From the sequence record PQ671645.1: a stretch of 64,000 nt of DNA. The stretch is one strand, 5' to 3'. A program made the position numbers and the translations under genes. The stretch comes from Escherichia phage DCP548. Shown in pieces: positions 1-64,000 of the stretch. The notes under the pieces are model-generated. The model was not told the DNA's origin. It did not search any database and saw only the letters and a list, made by a program, of their open reading frames with translations. Within the stretch, counting starts at the first letter, position 1. The number at the start of each line of letters is the position of its first letter.

Positions 1-762
1 AATCTTGAGGACGAACAAAACGAGTTCTCAACCAGTTAAATGGGTCTGTATCACGAGCTTTAATACAGTGCTGCATAGGATATCCGTTTAAGGATTTAGC
101 ATCATCAGCTGTAACATCAGTACTATGGAAAATATAGCAAGAGTCACGATAGCTACAATGTGTTGTATACCCTTTACCAGCATTAGAACAGAACTCATTT
201 ACAAGAACTTCAAATATTATATTGTTCTTATTACAAAACTCTGCTGCACGCTTCAGGAAAGAAACTGAACGGTTCTTATGAATTCCACAGCAGACCTTTT
301 TGATATTATATTGGTCGTGCAAGTATTTGATTTGAGTTACAGCATCGACATGTAGAATTGTTGAAACTTCAATCTCAATGTCTTTATTGACTTCACGAAC
401 AATTTCCATAACAACAGGGTTAGCGATAGTAATACGCCATACGCCTATTGACCAAAGATACTGAACATAATCCTGAATAGCTTTCTTCTTCCACTCAACT
501 AGTTCTCTTTTTGAACCAGGATTTATCGTGTTGAGTGTATAGTTAAAGCAAATACCTAATTCGTTACAACGTTTAACGTAATCTTCTAACATCTTTTTGT
601 CAACGTCAGGAAGCCTAAAATCAGGTCTGGCTGCTACAAAAGCCATTTCTCTTGTAGAGCCGTATACTTCATTTATCAAGCTATTAGGATAAGTTTTATT
701 GAGCTCTACGATTTTATCAAGAAGAGCTAAATCAAAATTCGTTCCGATTTTAAAGGTATTCA
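1..762 (-). CDS. U32-family-like protein, N-terminal 254 aa only (C-terminus lies beyond the window start)
   Basis: Minus-strand ORF from ATG at 762 running off the window edge. Motif pattern YTLNT ... EVSTILHVD ... C-x-n-GKGYTTHCSY resembles U32 (YhbU/RlhA/TrhP) proteins by memory. Confidence 0.45.
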
Positions 763-817
763 TTTTTGCATCTCGCGTTAATTGTTGCGATGGTTTTTGC
801 AGGTCTTACTTAAATTA

Positions 818-1219
818 TTATAGATTCGGTTTATATGATTTAAATGTTTCGAATTCGCCTTTATTCATAAGAGCTTTGAATTCGTCAGGACGCATAGCTT
901 TGTCGTCGATAATCCAATCATATACTGGTTTATGTGTTAGCAAATTATGGTACTTCAAGCCAATGTTTGCCAAGTTCTGAATCAGACTTGGGAGAATGTC
1001 AATTGCTATACGGCCAGGACCTACTGACTTCATACCGCGAGCAGTGTAAAGCGTTATTGTATGCCCTGCATCATACAGGGCATTAATGGCAGACACCATT
1101 TCGACGTCTGGTTTGAAGTTCACGTAATCACGATTGTTATTCCACTCTGTTATACAATCATCGACATCAAAACAAAGATTAAGCATGTTTTCTACACGGT
1201 GCATTAGATTCGTTCCCAT
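818..1219 (-). CDS. HAD-superfamily phosphatase (KdsC/GmhB-like sugar-phosphate phosphatase)
   Basis: 133 aa. Motif I CFDVDDCIT (DxD), conserved K, and DD motif (WIIDDKA). Confidence 0.55.
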   Translation of the reverse strand: MGTNLMHRVENMLNLCFDVDDCITEWNNNRDYVNFKPDVEMVSAINALYDAGHTITLYTARGMKSVGPGRIAIDILPSLIQNLANIGLKYHNLLTHKPVYDWIIDDKAMRPDEFKALMNKGEFETFKSYKPNL

Positions 1220-2889
1220 TGATGAGTGATATCGCCACCGATTGGACGATAGGAAACACCAGTTTCTTTATCAGTTAGTACCCATTTACCAGGATTTTTT
1301 GTAATCAGAGTAGCCGTTACAGGTTCTGCTACGTCATAACTAATAGAGCCGTCCTGAAGTACACGGCCCATGTTACGTAATTGCTTAGTCAGAAGTTCCA
1401 TACCTTTATAATATGCGGCTACCGCTTTAAGTGGATTATTCTTGAAATAACCACCTAATGCAATCCAGATAATTGCCACTGCCAAATGATGATACTCGTT
1501 AAACGAACTCATCTTTCCATATTTGTAAACTAATGGATTGATGTTAATAGTCACATTACAAGTTGTTTCATCAATAGTAAATTGCCCCCAGGTCGGATTA
1601 GCATTGAATTCATCATAACCTGAAACAGCATAAAGCACTTTAGCTTCATCATACAATTTTGGCCCATAAATCTTGGTTTCGCCAAAATATCCACGAGGGT
1701 CGATAAACTTGACTTCACCATTATCAGTAATCATAGTATTACTAAAGTTCGGGTCACCATGAATAACAGAGTACTGTCCCTGAGAACGGTTATGATAACG
1801 AATAAGGTGTTCTAAAGCTTGTTTCAGCATTGGCTTCAGACGCCCAATCTTAGTGTAGTTCACATGTGTGATTTTACCAAATGAATCAATCAATGGTTGA
1901 ATACTTTCACAACGATCAATAACTTTCGTATAGAACTCTTTAGTGAAATCACGACGAACAGTTTCAGGACTTACAAAATAAGTGTCTGTGCTGAATTTCA
2001 GTGCGTCTAAAATTGCATCAACAATTTGTGGACGAGCAAGACTTGATTTGGATTTAATATATTCAAATGCCGGCTTACCTTTAATGCGTTCCATTTCAAA
2101 GTTATTTTCATTAACAGAAACTAACTGAGGAACTGAATCTGATTTCACTTTAAGATACCATGAAATCTCATCTTTCTGAAGAGCTCGGCCCTGTTCGGTT
2201 AATGCGAATTTAGTTACAGTTTCTTCACCGATTTCAACTGCATTAAAACTACGATTAAGTTCACGAACTTCATGAGCCTTTTCAAGTTTAGGCATATCAC
2301 CTAAATCAATTAGATTCATAAGCTCTGATTTATTGAATGCGCTGCCGTAAAGGAATTCTACGAAATCACGTCCTTTGCAGTATTCATGAATTTCCTCATC
2401 AGTAGAACCCATATAGAATTCCCAGTCTTTGAACTGATAAATTCCTACAACATTACCACCTGTTGAACCTACGTTAGTGATATTTTCACCGTCGAAATTA
2501 TATCGACATTCGTCACCCTTAACATAGATTGCGTTAACATTCCAAGACCATGAACCAAAATCGGGAATAATATCACACCAGTTAACAATTACATTATGGC
2601 CGTCTAAATCTTTGTGCAATTTAGCAAGAGCATAAGCAGAACCATATGCTTCATCAACTGTACGAATAGTCACATTGAACCCTTCTTGCTCACAATAAGC
2701 TCGAACAGTTTCAGCAAATTTTGAATGAACTACTACAATAATTTCGTCTGCGCCAAGGTCAGAATAAATTGTATACAAATTGCTCAGAATAGTGTCTTGT
2801 TTATAGTTAACAAGCACCTTAGGAATATGATGCGTTATTGGATACAAACGAGTTGCCAGTCCAGCACCAAGAATAACAGCTTTTTTCAT
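1204..2889 (-). CDS. Bifunctional sugar-1-phosphate nucleotidyltransferase (N-terminal) / APH-ChoK-like kinase (C-terminal)
   Basis: 561 aa. N-terminal ILGAGLATRL nucleotidyltransferase signature; C-terminal HGDPNFSNTMI ... IDPRGYFG Brenner-type kinase motif. Confidence 0.6.
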   Translation of the reverse strand: MKKAVILGAGLATRLYPITHHIPKVLVNYKQDTILSNLYTIYSDLGADEIIVVVHSKFAETVRAYCEQEGFNVTIRTVDEAYGSAYALAKLHKDLDGHNVIVNWCDIIPDFGSWSWNVNAIYVKGDECRYNFDGENITNVGSTGGNVVGIYQFKDWEFYMGSTDEEIHEYCKGRDFVEFLYGSAFNKSELMNLIDLGDMPKLEKAHEVRELNRSFNAVEIGEETVTKFALTEQGRALQKDEISWYLKVKSDSVPQLVSVNENNFEMERIKGKPAFEYIKSKSSLARPQIVDAILDALKFSTDTYFVSPETVRRDFTKEFYTKVIDRCESIQPLIDSFGKITHVNYTKIGRLKPMLKQALEHLIRYHNRSQGQYSVIHGDPNFSNTMITDNGEVKFIDPRGYFGETKIYGPKLYDEAKVLYAVSGYDEFNANPTWGQFTIDETTCNVTININPLVYKYGKMSSFNEYHHLAVAIIWIALGGYFKNNPLKAVAAYYKGMELLTKQLRNMGRVLQDGSISYDVAEPVTATLITKNPGKWVLTDKETGVSYRPIGGDITHQWERI

Positions 2890-3070
2890 GTTGTGGTCCT
2901 CATTGGTAAGTAGGAGTATTGTACACTATTCTAGTTAAAGCATTCATACTTTGCTTGTAGTCCAATCATAATCCATCCAATTACAAGTGTTGGAATCATT
3001 ACCGGAGCCGTTAAGCTCCAGTAGATAGTCATGACAAGCATCAATAGTAAAAGTCCTATTGTTATTGCTT

Positions 3071-3706
3071 TCATTGTTCGCCTCGTAACATGGCACCTAG
3101 TGCACCGCCAGGGTGGAACTTAAGGAAATCATTAGAGGTAAATCCACGTTCAGACGAAAGGTTGATAGCAAACGTATCGATAAGCGCTAACAACAATGTA
3201 GTGGACATTGTCGGAGCTAAAGAGTTCTCGTCAACTTCTACAGCGATACCGGTACAGAACGTATAATCAAAAAGAGCTTCGTATTCTTGTGGAATGTCAG
3301 GGTTACAATGCAACAGAATCTGTTTGACGTTCGGACGAATCATTTTAAGATGCTTAGCCACGCCTATCATTTCTTCAGTTTTACCAGAACGACTAATATG
3401 AATCAACACATCATTAGGCGCAATGAATCCTGCATCACCGTGAGAATAATGCCCGGTGTTCAAGTACATACTCGGGATACCGAGTGAAGCAAATGTCTCA
3501 GAAGCTTTAGTTGCGATATTAGCGTTCTTACCAACACCTGTAATAATTACACGACTTTCATAATTACTAAGTCCAGGGCGTCGAAGAGTTTCTAGAATAG
3601 CATTATAACGAGCAGGGTTTTGACTAATTACTTTGGCCATAGCGGCCAAAGAAGAAGCTTGTTTTATGATTGCGTCAATAGCGATAGTAATAGGAGTAGT
3701 TTTCAT
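3071..3706 (-). CDS. D-arabinose-5-phosphate isomerase, SIS domain only (KdsD/GutQ/KpsF-like, no CBS pair)
   Basis: 211 aa. Block-for-block resemblance to the KdsD SIS domain: TFASLGIPS, HGDAGFI, ISRSGKTEE, LAPTMSTT, FHPGGALG. Confidence 0.7.
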   Translation of the reverse strand: MKTTPITIAIDAIIKQASSLAAMAKVISQNPARYNAILETLRRPGLSNYESRVIITGVGKNANIATKASETFASLGIPSMYLNTGHYSHGDAGFIAPNDVLIHISRSGKTEEMIGVAKHLKMIRPNVKQILLHCNPDIPQEYEALFDYTFCTGIAVEVDENSLAPTMSTTLLLALIDTFAINLSSERGFTSNDFLKFHPGGALGAMLRGEQ

Positions 3707-3746
3707 ATTTCTCTCATTTAATTAGTTTACCGTCCATGTCATTATA

Positions 3747-6458
3747 TCAAAAATCGAACATATCGAATAGAGATGCTTTCTTCTCGTAATCGAGTTTCGC
3801 TGCTGATGTGAATCCTTCAAGTGGTTTAATAAATGTCTTCTCAAGGAGAACAGTGTAGTCCATCCAATGAAGTACGTCGTCTTTAATTAAATCTGTGATT
3901 TCAGTACCAGAAGGCCATGCGATACATTTATCACCGAATGGGTTTCCTTCGCGTAAAGGCAGAACATATACTTTTTCACCTTCTACAACTTGCGGTGCAT
4001 CGATATTACCTTTGATAGCCCGGTTATACGTCAGAATTCCACGAATATGGAACGGGCATTTGGGACCAGGGAATCCACCTACATCATATTTAGCAATGTT
4101 ATTCGCAGAAGATACCGACGCGATGCTAATATAATTCAATTGACGGAATTCTTTTTCAAACTCTTTAAAATATTCTTGTAATGATTCTTCACCTTCTTGA
4201 AGCATACGACGAATACATTCTTTAAGAGCTTTCTGTACTGCTTTAGGAGTCGAAGATTTCTGAGTCTCTAGACCCATGATTTTGAGTTTAGGCTCAGCGT
4301 AACGAGTACCTTCCATATCCCACACGTTTAATGCATAACGTTTCTTACCAGTCCAGAATCCACCAATACCTTTAGAACCGAGTGGAGGACCAGCGATAGC
4401 TTCTCGGTCCATGAACATTAAGTGTTGTTTATTGTTCATGTATTCACACATTTCACGGAAACCTCTATCAATAGCTGGTTCCATACGTTCACGTGCAAAC
4501 TTATCTAAGAAGTCTACCCAATGGTTGGTATCACGGAATTTAGATTCACCAACCTTATCGATAATTTTATCAGCAGATACGTAAATAGAGTCTGTATCAC
4601 CATAAAGAACGAAAGCTTCACCTTCTGTGCCACAAACTTCATTCAGATATTCATTAACTTTACGTTCAATCCACTGTAAAGCCATTTGACCAAATGTTGT
4701 GATTGCAGTAGCATTACGCAAATCATAATAACGAAACCAAACGTTGCCAAGTGCACCATAAAGTGAGTTGATAAGCAATTTACGGTTAATTTGGGCAGTC
4801 ATACCTGCAACTTCAGTACGTTGAGCTCTAAACAACATTTCATTAAGAGATTTAGCAGACAACTTTTTAATCTTTTCTTTAATCTCATCGCTGAAGTCGA
4901 AACGATAATCAACATCTAATGGTTCGTCAACAGAAAGATTAGGATTATGCAATGCCTCTTTAATTATTTCACCATTACGTTGAGCTGCAAGCATGTAACC
5001 TTTATGTTCTTTACGTTGATTAAAGACCTTAGTGATTTCAGTTGGAACTACACCATCACGGTCTTTATAATACATCATGCCGTTAGGAGAACAACTGTAC
5101 ACATCAGAAGGACGTTCAGCAACAGCGTTAATATAATCATGCAATGGAGCTACTTTAAACGTTCCTGCTATTGTTTCTGGGCTAATATTCACTTGGCGAA
5201 TAATACTTGGATACAGAGATGTAAGGTCGAAACTCATTACATATTTGTATCGATTTGGAATAGGTTCCTTAACAAAAGCGCCGGGATAAGGTTGAACCGG
5301 GTGAGAACGACCTTGTGGAATCACCTTGTTCTGCTCTTTAAGGCTATTAAAAATAATAGCATCCCATGTTTTAATTGGGCTAAACACAGATTGAATCTGT
5401 ATCTTAGCATAATAACCCATGTCCAAACTCAAGTTGATGAACTGACGCTTAGCATCAATTTGCAATACACGATACACATCGATAATGTTATAAGAAATAT
5501 ATCGTTGGTGATTGCTTTCACGAAGCTTAGAAATAGGGCCGTCATATTTCAGTTTACCAACGTTCAATTCAAATTCTGAAATGTAATCCAGAGAATATGA
5601 CGGCTGATTGGTAAAAGAGAATTTTTTGTAAAGGTCAATGTAATCAAGAACAGAGATACCGAATAATGTAATGATTTCACGAGAACCATACATGTTTTCG
5701 ATAACTTTAACACGAGTTTTACGATGTGGTGATAAACGTTTCGCAGTAGATTCGCCAAAAATATTCTTGATTCGGTTATACACATATGGAATATCAAATG
5801 ACTCAACGTTCCATCCAGTCAAAATGACAGGAGTTTTCTGTTGCCAGAAGTTGAGATATTCCATCAACAATTCTTTTTCGTTATCGAACGGCATATAAAT
5901 GATTTTATCGATAATTTCGGATGGAACTTCATCACCGCCTTGTTCTTGAAGCTTAGCAGCGATTTCAATAGACCATTCTTCTACATTACCATATGGAGAA
6001 TTCAATAGATCAAATACGTAGAACCTGTCGTCAATTGAGTCATAATGGGTGATAGCATCAATCGGATGTTTTGCTTGTGACGGCTCAGGGAACCCATCTG
6101 GAGATGTTACTTCGATGTCGAAGTTAGCCACACGAATTTTTGTATGGTCGTATTTGATTTCATAGTTATAAGTGTCAGACAAATACGCCAATTTGAAATC
6201 GTCCATGCCAAGTGCTTCAAGTCCGATATCTTCCATGCGTTTAATCCATTGTGAGGCATCACGCATATTGGCGAACAACTTACGAGTACACGGCTTACCG
6301 TAGATATCGAAATATTTCGTAGCCTGACTTTCTGGACAATGAGCAAACAGTGATGGTTTATATTCTACTTCACGAGTACGTTCACGGCCGTTAGAATCGA
6401 TGTAACGTTCAAAAATTGAATCACCAATCTGTTCAACCGTTAAGTAAAATTCTTTCAT
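3747..6458 (-). CDS. 43: DNA polymerase (family B)
   Basis: 903 aa; recognisable T4/RB69 gp43 sequence with exonuclease and polymerase motifs (FDIE, YGDTDS). Confidence 0.97.
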   Translation of the reverse strand: MKEFYLTVEQIGDSIFERYIDSNGRERTREVEYKPSLFAHCPESQATKYFDIYGKPCTRKLFANMRDASQWIKRMEDIGLEALGMDDFKLAYLSDTYNYEIKYDHTKIRVANFDIEVTSPDGFPEPSQAKHPIDAITHYDSIDDRFYVFDLLNSPYGNVEEWSIEIAAKLQEQGGDEVPSEIIDKIIYMPFDNEKELLMEYLNFWQQKTPVILTGWNVESFDIPYVYNRIKNIFGESTAKRLSPHRKTRVKVIENMYGSREIITLFGISVLDYIDLYKKFSFTNQPSYSLDYISEFELNVGKLKYDGPISKLRESNHQRYISYNIIDVYRVLQIDAKRQFINLSLDMGYYAKIQIQSVFSPIKTWDAIIFNSLKEQNKVIPQGRSHPVQPYPGAFVKEPIPNRYKYVMSFDLTSLYPSIIRQVNISPETIAGTFKVAPLHDYINAVAERPSDVYSCSPNGMMYYKDRDGVVPTEITKVFNQRKEHKGYMLAAQRNGEIIKEALHNPNLSVDEPLDVDYRFDFSDEIKEKIKKLSAKSLNEMLFRAQRTEVAGMTAQINRKLLINSLYGALGNVWFRYYDLRNATAITTFGQMALQWIERKVNEYLNEVCGTEGEAFVLYGDTDSIYVSADKIIDKVGESKFRDTNHWVDFLDKFARERMEPAIDRGFREMCEYMNNKQHLMFMDREAIAGPPLGSKGIGGFWTGKKRYALNVWDMEGTRYAEPKLKIMGLETQKSSTPKAVQKALKECIRRMLQEGEESLQEYFKEFEKEFRQLNYISIASVSSANNIAKYDVGGFPGPKCPFHIRGILTYNRAIKGNIDAPQVVEGEKVYVLPLREGNPFGDKCIAWPSGTEITDLIKDDVLHWMDYTVLLEKTFIKPLEGFTSAAKLDYEKKASLFDMFDF

Positions 6459-6470
6459 TTAATTTCCTTT

Positions 6471-6486
6471 AGACGAGTTATTGTCT
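6471..6486 (-). promoter_or_regulatory. Putative gene 43 translational operator hairpin (4-bp stem, 8-nt loop AAUAACUC) just 5' of the SD
   Basis: Minus-strand agac-aataactc-gtct followed by aaaggaaattaa-ATG; the loop resembles the T4 gp43 autoregulatory operator as I remember it. Confidence 0.4.
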
Positions 6487-6489
6487 TTT

Positions 6490-6535
6490 GTTTGTTGATG
6501 AACTTATTATACTCCAAATGGGACCGAAGTCCCAT
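6490..6535 (-). promoter_or_regulatory. Early promoter-like -10 (GAGTATAAT) with adjacent 7-bp UUCG-tetraloop hairpin directly after the regA stop
   Basis: Minus strand reads atgggac-TTCG-gtcccat then ttggagTATAATaag upstream of gene 43. Confidence 0.45.
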
Positions 6536-6539
6536 TGCT

Positions 6540-6917
6540 TTAATTACCAATTGTATATTTTGCTTTCAAAGTCCAGTCATCTTTCTGTTTAAAAGAGATA
6601 ACACGGAAGTTATTAGTCAGGCCAAACAGATCTTCACGAGCAGAGTCTTCAATAACAATCAATCCCCAGTCTTCAAGCAACTGAGCAATCGAATCACGTC
6701 GCTGATAGTCTTCACCATCAATATCAACCTGACGTCCGTCCATACGCAGCATTTCTTTAAAGTGGACGATATAGTACTTACCTTGCTTTTGGAGGATATG
6801 ACAAGACTGGTAAAGGACTTTATCCTTGTTATTAGCGATGCCCATACGGGTCAAAGTCTCTTTGACTTTTAGAAAATCTTCAGGGTTCTTCAATTTAATT
6901 TCAATCATTTTTACCAT
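6540..6917 (-). CDS. regA: Translational repressor RegA
   Basis: 125 aa; close match to remembered T4 RegA ([23 protein letters not shown]). Confidence 0.9.
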
Positions 6918-7474
6918 TCCAATGCTAATTTTTTAAATTGTTTTTGTTCTTTCACATTTTTTGTAACTTCTTTGAGAAACTCATCAGTGACCATGGCCTT
7001 CAGTTCTTTAAGGACTATTGGCAACTTGTTATTTTTTTCAAGGAGCCGCTTATACTCGGTAGCATCATTCATGTTGATTGTGTAATGTTTCATCAACAGT
7101 TTGATAACTAGTAACTCTGAAGTGTCTTCGACTAGTTTAGCCCATTTAGAGAATCGACGACCACGCGGAATTGCCGCCATCATATAGTTGAAGTGCGCTT
7201 CATCACTTAATTCAGAACCGACTAAGTTCATCATGTAAACAGCTGGCATACATTCTGGGAACTGGGATAATGAGTTCTCAACCATAAATTTTGAGTAGTC
7301 AACCTGAGCAATTGACATAGATTTCTTTTCATTAATAGCATTAATGATTTTAAAGAATTCATTCTCAGGTTTTTCTTTAAACATATCAGCACATTTTTGA
7401 ATCGCATCAGCGTCATTAGACTTCCATGCAATTTGGTGCTCGTTAAGCTGGACGTCATCATCGAATAAGTTCAT
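6911..7474 (-). CDS. 62: Clamp loader small subunit
   Basis: 187 aa, between regA and 44 as in T4. Confidence 0.85.
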
Positions 7475-7475
7475 A

Positions 7476-8438
7476 TTATTTCCAAGTCAGTTCGCAGGTC
7501 AGTTGAAGAAGCATATACATAACATGTAATTCAATATTACTTGCTAATCCATGAAACTTATTGTTTTCGCCTGCAATTTCATAAAGCGAAATAATACTTT
7601 TACCAGGTGCAACTTGGTCATAACATTCTGAAACTAATTTATCGATGAACCATGAATAATCTGCGGCATATTTTGGAGCTAATGCACGAAGCTGTTTGAT
7701 ATCTTTGTTCTTCATTGCTTCTATGACATCAGAGACTGTGCCACGGTCATTAGTTACGATAGACAAAATACCCGCATCAAGAACACCTTTAGACGAGTAC
7801 TGGTCTAATTGACCGATTGTGCGACGAAAGTCCGGGAAGTTCTTTTTAACAAGAGCTGCAACAACTTTCATATCAACGATTTCGATATTTTCGTTCTTAC
7901 AGATTTCAACCATACGATGAATCATTTTCTTCATCATCGAGATTTTATCTTCTTCGGTTGGACGTCCGAATTCGATAACTCGACAACGACTACGTAATGG
8001 TTCAATAATTCCATCGATGTTGTTAGCAGTAATAACAATAGAGCAGTTACTAGAGAATTCTTCCATAAACGTACGAAGGTGACGTTGTGATTCGGCGAGG
8101 CCACTACGGTCAAATTCATCAATAACAATAACTTTAGGCTTGCCTTCCATTGAGACTGAACGAGCGAATGCGGTTAACGGACCACGCACAAAATCAATCT
8201 TACAATCAGAACCGTTGACAAACATCATTTCGGCATTGATATCATTACATAATGCTTTTGCTACTGTTGTTTTACCTGTGCCAGGAGAAGGAGAGTGCAA
8301 AATAATATGAGGAAGTTTTCCTTTAGATACTAAAGACTTGAATGTTTCATGGTCATACGCAGGCAGAATACATTCGTCAATGGAAGAAGGACGATATTTC
8401 TGTTCTAGAATGTGTTCTTTGGAATTGATAGTAATCAT
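7476..8438 (-). CDS. 44: Clamp loader large subunit (AAA+ ATPase)
   Basis: 320 aa; Walker [11 protein letters not shown]; T4 gp44-like N-terminus. Confidence 0.95.
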
Positions 8439-8513
8439 GTAATTTTCCTCATTATCATTAAACTGGAGGATTTCTCCTCCATAATAGTACTACATTAAAC
8501 GTAAAGCTTTGAC

Positions 8514-9215
8514 TTAGAAGTCGTGAGTAGAATCGGCTTCCATCGCAATAACATAACTTACTTGAGGGCTTTCAAACTTGGCTGCAACTTTATCACCAGC
8601 TCCCCACAACATTACTTTATAGTTACCTGGCTGGATTTTCATATTAGCCATATTGATTACGAAGTTAAAATTGTTAGAACCGTCATAATCGGTAAGAGTC
8701 AAAGAATACTTAGGACGGGTTAGTCCAGAATCTTCAACTTTATTATAGCCATTGATAACAATTTTACCATCTTTATTTGTAATAGCAATTGTATCAATCT
8801 GAAGACCACGTGAAACTCGAAGCAATTGTTGAAGGTCTTCGGCTTTAATTTCAGTAATCACAGAAGCCACTGGGAATTGAATTGGCTTATTAGGAAAAAC
8901 AATGGTGCTCTTGTCAGCGGCAGGCCAATAAACCGTGGAACGTGTATCTGCAATTTTAATATTGCCATCGGTGTGCATTGAAATTTCGGCATCATCAGAC
9001 ACTAGACTCAAAATGCTTAAGAAGCTATTCAAATCATAAAGTGCTACGTCAAAATCAATTTCATCAGAGATATTTGCTTCCGCATAAGTGGTGCCATTAA
9101 CTGCACGAGTCATAATAAATTTACCTTGACTCAGCAGAATGCCGGAGTTAATAGAGGCAAAGTTTTTCAGAATAGCGATAGTATCTTTAGACAGTTTCAT
9201 TTTATTTCCTTTCAA
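8514..9215 (-). CDS. 45: Sliding clamp
   Basis: T4 gp45-like sequence; the likely true start is the internal MKLSKD (about 9200). Confidence 0.93.
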   Translation of the reverse strand: MKGNKMKLSKDTIAILKNFASINSGILLSQGKFIMTRAVNGTTYAEANISDEIDFDVALYDLNSFLSILSLVSDDAEISMHTDGNIKIADTRSTVYWPAADKSTIVFPNKPIQFPVASVITEIKAEDLQQLLRVSRGLQIDTIAITNKDGKIVINGYNKVEDSGLTRPKYSLTLTDYDGSNNFNFVINMANMKIQPGNYKVMLWGAGDKVAAKFESPQVSYVIAMEADSTHDF

Positions 9216-9242
9216 GACAATTCAAAGTTTATAACAAATTTA

Positions 9243-9659
9243 TTATGCAGCAACCATTTGCTTTTTAATAGCTTCAGGCAGTGATTCAATATATTCTGGA
9301 ATTTTAGAAGCAACAATTTCGCCAGCTGCAATTAGCTGTTCGTCGGCATCAACACAGTAGAAATCTTCCAGACGCTCAGAACCATCTTTATCAAGAACGA
9401 TTTTTCCGCCGGCTTCAATAGAATCTTTATAGTGCTTACGCATCAGATGAATCCACATAACAGATACATCGTTATCAATAAAACCATAAATCATAAAACG
9501 AGTTTCTTGTGGCAAAGATTGGAGTTTTTTAGCACTTACGTCATCACAATGCAGGACCCATGCTTTACGAACACGATTATGGTTATGTGGGTTAGCGTCA
9601 GTACGGATAGAAGTAACTTTCAGATCAGCAGCAGTGAAACCTTTAGCAGTAGTAAACAT
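9243..9659 (-). CDS. rpbA: RNA polymerase-binding protein RpbA (by position)
   Basis: 138 aa immediately downstream of 45 as in T4. Confidence 0.55.
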   Translation of the reverse strand: MFTTAKGFTAADLKVTSIRTDANPHNHNRVRKAWVLHCDDVSAKKLQSLPQETRFMIYGFIDNDVSVMWIHLMRKHYKDSIEAGGKIVLDKDGSERLEDFYCVDADEQLIAAGEIVASKIPEYIESLPEAIKKQMVAA

Positions 9660-9671
9660 ATTATTTCTCTC

Positions 9672-9872
9672 TTATTCGTAGAAGTCGGTAACTGTCCATG
9701 CGGAATTGCGATTAGACATTATTTTATTATACTCATCTTTAAAAGCAGATTTGAGCATTTGTTCAGTAACAATATGTTCTTCACCTGAAAACGTATTGGT
9801 CAAAACATATTTTTTAATTTCAGGGACAACGAGAAGATGTTGGCCAGTTGAATACTCCATGTTGTTCTCCAT
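9672..9872 (-). CDS. Hypothetical small protein (45.2 position)
   Basis: 66 aa ORF, tightly packed between rpbA and 46. Confidence 0.4.
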   Translation of the reverse strand: MENNMEYSTGQHLLVVPEIKKYVLTNTFSGEEHIVTEQMLKSAFKDEYNKIMSNRNSAWTVTDFYE

Positions 9873-9914
9873 TTAATTTGATGTGGTCATTATAACCACA
9901 TCGTGTTAAAGCGT

Positions 9915-11603
9915 TTATGAAACAGTCATTACCGTAAATCGTCCAACTTTGCTCATTTGAAGATGTTGTCCATAAGCTTGTGGGTCATGGTCTCTATGAC
10001 TAATTATAAACACGTTTGCATCGGTTAGAGAGTTAAGAATTGTTGAAATAGCTTTAATACCTTCAGAATCAGTCGCGGAATCCATGACTTCGTCCATAAT
10101 TAATGTATTGATTCTAACACCAGAGACCTTTTCAGCAATATCTCGCCATGTAAACAACAATGCGATATCGATACGTGCCTTTTCACCTTGACTAAATGAA
10201 GCATAACTGAACTCTTCACGGCCACGTGATTTTATAGATTCATTGAATTCTTCGTCAATAGAAAACACGTAATCAGCTTCCATGATTTTAAGATAATGGT
10301 TAATCTGCTTGTTGAACAGAGGCACATATTTTTTAATGATAGCACCTTTAATACCAGAATCTTTTAACATATCTGTGATAATACCACGATGGTATTTTTC
10401 AAGAACGATATCAGATTTTGTTTTAATGATTTTATCAAGTTCTTTTTGAAGCAAAGCTATCTCATCAGCATGGTCGATAAATTCAGCTGAGGCTTGTTCT
10501 ATTGCAGCTTTAACTTTCTTAGCTTTATCAATAGTGGCAATCATTGCTTGTTTCTTGGTACGAATATCAGATGCAAGGTCCTGTTTAGTCTTAACATTAG
10601 CTCTATATTCGTCCACTAGGACACTCAGATTATCTCTGTGACATGTAAGTTGCTCGAATGAGTGATTACATTCATGAAGCTTATCGGTAATCTTAGAGAC
10701 AATAGGATCACCCTGGTGCAACTGCGATGCACAAGTAGGACATGTACCACCATCATGATACATCTTAATAACTTTGTTATACGAGTCGATTTTAGATTTA
10801 ATCAAGAATGCTTCTTGTCCTATCTTGTTGAATGCCTCAGTAGGGTCTTCGTCAAGAACGATATTAAGTAGTCGCTCATTAGCTTCTTCGATTTCTGCTT
10901 TTAATGAACGAGCTTCTTTGGCTAGGTCGTCATACATATTCTGTAGACGCGCTACATTATCACCAGATAATTTCTTTTGACGTTCGATATTCTCGTTATA
11001 AATCTTAATTTGTTGGATAACACCATCTTTCTTGGCATCGAGAACTTGTCCCTGTGAATTAAGTTCTCGAACTTGAGACTTATTGATTTTATCCATTTCA
11101 GCGAGTGTGCCAACTTCTAAAAGGTCTTCGACAAGTTTTCTGCGAGCAGGGGTGCTAAGAGCCATGAAAGGGGTATACCCTGCCGTCCCAAGCACAACGA
11201 TTTGTTTAAAAGACGCGTATGACATTCCGATGCTACGTTCAAATTCTTCTTGGAAGTCACGACTGCTGGCAGATTCATCAAGACGAACACCGTCAACGGA
11301 GATTTCGAAAATATTGGGCTTTTGGCCACGTTTAATGAAGTATTTTTTACCATCGAATTCCATCCAAAGCTCAACTAAGAGCTCTTTCTTGTTCGTGCTA
11401 TTAATGATTTGCCCTTTCTTAACATCACGAAATGGTTTACCGAAAAGTCCGAAAGTAATGGCTTCTAACATCGTAGATTTACCACCACCATTTTTACCAG
11501 TGATTAATGTCTTTTGGACTTTATCTAATTGGATGTCAATAGGATTCCCACCTACCGACATGATGTTTTGATAACGAACACGATTTAATTTAAATGATTT
11601 CAT
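9915..11603 (-). CDS. 46: Recombination endonuclease subunit (SbcC/Rad50-like ATPase)
   Basis: 562 aa; Walker A GKNGGGKST, long coiled coil, C-terminal Walker B/D-loop (LIMDEV). Confidence 0.92.
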   Translation of the reverse strand: MKSFKLNRVRYQNIMSVGGNPIDIQLDKVQKTLITGKNGGGKSTMLEAITFGLFGKPFRDVKKGQIINSTNKKELLVELWMEFDGKKYFIKRGQKPNIFEISVDGVRLDESASSRDFQEEFERSIGMSYASFKQIVVLGTAGYTPFMALSTPARRKLVEDLLEVGTLAEMDKINKSQVRELNSQGQVLDAKKDGVIQQIKIYNENIERQKKLSGDNVARLQNMYDDLAKEARSLKAEIEEANERLLNIVLDEDPTEAFNKIGQEAFLIKSKIDSYNKVIKMYHDGGTCPTCASQLHQGDPIVSKITDKLHECNHSFEQLTCHRDNLSVLVDEYRANVKTKQDLASDIRTKKQAMIATIDKAKKVKAAIEQASAEFIDHADEIALLQKELDKIIKTKSDIVLEKYHRGIITDMLKDSGIKGAIIKKYVPLFNKQINHYLKIMEADYVFSIDEEFNESIKSRGREEFSYASFSQGEKARIDIALLFTWRDIAEKVSGVRINTLIMDEVMDSATDSEGIKAISTILNSLTDANVFIISHRDHDPQAYGQHLQMSKVGRFTVMTVS

Positions 11604-11866
11604 ATGTATTCTCTTCGAATGAAGTCCTCTACATATTTTAACATGTCATCTCTATCAGCAAAATATTCATCTAGTTCTGCATACATAACAACACCTGGTG
11701 CGTACTCACAGGTAACATACATTGTTCCAAAGAAACGAGGAGTTGATTCCTCGTAATTCTCAGTCCATTCAACGACACCAATATAACCGTCACCAATACT
11801 AAATTCATGACGATGGATTTCATAATCAGTTTTCGTCATTATACGCATCCTTGATACATGCTTCAA
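11600..11866 (-). CDS. Hypothetical protein (46.1 position)
   Basis: 88 aa; stop overlaps the gp46 start. Confidence 0.4.
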   Translation of the reverse strand: MKHVSRMRIMTKTDYEIHRHEFSIGDGYIGVVEWTENYEESTPRFFGTMYVTCEYAPGVVMYAELDEYFADRDDMLKYVEDFIRREYI

Positions 11867-12083
11867 CCATTTTAAGAATAGAGCCAGGAGTATCGTTGTC
11901 CATTATATTAAAGCTAAATTCAATAGCCCAGTCGGTGCAGACATGAACTGCTTTAACTTCATTGCCTTCAACGCGTAATGGCTCAATCCAATACTTGATA
12001 GTGTTCTCGAATCCATCATCATCTTTAACGTCCATTTCAACTTCAAGCCTGAGTCCAGCATTGTTAAATTCATCTAAAGTCAT
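11826..12083 (-). CDS. Hypothetical protein (46.2 position)
   Basis: 85 aa ORF. Confidence 0.4.
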   Translation of the reverse strand: MTLDEFNNAGLRLEVEMDVKDDDGFENTIKYWIEPLRVEGNEVKAVHVCTDWAIEFSFNIMDNDTPGSILKMVEACIKDAYNDEN

Positions 12084-13099
12084 TGTGTTGCCTCAATATA
12101 AAGTTCGTTGGAATATTTGACCAGCGCTTCTCTGTCTTCGTCTGAGATATCTGGAATCGCGTCAATATATTCTTTAATGATATCTTGAAGTGATTTAATC
12201 TCGATTTCCTGGTCGTCATCAGATTCAACACTGTTATCAACTTTAGAAACCATACGAAGAGAGTGAACTACTTTTTCAAGTTCAGATTCAAACTTAGTCA
12301 ACTCTGAATCAATTTCTGATACTATAACACGTACGGCTAGATTAGTATAATCAGAATAATTGATTTTGCCTTTAAACGGATAAGTGATTCGTCGATGCCA
12401 TGTTGTTTCATTAGGAATAAATTCCATACGTTCAACATCGGTGTCAAATACCCAGAATCCGCGCGGGTCGTTTTCATCACCTGCAGTAAGGGTCCATGGT
12501 GTCCCAATATATTTGACGTTAGCAGCTTCAGAGATTGTGTGGAAGTGGCCAGACCAGACTTGTTTATAGGTCTTTAAGAAATCAGGTTCAAGCCCATGAG
12601 ACTTCATTCCTTTATAGAAATAAAAACCATTCAGTTCCCAGTGCCCAACACAAAAAGAAGCAGATGAAGTTTTGATATGTTCAAGAATTTCACCAGTATT
12701 TTCTTCGCACATCCAAGGAATTAAATCAATCAAACATCCGTCAAAATCTACTGTAGTAGGCTTATCGTATACTTTAACATTAGGATATTTAGCTAAAAGC
12801 TCAGTAGAAGCGTTTGGAGTTAAAGTATTTTTAAAGTGCATATCATGGTTTCCTACAACAGTATGTAGGGTAATACCAGCATCATCAAGCATTTGAACTA
12901 TTTCACGTGCGAACTCCATAGTTTTATGCGTGATTGCTTTTCGCACATCAAAAATATCGCCGTATTGAATCCATGTAGTAATTCCATTTTTCTTAGAATA
13001 TTCTATCGCCTGCTTAATTCCATCCAACTGAATGGATTGAACCCACTCATCATCGGCTTTAACACCTAAATGCCAATCACCTAAATTTAAAATTTTCAT
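12080..13099 (-). CDS. 47: Recombination endonuclease subunit (SbcD/Mre11-like phosphoesterase)
   Basis: 339 aa; calcineurin-like motifs (LGDWH, GDIFD, GNHD). Confidence 0.92.
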   Translation of the reverse strand: MKILNLGDWHLGVKADDEWVQSIQLDGIKQAIEYSKKNGITTWIQYGDIFDVRKAITHKTMEFAREIVQMLDDAGITLHTVVGNHDMHFKNTLTPNASTELLAKYPNVKVYDKPTTVDFDGCLIDLIPWMCEENTGEILEHIKTSSASFCVGHWELNGFYFYKGMKSHGLEPDFLKTYKQVWSGHFHTISEAANVKYIGTPWTLTAGDENDPRGFWVFDTDVERMEFIPNETTWHRRITYPFKGKINYSDYTNLAVRVIVSEIDSELTKFESELEKVVHSLRMVSKVDNSVESDDDQEIEIKSLQDIIKEYIDAIPDISDEDREALVKYSNELYIEATQ

Positions 13100-13143
13100 A
13101 TTATTTCCTCATTAGTTAATTCATTCTATCATCCGTTTATAAA

Positions 13144-13171
13144 GCAAAAAAAGGAACTCCGAAGAGTTCCT
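13144..13171 (-). terminator. Rho-independent terminator (8-bp stem, UUCG loop, U-run) on the minus strand
   Basis: Minus strand aggaactc-TTCG-gagttcct followed by ttttttt. Confidence 0.6.
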
Positions 13172-13343
13172 ATCCACATAGTACACCGTACAGAGGCTCA
13201 TTTGAACTTTTAAATCGAATGGGCTTGTATGTAATAGTTCCTTCGGCTTTAGCTTTATCATAAGACTCTTTAAAACGTCTCATTCTTTCTGCTTTGCCTT
13301 TACGGATTTTATCGAAATTTTCAGAAGTCGGGATGTTCGTCAT
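13170..13343 (-). CDS. Hypothetical small basic protein (57 aa, below the ORF-track cutoff)
   Basis: ATG-initiated ORF read by hand (MTNIPTSENFDKIRKGK...); ends at the terminator hairpin. Confidence 0.3.
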   Translation of the reverse strand: MTNIPTSENFDKIRKGKAERMRRFKESYDKAKAEGTITYKPIRFKSSNEPLYGVLCG

Positions 13344-13382
13344 GCATAAGCACCTCTCAGAAAATGCCTAAATCGATTTCTC

Positions 13383-13604
13383 TCATCGTTTCCACCATTT
13401 CTTAACTTGAAATGAATCGACCCACACGAGTTGTTTTGGGTCTGCCTTTACAATAGGCGGACAAATTTCTGTAATAGAACCGTCGTGATATTCCTTTTCG
13501 GAAATTTTAACACAAAGAGGACCTCCCAATTTAAGGGTGAATCCTGCGTTCAGATTAAGACGTTTAAACTTTGTTTGAACTAGCGCCATTAATGATGTCC
13601 TCAA
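13383..13604 (-). CDS. Hypothetical protein
   Basis: 73 aa ORF; start uncertain. Confidence 0.3.
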   Translation of the reverse strand: MRTSLMALVQTKFKRLNLNAGFTLKLGGPLCVKISEKEYHDGSITEICPPIVKADPKQLVWVDSFQVKKWWKR

Positions 13605-13887
13605 TAGCCTGACGAGTAGTAACCCACTGGATTTTAATTAACTTGTCATTATATGGTTGTCGTAGAATATCCCGAGATTTCTTAATAGCATATTCGTAAG
13701 CTTCGAAGTTGTTTTGAATTGCTGCTTCTTGAGCATGAGCATAAAGACGGTTTAGCTCAAAACGATTCTTTTTAAGAATCTTTTCGGATTTTTTACGTGC
13801 TTCAGCTTCATTTTTCTTTTGGATTTCTTGTAGCATTTTAGCTACTGCATCTTCTGCTTCTTTATTTTCAATAATCTCGGTAGTCAT
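13564..13887 (-). CDS. Hypothetical protein
   Basis: 107 aa charged helical ORF in the interval where T4 carries a-gt. Confidence 0.4.
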   Translation of the reverse strand: MTTEIIENKEAEDAVAKMLQEIQKKNEAEARKKSEKILKKNRFELNRLYAHAQEAAIQNNFEAYEYAIKKSRDILRQPYNDKLIKIQWVTTRQAIEDIINGASSNKV

Positions 13888-13888
13888 A

Positions 13889-14104
13889 TTATCTCATTAA
13901 ATTAAAATAAAAACGTCCATCCTCTTCAATACAGAACTCATACTCAACCGGAGTCCCATTTATCGAAAATGACACGTCATGTGGGTTCAAAGGGTCGATG
14001 TCAAAATTAATTTTAAATTCACGACCCAACAGTTTTACCAAATAAGGGATTGCTTCGTCAAAAGGTTCTTCTAAGTAGTTAGAGATGTCAATTGTCATCC
14101 TCAT
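13889..14104 (-). CDS. Hypothetical small protein
   Basis: ORF 13889..14182 trimmed to the internal Met because it overlaps gene 55. Confidence 0.3.
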
Positions 14105-14645
14105 ATAAAAAATCCAAACTAGGCGAATCGCTAACAACTTCCTTCTTTTCAGCCCCAGGAGCTTTATAAGCGGATTCTTCATAATGCGTCATTTTATCGT
14201 AGATGTCTTGAATAAACGTTTCATCTACCAACGCTACCATATCATCGTCATGACTGTCGTAGACGTTATGAACGAAGTAACTATATTTCTTTGCAACTTC
14301 CTTACGCTCTTTTTTGATACGTTGGACAAAAGCATTAAAACAAGCTCGAGTTATGTATGCATGTGGGTTATTGTACTTAGTTTCGTCGAAATTATGAAGT
14401 CCCTTAATAGAGGCTTCAATCCCATCTGCAATCATCTCCTGCTTCCAAGACTGGGTATATCCTGAAAAGTTGAAACGTTTGGACAGGCCTTCGGCGATAA
14501 GCATAATTGCTAAACCGATGGTATCATTCTGACGAATAATTTTGTTTGGGTCTTTATTATTTAAGAGCTCCTTTTTCCACTCGATTATAGCGGCGAGAAG
14601 CTCTTTATTATTCACATAGTTATTTTTAGGTTTTTGTTCAGTCAT
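14088..14645 (-). CDS. 55: Late-transcription sigma factor
   Basis: 185 aa; near-identical to remembered T4 gp55 ([52 protein letters not shown]). Confidence 0.95.
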
Positions 14646-14717
14646 AAGTACCTCTTAGCTCAATTCATAGGTCTATTATATCATAATATTTAGAGACCTA
14701 TCTTAAAGCACGAGATA

Positions 14718-14987
14718 CTATCGGAGCAAACAATAAGCCTGAAACACTTTTTCCATTAAACGTTTGAACTCATGGATATCGATATAAAGCTCAGTAAGAC
14801 CGGCATTATAAAGAAAATCTAAAAAGTTCTCATGTGTTTCGTTATAGTCGCCTTCGTTTAATTGAGATACATGAGTTTCCCAAAAACCAACACCTTTAAC
14901 GAATGGAAAATACGTGACTTTCATATATTCGTCAACATAAAATTCGCCCAGCTTTTCTTCAGTTATACTGATTCGAGTTAATTTCAT
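14718..14987 (-). CDS. Hypothetical protein (55.x region)
   Basis: 89 aa ORF. Confidence 0.35.
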   Translation of the reverse strand: MKLTRISITEEKLGEFYVDEYMKVTYFPFVKGVGFWETHVSQLNEGDYNETHENFLDFLYNAGLTELYIDIHEFKRLMEKVFQAYCLLR

Positions 14988-15211
14988 TCTAGTTCCTTTG
15001 CTGCTTCAAGAGCATCATCCAACGAATCAAATTGGTCAACGAAATCGATATTCAACGCATCGTCAGCCGTAGCATATAGCCACCATTGTTTGAATTCATA
15101 TTCTAGGATAAATCCAAGCCCTTCAATCTGAGAAAGACCTAGACTATTTGTACCAACTTCATAACCAGCTAGACGCAGGTCATTAATCAAAGTTTCTGTT
15201 AATACGCTCAT
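14984..15211 (-). CDS. Hypothetical protein
   Basis: 75 aa acidic ORF. Confidence 0.35.
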   Translation of the reverse strand: MSVLTETLINDLRLAGYEVGTNSLGLSQIEGLGFILEYEFKQWWLYATADDALNIDFVDQFDSLDDALEAAKELE

Positions 15212-15540
15212 TTTACCGCCTTAACAATTTTCAGGTCAACGAATTTTTTCTTACGTTGATTTTTCATACGACGGATAGTCTTTTCAGAGATTTCATGTTT
15301 CTGATAAGCTTTAGATTCAACACCAAATGCAGCAACGTCAAATTCAGAAAGAATATATTGTACTAGAATTTCACGAATAGAATTACGTCCAATTTTCTGG
15401 TCGTGTTTTTGCATAATTTCATAAAGACGGAATTCCCACGCGTCAAGGACTTGAGGAGTAACAATATTGCCGGATTCCAGAAGAGCAACAACTTTATCGA
15501 AAGCGAAAGAATTAACTACGTTTTTGATTTTAGTAGACAT
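15208..15540 (-). CDS. Hypothetical protein
   Basis: Start moved to the ATG with GAGGA SD (MSTKIKNVV...); the track start is an upstream extension. Confidence 0.4.
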   Translation of the reverse strand: MSTKIKNVVNSFAFDKVVALLESGNIVTPQVLDAWEFRLYEIMQKHDQKIGRNSIREILVQYILSEFDVAAFGVESKAYQKHEISEKTIRRMKNQRKKKFVDLKIVKAVK

Positions 15541-15557
15541 ATTATTTTCCTCGGTTA

Positions 15558-15605
15558 TTTTATTATCCAATGAGAGAATTATACTCTGCTCTCAAGAGTT
15601 TATAT
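15558..15605 (-). promoter_or_regulatory. Early sigma70-type promoter (A-rich UP, -35 TTTATA, 17-bp spacer, -10 TATAAT) with an inverted repeat flanking the -10
   Basis: Minus strand TTTATAaactcttgagagcagagTATAATtctctcattgg; about 40 nt nearly identical to 46262-46302. Confidence 0.5.
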
Positions 15606-15606
15606 A

Positions 15607-15846
15607 CTATTTTTTAAGCATGAAAAGTAAGTAATTTGTATCACGTGGAGTAATATCAACACCCATATCAAAGATGCCTTTATAGATTGGGTATTTATTT
15701 TCGGTTGTATCGAAGCTGAAACTATTTCCATCACAACTAACAGTAATAGCATCTGTTAAAATGTCATACTCAATCCTAACAATTGAATCCCCAATTTTAA
15801 CGTCGAGGTGTTTTTTGAATTTGATAAAATCTAATTCTTGGGCCAT
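15607..15846 (-). CDS. Hypothetical protein
   Basis: 79 aa ORF. Confidence 0.35.
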   Translation of the reverse strand: MAQELDFIKFKKHLDVKIGDSIVRIEYDILTDAITVSCDGNSFSFDTTENKYPIYKGIFDMGVDITPRDTNYLLFMLKK

Positions 15847-15911
15847 GATATTTTCCTCATTTTAAGACGATAGGAAGATAATAACATTCGTCTTCCTATC
15901 GTTGTATATTA

Positions 15912-16124
15912 TTAACCGAACTTTTTAGCGCCTTTCCAGCCTTCGTACATAGTTGCGCAAGTCAATAGCACAGCATGTTGACATTCTTTGTATTTGTAAA
16001 TCCAGAACCAACGTAAAAAGTCTTCATCCTCAACGCCGTTGAGTTTCATATTGGCAAAGAATTCGGCACGTTCTTCACGAAGTTGCCATGACACAATATT
16101 TTCAGGATTCATTTTGTGTTCCAC
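15912..16124 (-). CDS. Hypothetical protein
   Basis: 70 aa ORF. Confidence 0.35.
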   Translation of the reverse strand: MEHKMNPENIVSWQLREERAEFFANMKLNGVEDEDFLRWFWIYKYKECQHAVLLTCATMYEGWKGAKKFG

Positions 16125-16336
16125 GTCCCATTTTCATCGATGAACTTAATCCAGTCATTTACAGACCATTTAGTTGTATCACCCTTTGGATTAACATTTA
16201 AAGTATATAATCCCTGCTTAAAAAGCATTCGTTTGATATTCATAATTTCCTCAACTGTAACGATAACATTCGTTAGCTTTACGTTTGGCTTCAGTATGAG
16301 AAGTATTATAATCATAATCTTCTTTACTGTAAACAT
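16109..16336 (-). CDS. Hypothetical protein
   Basis: 75 aa ORF; the true start is probably the internal Met. Confidence 0.3.
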   Translation of the reverse strand: MFTVKKIMIIILLILKPNVKLTNVIVTVEEIMNIKRMLFKQGLYTLNVNPKGDTTKWSVNDWIKFIDENGTWNTK

Positions 16337-16571
16337 CTTTTTTCAACTTACGAACTTCTTTGCGAAGTTGTCGATTCATTTCGTTCTTGACTTCGGAATC
16401 AACGCCTTTCATACGTTTCCATTTATCTGAGCGGAAAATGTTTTCAACCATGTCTTTGTGGCTAACACCGTCAGGAGCTTTACGTTTACCAAAATAGTCG
16501 TAATCACGAACTTTCAAATCTTTACGACGATACGTTTTACCCATAAGTACCTCAGAGGTTGATTGATACAA
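16251..16571 (-). CDS. Hypothetical basic protein
   Basis: 106 aa, K/R-rich. Confidence 0.35.
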   Translation of the reverse strand: MYQSTSEVLMGKTYRRKDLKVRDYDYFGKRKAPDGVSHKDMVENIFRSDKWKRMKGVDSEVKNEMNRQLRKEVRKLKKDVYSKEDYDYNTSHTEAKRKANECYRYS

Positions 16572-16800
16572 TGCGTTTGATAAAATTCACTTCACTTACT
16601 GAAAGGTCTTTAAGACCGATTGATTCTAAACGCTGAGTAAGCGTCAACATTGGGATATAGTCCCAATGTGTTTTAGACGTTTGATAAGTATGGACGCCAT
16701 TAGCAATTTCAACATGCAAATCGGAAATGGTAACGAATACTGGACGCTCATCATTAACTTTAAGGGTTAGAACAACTTTCTTTGAATCTAAACTAATCAT
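16552..16800 (-). CDS. Hypothetical protein
   Basis: 82 aa ORF. Confidence 0.35.
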   Translation of the reverse strand: MISLDSKKVVLTLKVNDERPVFVTISDLHVEIANGVHTYQTSKTHWDYIPMLTLTQRLESIGLKDLSVSEVNFIKRIVSINL

Positions 16801-17099
16801 GGCTTAATTTCCTTCGCAATTGAACAGAAGATACCACGGTCACAAAGCATTTCACCAATTTCTGGATATTTGATCGAACGGTACCAAACATCCAGGCTTG
16901 AAACTCTGGTTATCTGTACTGCATTACCATTGACAGAATAGTACTGGTCAACCTTAATTTCTTTATCTTCAATTGTCATTTTATTTTCCTCTATAGTGGA
17001 TGGTTTAATCTTAACACATCTATTGAGGATGTAAACTGTTTTATGAAAATATTTTCGATTTGAGAGGGGCACAAGGAGATAGTGAAGTGAAGATTCCAA
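16797..17099 (-). CDS. Hypothetical protein
   Basis: 100 aa ORF. Confidence 0.35.
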   Translation of the reverse strand: MESSLHYLLVPLSNRKYFHKTVYILNRCVKIKPSTIEENKMTIEDKEIKVDQYYSVNGNAVQITRVSSLDVWYRSIKYPEIGEMLCDRGIFCSIAKEIKP

Positions 17100-17144
17100 T
17101 GGATTATATTAGAAATGAGATAAAGAAGACCAGGCGGCACCTGG

Positions 17145-17468
17145 TCAATCTTCTATGATATCGGAGTCATATCCTAATGAAATCAAGGACTTTTTAAACT
17201 CTGCAATATTCTTTTGTTTCTTATCATTTAAAAATATGACAGGATAACGAATATTAAGTGAAGTGAATCCTGCACGTTTAGCAAGAGATACGATTAAAGG
17301 ACGGTCATATTCAATCTTACCATTATTAGTGAGGACTTTATAAAATGTATAAGGAGCATTGAGCTCCTTTAAAAGTTTTGTAACAGTATAACATCCCGGA
17401 CAACGTCCTACTTCTTCAGGGATGCCATAAATTTCAATCTTGTTCTTTAAGTTCGAGTTTTGTTCCAC
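17145..17468 (-). CDS. nrdH: Glutaredoxin-like protein (NrdH-like)
   Basis: CPGC redox motif in a glutaredoxin-sized domain. The track ORF extends upstream into the neighbouring gene; the likely start is a GTG at 17468 with an AAGGA SD. Confidence 0.55.
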   Translation of the reverse strand: MEQNSNLKNKIEIYGIPEEVGRCPGCYTVTKLLKELNAPYTFYKVLTNNGKIEYDRPLIVSLAKRAGFTSLNIRYPVIFLNDKKQKNIAEFKKSLISLGYDSDIIED

Positions 17469-17751
17469 GAGAAATAATTCCTTGGTAAGCCCAATAAGGA
17501 GGATTAACAGAATCCTCGCCAGAGTTTTCTTCAGGAAAATAAACCTGGATAACAAATCCAGATTCATCAAAGGTAAAATAAACTGTAGGCAGTTCACCTA
17601 ACAATTCGGCACGAGCATTAATTTCTTCGAGATCTCGTTCACGTCCAGCCCAAAAACTAGGATTTAGATTACATTCGTAAAAATAATAGTCATTACCGAA
17701 CATATCAAAACCTTTCCAACTCTCTACCACATACCGCTCAAAACTAATCAT
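17434..17751 (-). CDS. Hypothetical protein
   Basis: 105 aa ORF. Confidence 0.4.
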   Translation of the reverse strand: MISFERYVVESWKGFDMFGNDYYFYECNLNPSFWAGRERDLEEINARAELLGELPTVYFTFDESGFVIQVYFPEENSGEDSVNPPYWAYQGIISRGTKLELKEQD

Positions 17752-17753
17752 AA

Positions 17754-17969
17754 TTAAGCCTTTTTATCAAGAACAGAATTCAGTTTATTAGTAATTTTGT
17801 CCAAACGTTCATTGAATTCGCTGGAGGATAAACCCTTTTCCGGAGAAATTAAACTAATCAAGAAAAATACAACAGTAAAAGGAATAAGAAAAATAGCTCC
17901 AACTGCCATAAACAAAAAGAACGTTACAGTTGTAAGAAAATCAGCTAAACCTTTACGAAATTTATACAT
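17754..17969 (-). CDS. Small membrane protein
   Basis: 71 aa with one long hydrophobic segment. Confidence 0.4.
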   Translation of the reverse strand: MYKFRKGLADFLTTVTFFLFMAVGAIFLIPFTVVFFLISLISPEKGLSSSEFNERLDKITNKLNSVLDKKA

Positions 17970-18079
17970 ATTTACCCTTAATTAACTAAGCATTGATAAA
18001 CACCAAACTATACTGCGAATAAAATTCTGGACCAAAACGAAAAATCATATCATTTATAGTATCCATAATGTAATTCAAT

Positions 18080-18550
18080 TTAATCATGTTTCCACACCCC
18101 ATCGGTATTTGACCAAAGTCGCTGATTATCTGATCCTCGCCACAGTTTTTTGGTCGGAAGATTTTTCTCATACTTCCCATCAATAATAACATCAACATAT
18201 TTAAGCATTTCTAGTTGTTTAATATCTTCAAACTTATATCCTGTCCACAACCAAATGCTTTTATTGGGATAAAGATTTTTTACTGTTTGAGCAATGCAAT
18301 GAACAACATCTCTGTTATCGGGATAGAGAGGGTCTCCTCCAGTTATAGTTAATCCTTCTATATAATCATTATTCAAACATTCAATTAATTGCTCTAGTGT
18401 TTCACCCGTGAATGGAATACCATTTCTAGCGTTCCATGTTGATTTATTATAACACCCTTCGCATTTATGCAAACAACCTGTAACGAAAAGAACGACCCTG
18501 CAACCAGGGCCATTCACAAAATCGCAAGGATAAAATCTATCATAATTCAT
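18080..18550 (-). CDS. nrdG: Anaerobic ribonucleotide reductase activating protein (radical SAM)
   Basis: 156 aa; CxxxCxxC cluster (GCLHKCEGC); T4 NrdG-like. Confidence 0.92.
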   Translation of the reverse strand: MNYDRFYPCDFVNGPGCRVVLFVTGCLHKCEGCYNKSTWNARNGIPFTGETLEQLIECLNNDYIEGLTITGGDPLYPDNRDVVHCIAQTVKNLYPNKSIWLWTGYKFEDIKQLEMLKYVDVIIDGKYEKNLPTKKLWRGSDNQRLWSNTDGVWKHD

Positions 18551-20364
18551 TGGTGTTTAACCCTATGCATGATTTCTTTATTTTTGCCGAGATTAAATCC
18601 GCGTTCGTTAGGATTTCCAAGATAACCGCATGTTCTTCTTATGGTGTTCATCTTTTTAGGGTCAGTTTCTCCACAAATAGAACAAACAAATCCGGTTTCA
18701 GTAGGAGTCATTTCATGAGTACTTCCACATGTAAAACATTTATCTACTGGCATATTAACACCAAAATAATCTAAATGTTGTGCAGCATAATCCCATACAG
18801 CCTCAAGACCTTTTAGGTTATTTTTCATATCAGGAAGTTCAACATAAGAAATATGTCCGCCAGTCGCAATGAAATGATATGGGGCTTCGCGAGAAATCTT
18901 TTCAAACGGAGTGATATTTTCTTCTACTGAAACATGGAAACTATTAGTGTACCAGCCTTTATCAGTAACATCTTTTACACTTCCATATTTCTCGGTATCA
19001 AGTTTACAGAAGCGATAGCACAGGTTTTCAGCAGGAGTAGAATACAAGCTAAAAGCAAAACCGGTTCTTTCAGTCCACTGCTTAAGACGAGCATTCATTT
19101 TGGTCAAAATTTCCTGTCCAATATCACGTCCGACAAGAATATTCAATTCGTGAATACCAATGTATCCTAAAGACACTGAACTTCTACCGTTTTTAAATAA
19201 CTCAATTATATCGTCATCAGGTTTAAGACGAACCCCAAATGCACCTTCTTGGTAAAGAATAGGAGCAACTGTTGCTTTAACACCTTTTAAAGAACTAATT
19301 CTACACATCAAGGCTTCAAAACACAGATCCATTCGTTCATTAAATAGCTCATCAAATTTCTGTTCATTGAATTGTGTTCCAATATAAGAATCTAACGCAA
19401 TACGAGGAAGATTCAGTGTTACAACACCAAGATTATTACGTCCATCAAGAATTTCATTTCCAGTCGAATCTTTCCATACACTCAAGAAACTACGACAACC
19501 CATTGGAGAAACAGGAATAGATGAACCAGTGATAGCTTTATTGTTCTTAACTGAAATAATATCAGGATACATTCTTTTGCTTGCACACTCTAGAGCAAGC
19601 TGCTTAATATCATAGTTCGGGTCGTCTTTATAAAGATTGACACCCTCTTCAATGAACATAACAAGTTTAGGGAAAATAGGAGTTATTCCATCACGACCAA
19701 GGCCTTTAATGCGGTTTTTAAGAATTGCTTTCTGAATAATTCGTTCAGTCCAGTCAGTTCCAGTACCAAATGTAATTGTTACAAAAGGCGTTTGACCGTT
19801 TGAGCTAAAAAGAGTATTTACTTCATACTCATAAGCTTGAAATGCATCGTATACGTCTTTTTCTGTTTTAGATTGGGCGTAATTCAACGCATCAGCGATT
19901 TGCCATTTTTCTGCATCCTCAATATGTTTTGCATAGGTGCGTTTAACATAAGGAGAAAGTACTTTATCTACATTAGCAAAAGTCGTTCCGCCGTACTGAT
20001 GTGAAGCAACCTGTGCGGTAATTTGTGCCATAATTGCAGTAGCAACACCAATCGATTTAGGCGTTTCAATTTGAGCATTGCCTAATTTAAATCCATTCTC
20101 AAGCATCCCCTTTAAATCGACTAAACAGCAATTAGTAAATGGAAGAGCAGGGGAATAATCAATATCATGGAAATGGATAATTCCGCTTTCATGTGCTTTC
20201 ATAATAAAAGACGGGACCATATTTTTGGCAATGTGCTTAGACACAATACCAGCCATAAGGTCCCGTTGAGTTGGAAAAACACGAGAATCTTTATTAGCAT
20301 TCTCGTTCAAAAGATCTTTATTAGTTTTATGAATTAATCCTTCAATTTCTTTTTCAATTTTCAT
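18547..20364 (-). CDS. nrdD: Anaerobic ribonucleoside-triphosphate reductase
   Basis: 605 aa; C-terminal glycyl radical motif RRTCGYLG and zinc ribbon CFTCGS...CSICG. Confidence 0.95.
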   Translation of the reverse strand: MKIEKEIEGLIHKTNKDLLNENANKDSRVFPTQRDLMAGIVSKHIAKNMVPSFIMKAHESGIIHFHDIDYSPALPFTNCCLVDLKGMLENGFKLGNAQIETPKSIGVATAIMAQITAQVASHQYGGTTFANVDKVLSPYVKRTYAKHIEDAEKWQIADALNYAQSKTEKDVYDAFQAYEYEVNTLFSSNGQTPFVTITFGTGTDWTERIIQKAILKNRIKGLGRDGITPIFPKLVMFIEEGVNLYKDDPNYDIKQLALECASKRMYPDIISVKNNKAITGSSIPVSPMGCRSFLSVWKDSTGNEILDGRNNLGVVTLNLPRIALDSYIGTQFNEQKFDELFNERMDLCFEALMCRISSLKGVKATVAPILYQEGAFGVRLKPDDDIIELFKNGRSSVSLGYIGIHELNILVGRDIGQEILTKMNARLKQWTERTGFAFSLYSTPAENLCYRFCKLDTEKYGSVKDVTDKGWYTNSFHVSVEENITPFEKISREAPYHFIATGGHISYVELPDMKNNLKGLEAVWDYAAQHLDYFGVNMPVDKCFTCGSTHEMTPTETGFVCSICGETDPKKMNTIRRTCGYLGNPNERGFNLGKNKEIMHRVKHQ

Positions 20365-20834
20365 TTTAAACTCTTTCTAAGCTGCTTTTTGAATGAAGCT
20401 ATTAATTGTGTTTTGGTATCAGATTCATTATATTCAAATCCTCTTTGAAGCATCTCAGCCATCATTTCCTCTTTACCTAGTCTTGAGAACTCTTTAGTTT
20501 TGTCTGGAACAAAATTAGGATGGATATTATTATCAGAATAATCTTGTTTCAAATAAGCAAGAAGAGCTTCAAGCCATTCGAGGTAGTCGACATCACGTCC
20601 TTTAAGACCGGAACGGTTGAACTTATGCTTCATTTGGCCTTCTGCTGCGTTGCACAGATTACAGAGTAATCCACGAACTCTACCGGCTTTTGGCCCGTTT
20701 AATTCATGGTCGTGGTCAAGATGGTTACCTTGAACATCAGGGTCTAATTCACGGTGGCAAATAGGACACTTACCATTCTGTGCATCATAAAATTTTTGTT
20801 TTTCTTCTTTGTATAATTTGCCAGATAATAACAT
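20361..20834 (-). CDS. 49: Endonuclease VII (Holliday junction resolvase)
   Basis: 157 aa; matches remembered T4 endo VII including the zinc-binding CPICH...CNLC. Confidence 0.92.
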   Translation of the reverse strand: MLLSGKLYKEEKQKFYDAQNGKCPICHRELDPDVQGNHLDHDHELNGPKAGRVRGLLCNLCNAAEGQMKHKFNRSGLKGRDVDYLEWLEALLAYLKQDYSDNNIHPNFVPDKTKEFSRLGKEEMMAEMLQRGFEYNESDTKTQLIASFKKQLRKSLK

Positions 20835-20872
20835 AATAAACCCTTACCATATTAGATAAGGGTATTTATAAT

Positions 20873-21052
20873 TTAATAAATGTTATAAAAGTCACGATGG
20901 AAACGTTTGTATTGGCGAATCATTCTTTTAGTAGGACGTGTTACCGAAATGATTGAAGTCCTCATGTTCGGATTGTTTGGAGCACCAATTATAACAAATT
21001 TCCAAGATTTTTGACCGTTTGTTCTTTCGCCAAAAAATAATGCAGTTTTCAT
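20873..21052 (-). CDS. Small basic protein (59 aa, below the track cutoff), paralog of 21477..21674
   Basis: Read by hand: C-terminus VTRPTKRMIRQYKRFHRDFYNIY aligns with TVRPTKRQLRKAKRSHRNFYREY of the 65-aa ORF. Confidence 0.35.
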   Translation of the reverse strand: MKTALFFGERTNGQKSWKFVIIGAPNNPNMRTSIISVTRPTKRMIRQYKRFHRDFYNIY

Positions 21053-21061
21053 AATAAGCCC

Positions 21062-21475
21062 TTAACTTAAACGTCTTTCTAAATATTCAATGTATTCCGC
21101 TGCGGCTTGCATCAGATTACCTTCATAACCGTCATTATTTTCTTGGGCGGCTAATTTAGCTAAAGCATAAGAAATACGTTCACCTTCGAATTCGCCAAGT
21201 CCACCATCACAAACTACTTGGTCAATTTCTTCGAGTTCATCTATTGAATGGGATTCCCAGAAGCACCAAAGAGAAGTATCACGGTCATAGATGCAAAGTT
21301 TCTCACCTGTGTTCAACATCACTTCGATAATGCCATGGTCGCCATAACCATCTTCGGTAGTAGTACCAATTACCTTGATGATCGTATCTTTCTTTAATTC
21401 AGGAAACTTATCTTGGAGTTCTTCGTCTTCTTTAACAATCTTGAACCATTTACCGCGAGTTTCAGAAATATTCAT
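21062..21475 (-). CDS. Hypothetical acidic protein
   Basis: Track ORF trimmed to the internal Met (MNISETRGKWF...) so it begins right after the upstream 65-aa gene. Confidence 0.4.
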   Translation of the reverse strand: MNISETRGKWFKIVKEDEELQDKFPELKKDTIIKVIGTTTEDGYGDHGIIEVMLNTGEKLCIYDRDTSLWCFWESHSIDELEEIDQVVCDGGLGEFEGERISYALAKLAAQENNDGYEGNLMQAAAEYIEYLERRLS

Positions 21476-21476
21476 A

Positions 21477-21674
21477 TCAATATTCTCTATAAAAGTTACG
21501 ATGGGAACGTTTAGCTTTGCGAAGCTGACGTTTAGTAGGACGAACTGTAAATGGTTGTCCAGAGAAAAAATTCGGATCGGTTTTAATAAGCAAATACCAA
21601 TCATGCTTGCCATTTTTTAATAAACGGTACAATAATTTAACTTGCATAATAATCTCTTCCCATTTCCATATCAA
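21477..21674 (-). CDS. Small basic protein, paralog of 20873..21052
   Basis: 65 aa with a conserved basic C-terminal motif. Confidence 0.4.
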   Translation of the reverse strand: MIWKWEEIIMQVKLLYRLLKNGKHDWYLLIKTDPNFFSGQPFTVRPTKRQLRKAKRSHRNFYREY

Positions 21675-21775
21675 TTAATTCATTTATTGAAGGTTCATCA
21701 TAACACGTTTCTTCGTCATTGTAAACTGTTTCGACGTCTGGCTCGACTGTCTCCCATCGAGCCGAATACCACGGT

Positions 21776-22132
21776 TTAACCCCGGAGTTTATTGAGCTCT
21801 TCATAATCAATCCAGGATTCTAGTCCGGATGGCAGGTCACATTCAATGTTCCACAGAAGCTCTTCAATGGCTTGCAGGCGATTATATTCTTCAACGGTAA
21901 TGGTAACCATTGGTGCAACCGGTTCTGCCTTTTTAACCATCATATCGTTCATCAGGACGTAAAGGTCATCACGAACGACAGTGTCGTTCCAACCCCATGA
22001 TTTGGCTTCGTAAGCTAATGATGAAGGGAGCACATTTAAAACTTCAATAATAGTTGGAGCATCAGGACCAAGTTCATTGGCACAAACTTCGTATACATCT
22101 TGGAAATCTTTAAGATTTAATGAATATGTCAT
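21776..22132 (-). CDS. Hypothetical protein
   Basis: 118 aa ORF. Confidence 0.4.
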   Translation of the reverse strand: MTYSLNLKDFQDVYEVCANELGPDAPTIIEVLNVLPSSLAYEAKSWGWNDTVVRDDLYVLMNDMMVKKAEPVAPMVTITVEEYNRLQAIEELLWNIECDLPSGLESWIDYEELNKLRG

Positions 22133-22392
22133 TTAAAATATTCTCGTAGTTGGTCAAATCCACCAATGTGACTTCCGTCAGGAGCAAACACTTGAGGCAT
22201 AGTCAATCCGACTTGTGATTCACGTCCAAGCTTAACCAGAAGCTCAGCAATTTTCTCATCGTCAAACACACCTTTTTCTGGCATAACATTAATGAATTCA
22301 AATGGCTGTTTCTTAACAGTCAGCAATCGTTTCGCATTATCACAATAAATGCATTTATGAATAGTAGAGTCATACCCGTACACTTTAAACAT
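22129..22392 (-). CDS. nrdC: Thioredoxin/glutaredoxin
   Basis: Near-identical to remembered T4 NrdC (MFKVYGYDS.IHKC.YCDNAKRLL...); start set at the MFKVYGYD Met. Confidence 0.92.
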   Translation of the reverse strand: MFKVYGYDSTIHKCIYCDNAKRLLTVKKQPFEFINVMPEKGVFDDEKIAELLVKLGRESQVGLTMPQVFAPDGSHIGGFDQLREYFK

Positions 22393-22798
22393 TATTTTTC
22401 CTTTCATCGATTAAATATGCAACGCCAAATACAATACATGTAATAAAACCTGTGATACAGATAGAAACCAACAACACTGTACCAAAGAACCAAATCAAGT
22501 TATCTTTAGTAGTTTGTTTGATATCCATCTCACGAATTTCTATAGCTATCGTATCACCTTTATTCAGAAGCGTATAAAACGATGGCGATACACGCCTGTC
22601 AAAAACTCGTCCTTGCTCATCTTTATAGACTGCAATAAATTCTAATTTAGAATATTTTCCTGTAGATTGGCCTGAGATTAATTCCACTACCTCCACAGGA
22701 ATTACTTTAGTTTCCATGTAAGTATTCTGGCTGTTCCAAATGAATGGAATAATAGTAAAAACTAAAGCTGCGATAAAACAACGAAGGCTATATCTCAT
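22385..22798 (-). CDS. Membrane protein
   Basis: 137 aa with N- and C-terminal hydrophobic segments. Confidence 0.4.
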   Translation of the reverse strand: MRYSLRCFIAALVFTIIPFIWNSQNTYMETKVIPVEVVELISGQSTGKYSKLEFIAVYKDEQGRVFDRRVSPSFYTLLNKGDTIAIEIREMDIKQTTKDNLIWFFGTVLLVSICITGFITCIVFGVAYLIDERKNNV

Positions 22799-23103
22799 TA
22801 TAATGTTCTCTCAAATTTGTGGAAGCATTTACGGCATTTCAATTTCAAGTTATCAGTGGTCCAGTTAACCAGTTGGACTTGGATAGTTCCACATTCCGGG
22901 CACGGATGTTTTGCTGCCGATTTGGCAGCATTTTCACGTCGTTCAACCATTTTCATTATTTCGTTCCATGCCGGAGGAACGAACTCTTCTTCAACGTGGA
23001 TTTTATCTCGCTGAACAAATTCAATCTTTGAACTATCGTCAATAAACTTAACCAAACCGTGATTAGTGTTCATATCAATATCCTCTAAAAGACGTAGTTT
23101 CAT
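22798..23103 (-). CDS. Zinc-ribbon protein
   Basis: 101 aa; CPECG...CRKC. Confidence 0.4.
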   Translation of the reverse strand: MKLRLLEDIDMNTNHGLVKFIDDSSKIEFVQRDKIHVEEEFVPPAWNEIMKMVERRENAAKSAAKHPCPECGTIQVQLVNWTTDNLKLKCRKCFHKFERTL

Positions 23104-24047
23104 TATAAAACCTCAATGGCATTTCGTAAACCATCAGCTTTTGCATTCAGAGCTTTTAATGATTTAGTTTGTTCTGCAATCTGGGCTTCGACTTCTTTCA
23201 GGCGAGATTTGAGATATTCGCGTTCTTCTCTTAAGTTATCAACTTTTTCTGCTTTAGGCTCTTTAATAGGCTTATACTCGTTAGGGTTCTTCAACTTAAT
23301 TTGAATGCGAGAACTGTATAACATTGAACCATTATCTTCGGTTTCATCATACATTTCTACCACGTCCATGATTCTTAACATCATGCGAAGTTTATAAGAC
23401 AGCGAACGAATGGTTTTGTTGTGCTTATTAATTTCTTCGGCTTTCATGGTACCGAGATTACGTGAGTAGTAATAAGGAACCTGGATATCAATTGATAACG
23501 ATGCGGTACCATTACCTGTTGGTTTGAACACTGCAGTAACCCAATCTTTAGCATGAACTGTATTTGTACGATCATCGCCACCTGTGAATAATTTACGTGA
23601 ATGTTTAAAAAGCATATTCACTTGGTTATTGAATTCACAAGCAAATTTATCAGCAAATTTAGTTTCAGGAATGGTAGATAACCAATCAGCCAAATGAGTC
23701 TTTTTAACATCATTAACAATAGTGAATTCAACCAAATCGGTTTTAGATGTCACAGATTTAATAAAGCTCGGCTTCATAAAGTTTTTAATGTTATCGCGAG
23801 CTACAGTAGAAGATAATAAACGAGAACGTTTGAACCATTGAAGCAGTGTCCCTAATGAATGAGAATATGCATTCTGAGTATCTTTACAGATATGATTTTC
23901 TTGGCCTGTGTATGTACCAAAATCGCGAAGAATACCACTTACTACAACTCGGTGTGGAACATCAAATCCTAATGAACCAGAAGCACGTTGGGCATGAACG
24001 TTAGCGATAAGACCTGCAAAATAATCAATGTAATGTGAACGTGTCAT
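23103..24047 (-). CDS. Hypothetical protein with C-terminal coiled coil
   Basis: 314 aa; first of three tandem genes of similar size. Confidence 0.4.
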   Translation of the reverse strand: MTRSHYIDYFAGLIANVHAQRASGSLGFDVPHRVVVSGILRDFGTYTGQENHICKDTQNAYSHSLGTLLQWFKRSRLLSSTVARDNIKNFMKPSFIKSVTSKTDLVEFTIVNDVKKTHLADWLSTIPETKFADKFACEFNNQVNMLFKHSRKLFTGGDDRTNTVHAKDWVTAVFKPTGNGTASLSIDIQVPYYYSRNLGTMKAEEINKHNKTIRSLSYKLRMMLRIMDVVEMYDETEDNGSMLYSSRIQIKLKNPNEYKPIKEPKAEKVDNLREEREYLKSRLKEVEAQIAEQTKSLKALNAKADGLRNAIEVL

Positions 24048-24109
24048 AATATTTTCCTCTCGTTAAGATAGAAAGATTATACTCCAACCATCCTTGGTTG
24101 TAAACTGAT

Positions 24110-25045
24110 TTATGATTTTAATGCATTCATTGCGTTAAAAAGTTTAGAGTACTGCAACTGGAGCTTGGTAACTACTTGTTGAGCATCACGAAGCTTAGCT
24201 TGTGCTTTGTCAAGTTCAACAGACAGTTGGTCCACAGTGGCTTTGATTTGATTATAATAGTAATCTTCGGCAGGAAGAAGACCGTTAGAGATTTCCAGTT
24301 TAGTCGACGGTGAAGTGTATATAGATGGAGCAGTAAAATATGCACCTTGAACTTCAGCATTGCCAATTGGGGTTGTAGTAATTGACGCTTCGAACGTTGC
24401 ATTTTCCTTTTTAAGATTTTGATAGTATTCAGAGTCTTTGTGCCACCATGGCGCAGGAACCTTTTTACCAATAGATACACGAGCCTGGATAGCGATATGA
24501 CCCTTATTCTTGATAGGGTTGATAATATTAAGCTCACGAGAATAAATTGCTTTAATCTGGTGGATATTATCACCTAACACTTCCAACGCTTGGTGGAATA
24601 CACGAGCAACGTTATCATTCTTAGGTTTATACGTAAGAGTGAACTCGTTCTCACTGATAACCATGATTTCTAACTTATCGTAAGTATATTTCAAATGTTT
24701 CATGTTAATTGCTTGAGGACGAATACGAGAAGCAATGGCCATCAGATTGTTAAGGTTATTCCTGAACTGCTTAGCGAAATATTGTCCTTCACCGCCAATA
24801 CAAAAATTACGAAGTTTCTGTTTGGCTAATAAACGGCTGAACTCACCATTTTTAATGAACTCTTTAACGGGTGTGTTAGTAACGCATTCAAATTGAGTAA
24901 ACTTACGAGAATTAATCCCATAATATGAACAGATTTCCTCAATCTCTTCAGGAGTCTTTACAGGCATACGGATAGGATTAGGTCCTGGGGTATATGCGTT
25001 CGAGGTAAATTCTTTGATAAGTTCTCTACGTGTAATAGAAGCCAT
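24110..25045 (-). CDS. Hypothetical protein with C-terminal coiled coil
   Basis: 311 aa; preceded by an early promoter cassette nearly identical to the one before 25101..26096. Confidence 0.4.
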   Translation of the reverse strand: MASITRRELIKEFTSNAYTPGPNPIRMPVKTPEEIEEICSYYGINSRKFTQFECVTNTPVKEFIKNGEFSRLLAKQKLRNFCIGGEGQYFAKQFRNNLNNLMAIASRIRPQAINMKHLKYTYDKLEIMVISENEFTLTYKPKNDNVARVFHQALEVLGDNIHQIKAIYSRELNIINPIKNKGHIAIQARVSIGKKVPAPWWHKDSEYYQNLKKENATFEASITTTPIGNAEVQGAYFTAPSIYTSPSTKLEISNGLLPAEDYYYNQIKATVDQLSVELDKAQAKLRDAQQVVTKLQLQYSKLFNAMNALKS

Positions 25046-25100
25046 TTTATATTCCTCATGTTGAAAAATTTATTATACTCCAACCATCCTTGGTTGTACA

Positions 25101-26096
25101 TCATTCCTTAAGAAGTTTTACTACCTGAATAAGATTAGCTCGTTCTGTTTTATTTTTACTGTTTAAGCCTGCTAATCGTGAGATTTCATCGTCAGTCTGT
25201 TGAATAGTTACATTAAGTTCGTTAATCAAAGCTTCAAAGTATTTGATTTGCTCAGCATGTTTTGATTCGAATTTCTGAACCGGAATAACGTCTTGGTTTA
25301 GTTCATCAATAAGGTCTTTAAGAGCATCTTCTTGGTTGATATCATATTCAACTTCTTTTATTTCTTCAACGAGCTCGTCTTTATATCTAACGTCTTTTAG
25401 TCCTGGTGCTGGTCCTGAAATCTCTTCTTTAAGAGTACAAACATATCCAATACGGTATCCAATGCTGTCTCGCTTGATATCAACTTCGTCAATAAATCCA
25501 CAATGTTTAAGACCAGAGCCGATTAGGTCAAAATATCCTTGACGTCGTCCTTCAAACGTTACACGAACTACTAAGACAGTTTTACCTGCGACCTTTTGAA
25601 GCTCACATTTATAAAAGTCTGTTGAACCTGAATAACGTGGATGAGTTTTAAAGTTCATCTGACGATCTAGGCCCATTTGTAAGCGTGCTGATACGGCCAT
25701 AAAACGTGTTTGATTCTCGTTAAGATGAGCAACAATCCATTTCAAAGGCATTTTACACTGTTCACGACCGAACAAATCAGTACGTCCTAGATTACGCAGG
25801 ATGTTGTTAGAGTTAATCATCGACAGAACGTTAAGTTTATTCAGCGCGCTGAAGATTCCATCGGCCATTGATTTTCCGTAACCTTTACACGCTTTAATAA
25901 GCGCTCGTGGTAGGTTAGTATAGATTTCAGACGGCATATGAAAATCAAATTTACTAGTCAGTAATTGATGAACTTGGATAGCAATTTGCTCATAATTAAG
26001 TGCTCTGCGATCATTATGGTCTTTAAACCACACTTTAATCTGTGAAGCACATAAACCGTTAATTTCATGTTTTACCGCATCAGATGTAATGCTCAT
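25101..26096 (-). CDS. Hypothetical protein with C-terminal coiled coil
   Basis: 331 aa. Confidence 0.4.
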   Translation of the reverse strand: MSITSDAVKHEINGLCASQIKVWFKDHNDRRALNYEQIAIQVHQLLTSKFDFHMPSEIYTNLPRALIKACKGYGKSMADGIFSALNKLNVLSMINSNNILRNLGRTDLFGREQCKMPLKWIVAHLNENQTRFMAVSARLQMGLDRQMNFKTHPRYSGSTDFYKCELQKVAGKTVLVVRVTFEGRRQGYFDLIGSGLKHCGFIDEVDIKRDSIGYRIGYVCTLKEEISGPAPGLKDVRYKDELVEEIKEVEYDINQEDALKDLIDELNQDVIPVQKFESKHAEQIKYFEALINELNVTIQQTDDEISRLAGLNSKNKTERANLIQVVKLLKE

Positions 26097-26158
26097 AACT
26101 ATTTCCTCAGATTGAATTGGAACTCAAAACCATTATAACCCGTCCTTGGGTAAAGCGT

Positions 26159-26686
26159 TTATGCGTGAACCGTCTTTAAACGTTCTTCAAATTTCCGAAG
26201 AGTACTAATACGTTCTGCTTTCTGTTTTGTATAGTTTGCAATACGTTCTGAAGTGAGAGCGTATCGTTCATTTACTGTTTCTTTCATGAAGTCAGGGATT
26301 TCACGAGAAGCTTTAATTTCGTCAAACTTGTCGAGTACTGCCTGGTCTTCAGCGATTAAATTTTCGTACATCTCGATATCTTTCTTGATAAACTCGATAT
26401 CTTCCTGGGTTACTTTGGATAAACGAGATGCTTTATCCTTTTTGTACTGCTCGTTAGTTTCACGAGACCAGAATAATGTACGTTTTTTGTTAGTGTTTTT
26501 GTAGACTTCCACAATTCCAACTGAATCGATGATAGCAATCCAATTCCAGCGAGATTTGAAAATCTGACCTCCGTCCACGGTAATCTCGTTACCATAAGCA
26601 ACGTCATTAAAGAACTTGCTTTGTGCTTCAGATTTAAATTTACCGTCGTTATAATTTACCAGGTTGAAAATATCTTTAGCGTTCAT
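26159..26686 (-). CDS. Hypothetical protein
   Basis: 175 aa ORF. Confidence 0.4.
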   Translation of the reverse strand: MNAKDIFNLVNYNDGKFKSEAQSKFFNDVAYGNEITVDGGQIFKSRWNWIAIIDSVGIVEVYKNTNKKRTLFWSRETNEQYKKDKASRLSKVTQEDIEFIKKDIEMYENLIAEDQAVLDKFDEIKASREIPDFMKETVNERYALTSERIANYTKQKAERISTLRKFEERLKTVHA

Positions 26687-26744
26687 GTTTTACCTCCAGT
26701 AGTTGATAGGTCTATAATAACATAACTATAGACCTTGTAAACAA

Positions 26745-27032
26745 CTAAAAGAAACTTTTTTCGGTATTTTTTCCACTGAACCAAACAGACTTCGGGATTT
26801 TTTGTAATTTTTCAGATTTAAGTTTCTCTTCCTGTTCTTTCTTATATACACCCTTGTCGTACTGGAGCATCTCTATGGCATTCTTTTGCAAATGATCTAA
26901 GGTAATTAAGGCTTTAGTTTTTCCTTTCAAGGAAGAGTCCTGGCGAACCTCCTCGCTATATTGCATCGTAGAACTAATCATACGATGAGCATAGAGTTCA
27001 ACTGCGGCTTTAATTTTTTGCATAAAATCCAT
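26745..27032 (-). CDS. Hypothetical protein
   Basis: 95 aa ORF. Confidence 0.35.
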   Translation of the reverse strand: MDFMQKIKAAVELYAHRMISSTMQYSEEVRQDSSLKGKTKALITLDHLQKNAIEMLQYDKGVYKKEQEEKLKSEKLQKIPKSVWFSGKNTEKSFF

Positions 27033-27170
27033 AACATATCCTCTTTGATTTGTACATCATTATTTTTAAATATTTCTATGCCCTCAGTAGGTTCCTAGTG
27101 TCCTTCTTTGAGGTAAGCCATATGATTATTCATCTTTATGGCTTTTGTTACCTCAGAACTTCCTATAAGC

Positions 27171-28172
27171 TTATTTCAGTAAAGTTACTTCAGAGATTTC
27201 CTCCCAACCATCTTTATCAGTTGAAATAAAATCTGCTACATAAAGAGCCGTACGTAATGATACATTGCGAAGACGAGATACGTTAGCCTTCATCCAGGAC
27301 AATGCTTTATACGTTTCTGCATCCGTCAGACCACGTTTCTGCATCATGTCAGTAGATAATATTACGTCTTCAACTCGAACCATAATCTCTTCATTAGAGT
27401 GTACTCCAAGATCGAGATACACTGAACGAGATACTAAAGCTTGAAGGTGTGGGGCAAGTTTCGAACCGCGTTCTAACTCTTTATCGATATCAACGTTTGT
27501 AATGAAAACGATAGTACCTTCAAACTCAAATTCTTTATCAATACCCTTATCATCGAGATAAGATGACGCAGTGCTCCAACAAACTTTGCGTTTATCTCCA
27601 GTATCTAATGCTGCTTTAAGAAGGTTCAAGATGTCCATATCTGAGAATACGTCAACGTCGTCGATTAAGAGAACGCTGTCTGCATCACGGTTGAGCCAAA
27701 GTTGTTCGTAAAGGCCAATACCAGAGATTTTACCATTAATGCTTTTGTATTTGATGAAACCATTATCATTAGCATTATTAAGTGCTTTATCCAGAGAATA
27801 CGTCTTACCAATACCAGCTGCACCTGAAATAATGAGTGAACGAATTTTGCCATCGATAATGCCATTCGTCATCATGTTCATTACTTTAAAGCGTTTGTTG
27901 ATACGAGTTTTCATATCTTCAGTGCTTTCAACAACTGCAACTGGTGACGTCTCAACTCCTTCCATTACGATGTCTGATTTGAAGACCCATACTCCACGTT
28001 CAGAACCATCAATCATAACGAAAATTTTACCATCACCTAAGTGGGAACATTCAGGATTAAGCTTTGCCGGGAACCAGGTCTTTGTGGCAACATAAGAACC
28101 AGAGATTTCGTTATTACGATAGATACCTTTTTTGATTTGAACGTTGAACATTTTATTCTCCAATTTACTCAT
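27171..28172 (-). CDS. P-loop NTPase (AAA-like ATPase)
   Basis: 333 aa; Walker A GAAGIGKT and Walker B LLIDDVD. Confidence 0.5.
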   Translation of the reverse strand: MSKLENKMFNVQIKKGIYRNNEISGSYVATKTWFPAKLNPECSHLGDGKIFVMIDGSERGVWVFKSDIVMEGVETSPVAVVESTEDMKTRINKRFKVMNMMTNGIIDGKIRSLIISGAAGIGKTYSLDKALNNANDNGFIKYKSINGKISGIGLYEQLWLNRDADSVLLIDDVDVFSDMDILNLLKAALDTGDKRKVCWSTASSYLDDKGIDKEFEFEGTIVFITNVDIDKELERGSKLAPHLQALVSRSVYLDLGVHSNEEIMVRVEDVILSTDMMQKRGLTDAETYKALSWMKANVSRLRNVSLRTALYVADFISTDKDGWEEISEVTLLK

Positions 28173-28268
28173 TTCGTTTCGATAGGTCTATAATAACATA
28201 TCCTAAAAGCATGTACACCACTTTTTTAAATATTTTAACCCCCTAAAGGGACCCGAAGGTCCCCACAT

Positions 28269-28535
28269 TTACTTATCGCACTTAGCAACATAATTAGGCA
28301 TATCACAGAATACGGAGCGAGTAACTACTCGGCCCTTTGACCATGCTTCAGTTGCTTGTCCGGCGGTGCTATTAATATAGCTTGATCTAATGTTCTCAAT
28401 ACCCTGAGAATGTGATGCATTTACCGAACCATTAGAAGGCCCAGAAGACTGGTTACCACCAGCTCCTGCACCCGTGGTAGCACCAACAGAGAATGCCATC
28501 ATTACTGCGAATAAACCAATTACTAATTTTTTCAT
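28269..28535 (-). CDS. Small secreted protein
   Basis: 88 aa; N-terminal signal peptide (MKKLVIGLFAVMMAFSVGA); G/S/N-rich. Confidence 0.4.
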   Translation of the reverse strand: MKKLVIGLFAVMMAFSVGATTGAGAGGNQSSGPSNGSVNASHSQGIENIRSSYINSTAGQATEAWSKGRVVTRSVFCDMPNYVAKCDK

Positions 28536-28566
28536 ATTTACCTCAAGTTAATGGTTATTTATCTAC

Positions 28567-29556
28567 TTATTTATAGTAAGAATTATGATTTTCGAGATAG
28601 ACTTGTTCAAGGAAATCATCCCAGAAACTCATATCTACTTTTTGTTGCATACCGTTCTTGGCAGCTTGTTCTGACGCATGTTCAACTTGGTCGACGATAT
28701 CTTCTAGGAATTCTTGTACAGTTTTAAACGTATGTTTACCGAGCTTAACATCGAGAATAAATGGAGCATCCTGAAGTGGGTAAACCAGGTCGCCGGTTTT
28801 ATAAATTTCTAATAGTTGAAGTCCACCACGACATGCATGACTCAATGCTTTCCAATCAATACCTTCGTTAGCTTCTGCCTTACGAGCACGTTCGCCATAG
28901 TTCTCTTCTAGTTTAACCAGGATGGCATTGAACTCTTTATTGGTTAATGTGTCTTGGAATTTACGGTCTAACAGATTATAGAATGTTTGCTTACCTGTTT
29001 TCTCGTTTTCGGTTTCAACCCATGAAGCAAATTCACCTACAGGCAGAACATTCTTCATATGTGATAAACGAATTACTGCACCATTATCAAAGTATTGTCC
29101 CCATTCATTAGAACGTTTAAGGGCTTGACGAAGAACAGCCAGTCGAGAACCCTTGACACCGTATTTAGAAGCTTGCTTACGGACATACCCTAAATAAGAT
29201 TTCATGTTAGTGGTATAGAAACGAGACCTGTTATCTTGAATATACTTCCATACATCAGGCAAATCAGATTTAACTACTAAACTTGGTGGAGTGTGAAGCA
29301 TATCTAATGCGACGGTTTCACCATCTGCAGCTAATTTAAAGAAATATTTGAGACTATACAACTCGTGGTCCACGTCGTCTTTTGTATTCTTAGAAGATGT
29401 GTTATTCGTGTTCTTGCTCATATGTTCTTTAACGTTACCGGTCAAAATATCACGAGCATGAGGGACATAAATTTCTTTAAAATCGACGTCAGATTCAGGA
29501 GTAGACGTTCCATAAAGGTGGCTACCAAAGTAGCCTTTCATAATTGTTTTCATCAT
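28567..29556 (-). CDS. Nucleotidyltransferase-fold protein (Pol-beta-like minimal NTase motif)
   Basis: 329 aa; N-terminal GS-x10-DVD signature (YFGSHLYGTSTPESDVDF). Confidence 0.45.
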   Translation of the reverse strand: MMKTIMKGYFGSHLYGTSTPESDVDFKEIYVPHARDILTGNVKEHMSKNTNNTSSKNTKDDVDHELYSLKYFFKLAADGETVALDMLHTPPSLVVKSDLPDVWKYIQDNRSRFYTTNMKSYLGYVRKQASKYGVKGSRLAVLRQALKRSNEWGQYFDNGAVIRLSHMKNVLPVGEFASWVETENEKTGKQTFYNLLDRKFQDTLTNKEFNAILVKLEENYGERARKAEANEGIDWKALSHACRGGLQLLEIYKTGDLVYPLQDAPFILDVKLGKHTFKTVQEFLEDIVDQVEHASEQAAKNGMQQKVDMSFWDDFLEQVYLENHNSYYK

Positions 29557-30026
29557 TTAGCCTTATATTCAAGAGTAGGACAGACTTTTTCTTTACGAGC
29601 TTTAAGGTATTCGCCTATTAATGATTTCTTACGTTCAATAGGTTCAAGTCCATTTTTAATTCGTTCTTGGTTTTGTGCAATGAGCTCAATTTCTTTATAA
29701 TATTTTCTGTCGTTATATTTGTCTAACAACCAAGACGGACCAATTACCAACCCGGTAGCAATAAAAGCCATGACTGCTACCATTAAAATGCCTACGCCAA
29801 TTGAGGCCGGAACTAATGTCCATAGACTACTAAAAACAAAGAATTTAGTTAAAATTTCCTGGCCAATGATTGTGACTGCTGCTAAAATCGCAAATCCAAT
29901 AATTGAAACAGCCAATACCGGGATTAGCGTTTTCCAAAAATAAGCACACAACGTTTTCGGACGATTCCATGTACTATTGAACGCGGCATAAATTTTAAAG
30001 TGCCAAGAGTTTTCATTGATAATCAT
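29553..30026 (-). CDS. Membrane protein
   Basis: 157 aa with several hydrophobic helices. Confidence 0.4.
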   Translation of the reverse strand: MIINENSWHFKIYAAFNSTWNRPKTLCAYFWKTLIPVLAVSIIGFAILAAVTIIGQEILTKFFVFSSLWTLVPASIGVGILMVAVMAFIATGLVIGPSWLLDKYNDRKYYKEIELIAQNQERIKNGLEPIERKKSLIGEYLKARKEKVCPTLEYKAK

Positions 30027-30035
30027 AATAATTCC

Positions 30036-30578
30036 TTATTTCAAAGTCGGGATAATAGAATCAAGATAAGCTTTAAGAGCAACTGCTTCATCTTTGTCTA
30101 ATGTAACGATATGTTGACGAAGGTCATCAATTTGACGAATAACTACGACATCACCATCTTCATAAGAAGGATTAACGCCTAGGACTGTTGTATAGTTAGG
30201 GCGGTCCTGATTTGTAATAAAAGCATTACGGCATTTAGCCCATTGAAGTTTGGCCTTTTTGGCTGTTTCAGATTCCATTAATTCTTTCACCTTAGTGACG
30301 AATGTTTTCCAATTATTAATAGAAAAACATTCGTCTTCAGTTTCGATATTAACCCCACTATAAAGTCCATGATAAAAACGAACTTGAAGGTCTTCGTTAA
30401 TGTTAATTACAGATGCATGACCCGGTGGATTGAGTTTCAAAATCTTGTCCAGTTCCATAGGAAGAATAGTAGCAGCATCATCTTCTTGTGTCAGAACATA
30501 CACATAACCACGTTTTTCAATACATAAATCACCAAACAACTCGGTTGTTTCAATTACAGTTTTCATATTATTCACCAA
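30036..30578 (-). CDS. Hypothetical protein
   Basis: 180 aa ORF. Confidence 0.4.
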   Translation of the reverse strand: MVNNMKTVIETTELFGDLCIEKRGYVYVLTQEDDAATILPMELDKILKLNPPGHASVININEDLQVRFYHGLYSGVNIETEDECFSINNWKTFVTKVKELMESETAKKAKLQWAKCRNAFITNQDRPNYTTVLGVNPSYEDGDVVVIRQIDDLRQHIVTLDKDEAVALKAYLDSIIPTLK

Positions 30579-30747
30579 TTAAAGTTTCAACAAAATTCAC
30601 CAAAGCATTCTGGCAAGCATCAACCTGATTTTCATAAAAGTCTTCGTTATCATTTACCGCATGATAAGCTACATCATTCAAATCTGAATCGGCTTCACGT
30701 AAGTCACGGATAAGGTCCATCAATTTATTAGCTTGTTCACGGGTCAT
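30567..30747 (-). CDS. Hypothetical acidic small protein (about 59 aa, below the track cutoff)
   Basis: Hand-read ATG ORF (MTREQANKLMDLIRDL...); coordinates approximate. Confidence 0.25.
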
Positions 30748-30911
30748 TTTACCATACTCGTTTCAATAAGATTCACTATGCCGTTTACCATGTTATAAGT
30801 AAACATCGGATAATTGTATTGTACTACAACATAAGCGATAAGCAAAAGTTTCATTTTGTTCTCCATTTGTTTTGGTAGGATTACTATATCATAGTCCTAC
30901 CAAGACGTAAA

Positions 30912-31202
30912 CTACCGATTATGTTTTAAAATACTATAAAGAGCTTCTACTTGGCTTGCATCCAGGTAAATAACATCATCATCTTGCTCAATGGAAATTC
31001 CGCCAGTATTACCTTCAACGAAATTACATTCGCATACTTCAACGGTGCGATATACATCACCAACTGGATGCTCAGGCTCCAGAACAATCACACCATCTTC
31101 AGAACAACCGCTTGGGTCATATAACATTACAGTTTCCTCGCCAACCATGAAAAGAATAAACCAATTAAAACAGGTCCTACAGCCATTGTTAACCAAGCCC
31201 AA
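30912..31202 (-). CDS. Cys-rich small protein, paralog of 31219..31437
   Basis: Shared core MLYD-x-GxSEDGV(I/L)-L-PE and CxxC pairs. Confidence 0.4.
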   Translation of the reverse strand: MGLVNNGCRTCFNWFILFMVGEETVMLYDPSGCSEDGVIVLEPEHPVGDVYRTVEVCECNFVEGNTGGISIEQDDDVIYLDASQVEALYSILKHNR

Positions 31203-31218
31203 GGTTCAAGATAATAAA

Positions 31219-31437
31219 TCATCTCATGCTCCTGTGCCAACAGTTTCTTGGTTCACGTTTAAAAATTTCATCATGCATTGATTGACAACCAACACAATAT
31301 ATCACCACCATATCATCATCTTCAGCGCTTTCAGGTAAAAGTTCAAGTACACCGTCTTCAGATTTTCCAGTATAATCGTAAAGCATAATATCCTCACATA
31401 ATCTCGTTAACATACATTTGCAATTCGGTGTGGGCAT
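31219..31437 (-). CDS. Cys-rich small protein, paralog of 30912..31202
   Basis: 72 aa; same core motif. Confidence 0.4.
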   Translation of the reverse strand: MPTPNCKCMLTRLCEDIMLYDYTGKSEDGVLELLPESAEDDDMVVIYCVGCQSMHDEIFKREPRNCWHRSMR

Positions 31438-31642
31438 CTGCCATCTTTTTCATAGCTCTGTTAATGTCGATGTCTCCATCTTCGCAACCATGAGCATTTT
31501 CCCAATCAGATACCGCATTAGCGTACTCTTCAATCAAAAACATTAACTTAGAAATTTTTTCTTTACGTGACATAACGTTCTCCTCTAGTAAGTAAGGACT
31601 ACTATAACACAACCTAAGGAAAAGTAAACTGATAGATGCCAA
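31394..31642 (-). CDS. Hypothetical protein
   Basis: 82 aa ORF. Confidence 0.35.
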   Translation of the reverse strand: MASISLLFLRLCYSSPYLLEENVMSRKEKISKLMFLIEEYANAVSDWENAHGCEDGDIDINRAMKKMADAHTELQMYVNEIM

Positions 31643-31667
31643 AAAGCCCCAACCTTTCGGAAGGGGC
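31641..31667 (-). terminator. Rho-independent terminator (GC stem GCCCC/GGGGC plus U-run)
   Basis: Minus strand gcccc-ttccgaaaggtt-ggggc then ttttt, right after the rI stop. Confidence 0.6.
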
Positions 31668-31674
31668 TAGTAAA

Positions 31675-31977
31675 TTAGATAGATGTAGGCTCTAATTTTA
31701 TTTTCATGAACTCGGCAAATTGTCTGGCAGTTTTTATGCCTTGTTCATGACATTCAAATGCATCATCACAGGGGCTATTTTTGTAATGCTTTGCCATATA
31801 CTTATAGAATTTTTCAGAATTCTCTACATTTTGAATTTCAAACAAAGTATATACGTTTTTAATCCCTGATTCCATAAAGTTATCAAAATATGGGTCGGTG
31901 TACGCAGTACCAACGATAGGAGTTGTTGCTGCAAAAAACCCCAGCATCGCCATGACAGCTATCGCTCTTAAGGCCAT
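31675..31977 (-). CDS. rI: Lysis inhibition regulator rI
   Basis: 100 aa; signal-anchor N-terminus and DPYFDNFMESGIKNVY...C..AFEC, matching remembered T4 rI. Confidence 0.85.
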   Translation of the reverse strand: MALRAIAVMAMLGFFAATTPIVGTAYTDPYFDNFMESGIKNVYTLFEIQNVENSEKFYKYMAKHYKNSPCDDAFECHEQGIKTARQFAEFMKIKLEPTSI

Positions 31978-31989
31978 ATAGGCCTCCTG

Positions 31990-32202
31990 TTAATTTTGGC
32001 CAGTATTTATTTTTCGCCTTTGGACGGCCTTAACATCTGTGAGGTATTTTTCCAGCTTGCGCTTGCGTGTATAATCAGCTTTAGAACCAGTTTGACGGAT
32101 ATCCTCGTTTAAATGAGAAATAGAATGTCCTAATTCTCTTCGGATTTCATCCAATTGGGCTACAGTAAGATTACGAAGTTGTCTTTCGTTTAATTGCTGC
32201 AT
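31990..32202 (-). CDS. Hypothetical protein (rI.1 position)
   Basis: 70 aa ORF. Confidence 0.4.
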
Positions 32203-32229
32203 ATATACCTCTTGGTTAGATATTAGTAT

Positions 32230-32811
32230 TTATAACAACCCTGTCAAATCATTCCAATGCTTCCGGCATAATGACACATATCTATCAGTATCACCAATTT
32301 CAATTTGACTGCCATCTGTAATTGGAAGTCCGTCTTCCGTGACTCTAGCTACCATTGTGGCCTTTTTACCACAATGACAGACACCTTTAAGTTCAACAAG
32401 CTTATCGGCAATAGCCATTAATGCTTGAGAACCTTCAAATAGATTACCTTTAAAATCTGTTCGTAGTCCATATGCCATTACCGGCACATTGTATACGTCA
32501 ACAATACGACTAAGTTGATACACCTTTTCAGTAGTTAAGAATTGAGCTTCGTCAACAAATACACAATGAATATCCTTTTGTGCTGCAGCCCATTTATAGA
32601 ATTCAAAGATATCCATGTCTTTTGTAATTATATTGGCGTCCTGACGAATACCAATACGAGAGACTATTTCACCTTTTGAATCGCGAGTATCAATAGCCGG
32701 TTTAAGAACTAATACACCCATGCCACGTTCTTTATAGTTATGTGCGGCAGTAAGTAATGAAGCAGACTTACCAGCGTTCATAGCGGCATATGTAAAAATT
32801 AAACTAGCCAT
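32230..32811 (-). CDS. tk: Thymidine kinase
   Basis: 193 aa; P-loop MNAGKS and C-terminal zinc motif CHCGKKA...C; T4 Tk-like. Confidence 0.95.
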   Translation of the reverse strand: MASLIFTYAAMNAGKSASLLTAAHNYKERGMGVLVLKPAIDTRDSKGEIVSRIGIRQDANIITKDMDIFEFYKWAAAQKDIHCVFVDEAQFLTTEKVYQLSRIVDVYNVPVMAYGLRTDFKGNLFEGSQALMAIADKLVELKGVCHCGKKATMVARVTEDGLPITDGSQIEIGDTDRYVSLCRKHWNDLTGLL

Positions 32812-32820
32812 AAGAGTCCC

Positions 32821-33003
32821 TTATAGTGAATTCACGTAGTCAATGAGTTCTTGTTCTTTCCTGTCAAATGATTCCAACAATGTTTGATATTCTTCATCCG
32901 TCAAAGGAGCATATTCATCGTACGCATTGGTGGCTGCTTGCTCATCCAATAGGTCATGGATAAGTTCGAACAGTTTAGCTTTCTCTTCTTTAGTTAATTT
33001 CAT
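32821..33003 (-). CDS. Hypothetical acidic protein
   Basis: 60 aa ORF. Confidence 0.35.
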   Translation of the reverse strand: MKLTKEEKAKLFELIHDLLDEQAATNAYDEYAPLTDEEYQTLLESFDRKEQELIDYVNSL

Positions 33004-33212
33004 TTAGGTTCACCTTCTTTAACGAAATCCGGGTAAGGGTAAAATCCTGAGTAAAACCCTTCACCTTTATGATTGCTACAACCTTTGTTCGAACAGTAAC
33101 ACCAATAATCAAAATCACAAGCCATTTCGTCATTGCATAAAGCAAAAACTACAGGCCATTCGCATTTTTCGCATTTAGCACCTGTAAGAATTTTTGTTTG
33201 ACTCATAACCAT
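33000..33212 (-). CDS. Cys-rich (probable zinc-binding) small protein
   Basis: 70 aa; CEKCEW...C...C.C...C. Confidence 0.4.
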   Translation of the reverse strand: MVMSQTKILTGAKCEKCEWPVVFALCNDEMACDFDYWCYCSNKGCSNHKGEGFYSGFYPYPDFVKEGEPK

Positions 33213-33430
33213 GTCACCTTTAAGCAGTATTCTTCTACATGCTGTTTACGACCTTTCTTATCAATAAAGGTATATTCAACGAATGTTCCGATGTAGTCTT
33301 TATCTACATCATGTGGACTATTAATTGGACATTTGGTACGACAAATGCGTTCCCATTGACGAATAATTACTACCTTATTCTTTGGGTCATATGGATGTGG
33401 ATAATGTATATTCATAATAACGGTTCCCAA
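33203..33430 (-). CDS. Hypothetical protein
   Basis: 75 aa ORF. Confidence 0.35.
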   Translation of the reverse strand: MGTVIMNIHYPHPYDPKNKVVIIRQWERICRTKCPINSPHDVDKDYIGTFVEYTFIDKKGRKQHVEEYCLKVTWL

Positions 33431-33909
33431 TCAACAATCACAATTTCTAGTTTAGTGGAATACGTATCTAAAATCTCTTCGATGACATCCCAGTTTCCAC
33501 CACCGATACCTGCACCAATTCTTGGCATATAAATTACAGGCTTTGTTATCTTATTCTTTCCGAATTCATTTAATTCTATTATACAATTCATTAAAGCAGA
33601 GTACTCAAAATTAGGTCCCGGCTCAAACTGCGTATAAAGATTAAAGCAATAAGCTTTATGGGTCTTAAAATATTTTTCATAAACCGAATAAGTCCCGAGT
33701 TTAGACTTGTCTCCGAATTCGGTTTGAAGTTTATCGGCTTCTAAAATTTTTGGATAAGCCTTTGCTAATTGTCCTGCCACACCAGCGCCCATTGTATGAA
33801 AACAATTACACCCATGAGCAATATTATTACCTTTAGAAAACAGGGCGACAATATCGCCCTTGATATAGTTTTTAATCACTTGCTGCAAGTCCTCTATTAT
33901 AAGAGTCAA
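33412..33909 (-). CDS. Possible macro-domain (ADP-ribose binding/hydrolase) protein
   Basis: 165 aa; NIAHGCNC...MGAGVAGQLAKAYP resembles the macro-domain NAAN...GGGVAGAI segment. Weak, pattern-based. Confidence 0.35.
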   Translation of the reverse strand: MTLIIEDLQQVIKNYIKGDIVALFSKGNNIAHGCNCFHTMGAGVAGQLAKAYPKILEADKLQTEFGDKSKLGTYSVYEKYFKTHKAYCFNLYTQFEPGPNFEYSALMNCIIELNEFGKNKITKPVIYMPRIGAGIGGGNWDVIEEILDTYSTKLEIVIVDWEPLL

Positions 33910-34219
33910 CTAGACGGTCCACCATAGAATTGCATGCTGCCTTATCTTTAGGTTCCGCCACCGAGCATTCTAATATTTGCCATTTTTTATAGTATCTTTT
34001 AATTAAGGTAGACGCCTTGAACCTACTAGACGCCCCATCTTTTTCTCCGTCTTTATACGCATATAACAATTTTTGTGAAAAATCTACTTTACACTCTTGA
34101 CTTTTACCACAATAATCAGACGCCGTTCTGTTTGTATACTCCGTTACATCAGTATATGTAGTATTAGCAAGAGCGTTAAATGAAACCAAGCTAACTATTA
34201 AAGCCAACATTTTGGTCAT
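33872..34219 (-). CDS. Small secreted protein
   Basis: 115 aa; signal peptide MTKMLALIVSLVSFNALA. Confidence 0.4.
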   Translation of the reverse strand: MTKMLALIVSLVSFNALANTTYTDVTEYTNRTASDYCGKSQECKVDFSQKLLYAYKDGEKDGASSRFKASTLIKRYYKKWQILECSVAEPKDKAACNSMVDRLVDSYNRGLAASD

Positions 34220-34758
34220 TCTTTTATTTCCAGTAGTTTATTTGATTTAAGGTAATTAGCCTTTTCTAGGACTTCAGAAGCATATTTACTTCCAGCACTT
34301 GTCTTCCATCCCGCATTATATGAGGATATAGCTTTTCTTATATCCCCGTTATGTATATTTAACCAATAAGAAAATTCGATATAAGCCCATCTGGCTGAAT
34401 TAGACCGCTTAGATAGCATTTTCTTAATTTGGGCATCAGTCATATTGTAACCAAGCTGGTTAATTCTTGCCCTCATTGTTGGTAGATAATTTTGGAACAT
34501 TCCATACGCATGGTGACCTTTCTTATCTTTAAGATTAATACCGGCAGATGATTCTTGCCATAGTATTGCGGCCATTATGTATCCAAGTCCTTTCTTATGC
34601 ATATTTTCATGCGTTTTAAATTTTCCATCCTTAGAAAACTGTTCCCCAAACTGATAAGCATAATTCAAGTTATCGAGTTGGACATTACTAAAAGTATGCT
34701 CGGAGCTATGTGCTGATAATGAAAGAGCAAATAGACCAGCGAGTAGTGCTTTTCTCAT
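34216..34758 (-). CDS. Secreted lytic transglycosylase-like protein (SLT domain)
   Basis: Signal peptide plus SLT motifs QESSAG, AYGMFQ, YNAGW. Confidence 0.5.
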   Translation of the reverse strand: MRKALLAGLFALSLSAHSSEHTFSNVQLDNLNYAYQFGEQFSKDGKFKTHENMHKKGLGYIMAAILWQESSAGINLKDKKGHHAYGMFQNYLPTMRARINQLGYNMTDAQIKKMLSKRSNSARWAYIEFSYWLNIHNGDIRKAISSYNAGWKTSAGSKYASEVLEKANYLKSNKLLEIKE

Positions 34759-34766
34759 GTTTACCT

Positions 34767-35225
34767 CTAGATTTTAATCACTGCTTTAGAAGCTTTTCCG
34801 GGTAGTCGTTTACTGTTAATAATAGCCATTCTGCATTGAAGAGTCTTCATTTTGAATGCTGGATTTTCGCGACAAACTGTAAGTCCTAACCAAAGATTTC
34901 CATCAGTTATTTCTAAACGGCCTGGGCGATATTCGACACCTTCGACAAAATCTTCATCAACATCTGGACGTGCTGGCATTGATAAAAATTCTGCAACTTC
35001 TTTAACATGATTTTTTACTTTACGAAATAATTCAAAAACGTAATTCTCATCTATTTCTCTCTGGATGGCACGATCTAAGAGATGTTGAGAATACTTGATA
35101 TGAAAGCCTGGTAGTCCAAGAGACTTTGCAGCATCTTTTATACTGGCATTTATTTTGCGGAACTCCGTTTCAAAGATTCGACGGAGTTTATTACGGCGGA
35201 TAAAAACGTCTGAATTGATAGTCAT
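34767..35225 (-). CDS. regB: Site-specific endoribonuclease RegB
   Basis: 152 aa; close match to remembered T4 RegB. Confidence 0.9.
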   Translation of the reverse strand: MTINSDVFIRRNKLRRIFETEFRKINASIKDAAKSLGLPGFHIKYSQHLLDRAIQREIDENYVFELFRKVKNHVKEVAEFLSMPARPDVDEDFVEGVEYRPGRLEITDGNLWLGLTVCRENPAFKMKTLQCRMAIINSKRLPGKASKAVIKI

Positions 35226-35234
35226 TTTGATTTC

Positions 35235-35280
35235 TCCTCTAGTTGACAGGTCTATAGTAACACAACTAGAGGAGAAGTAA
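35235..35280 (-). promoter_or_regulatory. Early promoter with 14-bp inverted repeat (promoter-stem-loop cassette) upstream of regB
   Basis: Minus strand GTTTAC-ttctcctctagttg-tgtTACTATAGAcctgt-caactagaggagaa-ATG. Confidence 0.45.
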
Positions 35281-35281
35281 A

Positions 35282-35581
35282 CTACTCTTTGAAAGGAATT
35301 AACTTTTTAACTGCTTTAGATACTTCGTCACGAACCTGATGGAAGTTCTTGAGCTGTTCAAGGCGTTGTTCGTAATACGCAATCTCATCTTCTTCAAGAC
35401 AATCGTCAGCGTCTTCTTTCAGATATGCCTTGTACTCATTAAAGAGGGCCCATAGGCGGTTCTCAAAGTCATCAAGGCTTTGAATTTTCTTGTGCTTCGG
35501 AACAAGGCCAAAAGGATTGCTTTCAGTTATGCGTCTAGATGATTCATAATGAGTTCCAAAGCCTGATAGGATTTGAGCCAT
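35282..35581 (-). CDS. Hypothetical protein (vs.3/vs.4 region)
   Basis: 99 aa acidic helical ORF. Confidence 0.4.
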
Positions 35582-35847
35582 TAGTATTTTTCCTCAGGTC
35601 GAAATACTGCACGACAGGCCCACATGCTGGCTTCTTTTAGATGTTGCTTAGCATACTTAAGAGCCTGCACTGCATCCATATCTTCTTTGGTTTGTTGCTC
35701 TGATTCATTTTCTTTCAAGATATATGCTTCTTCAATCAGAGCATCAAACATCAATCCAAGACGGACTTCTGCGTCTTTAATAGCGTTCACTTTACTGATT
35801 TTATCATCGGTATGTGGCTTGTAGCCTTTGATGTCTTCAATCGACAT
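35581..35847 (-). CDS. Hypothetical protein (vs.x region; Acb2/Vs.4 candidate by size and position only)
   Basis: Track ORF trimmed to the internal Met ([10 protein letters not shown]...), about 88 aa. Confidence 0.3.
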
Positions 35848-36061
35848 AAGGAATTTCCTCATAGGTGGCAAGGTCATATTCGACCAATTGGATAGGCTCA
35901 TTAATACCATATCCGCGTACAGTGATATCGGTTGACGGATATTTTCCAGTAATATCACCCGTTCTAAATGCTTCAATGAATGATTGCTCGCCTGAGCAAC
36001 CAAACCAGGCGGCAAAACATTTTAAAACATCTTCAGACCCTTCTATAATCAATTTAGCCAT
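35837..36061 (-). CDS. Hypothetical protein
   Basis: 74 aa ORF. Confidence 0.35.
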   Translation of the reverse strand: MAKLIIEGSEDVLKCFAAWFGCSGEQSFIEAFRTGDITGKYPSTDITVRGYGINEPIQLVEYDLATYEEIPYVD

Positions 36062-36423
36062 TATAGACTCTCAGTAAAGGTACGAGCGATAACGTCGCGC
36101 TGCTGTTCCGGAGTCAGAGAGTTAAAGCGAACTGCATAACCGGATACACGGATGGTCAGCTGCGGATATTTTTCCGGATGCTTAACTGCATCTTCCAGAG
36201 TTTCGCGACGCAGAACGTTAACGTTCAGGTGTTGACCACCTTCAATTTTAACTTTAGGTTGATGTTCAATTTCAATTTCACGAGCATGCAAACCGTAGAA
36301 AATTTCCGGGTCTACAATAGCATCTTCTTTAAAAGTCTTAGAGACAATAATCCGGGCTTGAGTACCGTCTTCAAAATAAATAGTGCCTTTATGTGCACCT
36401 TCAAGAATTTGATATGCTTTCAT
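36061..36423 (-). CDS. grcA: Autonomous glycyl radical cofactor (GrcA/YfiD-like; T4 Y06I-type)
   Basis: C-terminal about 60 aa essentially identical to the E. coli GrcA C-terminus ([59 protein letters not shown]); N-terminal half is phage-specific. Confidence 0.85.
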
Positions 36424-36429
36424 ATAACC

Positions 36430-36738
36430 TCAATTAGAAAATAAATTTATCCAAGATTTTTCTTTAATCAAAAATGGGTCGGAATTAAACGCCATTAAAC
36501 TTTGAGTGATTAATCCCTTAAATGGCCCATCAATAAATTCCATTTTGAAATGCGGAATACTAGTCATCAACTGTGCATTAGGAGCGGTACAAAGAACCTG
36601 CTGCCCTGCGAACGGACCTTTAGTCAAACGATATCGTTTAGGTTTAAAATGGTAAATCTCATAATTTTCTACAAGAGCCCTTTTATTGCATACTGGGCTG
36701 CTATAACAATACTCAAAAACTTCAATAGTTGTCATCAT
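36430..36738 (-). CDS. Hypothetical protein
   Basis: Track ORF trimmed to the internal Met. Confidence 0.35.
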   Translation of the reverse strand: MMTTIEVFEYCYSSPVCNKRALVENYEIYHFKPKRYRLTKGPFAGQQVLCTAPNAQLMTSIPHFKMEFIDGPFKGLITQSLMAFNSDPFLIKEKSWINLFSN

Positions 36739-37274
36739 TGCATTCCAATCACAAAAAATTGAGGACGAGCAATACCACCGATGCAATATTTGCTTTTGCA
36801 ACAGTGTTGGACTGTTTTAATATGGATGTCGTAAATCTTATCCATATCAGGAGCTTTAATAGGCTCGTCAATTATGTACAGAATACGAGAAAGTGTTAAT
36901 CCACGGAATTTATGTCCTTCATTACCAATAAAACTACGGACAGAATCAGTAAATAAACGGAATCGAATATCATCGCTAGAATATCGAGAAAATTCTTTTT
37001 CAATGTTGCCAGCAGAAATTTTAGCATAAGCTGAAGTATTAGAAAGAACAATAACCGTTCCGCCATCATACAACCAATTAGCAGCAAAATTAGTCACAGC
37101 AATTGATTTACCGGATTGTCTGCCACCGTCTAAACGAAGTGTACAGTACTGCTTGAGTACGTCTTCAAATGGTGGGGCATAACCGTTCTTACAAATTTCT
37201 TCTACTCTAGCATCAGAATGGTGTGTAAAAGCATTCATCAGGGATAGATAAGGTCCAGTTAAAAATGTTCTCAT
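36735..37274 (-). CDS. Hypothetical protein with P-loop-like motif
   Basis: GGRQSGKS Walker-A-like motif; start set at the MRTFLTG Met. Confidence 0.4.
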   Translation of the reverse strand: MRTFLTGPYLSLMNAFTHHSDARVEEICKNGYAPPFEDVLKQYCTLRLDGGRQSGKSIAVTNFAANWLYDGGTVIVLSNTSAYAKISAGNIEKEFSRYSSDDIRFRLFTDSVRSFIGNEGHKFRGLTLSRILYIIDEPIKAPDMDKIYDIHIKTVQHCCKSKYCIGGIARPQFFVIGMQ

Positions 37275-37446
37275 ATTATTTCTCTTAAGGTTTGGGCCAT
37301 TCCGTGGCACATGTTAGGTCCTTCGACTCGCTATGTAAACCCATTACCGCATTGCGCTCGACCTTATTACAGGTTGGAAAAGGTACATCACTCAGAGGAC
37401 TCGACGTTCATAAGGAGAGGTTGCGTTTCCCTTTATTAGGCAAGAA

Positions 37447-37776
37447 TTATACTCTAGGCTTTTGAGCTTGTTTGGTATTGGATTCCCATGCGGCTTTGGT
37501 AATTTTGTTAGCGGCATAACCAAAGGCATTAGATAGAACACCTTTAGAGTTGAATACATCCAATCCAATAAGTACACCGGCCGCGTTAAATTTAGGAGCA
37601 AAGTATGCATTAGTTTTAGAAAGAGCTTTTTTCAATTCAGGGTCTTGAACCAAACCATCAAAAACGCCTTTACTATTTACTTTATATGTTACTTTGGGAT
37701 TTTTACCTTCTTCGATAGCAGCTTTCTGTTCCGCAGATAATGTAACTTCAGTGATAAACTCTTGATACGTTTTCAT
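37447..37776 (-). CDS. Capsid internal protein (CTS-bearing; ipII/ipIII-type)
   Basis: N-terminal capsid targeting sequence MKTYQEFITE with a prohead-protease L/I-x-E site. Confidence 0.6.
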   Translation of the reverse strand: MKTYQEFITEVTLSAEQKAAIEEGKNPKVTYKVNSKGVFDGLVQDPELKKALSKTNAYFAPKFNAAGVLIGLDVFNSKGVLSNAFGYAANKITKAAWESNTKQAQKPRV

Positions 37777-37801
37777 TTTGTTCCTATTGTTTTAATTTAT
37801 G

Positions 37802-38116
37802 TTATTCTTTAGGGAAGTTTTTAGAGTATGCATCATAAAGTTTATTACCAATACGGCGGAAGACTTTAGCTGCAAAACGGTTTTCAGGGTTTTTAATCAT
37901 GATTTGCATCATGTAAGTTCCTGCATCCGAAAGAGCTTCTTCATAGTACCCATTAATTTCTTTAAGAGTCCTACGTTTACCACCAGGACCATCAACAGTA
38001 ATTTTCCATTTACCTGTAGAAGTGCGGCTCGGTGGCTCAACTTGTTCAATCCAAATATAACCACCTTCAACGCGTTGGTTGGCGGATTCTGCAATAAATT
38101 CTTTATACGTTTTCAT
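37802..38116 (-). CDS. Capsid internal protein (CTS-bearing)
   Basis: N-terminal MKTYKEFIAES. Confidence 0.6.
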   Translation of the reverse strand: MKTYKEFIAESANQRVEGGYIWIEQVEPPSRTSTGKWKITVDGPGGKRRTLKEINGYYEEALSDAGTYMMQIMIKNPENRFAAKVFRRIGNKLYDAYSKNFPKE

Positions 38117-38180
38117 TTTTTGTTTCCTTGTTTGTTTTGATAGAGTAATTATACCATATTAATACTTAAGCGTAAACAAT

Positions 38181-38441
38181 TTAAGCTTTACCGCCAGAAA
38201 TAATTCCGAAGTTGTTAAAATCGTATCCAATATCGTCAACATCTACTTTAGGACTTACTACAACATAAGCAATTTCACTACGTTTTGCATAGGTGTTGAT
38301 TTCTTTACCATCGCCACCTAAGAAAGAATACCCATTACGTTTTAATGAGCCAAAGTCTTCCGCATCACCAATGAAAGCTTTAACTTTAAATTTGGGGTCT
38401 TTGGCATCTGCTTCAGTGATAAATTCTTGATACATTTTCAT
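38181..38441 (-). CDS. Capsid internal protein (CTS-bearing)
   Basis: N-terminal MKMYQEFITEA. Confidence 0.55.
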   Translation of the reverse strand: MKMYQEFITEADAKDPKFKVKAFIGDAEDFGSLKRNGYSFLGGDGKEINTYAKRSEIAYVVVSPKVDVDDIGYDFNNFGIISGGKA

Positions 38442-38447
38442 TTTTCC

Positions 38448-38861
38448 TTAGTAAATTGATTTACCATAGTATTTGTACCAAGTCGGACGTTGAGCAATTT
38501 TTTCGTCTAAGCGTGCTTGACTTATCGCAATGGACGCTTCGGACGGGACATAATTATTACGAAATTCGGCAGGGATGTCGGAAATATCCTGGACAGTCGT
38601 GTCCTTGATTTTGAAACCACGTTTCAAGCATTCGGCGATTAGCTCGATTTGACGTAAACGTAAAAATTCGAGTTTGTCGTAAAAGAATGTTACGTGACCT
38701 GTGCCTAAGATAAATGTTGGAGAGATTTTAAAATCCTTGACACGTTTACCATTTTGAACATGTTTACGGACTGCACCAAATACGCGTGGTAATTCACGAT
38801 ACTCGGCCATAAGATGTTGGTCAGTCAGTTCAGAAACAAGTGTTAAATTGATACGAGTCAT
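38448..38861 (-). CDS. denV: Endonuclease V (pyrimidine dimer DNA glycosylase)
   Basis: Near-identical to remembered T4 endo V ([34 protein letters not shown]). Confidence 0.95.
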
Positions 38862-38919
38862 AATTTCCTCCAAGTAGTTGATGAATGTATAGTATCAAAA
38901 CCCTTGGAGGAAGTAAACA

Positions 38920-39201
38920 CTATTTTTCTGAAGCGCCTGAAATATATTTTTCAAGACGTTGTTTCATCAGCGAGCCGTTCTTAGCGATTTCTTCCGGTTT
39001 ATCGCACATACGTAACAAGGCTTCAAGCTTAGCGATATCGCTGGTACGTTCAAATTTGCGAGTATCTATCTTACTAGCAAGTTCAGAAATACGTGCTAAT
39101 AGACTTTCGGCTTCAACCAAAGCTGCACCTAACTTAGTTGCAAATGTGTCAGTAGCTTCGTTAAGAATAGATTCTGATAAAAATTCACTATATGTTTTCA
39201 T
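38920..39201 (-). CDS. Capsid internal protein (CTS-bearing)
   Basis: Internal Met begins [11 protein letters not shown]; the track start is an upstream extension. Confidence 0.5.
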
Positions 39202-39686
39202 ATATACGCTTTCCAAGTTCCTGTTTTAAATGTTGAGATTACGCGTTTCGCGCGATTAGGTGTCTGACGATACCATTTAGATTGTGCTAGATTTACTGCC
39301 GCTTCATCCCAACGTTTCTGTTGAAGCATACGAAGAGAATTAGTAAAACCAGCGACGCCTGCTACACCCATTTGGAAGACCATATTGACCAATGCACATC
39401 GACGAACCGCATCTAAAGAATCATATACCGGTTTAAGTTTAACATTACCCAAGATTCCGCGAACAGCTTTATCAACGTCTTCGTTAAATAACTTTTCAGC
39501 CTCATCAAGGGTAATTGTACCGTTGCATTTACGCCCGATCATTCTGTCAAGTTCAGCTTTAGCTACAGCTAAAGACGGGTTCTTTGTTACTAAATGACCT
39601 ATGCCAATTGTCCAAAAGCCTTCAGTGTCTTTGTATAAAGTCAGTCTAAGACCTTCGTCATTACGAAGCATTTCAAATATATTCAT
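39198..39686 (-). CDS. e: Lysozyme (endolysin, T4 e-type)
   Basis: [27 protein letters not shown]; close match to T4 lysozyme. Confidence 0.95.
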
Positions 39687-39720
39687 AATACCTCCCACGT
39701 TTATAGGAGGTATTTATTAC

Positions 39721-40179
39721 TTATAGGATGGTAGTGAGCACCTTATATAATGATTTGCCCATTACATATTCCCACTGAGAAGGTTTAATTAAAGCGAATG
39801 CATCAAATTCAGGAATCTGTCGTCCGTCTGGGAACGTATGATAGGAATTACAAACACTGTTTCTGAATTGCTCGTGCTCTACAGGGATGGTATATAGGAA
39901 CAGATGAATATTCTTATTGTCTGAGTAATGATGTTCACCTAGGTCTTTCAGGAAGGCGGGGTCATATTGTGTAAACCCAGTTTCTTCTTCGCATTCACGA
40001 ATAGCGGCTTCGATAGGAGATTCACCGGGCTCGACACGACCTTTAGGAATATCCCAGCGATGAGCTAATGCACCTTTAGGACGAGAACCAGTTACACGCC
40101 CCATGAATAATTCTTTATCTTCGGTAAGGAAAATAATACCAGCTGATAATTCTTTCACTTTATTTTTCTTACTCATCAT
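39721..40179 (-). CDS. nudE: Nudix hydrolase
   Basis: Nudix box GRVEPGESPIEAAIRECEEETG; downstream of e as in T4. Confidence 0.8.
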   Translation of the reverse strand: MMSKKNKVKELSAGIIFLTEDKELFMGRVTGSRPKGALAHRWDIPKGRVEPGESPIEAAIRECEEETGFTQYDPAFLKDLGEHHYSDNKNIHLFLYTIPVEHEQFRNSVCNSYHTFPDGRQIPEFDAFALIKPSQWEYVMGKSLYKVLTTIL

Positions 40180-40405
40180 CTCGGTCCCATGATTTGGCCA
40201 TTAATTCGGACATAAATTCTTCAATGCGCGTTTCTTTAGATGGACTTTCACTATTAGAGACCGCAAGTTTGTAATCTGCAATAGGACAGAACATATCAAG
40301 GTCCATATTAAGGTCGTCTTTGATTTTTTCTTCTGACACATCTTTATCGTATGTGTACAGATAACTATCACATGATTCTGATTTAATGTAAATTGCTATA
40401 CTCAT
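40169..40405 (-). CDS. Hypothetical acidic protein
   Basis: Start at the internal ATG (MSIAIYIK) with SD. Confidence 0.35.
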   Translation of the reverse strand: MSIAIYIKSESCDSYLYTYDKDVSEEKIKDDLNMDLDMFCPIADYKLAVSNSESPSKETRIEEFMSELMAKSWDRDDE

Positions 40406-40893
40406 CTCAAATTCCTGCATTCGGTAATAAAACGTTCAACTTCATTATTCTTGGCTTTTATCTTGTCTTTATGTTCTTGTAAACTACTTTTAATAAGATT
40501 AATAATGATGCCTACAGTACCTCCACCAATTATACCGCCAATTATACTTACGATAGTAGATGCTAATAAGATAGCAATAATATCAACAAAACCGAAAGAA
40601 CTCACCTTAGTACTAAAAAACCACACTGATGGTACAAATATAATCCATCCTGTTATCCATTGACACTTATTGAAAAACTTTTCAAGCTCAGCTTGAGTTG
40701 TTCGTATTACTTCATCGATAGGTTGATAACCATTAATATGTCTGTTCACGATAATACCTGCTGGCTGGTCGATTTTAAATTCTTGGCAAATACGTTTCAC
40801 TAAGTAGGATGGACATCCTGTCCAATCCACTGAATAGTACGAAATACCTTCATTGCCGTCGTCAATATTAGACCAATATGTTTTGTTAATCAT
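40402..40893 (-). CDS. Membrane protein with C-terminal ERFITECR tail
   Basis: 163 aa; N-terminal soluble part, two hydrophobic helices, conserved C-terminal motif. Confidence 0.4.
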   Translation of the reverse strand: MINKTYWSNIDDGNEGISYYSVDWTGCPSYLVKRICQEFKIDQPAGIIVNRHINGYQPIDEVIRTTQAELEKFFNKCQWITGWIIFVPSVWFFSTKVSSFGFVDIIAILLASTIVSIIGGIIGGGTVGIIINLIKSSLQEHKDKIKAKNNEVERFITECRNLR

Positions 40894-41579
40894 TACCAGC
40901 CTTCCATAGGGAATTCCAGATAAACTTGAGCGTTGACACGAATTTCGTTGGTAATCTTTTTAACTCGGTCTGTATTACGAGATACACGTCCGAACCAACG
41001 CCATCCATTACTAATTGCACGAGAACCAGTGTGCCATGTTTGCCAATCAAACTGAAGAAGAGTACGGTCTGGAGCTTCCCATTTCTCTAGTTCGCCTTTT
41101 TCGATTTTTTCGAGGACTTCTTTGTGCCACTGGCGATAGATAAGTTCGCCATCAGGAATCTGACTGAACTCTGCAGTTCCTGTTGCAAAATGAGTAGGAC
41201 ACACATCAGCGTTAACAAGACCAAGAATATGTTCAGAATGGTAACGAGGGTTGTCATAATCAGGTTGTCCTGCAGTAATAAAGTGTTGACCAACCGGAAT
41301 ATCCGGGCGTGGTACATCATCATGGTGATAACCTGGGATAGCAGGGTACCAACCGGGCATCAGCATGTGGACTCGTGAATCAAATACAACCTGGTCGGTG
41401 TTCCAATCATCAGGCAAGTTCATGATGAAGCTGCGAGTAATAGGACCACCGTTATTATAAGCAAATTCTAAACTACAGTTGAAGAACATAGGCTCGTTTT
41501 TAATCTGGTCATTTTTAATCGCATGAGCAAAACCACCTACTGCACGAGCTTGACTATTAAACACTTTAGAACTATTCAT
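40893..41579 (-). CDS. Hypothetical protein; possible Fe(II)/2OG-dioxygenase-like fold (weak)
   Basis: Start moved to the ATG with SD (MNSSKVF...). HHDD ... H ... R pattern is only suggestive. Confidence 0.35.
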   Translation of the reverse strand: MNSSKVFNSQARAVGGFAHAIKNDQIKNEPMFFNCSLEFAYNNGGPITRSFIMNLPDDWNTDQVVFDSRVHMLMPGWYPAIPGYHHDDVPRPDIPVGQHFITAGQPDYDNPRYHSEHILGLVNADVCPTHFATGTAEFSQIPDGELIYRQWHKEVLEKIEKGELEKWEAPDRTLLQFDWQTWHTGSRAISNGWRWFGRVSRNTDRVKKITNEIRVNAQVYLEFPMEGW

Positions 41580-41580
41580 A

Positions 41581-41886
41581 TTATTTTCCTCGACATTCTT
41601 TAACAAAATTTTCTAAATCTGTTGATTCAATAGCTTTTTTACGAGCTTCAGCGTGTTCTTCTTCAGTTAATCTACGTTTAAACTTGACCCAAACATTATG
41701 GTCGAAACCTGTTGTCGCGTATAATAACAGAGCACCAACGAATAACAAAAACGGTGATAAAAATACACAACCAGGAACACCGTCCATGCCATAGGCCTTT
41801 TGTAATACTGCAACAGAAAGCACAGCATAAAAAGGTGATGTAAGTATCGTTAAAAGGCCAATTCGGTTGGTTTCGGATAATTTCAT
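41581..41886 (-). CDS. Small membrane protein with C-terminal ENFVKECR tail
   Basis: Start at the ATG with GAGGAG SD (MKLSETN...); the track start is GTG inside the upstream promoter cassette. Confidence 0.4.
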   Translation of the reverse strand: MKLSETNRIGLLTILTSPFYAVLSVAVLQKAYGMDGVPGCVFLSPFLLFVGALLLYATTGFDHNVWVKFKRRLTEEEHAEARKKAIESTDLENFVKECRGK

Positions 41887-41902
41887 AATATTCTCCTCAT
41901 GT

Positions 41903-41940
41903 TTAATAGGACTACTATAACATAGTCCTATCAGTTTGTA
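41903..41940 (-). promoter_or_regulatory. Early promoter with embedded 9-bp perfect stem-loop (PeSL-like cassette)
   Basis: Plus strand ataggacta-ctataaca-tagtcctat followed by tgtacac; in sense orientation -35 GTACAA/TTTACA-like and -10 TTATAG within the loop. Confidence 0.45.
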
Positions 41941-41943
41941 CAC

Positions 41944-42162
41944 TTATTTTGACATTTCTTCGATGTCACGACGATACCCATCACGAACTTCACGAAGAGC
42001 TTCAAGGCCACACATAGGCTCGATACCAGTAATGTGAACTTGATTAATCTGATACTCTACATCTTCTAACTGAGCGAAAACATAACGACGTTCTGCTTCA
42101 CAACCAGGTTTAGCTTTACCGAAACGTTTATTCAAAGTAGTCATTTTTATATCTCCATTCAC
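41944..42162 (-). CDS. Hypothetical protein
   Basis: 72 aa ORF. Confidence 0.35.
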   Translation of the reverse strand: MNGDIKMTTLNKRFGKAKPGCEAERRYVFAQLEDVEYQINQVHITGIEPMCGLEALREVRDGYRRDIEEMSK

Positions 42163-42224
42163 TCATTTGTTTTGATAGGTCTATAGTATCAACAACTACA
42201 GACCTTGTAAACTGTTTTGTGAAA

Positions 42225-43181
42225 TTATTTGAAAGGTTTTACCATATGAAAGTTTTGTTTGAAACGCTTGACGTAATCGTCGTGTCCTAAGCTTTGGTAC
42301 ATACTTACTACTTTGCTATAATTTTCCCAAGCGAACTCACGGAACCATCCTGATGTGATTGATGTACAGACCTTTTCAAGGGCCATCATAAAACTATCAC
42401 GTGGATGGATTTTAAAGTCGTTAGGAATCTGTGAACGTTCAAGAGCTAATACACAAGCTTCTTCATATACACCGGCTAATTTGACCATTTCTGGTAACGA
42501 TTCGAACTTCTCGCGTGAGGTCATGACTTCAGAACCGTCTTTCATATAAAATGTATACGCTGGACGGTCTGTTAGTGCAATGGCTTCATGAATAGTATCA
42601 TGGTCATACGTATAGATGTCATCTTTAAAGAACGCACTTTTAGAAGTGTCAAGAACTGGGTGAGCATAGTTCAAGGTTTCTTTCTGGCGTTTTAGCATAA
42701 TTTCAGTAAGTTCATCGTTCAGTGTAACACCTTTACCACGAAGATACTGAATATGGTTCATAGTCTTTAAAAAGAATGGATTATTTTTCTTGAAACGATG
42801 AGACATCTTAATTGCAAGACATATCTCAGGAGTTGCCCAATAAAACCCGTTCAAACGGTCTTTAGACAAATTTTTCTTGGCGTATTTTAAAAGGTCATAA
42901 GAAGACGTGAAATCTTCAGGAGTGAGTTCACCGACTAATTCACGGACATTAGTGATTGCCGGAACAATATATGCTTCAAAATGAGTTTCGCGTCCATTAT
43001 GGAAGCATTTGAAAACTTGGACATCAGGGTTATCTTGATGAACATATACACCCATCATTTGATTTTTGAATGCATTCCAAGAACCTTGGTCCGCAATAAA
43101 GTCCCAATCGCTATTTTTGATAGCGCTAGAATCAATAAGACCATGATAGTGAAGTGCACGAGAACCAATAACTAACATCAT
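42225..43181 (-). CDS. Nucleotidyltransferase-fold protein
   Basis: 318 aa; N-terminal IGSRALHYHGL-x8-DWDF (GS ... DxD minimal NTase motif). Confidence 0.4.
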   Translation of the reverse strand: MMLVIGSRALHYHGLIDSSAIKNSDWDFIADQGSWNAFKNQMMGVYVHQDNPDVQVFKCFHNGRETHFEAYIVPAITNVRELVGELTPEDFTSSYDLLKYAKKNLSKDRLNGFYWATPEICLAIKMSHRFKKNNPFFLKTMNHIQYLRGKGVTLNDELTEIMLKRQKETLNYAHPVLDTSKSAFFKDDIYTYDHDTIHEAIALTDRPAYTFYMKDGSEVMTSREKFESLPEMVKLAGVYEEACVLALERSQIPNDFKIHPRDSFMMALEKVCTSITSGWFREFAWENYSKVVSMYQSLGHDDYVKRFKQNFHMVKPFK

Positions 43182-43205
43182 AATATTTTCCTCGGATTAA
43201 TTAAC

Positions 43206-43445
43206 TTAAATTTCACGACATGCGATATTATATTCATCCCAGAGGTCGTCATGTGAAGCCTCTACCAATGGAACGATTGTACCGTTTATGTCTTCATTAT
43301 AAGGGCAAATTGTACAGTGCGCATCTTCGAATCGGATGCCTTTGTGTTCAGATTTTTTATAACGCATATCAAATATCTTTGCAAACTTTTCACGAGTAAT
43401 AGTTTTAGCAACTACTTCGGTTCCGATACTTTCGTAATAAATCAT
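43206..43445 (-). CDS. Hypothetical Cys-containing small protein
   Basis: Start set at the ATG with GGAG SD (MIYYESIG...). Confidence 0.35.
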   Translation of the reverse strand: MIYYESIGTEVVAKTITREKFAKIFDMRYKKSEHKGIRFEDAHCTICPYNEDINGTIVPLVEASHDDLWDEYNIACREI

Positions 43446-43473
43446 TGTAGACTCCATTTAATTTGATAGGGCT

Positions 43474-43503
43474 ACTATAACATAGCCCTATCTTGTTGTA
43501 AAC
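43474..43503 (-). promoter_or_regulatory. Early promoter (-35 TTTACA, 17-bp spacer, -10 TATAGT) with 9-bp stem-loop
   Basis: Stem atagggcta/tagccctat differs from the 41903 copy by a compensatory base-pair change. Confidence 0.5.
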
Positions 43504-43507
43504 TGTT

Positions 43508-43705
43508 TTAGCAAGAATAACTAGATGATACCCAGCCTTGAACAGTAATACTATTATTTGATAACGAGATTGCGTCCTGGAGATTCAGACCCGCATTATC
43601 TTCAATCCACAATGTAACTTCTTCACGCTCTTCGGTTGCAATCTGGAACAGGTTTTCCAGGGCAGCTACTGCCGTACGTACAGCACAATCTAATTCACGA
43701 GACAT
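43508..43705 (-). CDS. Small protein with C-terminal GWVSSSYSC motif (paralog family member)
   Basis: 65 aa. Confidence 0.4.
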   Translation of the reverse strand: MSRELDCAVRTAVAALENLFQIATEEREEVTLWIEDNAGLNLQDAISLSNNSITVQGWVSSSYSC

Positions 43706-43714
43706 ATGATTTCC

Positions 43715-43987
43715 TTAACAAGTGTGAGAAGATGCAACCCAACCACCATCTTCAAGGCTCAAGTTGTAGTCGTATTGGTAAACGTCAGCCCATTCAGCAT
43801 AACCGTTTTTTGTACAACGTTCAAGATCGGCTTTAAGATGTCCTGGTGAATGATAGGTTCCACCCATGCCATAAGCTGGATACAAGTCGAATGTTGTGTT
43901 TTGTTTATCAGCAATTTCTTTGGCAGCCTCAATAGCTGCATAGATTTTTGCTACGGCTTCAGCCAGTTCGGTTTGTTCTTTAGACAT
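43715..43987 (-). CDS. Small protein with C-terminal GGWVASSHTC motif (paralog family member)
   Basis: 90 aa. Confidence 0.4.
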   Translation of the reverse strand: MSKEQTELAEAVAKIYAAIEAAKEIADKQNTTFDLYPAYGMGGTYHSPGHLKADLERCTKNGYAEWADVYQYDYNLSLEDGGWVASSHTC

Positions 43988-43996
43988 AATGATTCC

Positions 43997-44302
43997 TTAG
44001 CACAACGCAGAAGACGAAACCCAAGCACCTTCAGTAATAATGTAACCATTACCTTCACGCTTAACATCGCCACCATTATTTTCAATTTCATCTTTCATCC
44101 ACTGGGATACGATTTCACCCTTAGGATAATAAGTACGACCACTACCATAATCACCTACAGAAAATGATACGGCATATTGGTCTGCGATCTTTGTTGCTTC
44201 TTCTTCGATACGTTCAGCTTGATTCAGAAGTTTATAAATTGCATCTGAAGCGGATTTGGCATCATTAAACTCTGGTACTTTAATTTCAATAATCTTACTC
44301 AT
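43997..44302 (-). CDS. Small protein with C-terminal GAWVSSSALC motif (paralog family member)
   Basis: Start at the ATG with AAGGA SD (MSKIIEIKV...). Confidence 0.4.
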   Translation of the reverse strand: MSKIIEIKVPEFNDAKSASDAIYKLLNQAERIEEEATKIADQYAVSFSVGDYGSGRTYYPKGEIVSQWMKDEIENNGGDVKREGNGYIITEGAWVSSSALC

Positions 44303-44657
44303 TTCTACATTCCTTAATAAAGTTTTCGATTGTTTCATTTTCACGTCTAGCTAGGAGTTCATTATAACTAATCATTTGAGAAGCGTAAACCTTTTTATTT
44401 TTCTTGTTATGGTTTATAAAATCGTAGTAAAAATAGACTACAGTACAAAAGGATGCGATGGATGCAAAGGCTTGGGTATACCTTAAGTCCTGCCATTGGT
44501 CTGTGAATCCACCAGTGTTCCCTATAAATCCTAACACAACGCCGTCAATAAGAAATCCAACTAATCCAAAGGCAAATCCCATGCCAATACTCATAATAAA
44601 AATTAGAATGTTCTCACCAAGAGAAGGCCATACGGTTAAGAGTTGAGGCTTTTGCAT
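44295..44657 (-). CDS. Membrane protein with C-terminal ENFIKECR tail
   Basis: 120 aa; hydrophobic helices; conserved tail. Confidence 0.4.
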   Translation of the reverse strand: MQKPQLLTVWPSLGENILIFIMSIGMGFAFGLVGFLIDGVVLGFIGNTGGFTDQWQDLRYTQAFASIASFCTVVYFYYDFINHNKKNKKVYASQMISYNELLARRENETIENFIKECRNE

Positions 44658-45031
44658 CTTATTTCCTTAACAAATTCCATAGCTTCTTCATATTCATACT
44701 TTTTAACAGCTTCATCATACTGAGCTTGGGCTTTTGCGCACTGAACTTTCCATTCTCTTAATCGGGCTCTGTGATGACGTCCTTGGTACCAATATCCCAC
44801 CCAGTTAATAGGCATTAATAAAAACGGTACAATAAGTGGTGCGACGAACATTAATGAAAATGCTGCATCAGACGATATAACTTTATTGGAATCTAAAATA
44901 GCTCCTATAATCATAAAGATTAAAAATGCTAAAGCTAAAATAGGACCAAACAACACTTCATTAGGAATTAATTTACGTTTGTATTCGTATGCCCAGGGCT
45001 TAATTGGCATGTATAGGGTTGGCTTTGACAT
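44636..45031 (-). CDS. Membrane protein with C-terminal EFVKEIRCK tail
   Basis: Start at the internal ATG (MSKPTLYMP...). Confidence 0.4.
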   Translation of the reverse strand: MSKPTLYMPIKPWAYEYKRKLIPNEVLFGPILALAFLIFMIIGAILDSNKVISSDAAFSLMFVAPLIVPFLLMPINWVGYWYQGRHHRARLREWKVQCAKAQAQYDEAVKKYEYEEAMEFVKEIRCKSLNS

Positions 45032-45617
45032 ATTCTCTACATTCCATAATAAATTGCTCAAGGATTAAATTGTTAGTGAAATTAGGACTAACAACCATGG
45101 TTTCATAAAGCGCATCAATAGCACTTAAAGCATCAACTCTCTTAAGCAAAGGCTTGCCTTCATACATAGTTTCAGAATCGACGATTAAAGTGAAGTAGTA
45201 TTTTTTATTATTGACCAGAACTTCTGTATCAATATAAAACATGTTAGACCTTAAAAGCTTGTCTCTAAAGCCTACGTAATCATCTGAACGTTCACTGATA
45301 TAGTCCCATTCAGTGTTTAAACAACAAACAGACCATGTAGGAGCAACGAAATCAGTGAATCTAATATCATGGTCTGCAACTAGTTTAGCAATAGCTCCGA
45401 TATCATGAATCATAATACCTGGGGCTAATAAAGATTTTCGGTTATTTGCATATTCAGTTGTCTCATAAGAAGACGACCAGTACCATTTACGTCCAGTTGC
45501 AACATATCGTAATGAATCAACTAAAGACGTAGGTGGATTTACCTTATCTCGGAACTCTTCGAACATTGAGTCAATATCATTATTTTGGTTTCGCATGTTA
45601 ACTCCTTTATTATCCAA
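45000..45617 (-). CDS. Hypothetical protein with C-terminal EQFIMECR tail
   Basis: 205 aa, soluble. Confidence 0.4.
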   Translation of the reverse strand: MDNKGVNMRNQNNDIDSMFEEFRDKVNPPTSLVDSLRYVATGRKWYWSSSYETTEYANNRKSLLAPGIMIHDIGAIAKLVADHDIRFTDFVAPTWSVCCLNTEWDYISERSDDYVGFRDKLLRSNMFYIDTEVLVNNKKYYFTLIVDSETMYEGKPLLKRVDALSAIDALYETMVVSPNFTNNLILEQFIMECREYVKANPIHAN

Positions 45618-45645
45618 AAGGAGGACCGGAGTCCTCCGTATTATT

Positions 45646-46239
45646 TTATTTCAAAGAGTTAATATATTCTTGTACATCAGCAGAAGTGGTTTCGACACCA
45701 GCCGGAGTGCCATTGAACGTTTCAACACGAGTCAGAGTGTCTTCGATATCAACCTTAGTCAGTGCAGCGATTTCAATTACATCATCAGCCGTAGAGATAC
45801 CAAGGGCATTGGCTGCTCGAGTTTCACGAATGTATTCGAGTTTGATTGCCAGATTCTGACGAGCATCATCAAGTTCAACCACCTTACGAGCAATTTCAAT
45901 TCGCATAGCGGCATACCCGTCAGCTTTTGTATTAAGTTGTTCGGCAGTTCGACGATACAGAAGACCAAGCTTAGCATGCATGGTAACATCTTGTCCTTCA
46001 GCCAGGAGCTTACGAATTTCACGTTCCTTAGAAGCGGCTTGCTTGTTCTTTTCATTAACAAGTTCGCGAATACGTTTTTCTTCATTAATAGATTTAACAG
46101 AAGCCGTTTTTAGTTCTTTGATTTGGGTAATCAACTTATCTGCAGCTGCGTTATACTGTTCTTCGACAGTCAGATTTTTAGCCATAGCAGTACCCAGTTT
46201 AGTGCGGATGAATTCAACAAGTTTTTTCAGTGTGTTCAT
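45646..46239 (-). CDS. Coiled-coil protein (possible PspA/IM30-like; weak)
   Basis: Start at the ATG with AAAGG SD ([10 protein letters not shown]...); helical heptad-rich sequence. Confidence 0.35.
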
Positions 46240-46261
46240 ATTATTACCTTTCAATTGGTGG

Positions 46262-46302
46262 TTTATTATCCAATGAGAGCATTATACTCTGCTCTCAAGA
46301 GT
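46262..46302 (-). promoter_or_regulatory. Early promoter (-35 TTTACA, 17-bp spacer, -10 TATAAT); near-identical copy of the 15560 element
   Basis: Minus strand aaaaaataaTTTACAaactcttgagagcagagTATAATgctctcattgg. Confidence 0.55.
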
Positions 46303-46309
46303 TTGTAAA

Positions 46310-46537
46310 TTATTTTTTAATCAAATTGACATAAAACTCGGCGTCTTCCGGGTGCATGCCTTCACAGTATTCTTCAACCATGAACTTCTTAACAGCTTCA
46401 TAAGGACCACTCAGATTAAGCTCAGTTGTCCAGAACTTGGAATCTTGGACTGAATCGATACGAACTTCAGGGTGTCGGTTGCGAATAACTTCTTCGGTGT
46501 ATTCATAATCAACGACATCAATACTAACTTTAGCCAT
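46310..46537 (-). CDS. Hypothetical protein
   Basis: 75 aa ORF. Confidence 0.35.
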   Translation of the reverse strand: MAKVSIDVVDYEYTEEVIRNRHPEVRIDSVQDSKFWTTELNLSGPYEAVKKFMVEEYCEGMHPEDAEFYVNLIKK

Positions 46538-46583
46538 TTTGTTTTCCTCTTGATTTGATAGGACTACTATAACATAAACTTAC

Positions 46584-46811
46584 TTAGATGTAAATTATTT
46601 CAACGTCACCTTTAGCTGCTTTATAACCTTCAGCCCAAGATACAACAGAGTTTTTATCTGAGGATTCAAATTCAGGCATTGGACTTTCACCAATATTCAC
46701 ACAGTATGTTTCTTCATTTTCATCGAACCAAATAATTAAAGTAGTCATTTTGTTTACTCCTCTGTAGTTGATAAGTCTATAGTAACACCGTCCTTGGCGT
46801 TTGTACATCAT
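46584..46811 (-). CDS. Hypothetical protein
   Basis: 75 aa ORF. Confidence 0.35.
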   Translation of the reverse strand: MMYKRQGRCYYRLINYRGVNKMTTLIIWFDENEETYCVNIGESPMPEFESSDKNSVVSWAEGYKAAKGDVEIIYI

Positions 46812-47311
46812 TTATTTTTAATTTTGCAAATTTTTTCTGCTTCAGCAATTGCAGCGTCAATGATGCTTTGTGCAATTTTATTACTAGTTGACCTGGCAAT
46901 CACACTAAGAACAATTTCTTTTTCTTCACCACCCCAACCCCAAGTCCTTTGTTCGTGGGTACCTTTAACTACAGCTGAAACTTCAACAGAACGTCCACCA
47001 TCAGAAGTTTTAACATCTACAACCCAATCACCATCTTTCTCTTCTACCCTTGATTTATCCCAAGAAATACTAATATATGATTCACTGTCAATAGAAGTCG
47101 CCGGGTTTTTCTCTACCGTAAGACCTTCACTTTCCAGCCATTCAATAGTATTTGCGCATAAATCAGAAGAACACCTCATCGGAAACCGGCAAGATTTTTC
47201 ACCTTTAGATGCTGCATCGTACATCTTTTCTAAAATACGCTTTTGCACGTTTTTAAAAATAGTTTCAGCGGATTCTTCGGATTTTTTATTCAGTTCAGTA
47301 TAAAGACTCAT
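46808..47311 (-). CDS. Hypothetical protein
   Basis: 167 aa ORF. Confidence 0.4.
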   Translation of the reverse strand: MSLYTELNKKSEESAETIFKNVQKRILEKMYDAASKGEKSCRFPMRCSSDLCANTIEWLESEGLTVEKNPATSIDSESYISISWDKSRVEEKDGDWVVDVKTSDGGRSVEVSAVVKGTHEQRTWGWGGEEKEIVLSVIARSTSNKIAQSIIDAAIAEAEKICKIKNK

Positions 47312-47401
47312 AACATTTTCCTCTGTGGTTGATAAGTCTATAGTATCATGTTCTTAGAAGAAGTAAACATCTTTATGAAATATTTTTATGCCCTAGATAC
47401 C

Positions 47402-47428
47402 AAAAAGCCCCAACCGTAAGGAAGGGGC
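47402..47428 (-). terminator. Rho-independent terminator (GCCCC/GGGGC stem plus U-run)
   Basis: Second copy of the 31641 hairpin family. Confidence 0.6.
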
Positions 47429-47434
47429 ATTCTA

Positions 47435-47899
47435 TTATTTAATTTGTTTAGCAGACCAGATACGGTCTTTAATAAGTTTTTGGATATCTTCAACATACTC
47501 AAGGCTATGAGCGTGAGGATTATCTTTGAAGCTATGTGCTCGGGCCAGTTTCTGGCCTTCTGTTTTGATTACTAAAAGCTCTTTAAGAATTGCTTCATAC
47601 TTAGAAATAATTCCTTTGGCGATATTTTTTTCTTGAGCGGCTTTAGGGTCCGCTTTTGGCGCAGGTGCTTTACCTGTAGCTTTCTGGAACAATTCACCTG
47701 ATGCAGCTAGGCTTTTAAAAACTCGGCTAACAGTATTAGCATTAGTAAAACCTTCGGCTTTAAAATCTCTAATAAAACGGAAACGTTCTTCATCAGAGGC
47801 GTCTTTGTAAGAATATTTACCTGCTTGAATTGCTGCAATCGCAGCGGCTTTTACATCTGAACTAGATTGTTCAGTCAAAAATTCAGCGTATGATTTCAT
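47435..47899 (-). CDS. Capsid-targeted protein (CTS-bearing; candidate injected effector)
   Basis: N-terminal MKSYAEFLTEQ; 154 aa. Confidence 0.5.
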   Translation of the reverse strand: MKSYAEFLTEQSSSDVKAAAIAAIQAGKYSYKDASDEERFRFIRDFKAEGFTNANTVSRVFKSLAASGELFQKATGKAPAPKADPKAAQEKNIAKGIISKYEAILKELLVIKTEGQKLARAHSFKDNPHAHSLEYVEDIQKLIKDRIWSAKQIK

Positions 47900-47943
47900 G
47901 TTGCTTTTCCTAAGTTAATTAACTTATCTATTTATTATTATGC

Positions 47944-47972
47944 AAAAAAAGCCCCAACCTTTCGGAAGGGGC
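47944..47972 (-). terminator. Rho-independent terminator (GCCCC/GGGGC stem plus U-run)
   Basis: Third copy of the hairpin family; closes the structured RNA region at 47973-48284. Confidence 0.6.
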
Positions 47973-48284
47973 TATGCCTTGCGGCAACCTTGTCGGGGTT
48001 CCACCTGCTAAGGCAAGTGTTTGTACGAAACGCCGGGATTCGAACCCGGTTATTAAGCAGTTGACGCTACTCAATATTTTTAAAAGGCCATATCTCGACC
48101 ATATCCGAACGTTCCGTCAAAAACGCTACTCGGCTTACGGCAAAGATATTTCCTCGAATCGATAATTCTGTGCGCCGTTTCTGCTGTGATGTAAGGGGAT
48201 ATTAACAAATCGTAAAGATTTATTAAGACCAGTCCTTACGCAGGGAACATCAGTCCGACGACTTACCGGTAGCGACCCGGCTTC

Positions 48285-48677
48285 TTATTTTGGCATATCA
48301 TCAATTTGCTCTCGACGCCGACGCCATAGATTAATCGCTTCATAAACACATTCTGCGTTTGGTATATGACGGCAATAATATAATGATTCGCGTTTCTGGA
48401 ACCGATGTTGTAATGGAATTTCGTTTAAAAGGTCTTTACGATCAAAGTATTCAAAACTAGTTAACCCAGAACGATTTTTAAGGAACTTCCAATGGCCAAA
48501 TTCATTTTGGAAATAAACGTAATCAGCGTGTTGATATAACGAATTAATCAACCGGTCGGAAATAACTGTATCCTGTTCATTAAAATAAAACGTTAAATCA
48601 TGAACTACCAGATAAATATTACCTTTCATATTTTCCTCACTTAAAGTTGGTCGAGACAGAAGGATTCTAACCTTCAC
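48285..48677 (-). CDS. Hypothetical protein
   Basis: 130 aa; the likely true start is the internal Met (MKGNIYLVV...). Confidence 0.35.
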   Translation of the reverse strand: MKVRILLSRPTLSEENMKGNIYLVVHDLTFYFNEQDTVISDRLINSLYQHADYVYFQNEFGHWKFLKNRSGLTSFEYFDRKDLLNEIPLQHRFQKRESLYYCRHIPNAECVYEAINLWRRRREQIDDMPK

Positions 48678-48708
48678 CTTTAACCTTAGAATGATTATAT
48701 GCTATCCA

Positions 48709-49377
48709 TTACACTATAGAAGCAATTAAATTGTTTACTTTATCATCTTTATAAACTTCAGAATAGTGGAGTTCATAAATTTCCCAGCCCAGGGATTTTA
48801 TAATATCATGTCTTTCCTGATAATATGGGGCCAGAATTTTCTTGTTATGATCGGAGTAATGTTGGTTACCGTTAACTTCAATAATTATTTTCTTATCCAT
48901 CAAAGCAATGTCACAGGAATATGCTCTATTTTTAACAGGTTGATATTCCTCAACAAATTGTATATTTGCTTCTATTAATTTATTTTTCAAAAATTCGCAC
49001 GGAACAGATTTGAATTTTGAATTCTTTTTCCAAGGGTGTTTATCTGGATTTTCCTTTAACCAGGTCTTCCGGGCTGCTGATATCTTTTGTTTGGATTCAG
49101 ACGAATGCTTTCGTCCTGTGCCTGCAGCAGACAATTTTTCTCTTGTTTCTTCAGAAACAACTAAAGAAATGCCCTTCTTTTTGGCAACCATGAATTGATT
49201 TAAATTACCAGATTCTTTGCGTGCTTTATTCATAGCAGCGACTGCATTTTTAGAACCCTCTTTATAAGAGGCGAGTTTTGGATTTTCAGAACACCATCTG
49301 GTATGACTTGCCATCCATCCCTTTGGTTTATCAGAAATATCAAATTCTTTATTGCAGTGTTTGCAGATGCTCATCAA
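48709..49377 (-). CDS. Putative free-standing homing-type endonuclease (zinc finger, NUMOD3-like repeats, Vsr/DUF559-like PD-(D/E)xK domain)
   Basis: N-terminal CKHC...HTRWC; repeats SEETREKLSAAGTGRK and SESKQKISAARK; C-terminal IIIEVNGNQHY. Confidence 0.45.
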   Translation of the reverse strand: MMSICKHCNKEFDISDKPKGWMASHTRWCSENPKLASYKEGSKNAVAAMNKARKESGNLNQFMVAKKKGISLVVSEETREKLSAAGTGRKHSSESKQKISAARKTWLKENPDKHPWKKNSKFKSVPCEFLKNKLIEANIQFVEEYQPVKNRAYSCDIALMDKKIIIEVNGNQHYSDHNKKILAPYYQERHDIIKSLGWEIYELHYSEVYKDDKVNNLIASIV

Positions 49378-49433
49378 AATACTCCTATTATATTATAAGA
49401 GTATTTATAATTGAATAGAGCACCGTTCTAAGT

Positions 49434-49508
49434 TGGTGACCCTGGCTGGTTTCGATCCAGCTACCTATCAGTTATGAGCTGACAGCTCTCCCATTGAGCT
49501 ACAGGGCC
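49434..49508 (-). tRNA. tRNA with anticodon CAU (Met, or Ile if lysidine-modified), CCA encoded
   Basis: Hand-folded cloverleaf: acceptor GGCCCTG/CAGGGTC, D-stem GCTC/GAGC, anticodon stem GTCAG/CTGAT with loop CTCATAA, T-stem GCTGG/CCAGC, 3' ACCA. T-loop ATCGAAA is atypical. Confidence 0.7.
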
Positions 49509-49587
49509 TAAATAACTTTCTATTATGAAAGGCACTTTAGAGCACCTTTGGTAATAGAGGGTATGAATTAATAATAACACATAATTC

Positions 49588-50103
49588 TTAAAGCAAATCA
49601 ATCATTTTAACAGTTGGCAAAACGATTTCTTCTTCAATATAAGCAAATTCAACACGTTCAACTACACGCAAGAAATCATAATCATAATATTCAGAAGCAT
49701 GGCCGAGAATATCAATAAGGCCTTGGGATACCTCATCACCTTTCACAAAGAACAGGTCGAATACGCGGGCTTCGTCTTCTTCGGATTTATTACCGAGGTC
49801 GACTTCAATATCAAAGACCTTTTTAATGAATTCTGGATAAAGCTGGTCTGAGAACAGCCCTTCAACCAAGTATTCATAGATTAAAAGCGAGCAATCACTG
49901 AATGGTGTATTACCACAATAACGTTCGGCTTTGGTGCTAGAATGACGGCTCTTAAATTTCTTCAAGAGATATTTAAACTGTTGGAGCTCATGCTCTTCCA
50001 CTTCAAACAATGTTTTGGTTTTATAGTTGTCACCATCATTTTCATAGGTAGTGACATCAATTACGTAGCCCTTAGGAATTGTACTGCCTAAACGAATATT
50101 CAT
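49588..50103 (-). CDS. Hypothetical acidic protein
   Basis: 171 aa ORF. Confidence 0.4.
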   Translation of the reverse strand: MNIRLGSTIPKGYVIDVTTYENDGDNYKTKTLFEVEEHELQQFKYLLKKFKSRHSSTKAERYCGNTPFSDCSLLIYEYLVEGLFSDQLYPEFIKKVFDIEVDLGNKSEEDEARVFDLFFVKGDEVSQGLIDILGHASEYYDYDFLRVVERVEFAYIEEEIVLPTVKMIDLL

Positions 50104-50107
50104 TTAC

Positions 50108-50398
50108 TCACCGTACCATATTAATGTAGTTATATTCAATGCAACGTAATTTCAAAGGGTTCTTGAAAATATCATATTCAAGAGGACCTTTTTCTGTTTC
50201 AATAAAGAAATCAAAGTTCACACTATTAAATTTGCGGTCTTCCCAAAGTAATTTAACCTGTGAAGATGAACGGTCGACGTAAACCTTTTCAACTTCAAAG
50301 TGGGTCAAAATACCATAGTAATCGACTAGTGCTTTAGCTGCAGCTCGGTCGCTTTCATATCCATTCTCAACGGATTTTACCTTAGCATAAAGAATCAT
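50108..50398 (-). CDS. Hypothetical protein
   Basis: 96 aa ORF. Confidence 0.35.
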   Translation of the reverse strand: MILYAKVKSVENGYESDRAAAKALVDYYGILTHFEVEKVYVDRSSSQVKLLWEDRKFNSVNFDFFIETEKGPLEYDIFKNPLKLRCIEYNYINMVR

Positions 50399-50775
50399 GA
50401 ATGTTCCACCATTTCAAAGGTATGAGCATCAACAATATGATACCAGTCAAAATTTTCTTCTGCGTTTTTATAAATTTCGCGAAGAGCCTCAACAGTTTTT
50501 CCTGTAGCAACAAGGTCGTCAATACCACCAAGAGGATAACAGTCATAACCAGCAAACAGAAGGAAATTAATAGTTTCTGTAGGTTCTGGATGCAGAACTC
50601 CGTTATCGTCTACCACTTCAAAGAAAGTGTAAGAAGGAGTACAAGTTTTAATCCAGGCCCATGCTTGAGCTGCTGAATCAAATGGCCTGCGTATCAAACG
50701 ACAATCAGGGTCTTTAGAAGGATTTGCTTCAAAATCAGCATATACGTGATATTTCATTTTACTCACCTTTTGCAA
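50395..50775 (-). CDS. Hypothetical protein
   Basis: 126 aa ORF. Confidence 0.4.
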   Translation of the reverse strand: MQKVSKMKYHVYADFEANPSKDPDCRLIRRPFDSAAQAWAWIKTCTPSYTFFEVVDDNGVLHPEPTETINFLLFAGYDCYPLGGIDDLVATGKTVEALREIYKNAEENFDWYHIVDAHTFEMVEHS

Positions 50776-50956
50776 TTTTATCCATAACGATAGCGATTAA
50801 GCCGATTAGAAATGCTACTACCAATGAGATAGAGTTTTCAGTTGTTGTCAGTAGTCCACAAATGAATCCTACAAACATCGAAAAACTAAAAGCCATTGAA
50901 GCAATTACTACAGCAACATTACGAATCAGTTCAGCGCGTTTCATTTTATTCTCCAT
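50759..50956 (-). CDS. Small membrane protein
   Basis: 65 aa, two hydrophobic helices. Confidence 0.4.
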   Translation of the reverse strand: MENKMKRAELIRNVAVVIASMAFSFSMFVGFICGLLTTTENSISLVVAFLIGLIAIVMDKIAKGE

Positions 50957-51012
50957 TTACTCATTTGTTTTGATAGGACTACTATAACATAGTCCTATCA
51001 TCATGTAAACTA

Positions 51013-51276
51013 TTAAATACCAGCTTCGCGTTTAACATAATCGACGTAAGCTTGGATAGCTTTCTTGCTGGTAATTTTTACCTGACCACGACCATTGCCT
51101 TCTTTAGAGTTTTTCTTAACAACTACATTACCATCTTTAACACCCCATACATGGACGTAAGTACCGATGTTTCGGTCGTAGAACATTGCATGGTCGTTGT
51201 TGTAAGAGAATGATTCGTAGTTCTCTGTCAGAGTAGAAGATTGAGATTCGGCGATAAATTCTTTATAGGTTTTCAT
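51013..51276 (-). CDS. ipI: Capsid internal protein (ipI position, CTS-bearing)
   Basis: N-terminal MKTYKEFIAES; directly upstream of 57B as ipI is in T4. Confidence 0.55.
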   Translation of the reverse strand: MKTYKEFIAESQSSTLTENYESFSYNNDHAMFYDRNIGTYVHVWGVKDGNVVVKKNSKEGNGRGQVKITSKKAIQAYVDYVKREAGI

Positions 51277-51353
51277 TTTATTTCCTTGAGGCTGTTTATT
51301 TGATAGGATGATAGTAACACACCATCATCCTTATGTAAACTGTTTTGTGAAAA

Positions 51354-52039
<686 letters not shown>

Positions 52040-52043
52040 TTTA

Positions 52044-52778
52044 TTACCTTAAGATTGTTTCAATTTTAGAATAAAGCTCTTCTAAAGAGCCGTCGTTTGT
52101 AATAACTAAATCGCCTTCTTCAATAGGCAACCCAGCTTCTGTAATATGTTTATCAACGGATTCCGTACCAGAGCGAACCACATGAATAACTGTAGCACCC
52201 ATCGCTCTAGCGGTTTCCATTTCATGGACTTGGCGTGTATCGGTTACAACATAGTAATCGAAATCACTTCCAATATAATCCATATAGTTTAATGCAAAAA
52301 GTTTAACCCAATACATACGGTCAAATAAATTAACGACAACATCCGTACCGAGGGCTTGCATAAGACGGCGGATTGACCATGTGTCGTTGATATTATTTAT
52401 AGCTTCACGCAGGGCTTCGTATGGTTTAATATCTAGATATGAATATCCACCTTCTAACGATGATAATACTTTAACATTATTAATTGGTAAATATTGACTT
52501 TGTAAATAAATTAGCGCTTCTTCCAATAATTCAATAACATCCAACTTATTGAGATTTAATGGCGTTTCACGGTCGTATCCAATGCCTTCAAAGTATTCGT
52601 ATTTCAACTCTGTGAATACATCAGGATTTTCAGCATGCCTACGTCCCCAGGCTATTGCTAGAGCGTCTTTAATTGGATATGCTAATTGGTATTTTACGGA
52701 TTTAAAGTTTGAATTGATGTAATCAGCAGTAGTGTCTTTACCACTACGTTTGATGCCACTTAAAAAGATTAGCTCCAT
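52044..52778 (-). CDS. 1: Deoxynucleoside monophosphate kinase
   Basis: 244 aa; P-loop GIKRSGKDT and RLMQALGTD; T4 gp1-like. Confidence 0.93.
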   Translation of the reverse strand: MELIFLSGIKRSGKDTTADYINSNFKSVKYQLAYPIKDALAIAWGRRHAENPDVFTELKYEYFEGIGYDRETPLNLNKLDVIELLEEALIYLQSQYLPINNVKVLSSLEGGYSYLDIKPYEALREAINNINDTWSIRRLMQALGTDVVVNLFDRMYWVKLFALNYMDYIGSDFDYYVVTDTRQVHEMETARAMGATVIHVVRSGTESVDKHITEAGLPIEEGDLVITNDGSLEELYSKIETILR

Positions 52779-52831
52779 AGGTTTTCCTCATATAATTTAT
52801 GAGTGATTATAACATACGGAGCTAGAAGCGA

Positions 52832-53422
52832 TTAACGCAAGGAAGGGTGTCTAGAAATGGATTTAGATTCGACCGCTTGACGTGGTTGTTGAGATACAAT
52901 GACTTCACCATCCTTTTCTATCGTCATATACGCGTAGTGAATAGTTGCTACGCACGTAACGGCAGGGTCAGAGTCTTCGGTGTAACTAAATTCGATTTCA
53001 CTCAAATCAGAAATCCATGGTTTATAGAAATTCGCCGTCAAAACTACTTCTGTCTTATTGTTGTTTAAAATGTGCAAAGTAACAAACTCAGGACCATCGG
53101 AGTGGGCCGTATTATGTCCGGTTATATAGTTATTAGTGCTGAGCATCCATTTATACATGTTCATCCAGGACGTCATGTCTTCATCAACTATAAATCGTAC
53201 AACAAAAGGGTCGTATTCAAATGTGGTGCCTGCACGCATTGCACGTCCTAACCCCATTGTGCCTGTCACAGTTTCAACAACAGGAATTCTCACACCTGGC
53301 AATGGAGCCGTTTGGGCATTGAGCACAAAACCTGACGTTCGTGTACTATCCGGGATATCCACAACAAAGTTTGTTATATTTGTTTGGTTAAAAATCTGTC
53401 TCGCTGGACGAGTCATAAGCAC
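52832..53422 (-). CDS. 3: Tail completion / sheath stabilizer protein
   Basis: 196 aa at the gene 3 position between 1 and 2. Confidence 0.75.
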   Translation of the reverse strand: MLMTRPARQIFNQTNITNFVVDIPDSTRTSGFVLNAQTAPLPGVRIPVVETVTGTMGLGRAMRAGTTFEYDPFVVRFIVDEDMTSWMNMYKWMLSTNNYITGHNTAHSDGPEFVTLHILNNNKTEVVLTANFYKPWISDLSEIEFSYTEDSDPAVTCVATIHYAYMTIEKDGEVIVSQQPRQAVESKSISRHPSLR

Positions 53423-53518
53423 CTCAAAAACGCTTTAATAAAAATGCAGTATAATGGTTTTAGGTCTCTTCCATTAATCTGGTTCAACAGAATATCAGAA
53501 GAACGGAAGAGAATAGAA

Positions 53519-54340
53519 TTAAGATTTCCAAACAGTATTCGCAGAGAAACGTTTTCCTTTTGACATAAACTGCTGAGTAGGTAACATGATTATGTTAGCC
53601 CAGTCTTTAGGAGCTATTTCTGTTATTGTTCCTCTAATGTGGCCTGGCAGGTATGCTTTAATCATTTTGTCAGCACCTTGAAATCCTTTCACCTTGCTCC
53701 AGTCTATCTTCAACTTTGTGTTATTAGTAATAGTAGTTGTGCTAGCATATTGCTTCAGCAATTCTTCAAGAAACTGTTGACGTGCTTTAGGTGGGATATA
53801 GTGCAAGTTTAACCCATACATCAAATTATGTTTACCTAATCCTAAATAAATAATCAAAGGATATCTGTCCCAGTATGGCAGAGTATCCTTATGTTTAGCA
53901 TCATACACGTAAGTATAAATTTTGCCTGGCGTAGGCTTGACTACTTTATGACCTTTTACACTTTTCTTAATTGTTTCAACAAACCACTTAGATGATTTGT
54001 TGTTTACTGCTGCGCCTTCATTTCTAATCTTTTCTCGTATTGAACTGCGAAACGAGTTTATCATCAGAAGTTGACGTTCTTGCTTATTGAGTTTATTTTT
54101 AGGTTTAGATTCAAGCGTTTCAATTTTCTGTGCAGTCTTAATAGATGATGCATATCTAGACATTGCAGATGTAAACGACGAGTATTTTATTCCTTTTGAT
54201 TCTGCAAATGCTTTTGCAGTGATTCCTTTCTCTTTAGCTTTCTTGTATTCTAATCCTATCTCAATCCATTTTCTTTCATTCATAGACTGAGCAATCTTAG
54301 GGGCTTGTACGCCTTCAGATATAATTTGGAATATGCTCAT
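53519..54340 (-). CDS. 2: DNA end protector protein
   Basis: 273 aa at the gene 2 position (T4 gp2 is about 274 aa). Confidence 0.8.
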
Positions 54341-54342
54341 AA

Positions 54343-54792
54343 TTACCCCTTGTATCCGAGTTTCCTAAGTCCGTCTTCGGTTAGAACTCGAAATTTTATA
54401 TTTCTCTTTTCAGCAACAGCTGAGGCAGCTTTCCATTTATCACAGTTCACAGACCACGTGTAGATTTCATTCATATAACGTTTCTTAGCCGCAGTTGTAA
54501 GATTCGCCGGTTTAATAGGTGGCTGAGTTTCTTTCTTTGGTTTTATTTCTACAAAGAACTCTTGACCTGATGCATCTTTCATCCATATGTCCATATAGTA
54601 TCGACGTTTCTTACCTTCAGCATTACAAAAATATGGAATTACTGCTGTTTCACTACCCCATGCAATAATTTCTGGATTTTTATCTAACCATTCGAAAAAG
54701 AATTTTTCCCAGTTTGAACGATACGTTATTTTGGTATGGTCTCCACGGTATTTTTTTAAATTTTTTGGGACCCATTTACCAGAGTAGGCCAT
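54343..54792 (-). CDS. 4: Head completion protein
   Basis: Start at [11 protein letters not shown] as in T4 gp4; the track start is an upstream extension. Confidence 0.9.
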
Positions 54793-54803
54793 GTTGTCCT
54801 CCT

Positions 54804-54811
54804 TATAAATA
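54804..54811 (+). promoter_or_regulatory. Late promoter TATAAATA for gene 53
   Basis: Exact T4 late promoter consensus about 43 nt upstream of the gene 53 start. Confidence 0.6.
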
Positions 54812-54818
54812 GTATTAT

Positions 54819-54826
54819 TATTTATA
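54819..54826 (-). promoter_or_regulatory. Late promoter TATAAATA (minus strand) for gene 4; divergent from the gene 53 promoter
   Basis: Plus-strand tatttata is the reverse complement of the consensus, about 28 nt upstream of the gene 4 start. Confidence 0.5.
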
Positions 54827-54853
54827 CCAATTTCATATTGGAAGGAGACTATC

Positions 54854-55429
54854 TTGTTATTTACATTCTTCGACCCAATAGGATATAGTGCTAAAACAGT
54901 TAATAAGAACGCACCTACTATTCCTATGACAGACATATTTCGTAACTATAAAGAGTACTTTAAGCGTGTTGCTGCCAATTATAGATTACGTTCTTATTAT
55001 ATTAAAGGCTCTCCGCGTCCTGAAGAACTAGCAAATATAATTTATGGCAACCCTCAATTATACTGGGTCCTTTTGATGTGTAATGACAACTATGATCCGT
55101 ATTATGGTTGGATTACATCTCAGGAAGCAGCGTATCAAGCTTCTATTCAGAAATATGCTAATGCTGGCGGTGACCAAATTCTTTATCATATTAACGAGAA
55201 CCGTGAGAAATTTTACAATTTGGTTTCATATCCGGACGAGCCTTTAGTGTGGTACGATAAAGGTGATGAAGCTCGTAAGTATCCGCAATATAAAGGACCT
55301 TTAGCTGCAGTAGATACTTATGAAGCGGCAGTATTAGATAATGAAAAACTTCGTAAAATAAAAATTGTTGCAAAAGAAGATATAAACTCGTTTATCACAG
55401 ATTTGATTCGTGAGATGGAGATTGCATAA
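54854..55429 (+). CDS. 53: Baseplate wedge protein
   Basis: 191 aa; T4 gp53-like (MLFTFFDP...YYIKGSPRPEELAN). Apparent TTG start with GGAGG SD. Confidence 0.9.
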   Translation: MLFTFFDPIGYSAKTVNKNAPTIPMTDIFRNYKEYFKRVAANYRLRSYYIKGSPRPEELANIIYGNPQLYWVLLMCNDNYDPYYGWITSQEAAYQASIQKYANAGGDQILYHINENREKFYNLVSYPDEPLVWYDKGDEARKYPQYKGPLAAVDTYEAAVLDNEKLRKIKIVAKEDINSFITDLIREMEIA

Positions 55430-57162
55430 TGGAAATGATTAGCAGTAGCCTTAATTGGTTCGTGGGTGTTGTCGAGGACAGAATGGACCCGTTAAAACAA
55501 GGGCGAGTTCGAGTTCGAGTCGTTGGTCTTCATCCAGCGCAGAGAACACAAGGTGATGTACAAGGTATTCCTACAGAAAAACTTCCATGGATGACTGTTA
55601 TTCAACCTATTACGTCTGCATCAATGTCAGGTATTGGTGGTTCTGTTACAGGTCCTGTTGAAGGAACTCGAGTATATGGTCATTTCTTAGACAAATGGAA
55701 AACAAACGGGATTGTACTTGGTACATACGGCGGAATAGTACGTGAAAAGCCTAATAGACTTGAAGGTTTTTCAGACCCGACAGGCCAGTATCCGCGACGT
55801 TTAGGTAATGATACGAACGTACTAAACCAAGGTGGTGAAGCTGGTTATTATTCGAACTCTAACGTAATTCAAGATAACAACTTGGATTATGGTATAAACC
55901 CAGACGATACAGATTTAGCAAATATTCCAGAAGATGATGACCCTAATTTTACAATAACAGAAATGTTACGTCGTGACGAAGGTCTTCGTGATAAAGTGTA
56001 TTGGGACCATCTCGGGTATCCTACAGTAGGTATTGGACACCTTATCGTAATGGAAAAGACCCGAGATATGTCTCGAATTAATAAATTGTTATCTGATCAA
56101 GTAGGGCGTGAAGTAACAGGAAATCCGGGAACTATTACATTAGAAGAAGCAACAGCGTTATTTGAGAAAGACCTTGCTAAGATGCAGAAAGACATTCGTT
56201 CTAATTCTAAAGTAGGTCCTGTTTATGCTAAAATGAACAGATCTCGCCAAATGGCATTAGAAAACATGTGCTTCCAAATGGGCGTTGGTGGTGTAGCAAA
56301 ATTCAATACTATGCTTAAAGCAATGGCCGAAGGTGATTGGAAAACTGCATACAAATCTGGGCGCGATTCATTATGGTTCCAACAGACTAAAGGACGCGCT
56401 TCACGTGTAACAACAATTATTTTAACCGGTAACATGGAATCATATGGCGTTCCTGTTAAAACACCACCTTCACCAGGAGTTGGTGCTGATTTAGTTACCA
56501 GAAATACCGATCCAGAAGACCCAGCTGGTCCTCCTGTTCCATTAGATTCACGTATCCTTTTTAAAGAACCGGAATCAAGTTATCGTGGTGAGTATCCATA
56601 CGTTCATGCTATGGAAACAGAAAGCGGTCACATCCAAGAATTTGACGATACTCCAGGTAATGAACGTTATCGCTTAGTTCATCCAACAGGGTCATATGAG
56701 GAAGTTTCTCCGTCTGGGCGTCGTACTCGTAAAACTGTAGAAGACCTTTTTGACATCACTAATGGTGATGGGAACTTCTTGATTTCCGGTGATAAACTTG
56801 TTAACGTTGGTGCTAATGAAATATATTATAACATGGCCGACCGCCTCCATCAAATAGACGGCAATGACACAATCTTTATTCGTGGTAACCAAGCTAAAAC
56901 TGTTGAAGGCGATGGAACTCTTTACGTTAAGGGTAATATCAAAATAGTTGTTGACGGAAATGCAGATATTCTTGTTAAAGGCGATGCTAAAACTCAGGTC
57001 GAAGGGAATCATGATTACACCGTCAACGGAAACGTTAAATGGACTGTTAATGGTAATGTTGATATGACTGTTGCCGGGGATTGGGCAGAAACAATGTCTA
57101 CAATGAGCTCAGTAGCTTCAGGACAATACACTGTTGACGGATCTCGTATTGATATTGGGTAA
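55429..57162 (+). CDS. 5: Baseplate hub / tail-associated lysozyme
   Basis: 577 aa; OB-fold N-terminus, lysozyme domain (DEGLRDKVYWDHLGYPTVGIGHL), C-terminal beta-helix repeats (VxGxxxxxV). Confidence 0.95.
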   Translation: MEMISSSLNWFVGVVEDRMDPLKQGRVRVRVVGLHPAQRTQGDVQGIPTEKLPWMTVIQPITSASMSGIGGSVTGPVEGTRVYGHFLDKWKTNGIVLGTYGGIVREKPNRLEGFSDPTGQYPRRLGNDTNVLNQGGEAGYYSNSNVIQDNNLDYGINPDDTDLANIPEDDDPNFTITEMLRRDEGLRDKVYWDHLGYPTVGIGHLIVMEKTRDMSRINKLLSDQVGREVTGNPGTITLEEATALFEKDLAKMQKDIRSNSKVGPVYAKMNRSRQMALENMCFQMGVGGVAKFNTMLKAMAEGDWKTAYKSGRDSLWFQQTKGRASRVTTIILTGNMESYGVPVKTPPSPGVGADLVTRNTDPEDPAGPPVPLDSRILFKEPESSYRGEYPYVHAMETESGHIQEFDDTPGNERYRLVHPTGSYEEVSPSGRRTRKTVEDLFDITNGDGNFLISGDKLVNVGANEIYYNMADRLHQIDGNDTIFIRGNQAKTVEGDGTLYVKGNIKIVVDGNADILVKGDAKTQVEGNHDYTVNGNVKWTVNGNVDMTVAGDWAETMSTMSSVASGQYTVDGSRIDIG

Positions 57163-57165
57163 TAT

Positions 57166-57681
57166 ATGGCACAAATACTTCCTTTAAATACCGACTTAGG
57201 AGAAGACATGGAAGGGGCGTCTATTGACGTCCTTTTTACTCCACAGTTAGAAACAACCGAAACTTTAGTGTCAATAAATATAACAGATTATGAACAGACA
57301 CAAGGCATTACGGTAGATGGTAATCGTTTATATGGAACATATGAAAGTGTGTTTAGCTTTTCTTCGGATGCATTGAAATACCGATTAAATGATGATTTTG
57401 AAACCGCATCTTCATGGGATGATTTACCAAAAGATGAATCCACACAGTTATATTTGTGGAGAGCTCCTCAGAATCTTCGTAAAGTGTTTAGTTATACGGT
57501 TGAAATGATTTATAACCACCAAGAAGAAAGTTCATCAGGCGGTTCTAGAAGTGACTCTGGTACAGAACCTCCACCGGCTCCAGTACAAAAAACTCTTACT
57601 AAGGTTTATACAAAAACTATAGTAGGAAATTGGAGCAAATGGGCTCATCAATTACGAAACTATGTTTATGCGAGGCCGTGA
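57166..57681 (+). CDS. 5.1: Baseplate-associated protein
   Basis: 171 aa between 5 and 5.4. Confidence 0.6.
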
Positions 57682-57683
57682 AA

Positions 57684-57977
57684 ATGTCTGGCTTAAGTTA
57701 CGACAAGTGCGTTACAACAGGTCATGAAGCATGGCCTCCTACTGTAATAAATGCTTCCCAATCTAAAGTGTTCACCGGCGGTATTCCTGTTCTTGTGGCA
57801 GGAGACCAAATAACACCTCATACAGAAATTAAAAAACCATACGAGACTCATGGAGGTGTTACTGAACCTCGTACATCTAAAGTATACGTCACCGGTAAAA
57901 AGGCCGTTCAAATGGCCGACCCAATTTCATGCGGGGATACTGTTTCTCAGGCCTCGTCAAAAGTCTTTATAAAATAG
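57684..57977 (+). CDS. 5.4: PAAR-like spike tip protein
   Basis: Start at MSGLSYDKC; about 97 aa matching remembered T4 gp5.4. Confidence 0.85.
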
Positions 57978-57985
57978 GAATTAAA

Positions 57986-59959
57986 ATGGCAAACACTCCT
58001 GTAAATTATCAATTAACCCGAACAGCGAATGCTATTCCCGAGATTTTTATCGGGGGCACATTTGCCGAAATCAAACAGAACATTATCGAATGGCTTAATG
58101 GGCAGAATGAATTTCTTGATTATGATTTTGAAGGTTCACGCTTAAACGTATTGTGCGACCTTTTAGCATATAACACTCTTTACATCCAACAGTTCAGTAA
58201 TAGTGCAGTGTATGAAAGTTTTATGCGTACTGCAAACTTGCGTAGTTCTGTTGTACAAGCGGCTCAAGATAACGGATATCTGCCTTCATCTAAATCAGCA
58301 GCACAAACCGAAATTATGCTCACATGTACGGATGCATTAAATAGAAACTATATCACCATTCCACGTGGCACTCGTTTCTTAGCATACGCTAAAGATACTT
58401 CTGTTAACCCGTATAACTTTGTTTCTACTGAAGACGTCATTGTAGTTAAAGACAAAAATAACCAATATTTTCCACGTCTTCGATTAGCTCAAGGACGTAT
58501 TGTTCGCACTGAATTAACATTTGATAAATTAAAACCTATCATTATTCGTGATAAGAATATTGACCGTAATTTGGTTAAGTTGTATGTTGACGGAGCAGAA
58601 TGGATTAACTGGACTCGTAAGTCGATGGTTCACGCTGGTTCTACGTCAACAATCTATTATATGCGTGAAACAGTTGATGGGAACACCGAATTTTATTTTG
58701 GTGAAGGCGAAATCTCTATTAACACGTCAGAAGGTGCGTTAACGTCTAACTATATTGGTGGCCTTAAACCTGTTCAGGGTTCTAAAATCGTAATTGAGTA
58801 TATTTCTACTAATGGCGCAGATGCTAACGGTGCCGTAGGATTTTCTTATGCTGATACATTAGCTAATATCACGGTAATCGATATTAACGAGAACCCTAGC
58901 AATAACCCAGACTTTGTTGGGGCTGACGGTGGTGGTGACCCTGAAGATATTGAACGTATCCGCGAATTAGGCACAATTAAACGCGAAACTCAACAACGTT
59001 GTGTAACCGCTTCCGACTATGACACATTCGTTTCTGAGCGGTTTGGTTCTATTATTCAAGCGGTTCAAACATTCACAGATTCATCTAAACCAGGGTACGC
59101 ATATATTGCTGCTAAGCCTAAATCTGGATTGTATTTGACTTCTGTTCAACGTGATGATATCAAAAACTATTTAAATGATTATAACTTAGGGACTATTACA
59201 CCTGTTGTTATTTCGCCTGATTATTTGTTTATCAAAATGAATATCAAAGTTACATACGCGTTGAATAAACTCCAAGAATCAGAACAATATCTTGAAGGGC
59301 AGATTATTAATAAAATAGACCGTTATTATATTGAAGATGTAGAAATTTTTAACTCATCGTTTGCAAAATCTAAAATGCTAACTTATGTCGATGATGCAGA
59401 TATTTCTATTATTGGTTCTTCTGCTACTATTCAAATGGTTCGCGAAGTACAAAACTTCTATAAAACGCCTGAGGCCGGTATTAAATACAATAATCAGATT
59501 AAAGATAGATCGATGGAATCTAATATATTCTCGTTTGATTCGCACAGACCTAATCCAGAAAATGCAAACGAAACTATTAAATACGGTGTTCGCATAGTAT
59601 CTTCTGACCGTAATGACCGTGGCATAGGTCAAGTTATTATTGGTCCATTTGCAGAAGGTGATGTTGTTGAAAACGAAAATATACAACCTTATACAGGTAA
59701 TGATTTTAATAAACTTACTGTTACTGACGGACGAAACAAATACTATTCAATTGGTGAAGTGAATTATCCTGCCGATTCGATTTATTGGAACATTGCTAAA
59801 ATTGACCTCACTTCAGACCGTTTTGAAGTTCAAACAATTGAACTTTATTCCGACCCTGCAGATGATATTATTTTTACAAAGGATGGTTCTTTAATCGTAT
59901 TCGAAAATGACTTACGTCCTCAGTACTTAACTATAGATTTGGAGCCTATTTCACAATGA
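57986..59959 (+). CDS. 6: Baseplate wedge protein
   Basis: Start at MANTPVNYQLTRTANAIPE as in T4 gp6. Confidence 0.9.
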   Translation: MANTPVNYQLTRTANAIPEIFIGGTFAEIKQNIIEWLNGQNEFLDYDFEGSRLNVLCDLLAYNTLYIQQFSNSAVYESFMRTANLRSSVVQAAQDNGYLPSSKSAAQTEIMLTCTDALNRNYITIPRGTRFLAYAKDTSVNPYNFVSTEDVIVVKDKNNQYFPRLRLAQGRIVRTELTFDKLKPIIIRDKNIDRNLVKLYVDGAEWINWTRKSMVHAGSTSTIYYMRETVDGNTEFYFGEGEISINTSEGALTSNYIGGLKPVQGSKIVIEYISTNGADANGAVGFSYADTLANITVIDINENPSNNPDFVGADGGGDPEDIERIRELGTIKRETQQRCVTASDYDTFVSERFGSIIQAVQTFTDSSKPGYAYIAAKPKSGLYLTSVQRDDIKNYLNDYNLGTITPVVISPDYLFIKMNIKVTYALNKLQESEQYLEGQIINKIDRYYIEDVEIFNSSFAKSKMLTYVDDADISIIGSSATIQMVREVQNFYKTPEAGIKYNNQIKDRSMESNIFSFDSHRPNPENANETIKYGVRIVSSDRNDRGIGQVIIGPFAEGDVVENENIQPYTGNDFNKLTVTDGRNKYYSIGEVNYPADSIYWNIAKIDLTSDRFEVQTIELYSDPADDIIFTKDGSLIVFENDLRPQYLTIDLEPISQ

Positions 59960-62900
59960 CAGTAAAAGCGCCAGCAGTCACAAGTCTCAGAATATCCAAG
60001 TTGTCCGCTAACCAAGTTCAAATACGCTGGGATGACGTTGGTGCTAATTTCTACTATTTCGTAGAAATCGCTGAGACTAAAACGGCGGACGGTGGAATAA
60101 TTCCCCCTGCCAGCTACAGATGGATAAATTTAGGATATACTCCTAATAGCAACTGGTTCGAAAATAGCTTAGACCCATTAACTTCTTATATTATTCGTGT
60201 ATCAACTGCCGCTGAAGGCTTTGAGAGATCTGATTGGGTATATACCGAAATATTTGAATCATTTCAGACTAACGCGTATACATTTCAACATATGATTGAA
60301 ATGCAATTGGCTAACACTTTTATTAGAGAAAAATTTACAAATAACAACATGGCTTATGTCGATTTTAATAACGACACTATAATGGCAGCTCTAATGAATG
60401 AATCGTTCCAATTTAGCCCTGCTTATGCGGATATTTCATCTATTAAAAATTTCATTATTGGCGAAAATGAGTATCATGAAATTCAAGGTTCGATTCAACA
60501 GGTGTGTCATGATATAAACCGTGTTTATTTGATGGAATCCGAAGGAATTCTTTATTTGTTTGAACGGTATCAGCCTGTGGTTAAAGTCTCTAATGATAAG
60601 GGACAAACCTGGAAATCGGTTAAATTGTTTAATGACCGTGTAGGGTACCCTGTATCAAGAACAGTGTATTACCAGACAGATTACACCACGTATGTTCTTG
60701 GGTATGATAAATTATTTTACGGCCGTAAATCAACTGACGTTCGTTGGTCTGCTGATGATGTGAGATTTAGTTCTCAAGATATAACATTTGCTAAAATTGG
60801 TGACCAGTTAAATTTAGGATATGATGTAGAAATATTTGGTAACTATGCATCATTACCTGCTAACGTATCACGTATTGCAGAAGCTATCGTTTGCAATGAC
60901 GATTATGTATACGTTGCTGCTCGAGATAAAGTTCGTTTTATTAAAACTAGTAATGCCCCTATTGATTCAGACCCGTTATCTCCGACGTATTCCGAACGTT
61001 TGTTTGAACAAGAAACATTTAACATCACAGGTAACCCTAAGGCAGTTTGCTATAAAATGGATTCTGTCGGTGGTAAAATATTTGCACTGATTATCGGTGA
61101 AGTTGTTAATCTTAATGACGACCCGAGGACCACTCCTATTGTCGATTCTGCTGATAAGGGTGTTTATGTTCTAGACCATGATGCTGGCACATTTAAACGT
61201 GTGTTTGGTAATACTGAAGAAGAACGCCGTCGTATTGAACCAGGGTACACCAGTATGTCTACTGATGGTGTTGAGTTATCTATTTCATCTAGTAATTTTA
61301 AATTTTTAGAATCGGATATTGTTGATGACCCAAAAACACAAATCAAGTACGGTTTAATCGGTGCTGTTAAATATGAGTATCCTCGCGAATGGTTGGCTGA
61401 TAAACATTATCATATGATGGCATTTATTTCAACTGAAGACTCTCAATGGGAATCGTTCACTCCTCAACCAATGGAATACTATGCTGAGCCATTCTTTAGT
61501 TATTCTAGAAAGTCTGGTACTCGTTGTTGGATTAATAACTCAGACAAGGCCGTTGTAATTTATTCTGATTTACTTTACACTAAGGTTATTGAGAATCATC
61601 CACTTAGTTCTTCAGACCGTGAAGTTCATGAATATTGGAAGGACGGTGACTGTACAATAGTGATGCCTAACGTAGATTTCACCGGATTTAAAAAATATGC
61701 ATCTGGCATGATTTTCTATAAAGCATCAGGTGAGATTATTTCTTATTATGACTTTAGTTACCGTGTTAGAGATAATGTTTCTATAATTTGGAAGCCTACT
61801 AATATATTCTTAACAGCATCGTTACAAAACCAAGAAAAAGATACCACATGGACTCCTGTAGAAGAGACTGGTATCGCGGACCCAGATTTACGACCATTGC
61901 TCACTACAATGATGCCAGAGTCTTATCTTTTAGATAATACAAACTTCGAAGCATTCTGCGAGGCTTATATTCAGTATCTTTCTGACGGTTATGGGACACA
62001 TTATAACAACCTTTTAAATCTTATTAAAAATCAATATCCACGCGAAGAACATGCGTGGGAATATTTATGGTCTGAGATTTATAAACGAAACATTTACTTA
62101 AACGCTGAAAAACGCGATTTAGTGTCTCGTTTCTTTGAATCAAGAAGTTATGACTTCTATTCAACTAAAGGAACTGAAGCATCATATAAATTCTTGTTTA
62201 AAGTGCTTTATAACGAAGATGTTGAAATTGAAATTGAATCTAGTTCCGGGACCGAATATGATATCATCATTGAATCTGATTCGTTGACAGAAGATTTGGT
62301 CGGACAAACCATATACACCGCTACAGGACGTTGTAATGTGACGTATATCGAGAGAAGTTACTCTAAAGGTAAATTACAATGGACCGTAACAATTCACAAC
62401 CTCTTAGGTCGTTTAATCCAAGGACAGGAAGTTAAAGCTGAAAGACTCCCTGGTTTTGAAGGTGAAATTGTTCGCGGTATTAAAGGTAAAGAGCTTTCTC
62501 AGAACAACATCGATTACATAAATCGTGGTAGAGCATACTACGTAATGAAGATTAAATCTAAACTTCCGTCATCTCGTTGGAAATCAGACGTATTACGTTT
62601 TGTTCATCCGGTTGGATTTGGATTTATCGCAATTACCCTTCTCACAATGTTTATTAACACCGGATTAACACTTAAACATGTTGAAACCATTATTAATAAA
62701 TATAAAAACTATAAGTGGGATTCTGGATTACCGACTAAATATGCAGACCGAGTGGCTAAATTAGACCCACAAGGAAATGTTGAGTTTGACCCTATTACAG
62801 GTAAAGCGATATATGAAATAGGCCCTATGGCTGGTCAAGATTATCCATTGCCTGAAGATTATAACGCTGAAAACAATAACTCTGTATTTCAAGGTCAACT

Positions 62901-63054
62901 TCCATCGGAACGTCGTAAACTGATGAGCCCATTATTTGATGCGTCCGGAACAACATTCTCTAGATTTAGAGATTTGGTTGAACAACGGTTAATCGATAAT
63001 GTAGGAAATCCAAGAGACCCCGTGAATCCACCACAGGTTAAATTAGATGAATGA
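59956..63054 (+). CDS. 7: Baseplate wedge protein
   Basis: 1032 aa, the same length as T4 gp7; follows gp6. Confidence 0.9.
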   Translation: MTVKAPAVTSLRISKLSANQVQIRWDDVGANFYYFVEIAETKTADGGIIPPASYRWINLGYTPNSNWFENSLDPLTSYIIRVSTAAEGFERSDWVYTEIFESFQTNAYTFQHMIEMQLANTFIREKFTNNNMAYVDFNNDTIMAALMNESFQFSPAYADISSIKNFIIGENEYHEIQGSIQQVCHDINRVYLMESEGILYLFERYQPVVKVSNDKGQTWKSVKLFNDRVGYPVSRTVYYQTDYTTYVLGYDKLFYGRKSTDVRWSADDVRFSSQDITFAKIGDQLNLGYDVEIFGNYASLPANVSRIAEAIVCNDDYVYVAARDKVRFIKTSNAPIDSDPLSPTYSERLFEQETFNITGNPKAVCYKMDSVGGKIFALIIGEVVNLNDDPRTTPIVDSADKGVYVLDHDAGTFKRVFGNTEEERRRIEPGYTSMSTDGVELSISSSNFKFLESDIVDDPKTQIKYGLIGAVKYEYPREWLADKHYHMMAFISTEDSQWESFTPQPMEYYAEPFFSYSRKSGTRCWINNSDKAVVIYSDLLYTKVIENHPLSSSDREVHEYWKDGDCTIVMPNVDFTGFKKYASGMIFYKASGEIISYYDFSYRVRDNVSIIWKPTNIFLTASLQNQEKDTTWTPVEETGIADPDLRPLLTTMMPESYLLDNTNFEAFCEAYIQYLSDGYGTHYNNLLNLIKNQYPREEHAWEYLWSEIYKRNIYLNAEKRDLVSRFFESRSYDFYSTKGTEASYKFLFKVLYNEDVEIEIESSSGTEYDIIIESDSLTEDLVGQTIYTATGRCNVTYIERSYSKGKLQWTVTIHNLLGRLIQGQEVKAERLPGFEGEIVRGIKGKELSQNNIDYINRGRAYYVMKIKSKLPSSRWKSDVLRFVHPVGFGFIAITLLTMFINTGLTLKHVETIINKYKNYKWDSGLPTKYADRVAKLDPQGNVEFDPITGKAIYEIGPMAGQDYPLPEDYNAENNNSVFQGQLPSERRKLMSPLFDASGTTFSRFRDLVEQRLIDNVGNPRDPVNPPQVKLDE

Positions 63055-64000
63055 TTCAAGTGTTATCTATCGTGCAATAGTTACATCAAAATTTAGAACA
63101 GAGAAAATGCTGAATTTTTATAATTCAGTTGGGGATGGAGATGATAAGAACTCCATTTATATTACGTTTGGACGTTCAGAGCCTTGGGCGTCAAATGAAA
63201 ATGAGGTGGGCTTCGCCCCACCTTATCCTACAGATTCTGTTCTTGGTGTTACTGATATGTGGACCCATATGATGGGCACCGTTAAAGTTTTACCTTCAAT
63301 GTTAGATTCTGTTATTCCTAGACGTGATTGGGGAGATGTGCGATATCCAGACCCTTACACGTTTAGAATTAACGATATAGTCGCATGTAATACTGCTCCG
63401 TACAACGCGACAGAAGTTGGAGCTGGTTGGTTAATTTACCGTTGTTTAGATGTCCCTGACGTAGGGCTCTGTTCAATAGAATCTTTAGATAATAAAGATG
63501 AATGTCTTAAATTAGGTGGTAAATGGACCCCGTCTGTTCGTTCTATGTCTCCTCCTGAAGGCAGAGGCGATGCTAATGGGGTTATAGAAACCGGTGATGG
63601 ATATATTTGGGAATATCTTTATGAGATTCCTGCCGATGTGTCAATTAACCGTTGCACTAACGAATATCTTGTAGTTCCATGGCCGGAAGAAATTAAAGAA
63701 GACCCCACCCGTTGGGGATATGAAAATAACTTAACTTGGCAACAAGATGACTACGGCTTGATTTATCGTGTTAAAGCTAATACAATGCGGTTTAAAGCAT
63801 ATTTTGATTCTGTTTATTTCCCTGAGGCAGCTTTGCCTGGTAATAAGGGTTTTAGACAGATATCAATTATCGCAAACCCGTTAGAAGCTAAGAAAAATCC
63901 AAACGACCCTAATGTTAAAGCAGAAAAGGATTATTACGACCCTAGAGACCTGCAACGTCATTCTGGTGAAATGATTTATATGGAAAACCGCCCACCTGTT
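63051..64000 (+). CDS. 8: Baseplate wedge protein, N-terminal part (runs past the window end)
   Basis: Hand translation from ATG 63051 (MNDSSVIYRAIVTSKFRTEKMLNFYNS...) matches the T4 gp8 N-terminus. Confidence 0.9.

Follow-up and report, generated by a model that had tools for sequence, protein, structure and literature searches.

Early promoters with embedded stem-loops in the regB–ipI region of a Mosigvirus: selected pairing, a possible Shine-Dalgarno gate and small-gene exchange

Early-promoter cassettes of the variable region

The window, by which we mean the whole stretch of 64,000 nucleotides analysed here, is from a Mosigvirus (RB69-like), a T4-type phage, and its hairpin-bearing promoters belong to a variable region, regB–denV–e–tRNA–ipI, with genes on the minus strand. 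A promoter-like site was defined as T[TG][TG]ACN-N16-18-TAnnnT with a Shine-Dalgarno (SD) sequence and an ATG at most 80 nt away, and a systematic scan of the window yielded 25 early-promoter-like sites. TTTAC-N18-TANNNT was matched 22 times against 5.7±2.2 expected, and 19 of these 22 matches are on the gene strand. Scanning with a generic sigma-70 consensus was non-discriminating (66 sites found, 62.9 expected), and the T4-type motif was therefore needed. The 21 nt upstream of the sites contain 42.5% A compared with a background of 32.5%, a value as high as this being reached in none of 5000 resamples.

The cassettes appear to be packed into intergenic gaps in the order stop codon, 0-5 nt, -35, 17 nt, -10, transcription start, leader of about 22-30 nt, SD and ATG. 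At 12 sites, the stop codon of the upstream gene is found 0-5 nt before the -35. The 3' end of the cassette is made up of the SD and the ATG, and at most sites the leader measures 20-35 nt. The start, predicted on the basis of the sigma-70 spacing and of published logos (PMC1524935), is the A of CCTAtC.

A strong helix, defined as one that spans the -10 with a duplex energy of -11 kcal/mol or lower, is present at 12 of the 25 sites and occurs in three geometries. In type I, either the loop or the stem top holds the -10, the dyad axis falls on the first bases of the -10, and TGnTATA is in the loop. The first arm of type II abuts the -35 and its second arm runs from the 3' half of the -10 to +1. 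In type III, an arm within the spacer pairs with the downstream SD, and the loop contains the -10 and the predicted start. The register varies among the cassettes, with pair sums from -22 to -30 and loops of up to 30 nt. Three of the 25 sites have a small hairpin within the spacer, three or four a terminator-type hairpin upstream, and about six no hairpin. Roughly half of the promoters do without the hairpin, which is therefore dispensable for promoter function.

The original prediction had assumed more than 15 sites that share one architecture. Half of the 16 sites listed (41903, 43471, 50975, 26700, 30860, 42170, 51295 and 35235) indeed carry a strong repeat across the -10, but there are at least three architectures, and at 35235, which had been taken for a copy with the -10 in the loop, it is really the spacer that pairs with the SD. 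Among the remaining eight, 24070, 25065 and 46770 have a hairpin of just 4-6 bp inside the spacer, 28175, 46540 and 47325 show essentially no helix or a weak one, and neither 6490 nor 14670 has a -35. At 14670, an 8-bp repeat surrounds TATAAT, and this site cannot be confidently assigned to the early or the middle promoters; at 6490, a UUCG terminator-type hairpin adjoins a -10. Good sites at 46309, 38917, 31628 and 17035 were missing from the list, as was the class in which the downstream SD is sequestered. The three inverted repeats that had been quoted proved to be exact (cassettes 41942, 43502 and 51009 in Table 1); read on the minus strand, each is part of (G)T(T/G)TACA-N17-TATAGT, the -10 of which occupies the loop or the stem top, and the double change from A·T to G·C between copies is real.

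Table 1. Promoter cassettes of the window, with their geometry and elements
Cassette	Geometry	Span	Strand	Elements
41942	type I	41884..41942	(-)	-35 TGTACA 41937-41942; -10 TATAGT 41914-41919; inverted repeat 41906-41931, ATAGGACTA/N8/TAGTCCTAT; ATG 41886, 101-aa ORF
43502	type I	43443..43502	(-)	-10 TATAGT 43474-43479; inverted repeat 43465-43492, 10 bp, GATAGGGCTA/N8/TAGCCCTATC; ATG 43445, 79-aa ORF
51009	type I	50942..51009	(-)	repeat 50971-51000, 11 bp, TGATAGGACTA/N8/TAGTCCTATCA; ATG 50944, 61-aa ORF
46309	type I geometry	46237..46309	(-)	arms TGAGAGCA/TGCTCTCA, 46274-46297; -10 TATAAT; ATG 46239; downstream gene e.6-like, 197 aa
30911	type I	30852..30911	(-)	arms 30890-30907 / 30868-30885, GGTAGGACTA/TAATCCTACC
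42211	type II	42142..42211	(-)	-35 42206-42211; -10 TACTAT 42183-42188; arm 1 42195-42206, abutting the -35; arm 2 42176-42186; 10 bp including one G·U; ATG 42144, 66-aa ORF
51339	type II	51274..51339	(-)	arms 51321-51332 / 51304-51314, AGGATGATGG/CTATCATCCT, one G·U; ATG 51276, 87-aa ORF
26741	type II	26684..26741	(-)	inverted repeat 26708-26735, AGGTCTATA/TATAGACCT
35281	type III, upstream of regB	35223..35281	(-)	anti-SD arm TTCTCCTCTAGTTG 35262-35277; SD arm CAACTAGAGGAGAA 35231-35246
38917	type III, upstream of denV	38859..38917	(-)	arms TTCCTCCAAG / CTTGGAGGAA, 38895-38913 / 38864-38885
17035	type III	16977..17035	(-)	arms 17016-17030 / 16986-16999, TCCTCAATAG/CTATAGAGGA, one A·A mismatch; 60-aa ORF
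31628	weaker type III	31571..31628	(-)	arms 31607-31624 / 31577-31595; canonical terminator precedes
24104, 25100	spacer hairpin	24045..25100	(-)	4-6 bp hairpin only, inside spacer; loop AAGGA(T/C)
46807 (third spacer-hairpin cassette)	spacer hairpin	46746-46807	(-)	4-6 bp hairpin only; loop AAGGA(T/C)
46594		46535..46594	(-)	promoter and conserved downstream TAGTCCTATC; complementary 5' arm absent

Pairing between the arms

The promoter hairpins fold with z-scores of about -4.1 to -5.9. The repeat of cassette 41942 comprises 9 exact base pairs, or 12 if G·U pairs in the sense RNA are included, and the sense RNA folds at -15.5 kcal/mol (z -4.07) compared with -10.6 for the antisense. Cassette 43502 reaches -18.7 kcal/mol (z -5.93), and the z-scores of cassettes 51009 and 42211 are -5.95 and -4.30, respectively. 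For type I, the sense RNA exceeds the antisense in stability by about 5 kcal/mol.

Within the window, the two arms of a promoter pair with a mean energy of -10.6 kcal/mol, compared with -7.6 kcal/mol for chimeric arms, a result matched by none of 20,000 permutations. Among 122 unique cassettes from 13 genomes, a value of -11 kcal/mol or lower is reached by 56% as opposed to 15% of the chimeras (0 of 5,000 permutations), and the arms of T4 likewise outpair chimeras (0 of 10,000). In 106 unselected promoters, 53.7% of the cells are paired in the type I register versus 33-46% in slid registers, and the covariation score of this register in their alignment was reached by none of 500 shuffles. Eight or more Watson-Crick base pairs are formed by each of 42 distinct arm pairs. 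In orthologous promoters of diverged phages and of T4, both arms change together and pairing is kept. The orthologues of cassette 43502 in L001 and L003 have a G·U intermediate, GATAGGGCTA/TAGTCCTATC, while the promoter orthologous to cassette 51009 has, in other lineages, different arms or has switched to the SD-pairing type. The arms of cassette 46309 are unrelated in sequence to the other type I arms. An arm-agnostic IMG/VR scan served as a negative control, since most of the matches listed are unrelated chance matches: among the matches listed, the repeat is absent from about 100 unrelated viral matches to the promoter pattern, and at least about six further T4-like cassettes were found.

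That the stem-loops are selected as structures, as had been proposed from the base changes between copies, is supported by the sequence comparisons, in which own arms surpass chimeras and the covariation check on the 106 promoters was positive. At internal positions that are not Watson-Crick, G·T was found in eight cases (plus L126) and A·C in two, about ten events in all; the sole A·C mismatches seen are those in the arms of cassette 30911. Read as sense RNA, most of the mismatches are G·U. Selection probably acts on the sense-strand RNA. The covariation reported here is apparently the first quantitative evidence of structural selection on stem-loops of T-even-type cassettes.

Shine-Dalgarno pairing upstream of regB, denV and other genes

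The genes that follow cassettes 35281 and 38917 were identified by Pfam as regB (REGB_T4) and denV (Pyr_excise). In the regB cassette, arm 1 abuts the -35, and the loop holds the -10, the predicted start site and the 5'UTR; the hairpin folds at -21.6 kcal/mol (z -5.14), and that of denV has a z-score of -5.62. Helices of 10-14 bp cover the GGAG at cassettes 35281, 38917 and 17035, whereas types I and II do not sequester the SD. Arm 1 of type III spans -30 to -15, and a transcript that begins at the cassette's own predicted start lacks this 5' arm. At these three cassettes, the cost of opening the ribosome-binding site (RBS) is raised by 8-13 kcal/mol in read-through RNA only, namely from 4.6 in the own transcript to 17.7 kcal/mol for regB, from 2.9 to 13.9 kcal/mol for denV and from 2.8 to 10.5 kcal/mol for cassette 17035. 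The regB hairpin is kept with compensatory changes in nine lineages including T4; the helix of the orthologues extends 5.6 bp past the SD core compared with 2.0 bp in cross-lineage pairings. In T4, too, denV is preceded by this design, but the arms differ in sequence.

These energies and the covariation point to a translational silencing of read-through RNA by type III hairpins, which would bury the RBS and thereby allow translation from the own early transcript and none from read-through RNA. Coupling could lift this repression if the 5' arm is melted by a ribosome terminating at the neighbouring stop codon upstream. We tentatively extend this to a conserved gate, by which the synthesis of RegB, DenV and several small proteins would depend solely on transcripts of their own early promoters; read-through (delayed-early or middle) RNA would be silent, with its GGAG also shielded from RegB, and types I and II would be boundary elements of the sense-strand RNA and not terminators. 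We regard this wider proposal as possible rather than probable. If true, the gate would contribute to the sudden halt in early protein synthesis and to the resistance of longer transcripts against RegB. The design at regB and denV predicts a testable rule, according to which the promoter that made the RNA decides on its translation.

The logic of type III is shared with the RBS-sequestering hairpins of T4 (I-TevI, I-TevII, I-TevIII, segB, mobE, e, soc and others), in which a long RNA buries the SD and a promoter between the arms gives rise to a shorter, translated RNA without the 5' arm (PMC2988022). However, the published T4 cases are all late genes with late promoters (PMC2988022), while the promoters found here are of the early type GTTTAC-N17-TAnnnT and the genes include regB and denV. 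Because both the internal promoter and the genes are early, a type III gate would confine translation to the early period and not delay it. The SD gate with an early promoter is possibly an undescribed variant.

Possible roles of the hairpins and relation to known systems

We consider it fairly probable that these elements are composite regulatory cassettes of the PeSL or T-even 'early promoter plus stem-loop' kind, which combine a hairpin in read-through RNA, a gate in type III and a role as homology patches. The host sigma-70 polymerase would use the T4-type early promoter, the spacer of which would double as 5' arm when the RNA folds into a hairpin. The segment from -7 to +4 in types I and II, or the SD of the next gene in type III, would provide the 3' arm. 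Since transcription is predicted to start within the hairpin or at its end, the cassette's own transcript would lack the 5' arm and folding would be confined to read-through RNA. For the upstream message, the hairpin of types I and II may form a 3'-boundary structure, acting as a pause or attenuation signal or as a block to 3' exonucleases.

It is unlikely that the hairpins are ordinary rho-independent terminators of the upstream genes that overlap the next promoter by chance. The record of the close relative SA79RD labels the orthologous hairpins 'rho-independent terminator; WebGeSTer', some of them overlapping early-promoter annotations, and a GC-rich PeSL stem-loop of RB49 cut read-through like a strong terminator (PMC2839356). 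As with intrinsic terminators, a stable RNA hairpin directly follows the upstream gene and its stop codon. However, the hairpins here are low in GC, and a hairpin-plus-T-run scan found no U-tract after the promoter hairpins on the sense (minus) strand, where the tails are A-rich (AUCAAAACAAAUG); only the repeat of cassette 43502 was flagged, in antisense. A G+C-rich hairpin with a U-run within 0-2 nt on the transcribed strand, by which intrinsic terminators are recognized, is thus not present in them. Their stems are AT-rich and 9-11 bp long, those of type III enclose loops of 20-30 nt and end at the SD, and true T-run terminators elsewhere in the window look different. Because the U-tract is absent, the promoter hairpins are not canonical terminators, any attenuation would be non-canonical, and the published role as 'effective terminator' is unsupported by the sequence here. 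Such hairpins should not receive the label of a rho-independent terminator by default during annotation. In an Rfam search of the whole window, the gathering score was reached by two tRNAs only. The cassettes offer a sequence-level handle on the insulation between densely packed early genes.

The comparison with close relatives revealed indels or replacements with chimeric junctions at cassettes 42211/41942, 46807/46594, 46309, 47367 and 51339/51009. The relative L003 is devoid of the 66-aa gene of cassette 42211 together with one cassette, with the junction in the -35 hexamer, and L001 and L013 have an extra gene of about 290 bp inserted at the -35 of cassette 46309. The gene associated with the pair 46807/46594 encodes 54 aa. 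The observed crossovers fall in the -35 hexamer or in the conserved TAGnCCTATCAA segment, i.e. in shared sequence, and not specifically in loops. Being repeated about 25 times in one orientation, the cassettes would provide short homology patches for the gain, loss and swap of small genes, a role shown by this comparison at the level of the genomes. The proposed link to gene shuffling is supported by the differing gene content that the cassettes flank and by the chimeric cassettes at indel junctions. The breakpoints could partly reflect selection against breaks within genes and not preferred recombination. Repeated cassettes of the same orientation at junctions give access to the question of how T4-type phages swap small accessory genes.

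A structure at the DNA level, either a cruciform or a single-strand hairpin that exposes the -10 for promoter opening or a site of recombination or junction cutting, appears rather improbable. The type I dyad axis on the first bases of the -10, with TGnTATA in the loop, would fit such a structure, as would the mini-circle crossover that was mapped to the loop of an RB49 PeSL (PMC2839356) and the junctions of indel events 1-3 inside cassettes. The positions of the crossovers given above do not single out the loops, however, and the varying registers and loops of up to 30 nt disfavour cruciform extrusion. In addition, the tolerated mismatches are mostly G·T over A·C, a difference that DNA would ignore, and a 3' arm that coincides with the SD is sensible in RNA only.

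That the repeats are palindromic operators, bound over the -10 by a dimeric protein of phage or host, e.g. for the shut-off of early promoters, which is incompletely understood (PMC3014915), is very unlikely, even though a TAGG...CCTA core is common to many type I arms. The 42 distinct arm pairs differ widely in sequence yet keep complementarity, the register varies, there are G·U intermediates and half of the promoters have no repeat. Cassette 46594 has no complementary 5' arm, and neither have the similar sites 28217 and 38176. The half CCTA(T/C)C is kept without a partner arm at 46594 and 28217, so that it looks like a promoter or start-site element and not like a half-site. Cassette 46594 also serves as an internal control, showing that the promoter consensus does not impose the repeat. 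It is hardly conceivable that the complementarity has no function and is a by-product of promoter consensus and cassette duplication, for although cassettes 41942, 51009 and 43502 are obvious paralogues and the downstream segment is conserved as sequence, the chimera controls retain the consensus and yet fall short of the observed pairing, both arms change in orthologues of diverged lineages, and unrelated viral promoters of the same pattern, among the matches listed, have no repeat.

The cassettes belong to the already published PeSL or T-even promoter–stem-loop design, and the original assignment to this type holds under the loose PeSL definition, which asks for an early promoter preceded by an A-rich region, a stem-loop, and an SD and ATG at the 3' end (PMC2839356). 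The PeSL stem-loop is mostly positioned between -35 and -10 or overlaps the -10, five positions being allowed, and promoter and attenuator activities have been measured (PMC2839356). A promoter strong in vivo and the release of the flanked genes as mini-circles also count among the features of the class. Like the cassettes of the window, the PeSLs of RB49 and phi1 (Arbiol et al. 2010, PMC2839356) have an upstream stop codon, an SD with ATG and a conserved cassette of about 100 bp; they cluster in variable regions beside small ORFs in which close relatives differ, and recombination takes place between cassettes. In contrast, RB49 PeSLs have near-consensus TTGACA promoters in place of the (G)TTTAC T4-type promoters found here, and their stems are G/C-rich (polyG/polyC) with measured terminator-like activity (PMC2839356), whereas ours are AT-rich without a U-tract. 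The SD-pairing subclass also sets the window apart from the RB49 and phi1 PeSLs.

The T-even elements are analogues and not homologues of PeSLs according to the same authors (PMC2839356). Those of the IP loci (Repoila et al. 1994, as cited in PMC2839356) and the PST and T4 PeSLs (Comeau et al. 2014, PMC4122927) have T4 early promoters, TTTACW-N17-TAYWAT, as here. Their stem-loops are weaker, AT-rich and of variable size with an AGNA-loop-TCNT flavour, and they adjoin variable genes. The ipI/ipII region of the window carries cassettes of this T-even type, and our scan found the same design in T4. According to a legend in PMC4122927, PST stems lie 'just upstream of the promoter', whereas the -10 is enclosed by most stems here and in the T4 scan. 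Neither PMC2839356 nor PMC4122927 treats RB69-like phages, covariation or translation, and promoter-enclosing hairpins are not described in the T4 transcription and RNA-decay reviews, Nolan 2006 or Durand 2006.

Where a cassette has room upstream, a canonical terminator is found there and the embedded hairpin is weak or absent. Embedded hairpins tend to occur where packing is tight, and canonical terminators upstream where the gap is wide; over these few sites, the trend is no more than suggestive.

Genomic setting and geometry of the promoter hairpins

Between 41000 and 46000 the window is 95-97% identical to the Mosigvirus (RB69-like) Escherichia and Shigella phages JS09, APCEc01, SHSML-52-1 and SA79RD. 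The cassettes lie in the regB–vs–ipII–denV–e–nudE–e.2..e.8–tRNA–ipI stretch, which is among the variable regions of T4-type genomes. Every gene of this stretch is on the minus strand, and the motif therefore has to be read in reverse complement. At 12 sites the stop codon of the upstream gene lies 0-5 nt before the -35, so that the cassette, consisting of early promoter, hairpin and Shine-Dalgarno/ATG, occupies the entire intergenic gap.

The three inverted repeats quoted in the original prediction are all exact. On the minus strand, each is embedded in (G)T(T/G)TACA-N17-TATAGT, with the 3' half of the spacer as 5' arm (arm 1), a TGnTATAG loop, and a 3' arm (arm 2) that begins with the final T of the -10 and ends at approximately +2/+4. 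A single architecture had been claimed for more than 15 sites. A neutral promoter scan (T4-type -35, 16-18 nt spacer, TAnnnT, Shine-Dalgarno and ATG within 80 nt) identified 25 gene-strand sites in the window, where the core promoter motif has 22 matches versus 5.7±2.2 expected, and a strong helix spanning the -10 was present at only 12 of the 25. Such a helix was found at eight of the 16 listed sites; three others carry just a small hairpin within the spacer, those at 6490 and 14670 are other kinds of element, and at 28175, 46540 and 47325 pairing is slight or absent. Since eight of 16 sites fit and four good ones (46309, 38917, 31628 and 17035) had been missed, the observation is only partly confirmed. 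There are several geometries, not a single one: three types span the -10, with a variable pairing register, and the type I site 46309 has the unrelated arm sequence TGAGAGCA/TGCTCTCA. Upstream of each of the cassettes in roomier gaps (47367, 31628, 28217) lies a canonical terminator with a GC-rich stem and a T-tail, and these cassettes have a weak embedded hairpin or none.

Table. Window coordinates of promoter hairpins and neighbouring features; single-number hairpin sites are named by the upstream end of the -35.
Feature	Position	Strand	Description
Quoted inverted repeat	41906-41931		ATAGGACTA/N8/TAGTCCTAT
Quoted inverted repeat	43465-43492		GATAGGGCTA/N8/TAGCCCTATC
Quoted inverted repeat	50971-51000		TGATAGGACTA/N8/TAGTCCTATCA
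Type I	41942, 43502, 51009, 30911, 46309	minus	arm 1 ~-26..-16; arm 2 -7..+4
Type II	42211, 26741, 51339	minus	arm 1 adjoins -35; arm 2 = 3' half of -10 to +1
Type III	35281, 38917, 17035; weaker at 31628, 47367	minus	arm 1 adjoins -35, TCTCC/TTCCTCC + 5-9 more bases; arm 2 = next gene's Shine-Dalgarno + complementary extension; loop 20-30 nt, holding -10, start site and leader
Spacer-only small hairpins	24082-24098, 25078-25094, 46785-46801	minus	covarying 4-6 bp stems CAACC/GGTTG, CGCC/GGTG (CACC/GGTG in relatives); conserved AAGGA(T/C) loop
Terminator-type hairpins	~47385-47410, ~31650-31680, ~28240-28262	minus	20-35 nt upstream of -35 of 47367, 31628, 28217; GC-rich stems, T-runs after, UUCG tetraloops in some
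Terminator-type hairpins	6517-6536, 13152-13171		GC-rich stems, T-runs after, UUCG tetraloops in some
Inverted repeat around a TATAAT	14640-14700	minus	8 bp, ATAGGTCT/AGACCTAT; TGCTTTA (MotA-box-like) upstream at non-canonical distance
Near-identical leader	50944-50980, 28151-28190, 42144-42182	minus	AUCAAAACAAAUGAGU(A/G)AAU(U)GGAGA(A/U)AUAAAAUG; also in relatives
ORFs starting MKTYKEF(I)	starts 51276, 38116	minus	also L003 (related locus) ~8015
Endonuclease-like ORF	48709-49377	minus	222 aa, in segment 48676-49437
tRNA genes	49437-49508, 48657-48718		flank the 222-aa ORF

Selection on pairing

The promoter hairpin is a real feature under selection, as had been proposed; chimera permutations, type I covariation and arm changes with retained pairing among orthologues all bear this out. 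Each promoter's spacer was matched both to the downstream segment of the same promoter and to those of all others (chimeras); own pairs in the window averaged -10.6 kcal/mol versus -7.6 for chimeras, and none of 20,000 permutations reached the observed mean. For 122 unique cassettes of the window and 12 related loci, -11 kcal/mol or lower was attained by 56% of own pairs but 15% of chimeras (0/5,000 permutations), and T4 itself has strong helices at 9 of 18 sites (0/10,000). A gapless alignment of 106 unselected promoters with a 17-nt spacer gave 53.7% paired cells in the type I register versus 33-46% in slid registers, with a covariation score reached by none of 500 shuffles. Individual hairpin folds had z-scores of -4.1 to -5.9. 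Among the matches listed, approximately 100 unrelated viral TTTACA-N14-TGTTATAGT sequences had at most four contiguous complementary bases, and a few T4-like ones had 7-9.

There are 42 distinct arm pairs with at least eight Watson-Crick pairs, and orthologous promoters differ in their arms while retaining pairing. The promoter of the 51009 gene has GATAGGACTA/TAGTCCTATC in the window and GATAGGGTA/TACCCTATC, GTGTAGGGATA/TATCCCTACAC or GGTAGGACTA/TAGTCCTACC in other lineages, and is of type III in two (TCTCCATTTG/CAAATGGAGA). The regB promoter is of type III in the window phage, T4 and seven more lineages; beyond a 5-bp anti-SD/SD core its helix is extended by TCTAGTTG, TCTTGACTG, TTTTAGT, TCTTTATG or TGTAAG, the partner matching each time (mean contiguous extension 5.6 bp for own versus 2.0 bp for cross-lineage pairings). 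Upstream of regB in the related loci L027/L028 (~320-400), two nested helices occur, an outer anti-SD/SD stem (TTTCCTT/AAGGAGA) and a GC-rich inner stem (GGGCCAT/ATGGCCC) enclosing the -10.

Read-through RNA and a predicted Shine-Dalgarno gate

The sequence record of a relative, relying on a permissive predictor, annotates the hairpins as rho-independent terminators. The missing U-tract (tails are AUCAAAACAAAUG-like) and a terminator scan that flagged no promoter hairpin on the sense strand speak against this identity; they are not canonical terminators. From the sigma-70 spacing rule, transcription is predicted to start at the A of CCTAtC, a position in keeping with the C-rich stretch at -3..-1 published for early promoters of RB69 (PMC1524935). 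With this start, the cassette's own transcript would lack arm 1 and, at type I and II sites, almost the whole of arm 2 as well, and folding would be possible solely in read-through RNA.

Where internal positions depart from Watson-Crick pairing, 8 cases are G·T (seven elements, plus one more in the related locus L126) and two are A·C (one element). The 43502 orthologue has a G·U state, GATAGGGCTA/TAGTCCTATC, between the A-U and G-C states in two relatives, which could also be a product of inter-cassette recombination. The 41942 fold is stronger in sense RNA (-15.5 kcal/mol) than in antisense (-10.6) because two G·U pairs lengthen the stem, and over the strong helices as a whole, sense is stabler than antisense in 49 cases versus 24. 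The G·T excess, the G·U intermediate and the sense-strand stability, modest as the numbers are, favour hairpins acting as sense-strand RNA.

In type III, the energy for opening the ribosome-binding site was compared between the transcript from +1 and one begun 70 nt further upstream. It rises from 4.6 to 17.7 kcal/mol at 35281 (gene: RegB), from 2.9 to 13.9 at 38917 (DenV) and from 2.8 to 10.5 at 17035, whereas the shift at type I and II sites is below 2 kcal/mol. The modelling predicts that regB and denV share a conserved Shine-Dalgarno gate built on an early promoter, of which we found no description in the literature. T4 is well known for ribosome-binding sites sequestered in combination with an internal promoter, but according to a review all known cases are late genes (PMC2988022), in contrast to the early promoter here. 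Secondary structure inhibits RegB, which also cuts its own Shine-Dalgarno (PMC3014915), and Durand et al. put aside 16 structured, RegB-resistant GGAG sites unanalysed (PMC1702504). The near-identical leader contains an AUG that has no Shine-Dalgarno and whose reading frame with respect to the main start varies.

Gene exchange at cassettes and known systems

Comparison of cassette-flanked gene content among relatives revealed indels and replacements at cassettes, the pattern proposed for shuffling mediated by promoter-early stem-loops (PeSLs). The related locus L003 lacks 42206-41943, i.e. a 66-aa gene plus one cassette, and the one cassette it has there resembles 42211 as far as the -35 and 41942 beyond. 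The 54-aa gene that lies between cassettes 46807 and 46594 is also missing from L003, the switch falling within TAGaCcTATCAA, and 1.2 kb replaces cassette 47367. Two further loci, L001 and L013, carry an additional gene of ~290 bp at the -35 of cassette 46309, and a replacement of the gene between 51339 and 51009 occurs in L001 as well as in L003. The pattern would look much the same if only intergenic breakpoints survived.

The interpretation as PeSL-type cassettes, based on a real selected feature, is essentially right: the elements are T-even-type promoter–stem-loop cassettes in a Mosigvirus, a kind already known. The defining PeSLs, those of RB49/phi1, are cassettes that combine an early promoter with a stem-loop in one of five positions, commonest between -35 and -10 or over the -10; the authors measured promoter and attenuator activities, showed mini-circle formation, and noted AT-rich analogues based on T4 early promoters at T-even IP loci, for which they cite Repoila 1994 (PMC2839356). 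The same authors extended them to PST/T4 and nt-1/KVP40 (PMC4122927). RB69-like phages, covariation and translation are absent from both papers.

Several of the small genes that follow cassettes have the same N-terminus, MKTYKEF(I), and then diverge; replacement breakpoints between relatives fall ~25 nt past the ATG, and the opening codons thus act as if they belonged to the shared cassette. The 222-aa ORF in the tRNA cluster matches NUMOD3 and DUF559/Vsr-like endonucleases, and three close relatives have ~55 bp in place of the entire segment. It resembles an inserted free-standing homing endonuclease, much like segB in the tRNA cluster of T4.

Follow-up and report, generated by a model that had tools for sequence, protein, structure and literature searches.

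Small acidic phage proteins with a common C-terminal Trp-Ser-Ser-Cys tail are encoded next to a MenT-like nucleotidyltransferase

Three adjacent genes of a T4-type phage encode members of a large family of small acidic proteins that end in the same short motif, and across unrelated phages the genes of this family are found upstream of, and on the same strand as, a gene for a nucleotidyltransferase-fold protein, which comprises 318 aa in the 64-kb stretch of DNA analysed here (hereafter, the window). This near-obligate pairing points to an undescribed two-part phage system.

The window is a segment of a Mosigvirus (RB69-like, T4-type) genome; positions 43000-45000 share 97.6% identity with Shigella phage Shf125875 and >96% with many Escherichia Mosigvirus genomes. 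All three genes are on the minus strand and in one common frame. The first gene of the array (43997..44302, minus strand), which corresponds to RB69ORF139c, encodes 101 aa and ends in TEGAWVSSSALC before the stop codon; its ATG at 44302 overlaps the stop codon of e.3 (ATGAGTAA), whereas the mechanical list of ORFs placed the start at a GTG at 44344. The second gene (43715..43987, minus strand) encodes 90 aa ending in EDGGWVASSHTC, and the third (43508..43705, minus strand) encodes 65 aa ending in TVQGWVSSSYSC and represents a short member lacking the YG.G core. The preliminary description of this region had reported adjacent ORFs of 65, 90 and about 101 aa ending in GWVSSSYSC, GGWVASSHTC and GAWVSSSALC, and all three were found as it stated. 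The annotation of closely related Mosigvirus genomes lists these three CDS, as ‘hypothetical protein’, between e.3 and the ORF for the 318-aa protein (RB69ORF134c), within the e-to-tRNA early region. Each of the three genes has a TAAGGAA-type Shine-Dalgarno sequence 6-9 nt upstream of its ATG. Orthologs of the first gene are present in 395 phage records and matches to the second in 281, while orthologs of the third occupy the same position of the array in other genera. The 101-aa protein matches phrog_899 with E 3.5e-22 and the 90-aa protein with E 4.8e-19 (C-terminal 88 of 221 positions), and the 65-aa protein matches phrog_4882 over its full length (E 1.1e-36). All three ORFs are genuine genes, and they belong to a large family of small acidic proteins that is restricted to phages.

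The tail motif, together with the stop codon, is located at 43997..44023 (WVSSSALC, first gene), 43715..43741 (WVASSHTC, second gene) and 43508..43534 (WVSSSYSC, third gene), in each case on the minus strand. When all six frames of the 64-kb window were scanned for W[VAILM][SAT]S[SH]..C followed by a stop codon, exactly three matches were obtained. A looser regular expression for the tail likewise retrieved these three proteins alone among 242 ORFs of at least 40 aa, compared with 0.005 expected per window upon residue shuffling, and the pattern W-x(1-3)-S-[SD]-x(0-3)-C is present at the true C-terminus of all three. The preliminary description held that the tail is kept at the protein level, and named as its refutation a conserved overlapping regulatory sequence, which would show as a lack of synonymous variation across homologs. 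We therefore turned to the codons in a set of 219 ORFs with tails, which were taken from 80 viral loci and encode 195 unique proteins; 142 of these ORFs carry canonical tails that correspond to 117 distinct tail DNAs. Among these tail DNAs, every one of the six Ser codons (TCN and AGY) occurs at the two invariant Ser positions, Cys is encoded by TGC or TGT, and the stop codon is TAA, TGA or TAG; given such diversity, an overlapping DNA signal is no explanation of the tail. The idea that the tail is a by-product of a ribosome-binding site, terminator or promoter at the level of DNA or RNA draws on the fact that the stop codons of two of the three genes lie inside the TAAGGAA Shine-Dalgarno sequence of the next gene. 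However, no gene starts after the third tail, there is no DNA repeat between the copies, and the motif is maintained in phages with quite different intergenic arrangements, so that this explanation was rejected and its probability is negligible. Thus, it is the protein sequence of the tail that is conserved, and the regulatory overlap envisaged as its refutation failed on codon diversity.

The invariance of W, S and C in the 219-ORF set is partly built in, because these ORFs were selected with a regular expression. As an independent check, 1.84 billion representative proteins were searched exhaustively with a profile, which recovered 626 clusters at 50% identity (E up to 0.001), nearly all of them small, acidic and Cys-ended. 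Among the best 150 of these 626 matches, 145 were newly retrieved; a terminal Cys is present in 140 of the 145 and the tail pattern in 144, and in all but a few of the 150 the alignment reaches the last residue of the protein. An exhaustive search was required, as word-indexed homolog searches found few relatives of the small proteins (7 and 25). The family reaches far beyond the T4-like phages. At its core the motif reads W-x(1-3)-S-S-x(0-3)-C-COOH, usually with a Gly before it; W, S-S and C are invariant and the spacing is variable, with extremes that include S-S-C without a spacer. Some proteins carry extra internal or tandem copies (DWLNSSCYGEE...IWYPSSC; DRWESSSEGWESSSEGWVSSSSQC; WNDSGCSYEDEDWNSSTC). 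The variable spacing and the additional copies characterise a modular linear motif, unlike a purely structural strand. Searches of the small proteins against Pfam, NCBIfam and PADLOC gave no meaningful match, there being no Pfam model for the family, and no solved fold was recognisable; weak matches to Peptidase_S78_2, E217_Gp32 and PDC-S49 fell below the threshold and were discarded.

Relatedness among the three types is apparent beyond the tail. After removal of the last 10 residues, the 90- and 101-aa subfamilies were aligned by hhalign with a probability of 99.3% (E 5e-20), the alignment covering a long helix ending in ‘..IAD(E/K)..’, an ‘F.F’ strand and ‘YG.G.TYYP.G’. This result, together with the YG.G.TY signature and the common assignment to phrog_899, confirms the internal core that had been noticed in these two proteins. 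The tail-less 65-aa type shows a marginal match to the 90-aa type (probability 36%, E 4e-4), confined to the N-terminal helix and the first strand, and no detectable relationship to the 101-aa type in profile-profile comparison; its membership accordingly rests on the tail, the position in the array and the conserved company. In a BLAST single-linkage analysis with the tails trimmed, 177 of 198 sequences were joined. Between the three genes of the window no DNA-level repeats were found, which identifies them as old paralogs that arose by an old duplication. Together with the retrieval of the family, the homology searches uphold the view of a tandemly diversified set of paralogs with a fixed C-terminal Cys tail. 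Across genera the paralogs follow the same order, namely the GAWVSSSxMC type, then GGWVSSSxEC, then the 65-aa WVSSSYxC type, and so on. As the types keep both their order and their orthology, each body is maintained in its own right, with the tail as the common element. Mosigviruses have a reduced set of three paralogs, and Dhaka-, Kanagawa- and Klebsiella phages have five.

The family architecture consists of a long N-terminal helix, a short beta sheet, a variable acidic loop and the C-terminal Gly-x-Trp-x-Ser-Ser-Ser-x-x-Cys-COOH; the median pI is 4.4. In the AF2 model of the 101-aa protein (pLDDT 88.9), a long helix (residues 15-43) is followed by a small sheet, a short helix and a terminal hairpin. 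Residues W94-S96 are placed in the last beta strand with fair confidence, S97-L100 form a turn, and the terminal Cys is modelled with low confidence; part of the motif may consequently be structural rather than a free tail. The ipI-ipIII neighbourhood had prompted the idea that the small proteins are T4 internal proteins targeted to the capsid, which was dropped because they start with MSK or MSR and are devoid of a CTS-like N-terminus.

In the window, the array (43508-44302) is upstream of the gene for the 318-aa protein (42225..43181), both being on the minus strand. This gene falls outside the coordinates covered by the preliminary description, which assigned no function, and its linkage to the array provides a first lead to one. 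In a forward search with the 318-aa protein, 73 of 80 viral loci were found to contain one to six tail ORFs no more than 3.5 kb upstream of the enzyme gene and on its strand; in none of the 80 did tail ORFs lie downstream of that gene or on the opposite strand, and the five matches classed as ‘other’ among these loci were likewise upstream and on the same strand. These loci were picked by pattern-based scans, which makes the collections non-random samples, and ORFs were called by a first-ATG rule, so that some are over-extended. The reverse search, from small proteins found with the profile, revealed the DUF7277 and DUF7275 domains of the enzyme within about 1 kb in every contig with enough downstream DNA (L096, L097, L098, L099 and L101), the remaining contigs ending too early. 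In all annotated phages inspected, namely Tegunavirus, Dhakavirus, a Klebsiella strabovirus, Kanagawavirus, Aeromonas Tulanevirus and Ceceduovirus, Justusliebigvirus FKP3 and Xanthomonas Mimasvirus XbC2, the tail genes are followed, on their own strand, by a gene for a homolog of the 318-aa protein (E 1e-77 to 1e-223); FKP3, which belongs to an unrelated lineage, has six tail genes. The pair is thus found in Straboviridae of several subfamilies, Justusliebigvirus, Otagovirus and the jumbo Mimasvirus. Its neighbourhoods differ, as it follows nrdD or gp32, is located near ribonucleotide reductase genes, or is inserted between e.3 and e.2, which indicates that the module moves as a unit. Overall, the enzyme family is encoded in 733 of 50,697 phage records (about 1.4%), with Gram-negative hosts that include Escherichia, Klebsiella, Acinetobacter, Aeromonas, Pseudomonas, Vibrio, Xanthomonas and Stenotrophomonas. 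Among 185,579 bacterial and archaeal species genomes there were five matches, all in metagenome-assembled contigs, and all five contigs also carry tail ORFs.

Seven of the 80 loci have no tail ORF nearby (L032, L081, L061 and the group of L052, L053, L059 and L080); in L061 the tail ORFs are further upstream, beyond the examined stretch. We considered whether enzymes of tail-less loci have lost conserved residues. This is not so for L032, L081, L052, L059 and L080, where almost all are kept (the ORF of L059 being N-terminally truncated), and these loci hence give no handle on a putative tail-binding site. Shorter homologs in actinophages (Streptomyces phage Blueeyedbeauty gp205 and Gordonia phage OneUp gp10) are not accompanied by tail genes and have a different conserved downstream neighbour, so that the enzyme has no strict need for tails.

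Several other elements lie between or near the two parts of the module in the window. An 83-aa acidic ORF (phrog_3723; 43206..43457, minus strand) separates the array from the nucleotidyltransferase gene; it is confined to certain genera, Edwardsiella phage PEi26 being an example, and is therefore an optional component. A hairpin with a 10-bp stem (43465..43492, no strand assigned) is located between the third gene and the 83-aa ORF, and the equivalent site in phage SA79RD is annotated as a rho-independent terminator. Overlapping the hairpin is a promoter-like TTTACA-17-TATAGT (43502-43474, minus strand), and a second such sequence, TTTACG-17-TATAAT (44361..44389, minus strand), is found inside e.3, upstream of the array, where a T4-type middle promoter is annotated at the equivalent place in SA79RD. 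The hairpin and both promoter-like sites are consensus matches only. Since the hairpin and the first of the promoter-like sites separate the enzyme gene from the array, co-transcription in the window is not a given.

These observations bear on whether the two components work together at all. The tail might have an independent, structural or target-binding function, as a last strand combined with a metal- or thiol-dependent contact to a host protein, and the enzyme might be adjacent simply because both were inherited in a mobile accessory cassette. The placement of the Trp in a beta strand by AF2, the enzyme loci that lack tails and yet retain almost all conserved residues, and the hairpin and promoter-like site that separate the array from the enzyme gene would all be in keeping with such a scenario. 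We nevertheless consider it improbable, since tandem and internal copies of the motif speak against a purely structural strand and the pairing persists across unrelated phage families, in changing contexts and in both search directions, a pattern that is difficult to account for unless the two are functionally linked.

The 318-aa protein (RB69ORF134c; 42225..43181, minus strand), which is the conserved partner encoded downstream of the tail genes, is a Pol-beta-type nucleotidyltransferase. In Pfam searches (E up to 0.1) it matched only DUF7277 (residues 2-101) at the N-terminus and DUF7275 (residues 120-305) at the C-terminus. An alignment of 49 sequences, 47-74% identical to the query, contains 55 invariant columns, including G6, S7, D25, D27 and E69. 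The G6-S7 pair, D25-x-D27 and E69 constitute the Pol-beta nucleotidyltransferase signature with an intact catalytic triad, so that the protein displays the hG[GS] and [DE]h[DE]h motifs, the third carboxylate and the alpha-beta-alpha-beta-alpha-beta core of the Pol-beta superfamily. When 14 loci were compared, eight retained all 55 columns, including an Aeromonas phage sequence of 47% identity; five full-length loci differed at one to six of the 55 columns, with the 39%-identical L090 differing at six, and the sixth differing locus, L059, has a truncated N-terminus and is devoid of G6, S7, A9, D25 and D27. Judging from the retention of the invariant columns and of the signature, the enzyme is predicted to be active and is under strong constraint.

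Structural comparison of the 318-aa protein retrieved the MenT1 toxin with the highest score (10.1), followed by ANT(2'') (8.7), TglT/MenT3 (8.5), TM1012 (7.7), MenT4 (7.6) and LnuA (7.2). Foldseek also ranked MenT1 first (probability 1.00, E 2.6e-3, TM 0.31/0.47). The fold similarity to solved structures is moderate and extends to solved members of the DUF1814/AbiEii/MenT group. At the level of sequence, the protein did not match the DUF1814 model (Pfam, E up to 0.1), NCBIfam and PADLOC yielded nothing relevant, and single-sequence and profile searches against the PDB returned no hits, MenT proteins included. Hence, the 318-aa protein is AbiEii/MenT-like by fold and catalytic motif, and is not a sequence-level DUF1814 member. 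Motifs III and IV of the DUF1814 catalytic site are a C-terminal Lys and Asp (PMC10435456). The alignment contains invariant K125, K139 and D195 as well as D193 (90% or more), and their equivalence to K137 and D152 of MenT1 is a candidate assignment only. The DUF7275 C-terminal domain is large, helical and extremely conserved, and has no convincing structural match. The possibility that the enzyme contains a LanC-like Cys-Cys-His metal site has been weakened, as the candidate ligand C243 is replaced by Met or Tyr in tail-bearing loci.

The nearest structures all transfer NMPs to a hydroxyl group: MenT1, MenT3 and MenT4 to the 3'-OH of tRNA, and ANT(2'') and LnuA to drug hydroxyls. MenT enzymes add NMPs to tRNA 3' ends and are under the control of small antitoxins encoded upstream, such as the 68-aa MenA1, which occludes the active sites (PMC10435456); MenT enzymes can also phosphorylate an active-site Ser or Thr, and MenA1 induces auto-phosphorylation of MenT1 (PMC11375011). 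Against this background we favour, tentatively, a reading in which the tail might be the docking or acceptor site of the phage enzyme, one Ser being nucleotidylylated or phosphorylated, and the bodies might serve as effectors. The conserved tail would be the element recognised by the 318-aa nucleotidyltransferase and would dock in its nucleotide/acceptor cleft, where the Trp could stand in for a stacked base and the Ser hydroxyls for a ribose 3'-OH; one of the tail serines would then receive the nucleotidyl (or phosphoryl) group. The diversified bodies of the one to six paralogs would be different effectors, most probably binding basic or nucleic-acid-binding host proteins. As the tail is common to all partners and relatives of the enzyme transfer nucleotidyl groups to a hydroxyl, modification of Ser in the cleft would be the likeliest course of events, and the two or three serines that come after an aromatic ring, in an acidic context resembling an RNA backbone, would fit the role of an acceptor. 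The invariant C-terminal Cys is a separate matter: simple Ser nucleotidylylation gives no account of it, and no reading explains it with certainty.

The same background suggests another arrangement, in which the small proteins would inhibit or regulate the phage nucleotidyltransferase in the manner of antitoxins, as does the 68-aa MenA1 encoded upstream of menT1. The acidic body and the tail could plug an electropositive active site, the tail mimicking the nucleotide or the acceptor, and a host-shutoff enzyme could in this way be held in check or timed. An antitoxin-like role is in our estimation unlikely, albeit a serious contender. Toxin-antitoxin modules in general combine one toxin gene with one antitoxin gene and are common on the chromosomes and plasmids of bacteria; the phage enzyme is accompanied by 1-6 small genes and is almost absent from bacterial genomes. 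Alternatively, the small proteins could be adaptors or specificity subunits, tethered to the enzyme non-covalently by the tail while the variable body recruits a different protein or RNA target for nucleotidylylation. A constant tail on diversified, individually conserved bodies, several partners per one enzyme and the strong linkage would be expected of such subunits; yet the bodies are strongly acidic and poorly suited to RNA binding, and there is no precedent among MenT/AbiEii-like enzymes, which makes this alternative rather improbable.

A more elaborate chemistry can be imagined in which a tail Ser is nucleotidylylated or phosphorylated and, upon elimination, converted to dehydroalanine, to which the C-terminal Cys would add, so that the folded protein would end in a lanthionine-type ring, as in ribosomally synthesised and post-translationally modified peptides (RiPPs). 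It would account for both the invariant Ser and the terminal Cys and would agree with the sequence Ser-Ser-Ser-x-x-Cys after Gly-Gly or Gly-Ala, with several precursor-like paralogs upstream of one enzyme, and with the large, extremely conserved C-terminal domain that has no assigned function. On the other hand, no Pfam or PHROG families of the LanB, LanM or LanC type (LanKC, LanL), proteases or exporters were detected among the neighbours, the Ser/Cys segment is the most conserved part of the protein rather than a hypervariable core, the W-to-C and S-to-C spacing is variable and includes S-S-C, and C243 is not conserved in tail-bearing loci. We regard ring formation as very improbable.

If the proposal of a tail that serves as acceptor or docking site of a MenT-like enzyme were true, it would represent a new use, by phages, of the nucleotidyltransferase chemistry known from AbiE/MenT abortive infection, and a new kind of short C-terminal tag. 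Taken to its full extent, it would amount to a new phage system of post-translational modification, in which a MenT-like enzyme would use a Ser of the universal C-terminal W-x-S-S-S-x-x-C tag as acceptor and would provide small acidic effectors with a nucleotide or a protein-primed oligonucleotide, or would activate the Ser for cyclisation with the Cys; the products could act as covalent protein-nucleotide mimics against host nucleic-acid-binding or immune proteins. This extended version is speculative, and we put it forward as a realistic possibility, albeit less likely than not. Regardless of the mechanism, three ‘hypothetical proteins’ of the hyperplastic region of a T4-type phage become a defined two-component module, and the motif offers an easy handle for the annotation of small proteins. 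Small, acidic and individually conserved, the paralogs make good candidates for proteins that inhibit host defence or nucleic-acid-binding proteins. In Pfam, PHROGs, NCBIfam and PADLOC, no functional annotation is attached to the small proteins or to the linkage with the enzyme. Literature searches for DUF7275, DUF7277, the RB69 ORF names, the PHROG identifiers and a phage-encoded DUF1814-like enzyme with such partners found no paper, and searching text for the tail sequence gave nothing but unrelated acronyms.

Among known systems, the MenAT and AbiE nucleotidyltransferase toxin-antitoxin pairs come closest. MenAT1 and AbiE (AbiEi-AbiEii, DUF1814) have the fold and the gene order in common with the phage module. 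However, the identity is only 8-12%, with no DUF1814 sequence match, and the phage enzyme possesses about 120 extra residues together with the highly conserved DUF7275 C-terminal domain. Moreover, the module is phage-borne and almost absent from bacterial genomes, and its 1-6 paralogous partners share an invariant C-terminal motif and bear no similarity to MenA1, MenA3 or AbiEi. A precedent for a partner that is itself the substrate is provided by the type VII toxin-antitoxin system MntA-HepT, in which a nucleotidyltransferase of the Pol-beta superfamily (poly)adenylylates a side-chain hydroxyl of the partner protein. There, a Tyr of a HEPN RNase serves as acceptor and the components form a 1:1 pair of bacterial or archaeal origin, whereas the phage partners have no HEPN domain and the candidate acceptor is the Ser-rich C-terminal tail. 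ANT(2'') and LnuA are O-nucleotidylyltransferases that act on small-molecule antibiotics, and differ from the phage protein in having no partner proteins and in being much smaller enzymes.

Two further classes of systems resemble the module in its organisation. RiPP arrays, of which lanthipeptide precursors with Gly-Gly leaders are an example, encode several precursors per enzyme, and the phage genes are similarly short, paralogous and located upstream of one enzyme gene, with a C-terminus rich in Ser and Cys after Gly-Gly or Gly-Ala. Unlike in RiPP arrays, the conserved part of the phage proteins is the would-be core and not the leader, the bodies are folded, and no dehydratase, cyclase, protease or exporter families were detected. 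Sorting-tag systems such as LPXTG/sortase, PEP-CTERM/exosortase and GlyGly-CTERM/rhombosortase belong to the cell envelope or to secretion and rely on transmembrane tags and peptidases. With these, the phage module shares a short invariant C-terminal tag on otherwise different proteins that co-occur with one dedicated enzyme; in contrast to them, it is cytoplasmic and acidic, and its enzyme is a nucleotidyltransferase.

Three adjacent minus-strand genes in the window form an array whose products end in the W-x-S-S-S-x-x-C tail. In the RB69 reference record, P0002 (RB69ORF139c), the ortholog of the 101-aa tail gene at 43997-44302, is annotated as a 71-aa product which is identical to the 101-aa protein through ...EIVSQW but thereafter terminates in YEK. 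A frameshift or truncation has removed the tail from this version, which is either a true pseudogene or the result of an error in sequencing or annotation. In Acinetobacter phage AM101, one array member has a degenerate tail: orf066 (2200-2376 of locus L106) ends in ..VWHNSNWSNSES, lacking the Cys, and is flanked by two intact tail genes. The AM101 array lies upstream of a gene named 'putative nucleotidyltransferase' by the depositors, with a putative ADP-ribosyltransferase gene just downstream.

In the window, the array is separated from the nucleotidyltransferase gene by an 83-aa acidic ORF (43206-43457, minus strand; phrog_3723, pI 4.9), a homolog of which occupies the same position in Edwardsiella phage PEi26, although it is missing from most other lineages. 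This ORF is preceded by a 10-bp hairpin (43465-43492), annotated as a terminator in phage SA79RD and overlapping a promoter-like site.

Another C-terminal motif, (N/E)-F-[IV]-x-E-C-R, recurs in the same gene block; it is distinct from the W-x-S-S-S-x-x-C tail and is located near the end of five minus-strand ORFs: 40402-40893, 41581-41886, and the genes upstream of the array, e.3 (44295-44657), e.4 (44636-45031) and e.5 (45000-45596). The endings in these ORFs are ..RFITECRNLR, ..NFVKECRGK, ..NFIKECRNE, ..EFVKEIRCKSLNS and ..QFIMECREYVKANPIHAN. Neighboring genes in the loci of JS10, Yersinia phage fHe-Yen9-01, Klebsiella phage HMGUkp2 and PEi26 also end in this motif. Because the K-E codons (AAGGAA) of the e.3 motif double as the Shine-Dalgarno sequence of the next gene, an overlapping signal is a possible explanation for the motif in this particular gene.

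The 318-aa nucleotidyltransferase itself contains an invariant segment, K-V-C272-T-S-I-T-S-G-W279 (K270-W279; window 42368-42397), in which the Cys-to-Trp spacing of C272-W279 equals that of the reversed tail (C-x-x-S-S-S-x-W), the Ser/Thr-rich content being similar. This likeness is probably coincidental.

The sole tRNA gene in the window is tRNA-Met (CAT; 49434-49508, minus strand); the equivalent place in related Mosigviruses holds tRNAs for Met and Arg (and Lys). Homologs of the nucleotidyltransferase encoded by Streptomyces phage Blueeyedbeauty (gp205; 3378-4468 of L104 together with gp206) and Gordonia phage OneUp (gp10; 2429-3600 of L105 together with gp11) are shorter, at 251-264 aa, and no tail-bearing genes lie upstream of either. 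Both are followed by genes for similar 112-126-aa proteins (..YF.K.GYY.S.D..Y.DG...EV.P..), which may represent a different partner; in OneUp, the gene pair adjoins a tRNA cluster.

Follow-up and report, generated by a model that had tools for sequence, protein, structure and literature searches.

Escherichia phage DCP548 probably carries a free-standing homing endonuclease of the EDxHD/Vsr type, encoded on a mobile cassette that fills the slot between the tRNA(CAU) and tRNA-Arg(UCU) genes of a Mosigvirus. The analysis covers a stretch of 64,000 nt from this phage (sequence record PQ671645.1; hereafter, the window), and DNA cleavage and the target site are what we infer from it. The cassette of ~750 bp consists of a leader and the endonuclease ORF, together with the 5′ portion of a linked tRNA-Arg. 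A preliminary description of the DNA had proposed a free-standing endonuclease, a reading supported at the computational level by the protein domains, by purifying selection, by the sporadic presence of the gene and by its slot. Already known are segB, found in the same slot, and the EDxHD kind of endonuclease. What is added here is a hybrid tRNA scar, a replacement of tRNA-Arg alleles and a family-wide linkage to tRNA-Arg, and no description of these three was found in the searchable open-access literature.

The Endonuclease Locus

The phage from which the window derives is a Mosigvirus (RB69-like). ARAGORN finds only one tRNA gene in the 64-kb window, a tRNA-Met(CAU) on the same strand as the endonuclease ORF and 59 nt 5′ of its ATG. 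The T4 counterpart at this position is tRNA-Ile(CAU). The tRNA(CAU) sequence is identical in relatives lacking the endonuclease; it is the upstream boundary of the slot and part of the resident Mosigvirus backbone. The order of elements 3′ of the ORF is a degenerate tRNA-Arg, a 114-aa ORF, and then homologues of the rnaD and rnaC small stable RNAs (Table 1). The gene had been placed between a tRNA gene and a structured RNA region. The upstream half of that placement holds, as tRNA-Met(CAU) lies immediately upstream. On the downstream side, the structured RNA region corresponds to the rnaD/rnaC homologues, but the tRNA-Arg remnant and the 114-aa ORF intervene. The preliminary description gave no strand; the ORF is on the minus strand.

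Table 1. Features of the endonuclease locus in window coordinates, listed from the upstream tRNA onward.
Feature	Coordinates	Strand	Basis
tRNA with CAU anticodon (called Met)	49434..49508	minus	ARAGORN; Rfam, 59.4 bits
Leader element resembling the reverse complement of tRNA-Arg nt 14–39 (D-loop to anticodon loop)	49409..49431	minus	Alignment; abuts the late-promoter box
T4-type late promoter box TATAAATA	49402..49409	minus	35 nt upstream of ATG
Hairpin; 3′ arm with Shine-Dalgarno GGAG (49382–49385), 5′ arm starting inside the promoter box	49377..49406	minus	
Endonuclease ORF, 221 aa	48709..49374	minus	ORF finder 48709..49377 (222 aa from TTG), ATG one codon in
Zinc finger C-x2-C-x16-H-x3-C, residues 4–28	49291..49365	minus	Conservation in alignment; structure model
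Two NUMOD3 repeats (SEETREKLSAAGTGR / SSESKQKISAARKTW), residues about 74–106	49057..49155	minus	Pfam PF07460
Vsr/DUF559-like PD-(D/E)xK nuclease domain, residues about 118–221	48712..49023	minus	Pfam, fold comparison
Hybrid tRNA-Arg(UCU), probable pseudogene	48648..48723	minus	Rfam partial match; allele comparison
114-aa ORF, RB69ORF150c-like, backbone gene	48285..48629	minus	
Homologues of T4 rnaD and rnaC small stable RNAs	about 48023..48288	minus	Alignment with T4 and ATK47; rnaC annotated in ATK47

The ORF and Its DNA-Binding Modules

Translation likely starts at the ATG at 49374, one codon after the TTG. GGAG is found 6 nt before this ATG, and the resulting 221 residues match the length of the closest homologues. 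A protein search finds 285 relatives at E ≤ 0.001. The gene is under purifying selection, with dN/dS between alleles of 0.05–0.09. The alleles are old, with dS of 0.9–2.0.

The two N-terminal modules claimed from the letters alone are confirmed. In an alignment of 40 homologues, zinc finger residue C28 never varies, and C4, C7 and H24 each reach at least 90% conservation. The AlphaFold model gives this segment a beta hairpin and a helix, at pLDDT > 90, and longer homologues have a second copy of the finger. The claim of two NUMOD3-like repeats is borne out by the HMM search, as PF07460 matches in two stretches (E 7.4e-6; 26.2 bits versus a gathering threshold of 20.4).

The Nuclease Domain

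The C-terminal domain had been called a Vsr/DUF559-like nuclease on the strength of the motif IEVNGNQH, which lies at residues 165–172. The Pfam search agrees: DUF559 (PF04480) scores 21.7 bits versus a gathering threshold of 20.6, over residues about 151–213. RAP (PF08373) covers the same residues at 25.8 bits versus 24.2. The RAP family is defined on eukaryotic organellar RNA-binding proteins, and the Vsr-like fold is common to RAP and DUF559; the phage setting and the DNA-binding modules of the window protein are at odds with the RAP family description. NCBIfam yields no usable match, and the best PHROG families are of unknown function. A search of PDB chains with the single sequence and with the 40-sequence profile, at E up to 10, returned nothing relevant, 3r3p being among the absentees.

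Structure is more informative. The AlphaFold model, built on the 40-sequence alignment, has a mean pLDDT of 88, and fold comparison identifies its C-terminal catalytic domain as a PD-(D/E)xK fold of the Vsr type; that is, the nuclease fold is detected. The closest structure is I-Bth0305I, a proven DNA homing endonuclease. The comparison links the window protein to I-Bth0305I, DUF559 and Vsr, and RAP-domain mitoribosome and FASTK proteins are also among the best matches.

The conserved residues suggest a candidate active site. Among the 40 homologues, a C-terminal block is nearly or fully invariant (PCE127...R150...D155-I...E166-V-N168-G-x-Q-H172-Y...R188-H), with E166, N168, G169 and Q171 of the IEVNGNQH motif invariant. 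A profile alignment to E. coli Vsr by hhalign, weak at E 0.054, equates D155 with D51, N168 with H64 and D190 with D97, and places H172 near H69. In turn, Vsr E25/D51/H64/H69/D97 have been equated with I-Bth0305I E170/D196/N208/H213/D222 (Taylor 2011, PMC3239194). E127, D155, N168, H172 and D190 would thereby occupy the EDxHD positions at similar spacing, in a register that comes from the weak Vsr alignment plus the published correspondences rather than from a direct alignment to I-Bth0305I. The candidate active site consists of E127, D155, N168, H172 and D190, with E166 as a possible further member. D155 and N168 are invariant among the 40 homologues, E127 and H172 are conserved in at least 90%, and D190 in about 75%. 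In this register, the window protein has Asn at the “x” of EDxHD, as does I-Bth0305I (N208). Since N168 is invariant in the family, the N of IEVNGNQH is the family state and not a lesion.

Searching a family profile against 1.84 billion entries gave 501 cluster representatives at E ≤ 1e-30 and 2114 at E ≤ 0.001. That only 2114 are reached at the looser cutoff indicates a discrete subfamily, not generic DUF559. In fold and architecture the window protein is EDxHD/Vsr-like; sequence comparison does not demonstrate the kinship. The domain order had been thought unusual. It is instead the norm for EDxHD homing endonucleases, because the published family, which includes the T-even phage Hef, has N-terminal NUMOD modules and a C-terminal nuclease, an order “reversed” with respect to I-TevI and I-HmuI (PMC3239194).

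Distribution and Empty Sites

Among phages that are otherwise nearly identical, only a small minority carry the gene. A 2.4-kb query including the flanks matches 848 phage records, of which the best are Mosigviruses at 95–96% identity, and at least 80% of the query is covered in only nine of the 848. For flanks of the Jiaodavirus type, five of 175 records reach that coverage. A tblastn search with the protein finds 36 phage records; T4-like phages of E. coli, Klebsiella, Enterobacter, Providencia and Acinetobacter show 54–81% protein identity, and Rhizobium and other phages about 30%. The gene lies inside the tRNA cluster in every cultured relative examined.

Precise empty sites are found. In the endonuclease-less Mosigviruses Shf125875 and ATK47, tRNA-Met is followed by 3–6 nt and then tRNA-Arg(UCU); in most close relatives, tRNA-Met leads directly to tRNA-Arg. 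The order is Met-Asn-Arg in PhAPEC2 and Met-Asn-[ORF]-Arg in AV111. The gene is thus sporadically present at a fixed site among closely related genomes, as homing endonuclease genes are. Several public phage records leave it unannotated.

A Hybrid tRNA-Arg Next to the ORF

The final 15 nt of the ORF (GCT TCT ATA GTG TAA) are also nt 1–15 of a tRNA-Arg(UCU)-like sequence, and this sequence is a hybrid. Nucleotides 1–45 are those of the cassette (T4-type) allele, and those from nt 51 onward belong to the resident Mosigvirus allele. The crossover is within 48674–48678; the segment 48560–48676 is 100% identical to endonuclease-less phages. At the left boundary, the backbone ends right after the CCA of tRNA-Met. 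With boundaries at this CCA and inside tRNA-Arg, it follows that ~750 bp replaced the 5′ two-thirds of the resident tRNA-Arg.

The acceptor strands of the hybrid derive from different alleles, and pairing is thereby reduced to two of seven pairs, which marks the hybrid as a recombination scar and probably a dead gene. ARAGORN finds no tRNA at this position. The Rfam model (RF00005) matches at model positions 6–65 only, with 37.6 bits; intact alleles score 53.5–71.1 bits over their full length. Both parental alleles adopt a cloverleaf at minimum free energy, and the hybrid does not. No other tRNA-Arg gene was detected in the window, and this one is most likely dead. An intact equivalent, detected by ARAGORN and with the same 15-nt ORF overlap, is carried by AV111, F2, PSD2001, three metagenome contigs and Klebsiella phage LilPanda.

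The hybrid junction is absent from the records of the phage collection. The same junction is found in an independent Logan contig, L010, whose protein is 98% identical and whose ORF DNA is 98.6% identical to those of the window; the hybrid thus represents a real lineage. An assembly artefact was considered and is ruled out, as the independent contig shares the junction even though its ORF differs at 1.4% of nucleotides. The pattern is the one expected of a gene-conversion tract that stopped within the tRNA. Ordinary recombination between two phages, with no cut needed, could also be the source of the hybrid tRNA.

tRNA-Arg Alleles and Family-Wide Linkage

Two tRNA-Arg alleles are distinguished. 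The resident type (...AGCTCA-ATTGT/GCTGG-ATAGAGCA-ACGG-CTTCTAA...) is found in endonuclease-less Mosigviruses, Jiaodaviruses (Boboto, KP185) and Gapriverviruses (CJ20, P896). In endonuclease-carrying relatives from the three genera, the resident-type tRNA-Arg is absent, and a T4-type allele (...TAGTGTAATGGATAGCA...) is fused to the ORF instead. In LilPanda, the whole Arg-Leu-spacer segment is swapped for Leu′-ORF-Arg′. Such replacement, seen in three genera, suggests that the resident tRNA-Arg is the target and that the linked allele is resistant.

Linkage to tRNA-Arg extends across the family. For a survey, 72 viral-contig loci encoding relatives of 30–59% identity were pooled with other loci and clustered at 90% identity, leaving 67 loci whose ORF is 150 aa or longer. 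A tRNA gene lies within 150 nt at 52 of the 67, and 32 of the 67 have an adjacent tRNA-Arg, 28 of these with the UCU anticodon. Arg accounts for 34 of 68 adjacent tRNAs versus 22 of 209 (11%) non-adjacent ones (odds ratio 8.5, Fisher p 5e-11, for loci that are phylogenetically non-independent). Two geometries recur. In one, tRNA-Arg(UCU) is 39–71 nt upstream of the ORF on the same strand; in the other, the ORF runs up to the 5′ end of a tRNA-Arg or onto it. In the cases with a 15-nt overlap (E. coli and Klebsiella phages and the loci L019 and L046), the TAA at tRNA nt 13–15 serves as the stop codon. A Rhizobium phage encodes a homologue, annotated as a homing endonuclease, that has tRNA-Arg(UCU) 18 nt upstream. 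Sorting the D-arms of adjacent tRNA-Arg genes into resident and T4 types works in the three enterobacterial phage genera and fails for distant metagenomic relatives, whose adjacent tRNA-Arg genes are so diverse that a single conserved target is unreadable.

The Leader: Late-Promoter Box, Hairpin and tRNA-Like Element

The leader contains a T4-type late promoter box. The window has seven copies of TATAAATA versus eight expected, no more than chance by itself, so the case for a late promoter rests on positional conservation. The box is kept at −31 to −41 relative to the ATG in the copies from E. coli, Klebsiella, Providencia and Acinetobacter phages and in metagenome contig L014; this position is kept in phages of five host genera.

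The leader hairpin has a minimum free energy of −11.1 kcal/mol (z −4.3), and equivalent hairpins are found in eight other leaders, that of T4 segB among them. The hairpin consensus shows compensatory changes in three of six pairs. The RNAalifold consensus of the leaders is weak because MAFFT misaligned the short loops; the single-sequence folds are clearer. A late promoter whose transcripts drop an inhibitory 5′ arm is documented for I-TevI, I-TevII, I-TevIII, segB and Aeh1 mobE (PMC2988022), and this leader and late-expression design is also described in the SegB paper (PMC2330249).

Abutting the promoter box is an element resembling a tRNA-Arg in inverted orientation. The leader sequence TTAGAA---CGGTGCTCTATTCAATT aligns with the reverse complement of the resident tRNA-Arg, TTAGAAGTCCGTTGCTCTATACAATT, at 21 of 23 positions plus one 3-nt gap, and the match to the tRNA-Arg of endonuclease-less phages has p about 0.002 versus shuffles. 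When 322 tRNA sequences were compared on both strands (644 comparisons), the top three matches to the window leader were resident-type tRNA-Arg(UCU). This specificity holds for the window, L010 and PSD2001 versions of the element only; shorter versions match canonical D-arms of any tRNA. Among the E. coli and Klebsiella phage copies, the core, GTGCTCTATCC, is conserved. By analogy with known systems, the element may be an operator or autoregulatory target mimic.

Comparison with Known Systems

The preliminary description saw a likeness to homing endonucleases of T4-type tRNA clusters, and T4 segB makes that likeness specific. Like the window gene, segB lies in a slot between tRNA(CAU) and tRNA-Arg(UCU), upstream of rnaD/rnaC, and encodes a protein of 221 aa. 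The two genes have similar leaders (ATAAATACTCTTA...AATAGGAGAT) with a hairpin hiding the ribosome-binding site, and their ORF ends touch tRNA-Arg. The segB leader (...TATTTTGAGAACATAAATACTCTTAGAAATAGGAGATATTTATG) also resembles that of the PSD2001 Vsr-like gene, which follows the same tRNA. Homology of the two proteins was considered and is ruled out, with a BLASTP E of 6.3 despite the shared slot and length. SegB is a GIY-YIG enzyme with an N-terminal nuclease, an order opposite to that of the window protein, and GIY-YIG is absent among the Pfam matches to the latter. Unlike segB, the Vsr-like gene has a perfect TATAAATA box and the tRNA-Arg-like leader element, which the otherwise similar segB leader lacks. 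SegB recognizes the T-loop motif of tRNA genes, cleaves these genes at the 3′ end and, on homing, brings about replacement of the tRNA region of T2; it has also been proposed that maturation of tRNA-Arg cuts the segB mRNA at the stop codon (PMC2330249).

In T4-related phages, two unrelated genes thus appear as alternative occupants of one intergenic slot. Sandegren et al. reportedly described in 2005 that unrelated free-standing endonuclease genes replace each other at one locus, namely segH for mobC and hef for mobE. The present case is of the same sort, except that the slot is in a tRNA cluster and the alternatives are segB and the Vsr-like gene.

The EDxHD (Vsr-like) homing endonuclease family, T-even Hef included, is the nearest characterized group (Dassa 2009, PMC2677866; Taylor 2011, PMC3239194). 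The window protein has no detectable sequence similarity to I-Bth0305I, and its DNA-binding part combines a C2HC zinc finger with NUMOD3, whereas that of I-Bth0305I has NUMOD2/HTH repeats. The window gene is free-standing beside tRNA genes, in contrast to EDxHD members located in a recA intron or between split-intein halves. In addition, the last Asp of EDxHD is not strictly conserved in the window subfamily. With DUF559 and E. coli Vsr, the protein shares the fold and the core motif D...E-x-[DN]-G-x-x-H; it differs in its extra DNA-binding modules, its mobile phage context and its lack of the Vsr zinc site.

An operator similar to the homing site and overlapping the late promoter lets I-TevI repress its own synthesis (PMC2988022). 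The leader element is similar in that a sequence like the presumed target, the tRNA-Arg D-arm and anticodon loop, abuts the late promoter box. It differs in being inverted, only partly specific for tRNA-Arg, and putative.

Alternative Explanations

Two GenBank records (PP889504, PQ885451) name homologues HNH endonuclease, and there is a weak match to a PHROG family so labeled. No HNH family appears among the Pfam matches at E up to 10, however, and no H-N-H motif is present; this Pfam result and the PD-(D/E)xK/Vsr-like fold refute an HNH identity, the chance of which is negligible. A Vsr-like protein might instead act on RNA in the manner of RAP proteins, binding or processing the precursor transcript of the tRNA cluster, for example around tRNA-Arg, which would account for the close linkage to tRNA-Arg genes. 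The RAP score above threshold, the RAP-domain mitoribosome and FASTK proteins among the structural matches, the mostly shared orientation of ORF and adjacent tRNA-Arg genes, and the conserved frame of the 15-nt overlap would suit such a role. Yet the great majority of phages that have this tRNA cluster lack the gene, a distribution more in keeping with a selfish element than with a processing factor. Moreover, homing endonucleases use NUMOD3 repeats and zinc fingers to bind DNA, the protein retains the acidic and His catalytic positions of Vsr and I-Bth0305I, both DNA nucleases, and the closest structure is a proven DNA homing endonuclease. We consider an RNA-acting protein very unlikely.

That the gene is an inactive relic, decaying at the end of the homing cycle, is suggested by the N in EVNGNQH, where the typical DUF559 “E-x-D-G” motif has D, and by the already degenerate tRNA next door. 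But N168 never varies within the family and is the counterpart of Asn208 in the active I-Bth0305I, the ORF is full length, its dN/dS is low, and a 98%-identical copy exists elsewhere, all of which makes a relic extremely improbable. An active nuclease or DNA binder could also have given up homing and been domesticated, either for competition between phages, by exclusion of co-infecting relatives, or for regulation of the tRNA cluster, and selection would maintain it in that role. Purifying selection is strong although the alleles are old, a target-like sequence sits beside the gene's own promoter, and two samples show the broken-tRNA lineage to persist, as domestication would have it. Against this stand the classic footprints of ongoing homing: a patchy distribution, a precise presence/absence polymorphism, tRNA allele replacement in three genera and a crossover scar. 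Marker exclusion and homing are also two read-outs of the same cleavage, and domestication is judged unlikely.

A Proposed Mechanism

A free-standing homing endonuclease, the reading we prefer, would operate as follows. Read-through transcripts of the tRNA cluster would fold the hairpin, hiding the ribosome-binding site. Late transcripts are predicted to begin just after TATAAATA and would lack the 5′ arm of the hairpin, so that the enzyme would be made late, as for I-TevI and segB. The N-terminal modules would bind an extended DNA site, and the nuclease domain, probably as a dimer like I-Bth0305I, would cut the tRNA-Arg region of a co-infecting phage without the gene. The best candidate for the cut site is the part of the resident-type tRNA-Arg from the D-arm to the anticodon arm. 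Recombinational repair from the endonuclease-carrying genome would then copy the cassette along with its own, differently sequenced tRNA-Arg allele. In the window lineage, the conversion tract would have stopped in the variable loop, fusing two tRNA-Arg alleles whose acceptor strands no longer pair, which is why its tRNA-Arg is most likely dead.

The linkage of ORF and tRNA may also affect expression. Where the linked tRNA is intact, its processing by RNase P would strip the final four codons and the stop from the ORF mRNA. The broken tRNA of the window should escape this cut.

A broader proposal, which we put forward tentatively as possible rather than probable, is that a large undescribed Vsr-like lineage (about 500 cluster representatives at E ≤ 1e-30, in T4-like, jumbo and Rhizobium phages) is specialized on tRNA-Arg. 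Its members would cut the resident tRNA-Arg(UCU) of rivals and travel fused to their own resistant allele, with the stop codon on tRNA nt 13–15. They would be kept in check through 5′ processing of the tRNA and through a tRNA-like operator at the late promoter, and would drive turnover and occasional destruction of phage tRNA genes.

Significance

On the practical side, public phage records omit the gene or misname its product “HNH endonuclease”. The sixth homing-endonuclease family has only two experimental representatives, I-Bth0305I and Hef, to which the window gene would add a compact free-standing member with a zinc finger and NUMOD3 front end in a tractable E. coli phage. The locus offers a natural experiment, with one slot in empty, segB-filled and Vsr-like-filled versions, in which two tRNA-Arg alleles track the presence of the gene and a hybrid tRNA marks the end of a conversion tract. 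The tRNA-Arg linkage suggests that selfish nucleases help shape the tRNA gene content of phages, which is usually debated in terms of codon usage only.

The tRNA slot and its occupants

In T4, the slot between tRNA(CAU) and tRNA-Arg holds segB. The leader of T4 segB (L092 1619-1660) and that of the Vsr-like gene (L005 1140-1200) are alike, sharing a late-box-like ATAAATA, a hairpin and GGAGAT. Both genes lie downstream of the same tRNA, although the encoded proteins are unrelated. SegB and the Vsr-like gene look like alternative occupants of a single slot. The tRNA itself, called Met(CAU) in the window (49434-49508, minus strand), occupies the place of tRNA-Ile(CAU) in T4 and may be an AUA-reading tRNA-Ile2 rather than a tRNA-Met. 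Downstream of the slot, the window has homologues of the T4 small stable RNAs rnaD (species 2) and rnaC (species 1), for which Rfam gave no family match at 48023-48288.

Among the GenBank records OR352941, OK254198, MN864145, PP658200, PP889504 and PQ885451, several complete phage genomes leave the endonuclease ORF unannotated. Two, PP889504 and PQ885451, carry the label 'HNH endonuclease', for which the fold and motif give no support.

Some distant relatives have a 38-nt overlap between the ORF and a tRNA-Arg(CCU) gene downstream of it (L015 1875-2685; L079 2117-2203). Since L015 has an additional tRNA-Arg(UCU) 52 nt upstream, its homologue is bracketed by two tRNA-Arg genes. A T4-like metagenome contig (L014 1002-1655) has a second NUMOD3-containing ORF, of 217 aa, directly 5′ of tRNA-Thr/tRNA-Gly and the endonuclease homologue; it is possibly a further endonuclease in the same tRNA cluster.

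Features at and near the slot
Feature	Location	Strand	Remark
T4 rnaD and rnaC homologues	window 48023-48288	−	most columns invariant relative to T4
Terminator-like hairpin	window ~47935-47975	−	GC-rich stem, then T run; 3′ of rnaD/rnaC homologues
Resident-type tRNA-Arg with T-loop GGTTAGAATCC	L002 2347-2423; L096 642-718; window 48648-48676		

Proposed conversion, allele age and the T-loop

Klebsiella phage LilPanda and endonuclease-less Jiaodaviruses (L094 415-730) differ in their tRNA-Leu allele, which in LilPanda adjoins the endonuclease gene (L008 900-1210); the co-converted tract therefore reaches past tRNA-Arg. Between the window and phages AV111 and PSD2001, the endonuclease alleles show a dS of 0.9-2.0, far above the 4-12% divergence of the flanking backbone DNA; the alleles must therefore be much older than their host phage backbones.

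In endonuclease-less Mosig- and Gapriverviruses, the T-loop of the resident-type tRNA-Arg reads GGTTAGAATCC, with A at the position where C56 is the usual tRNA base. SegB recognises the core GGTTCRANTCC, and the deviation of this T-loop from it could represent an escape from SegB-like enzymes.
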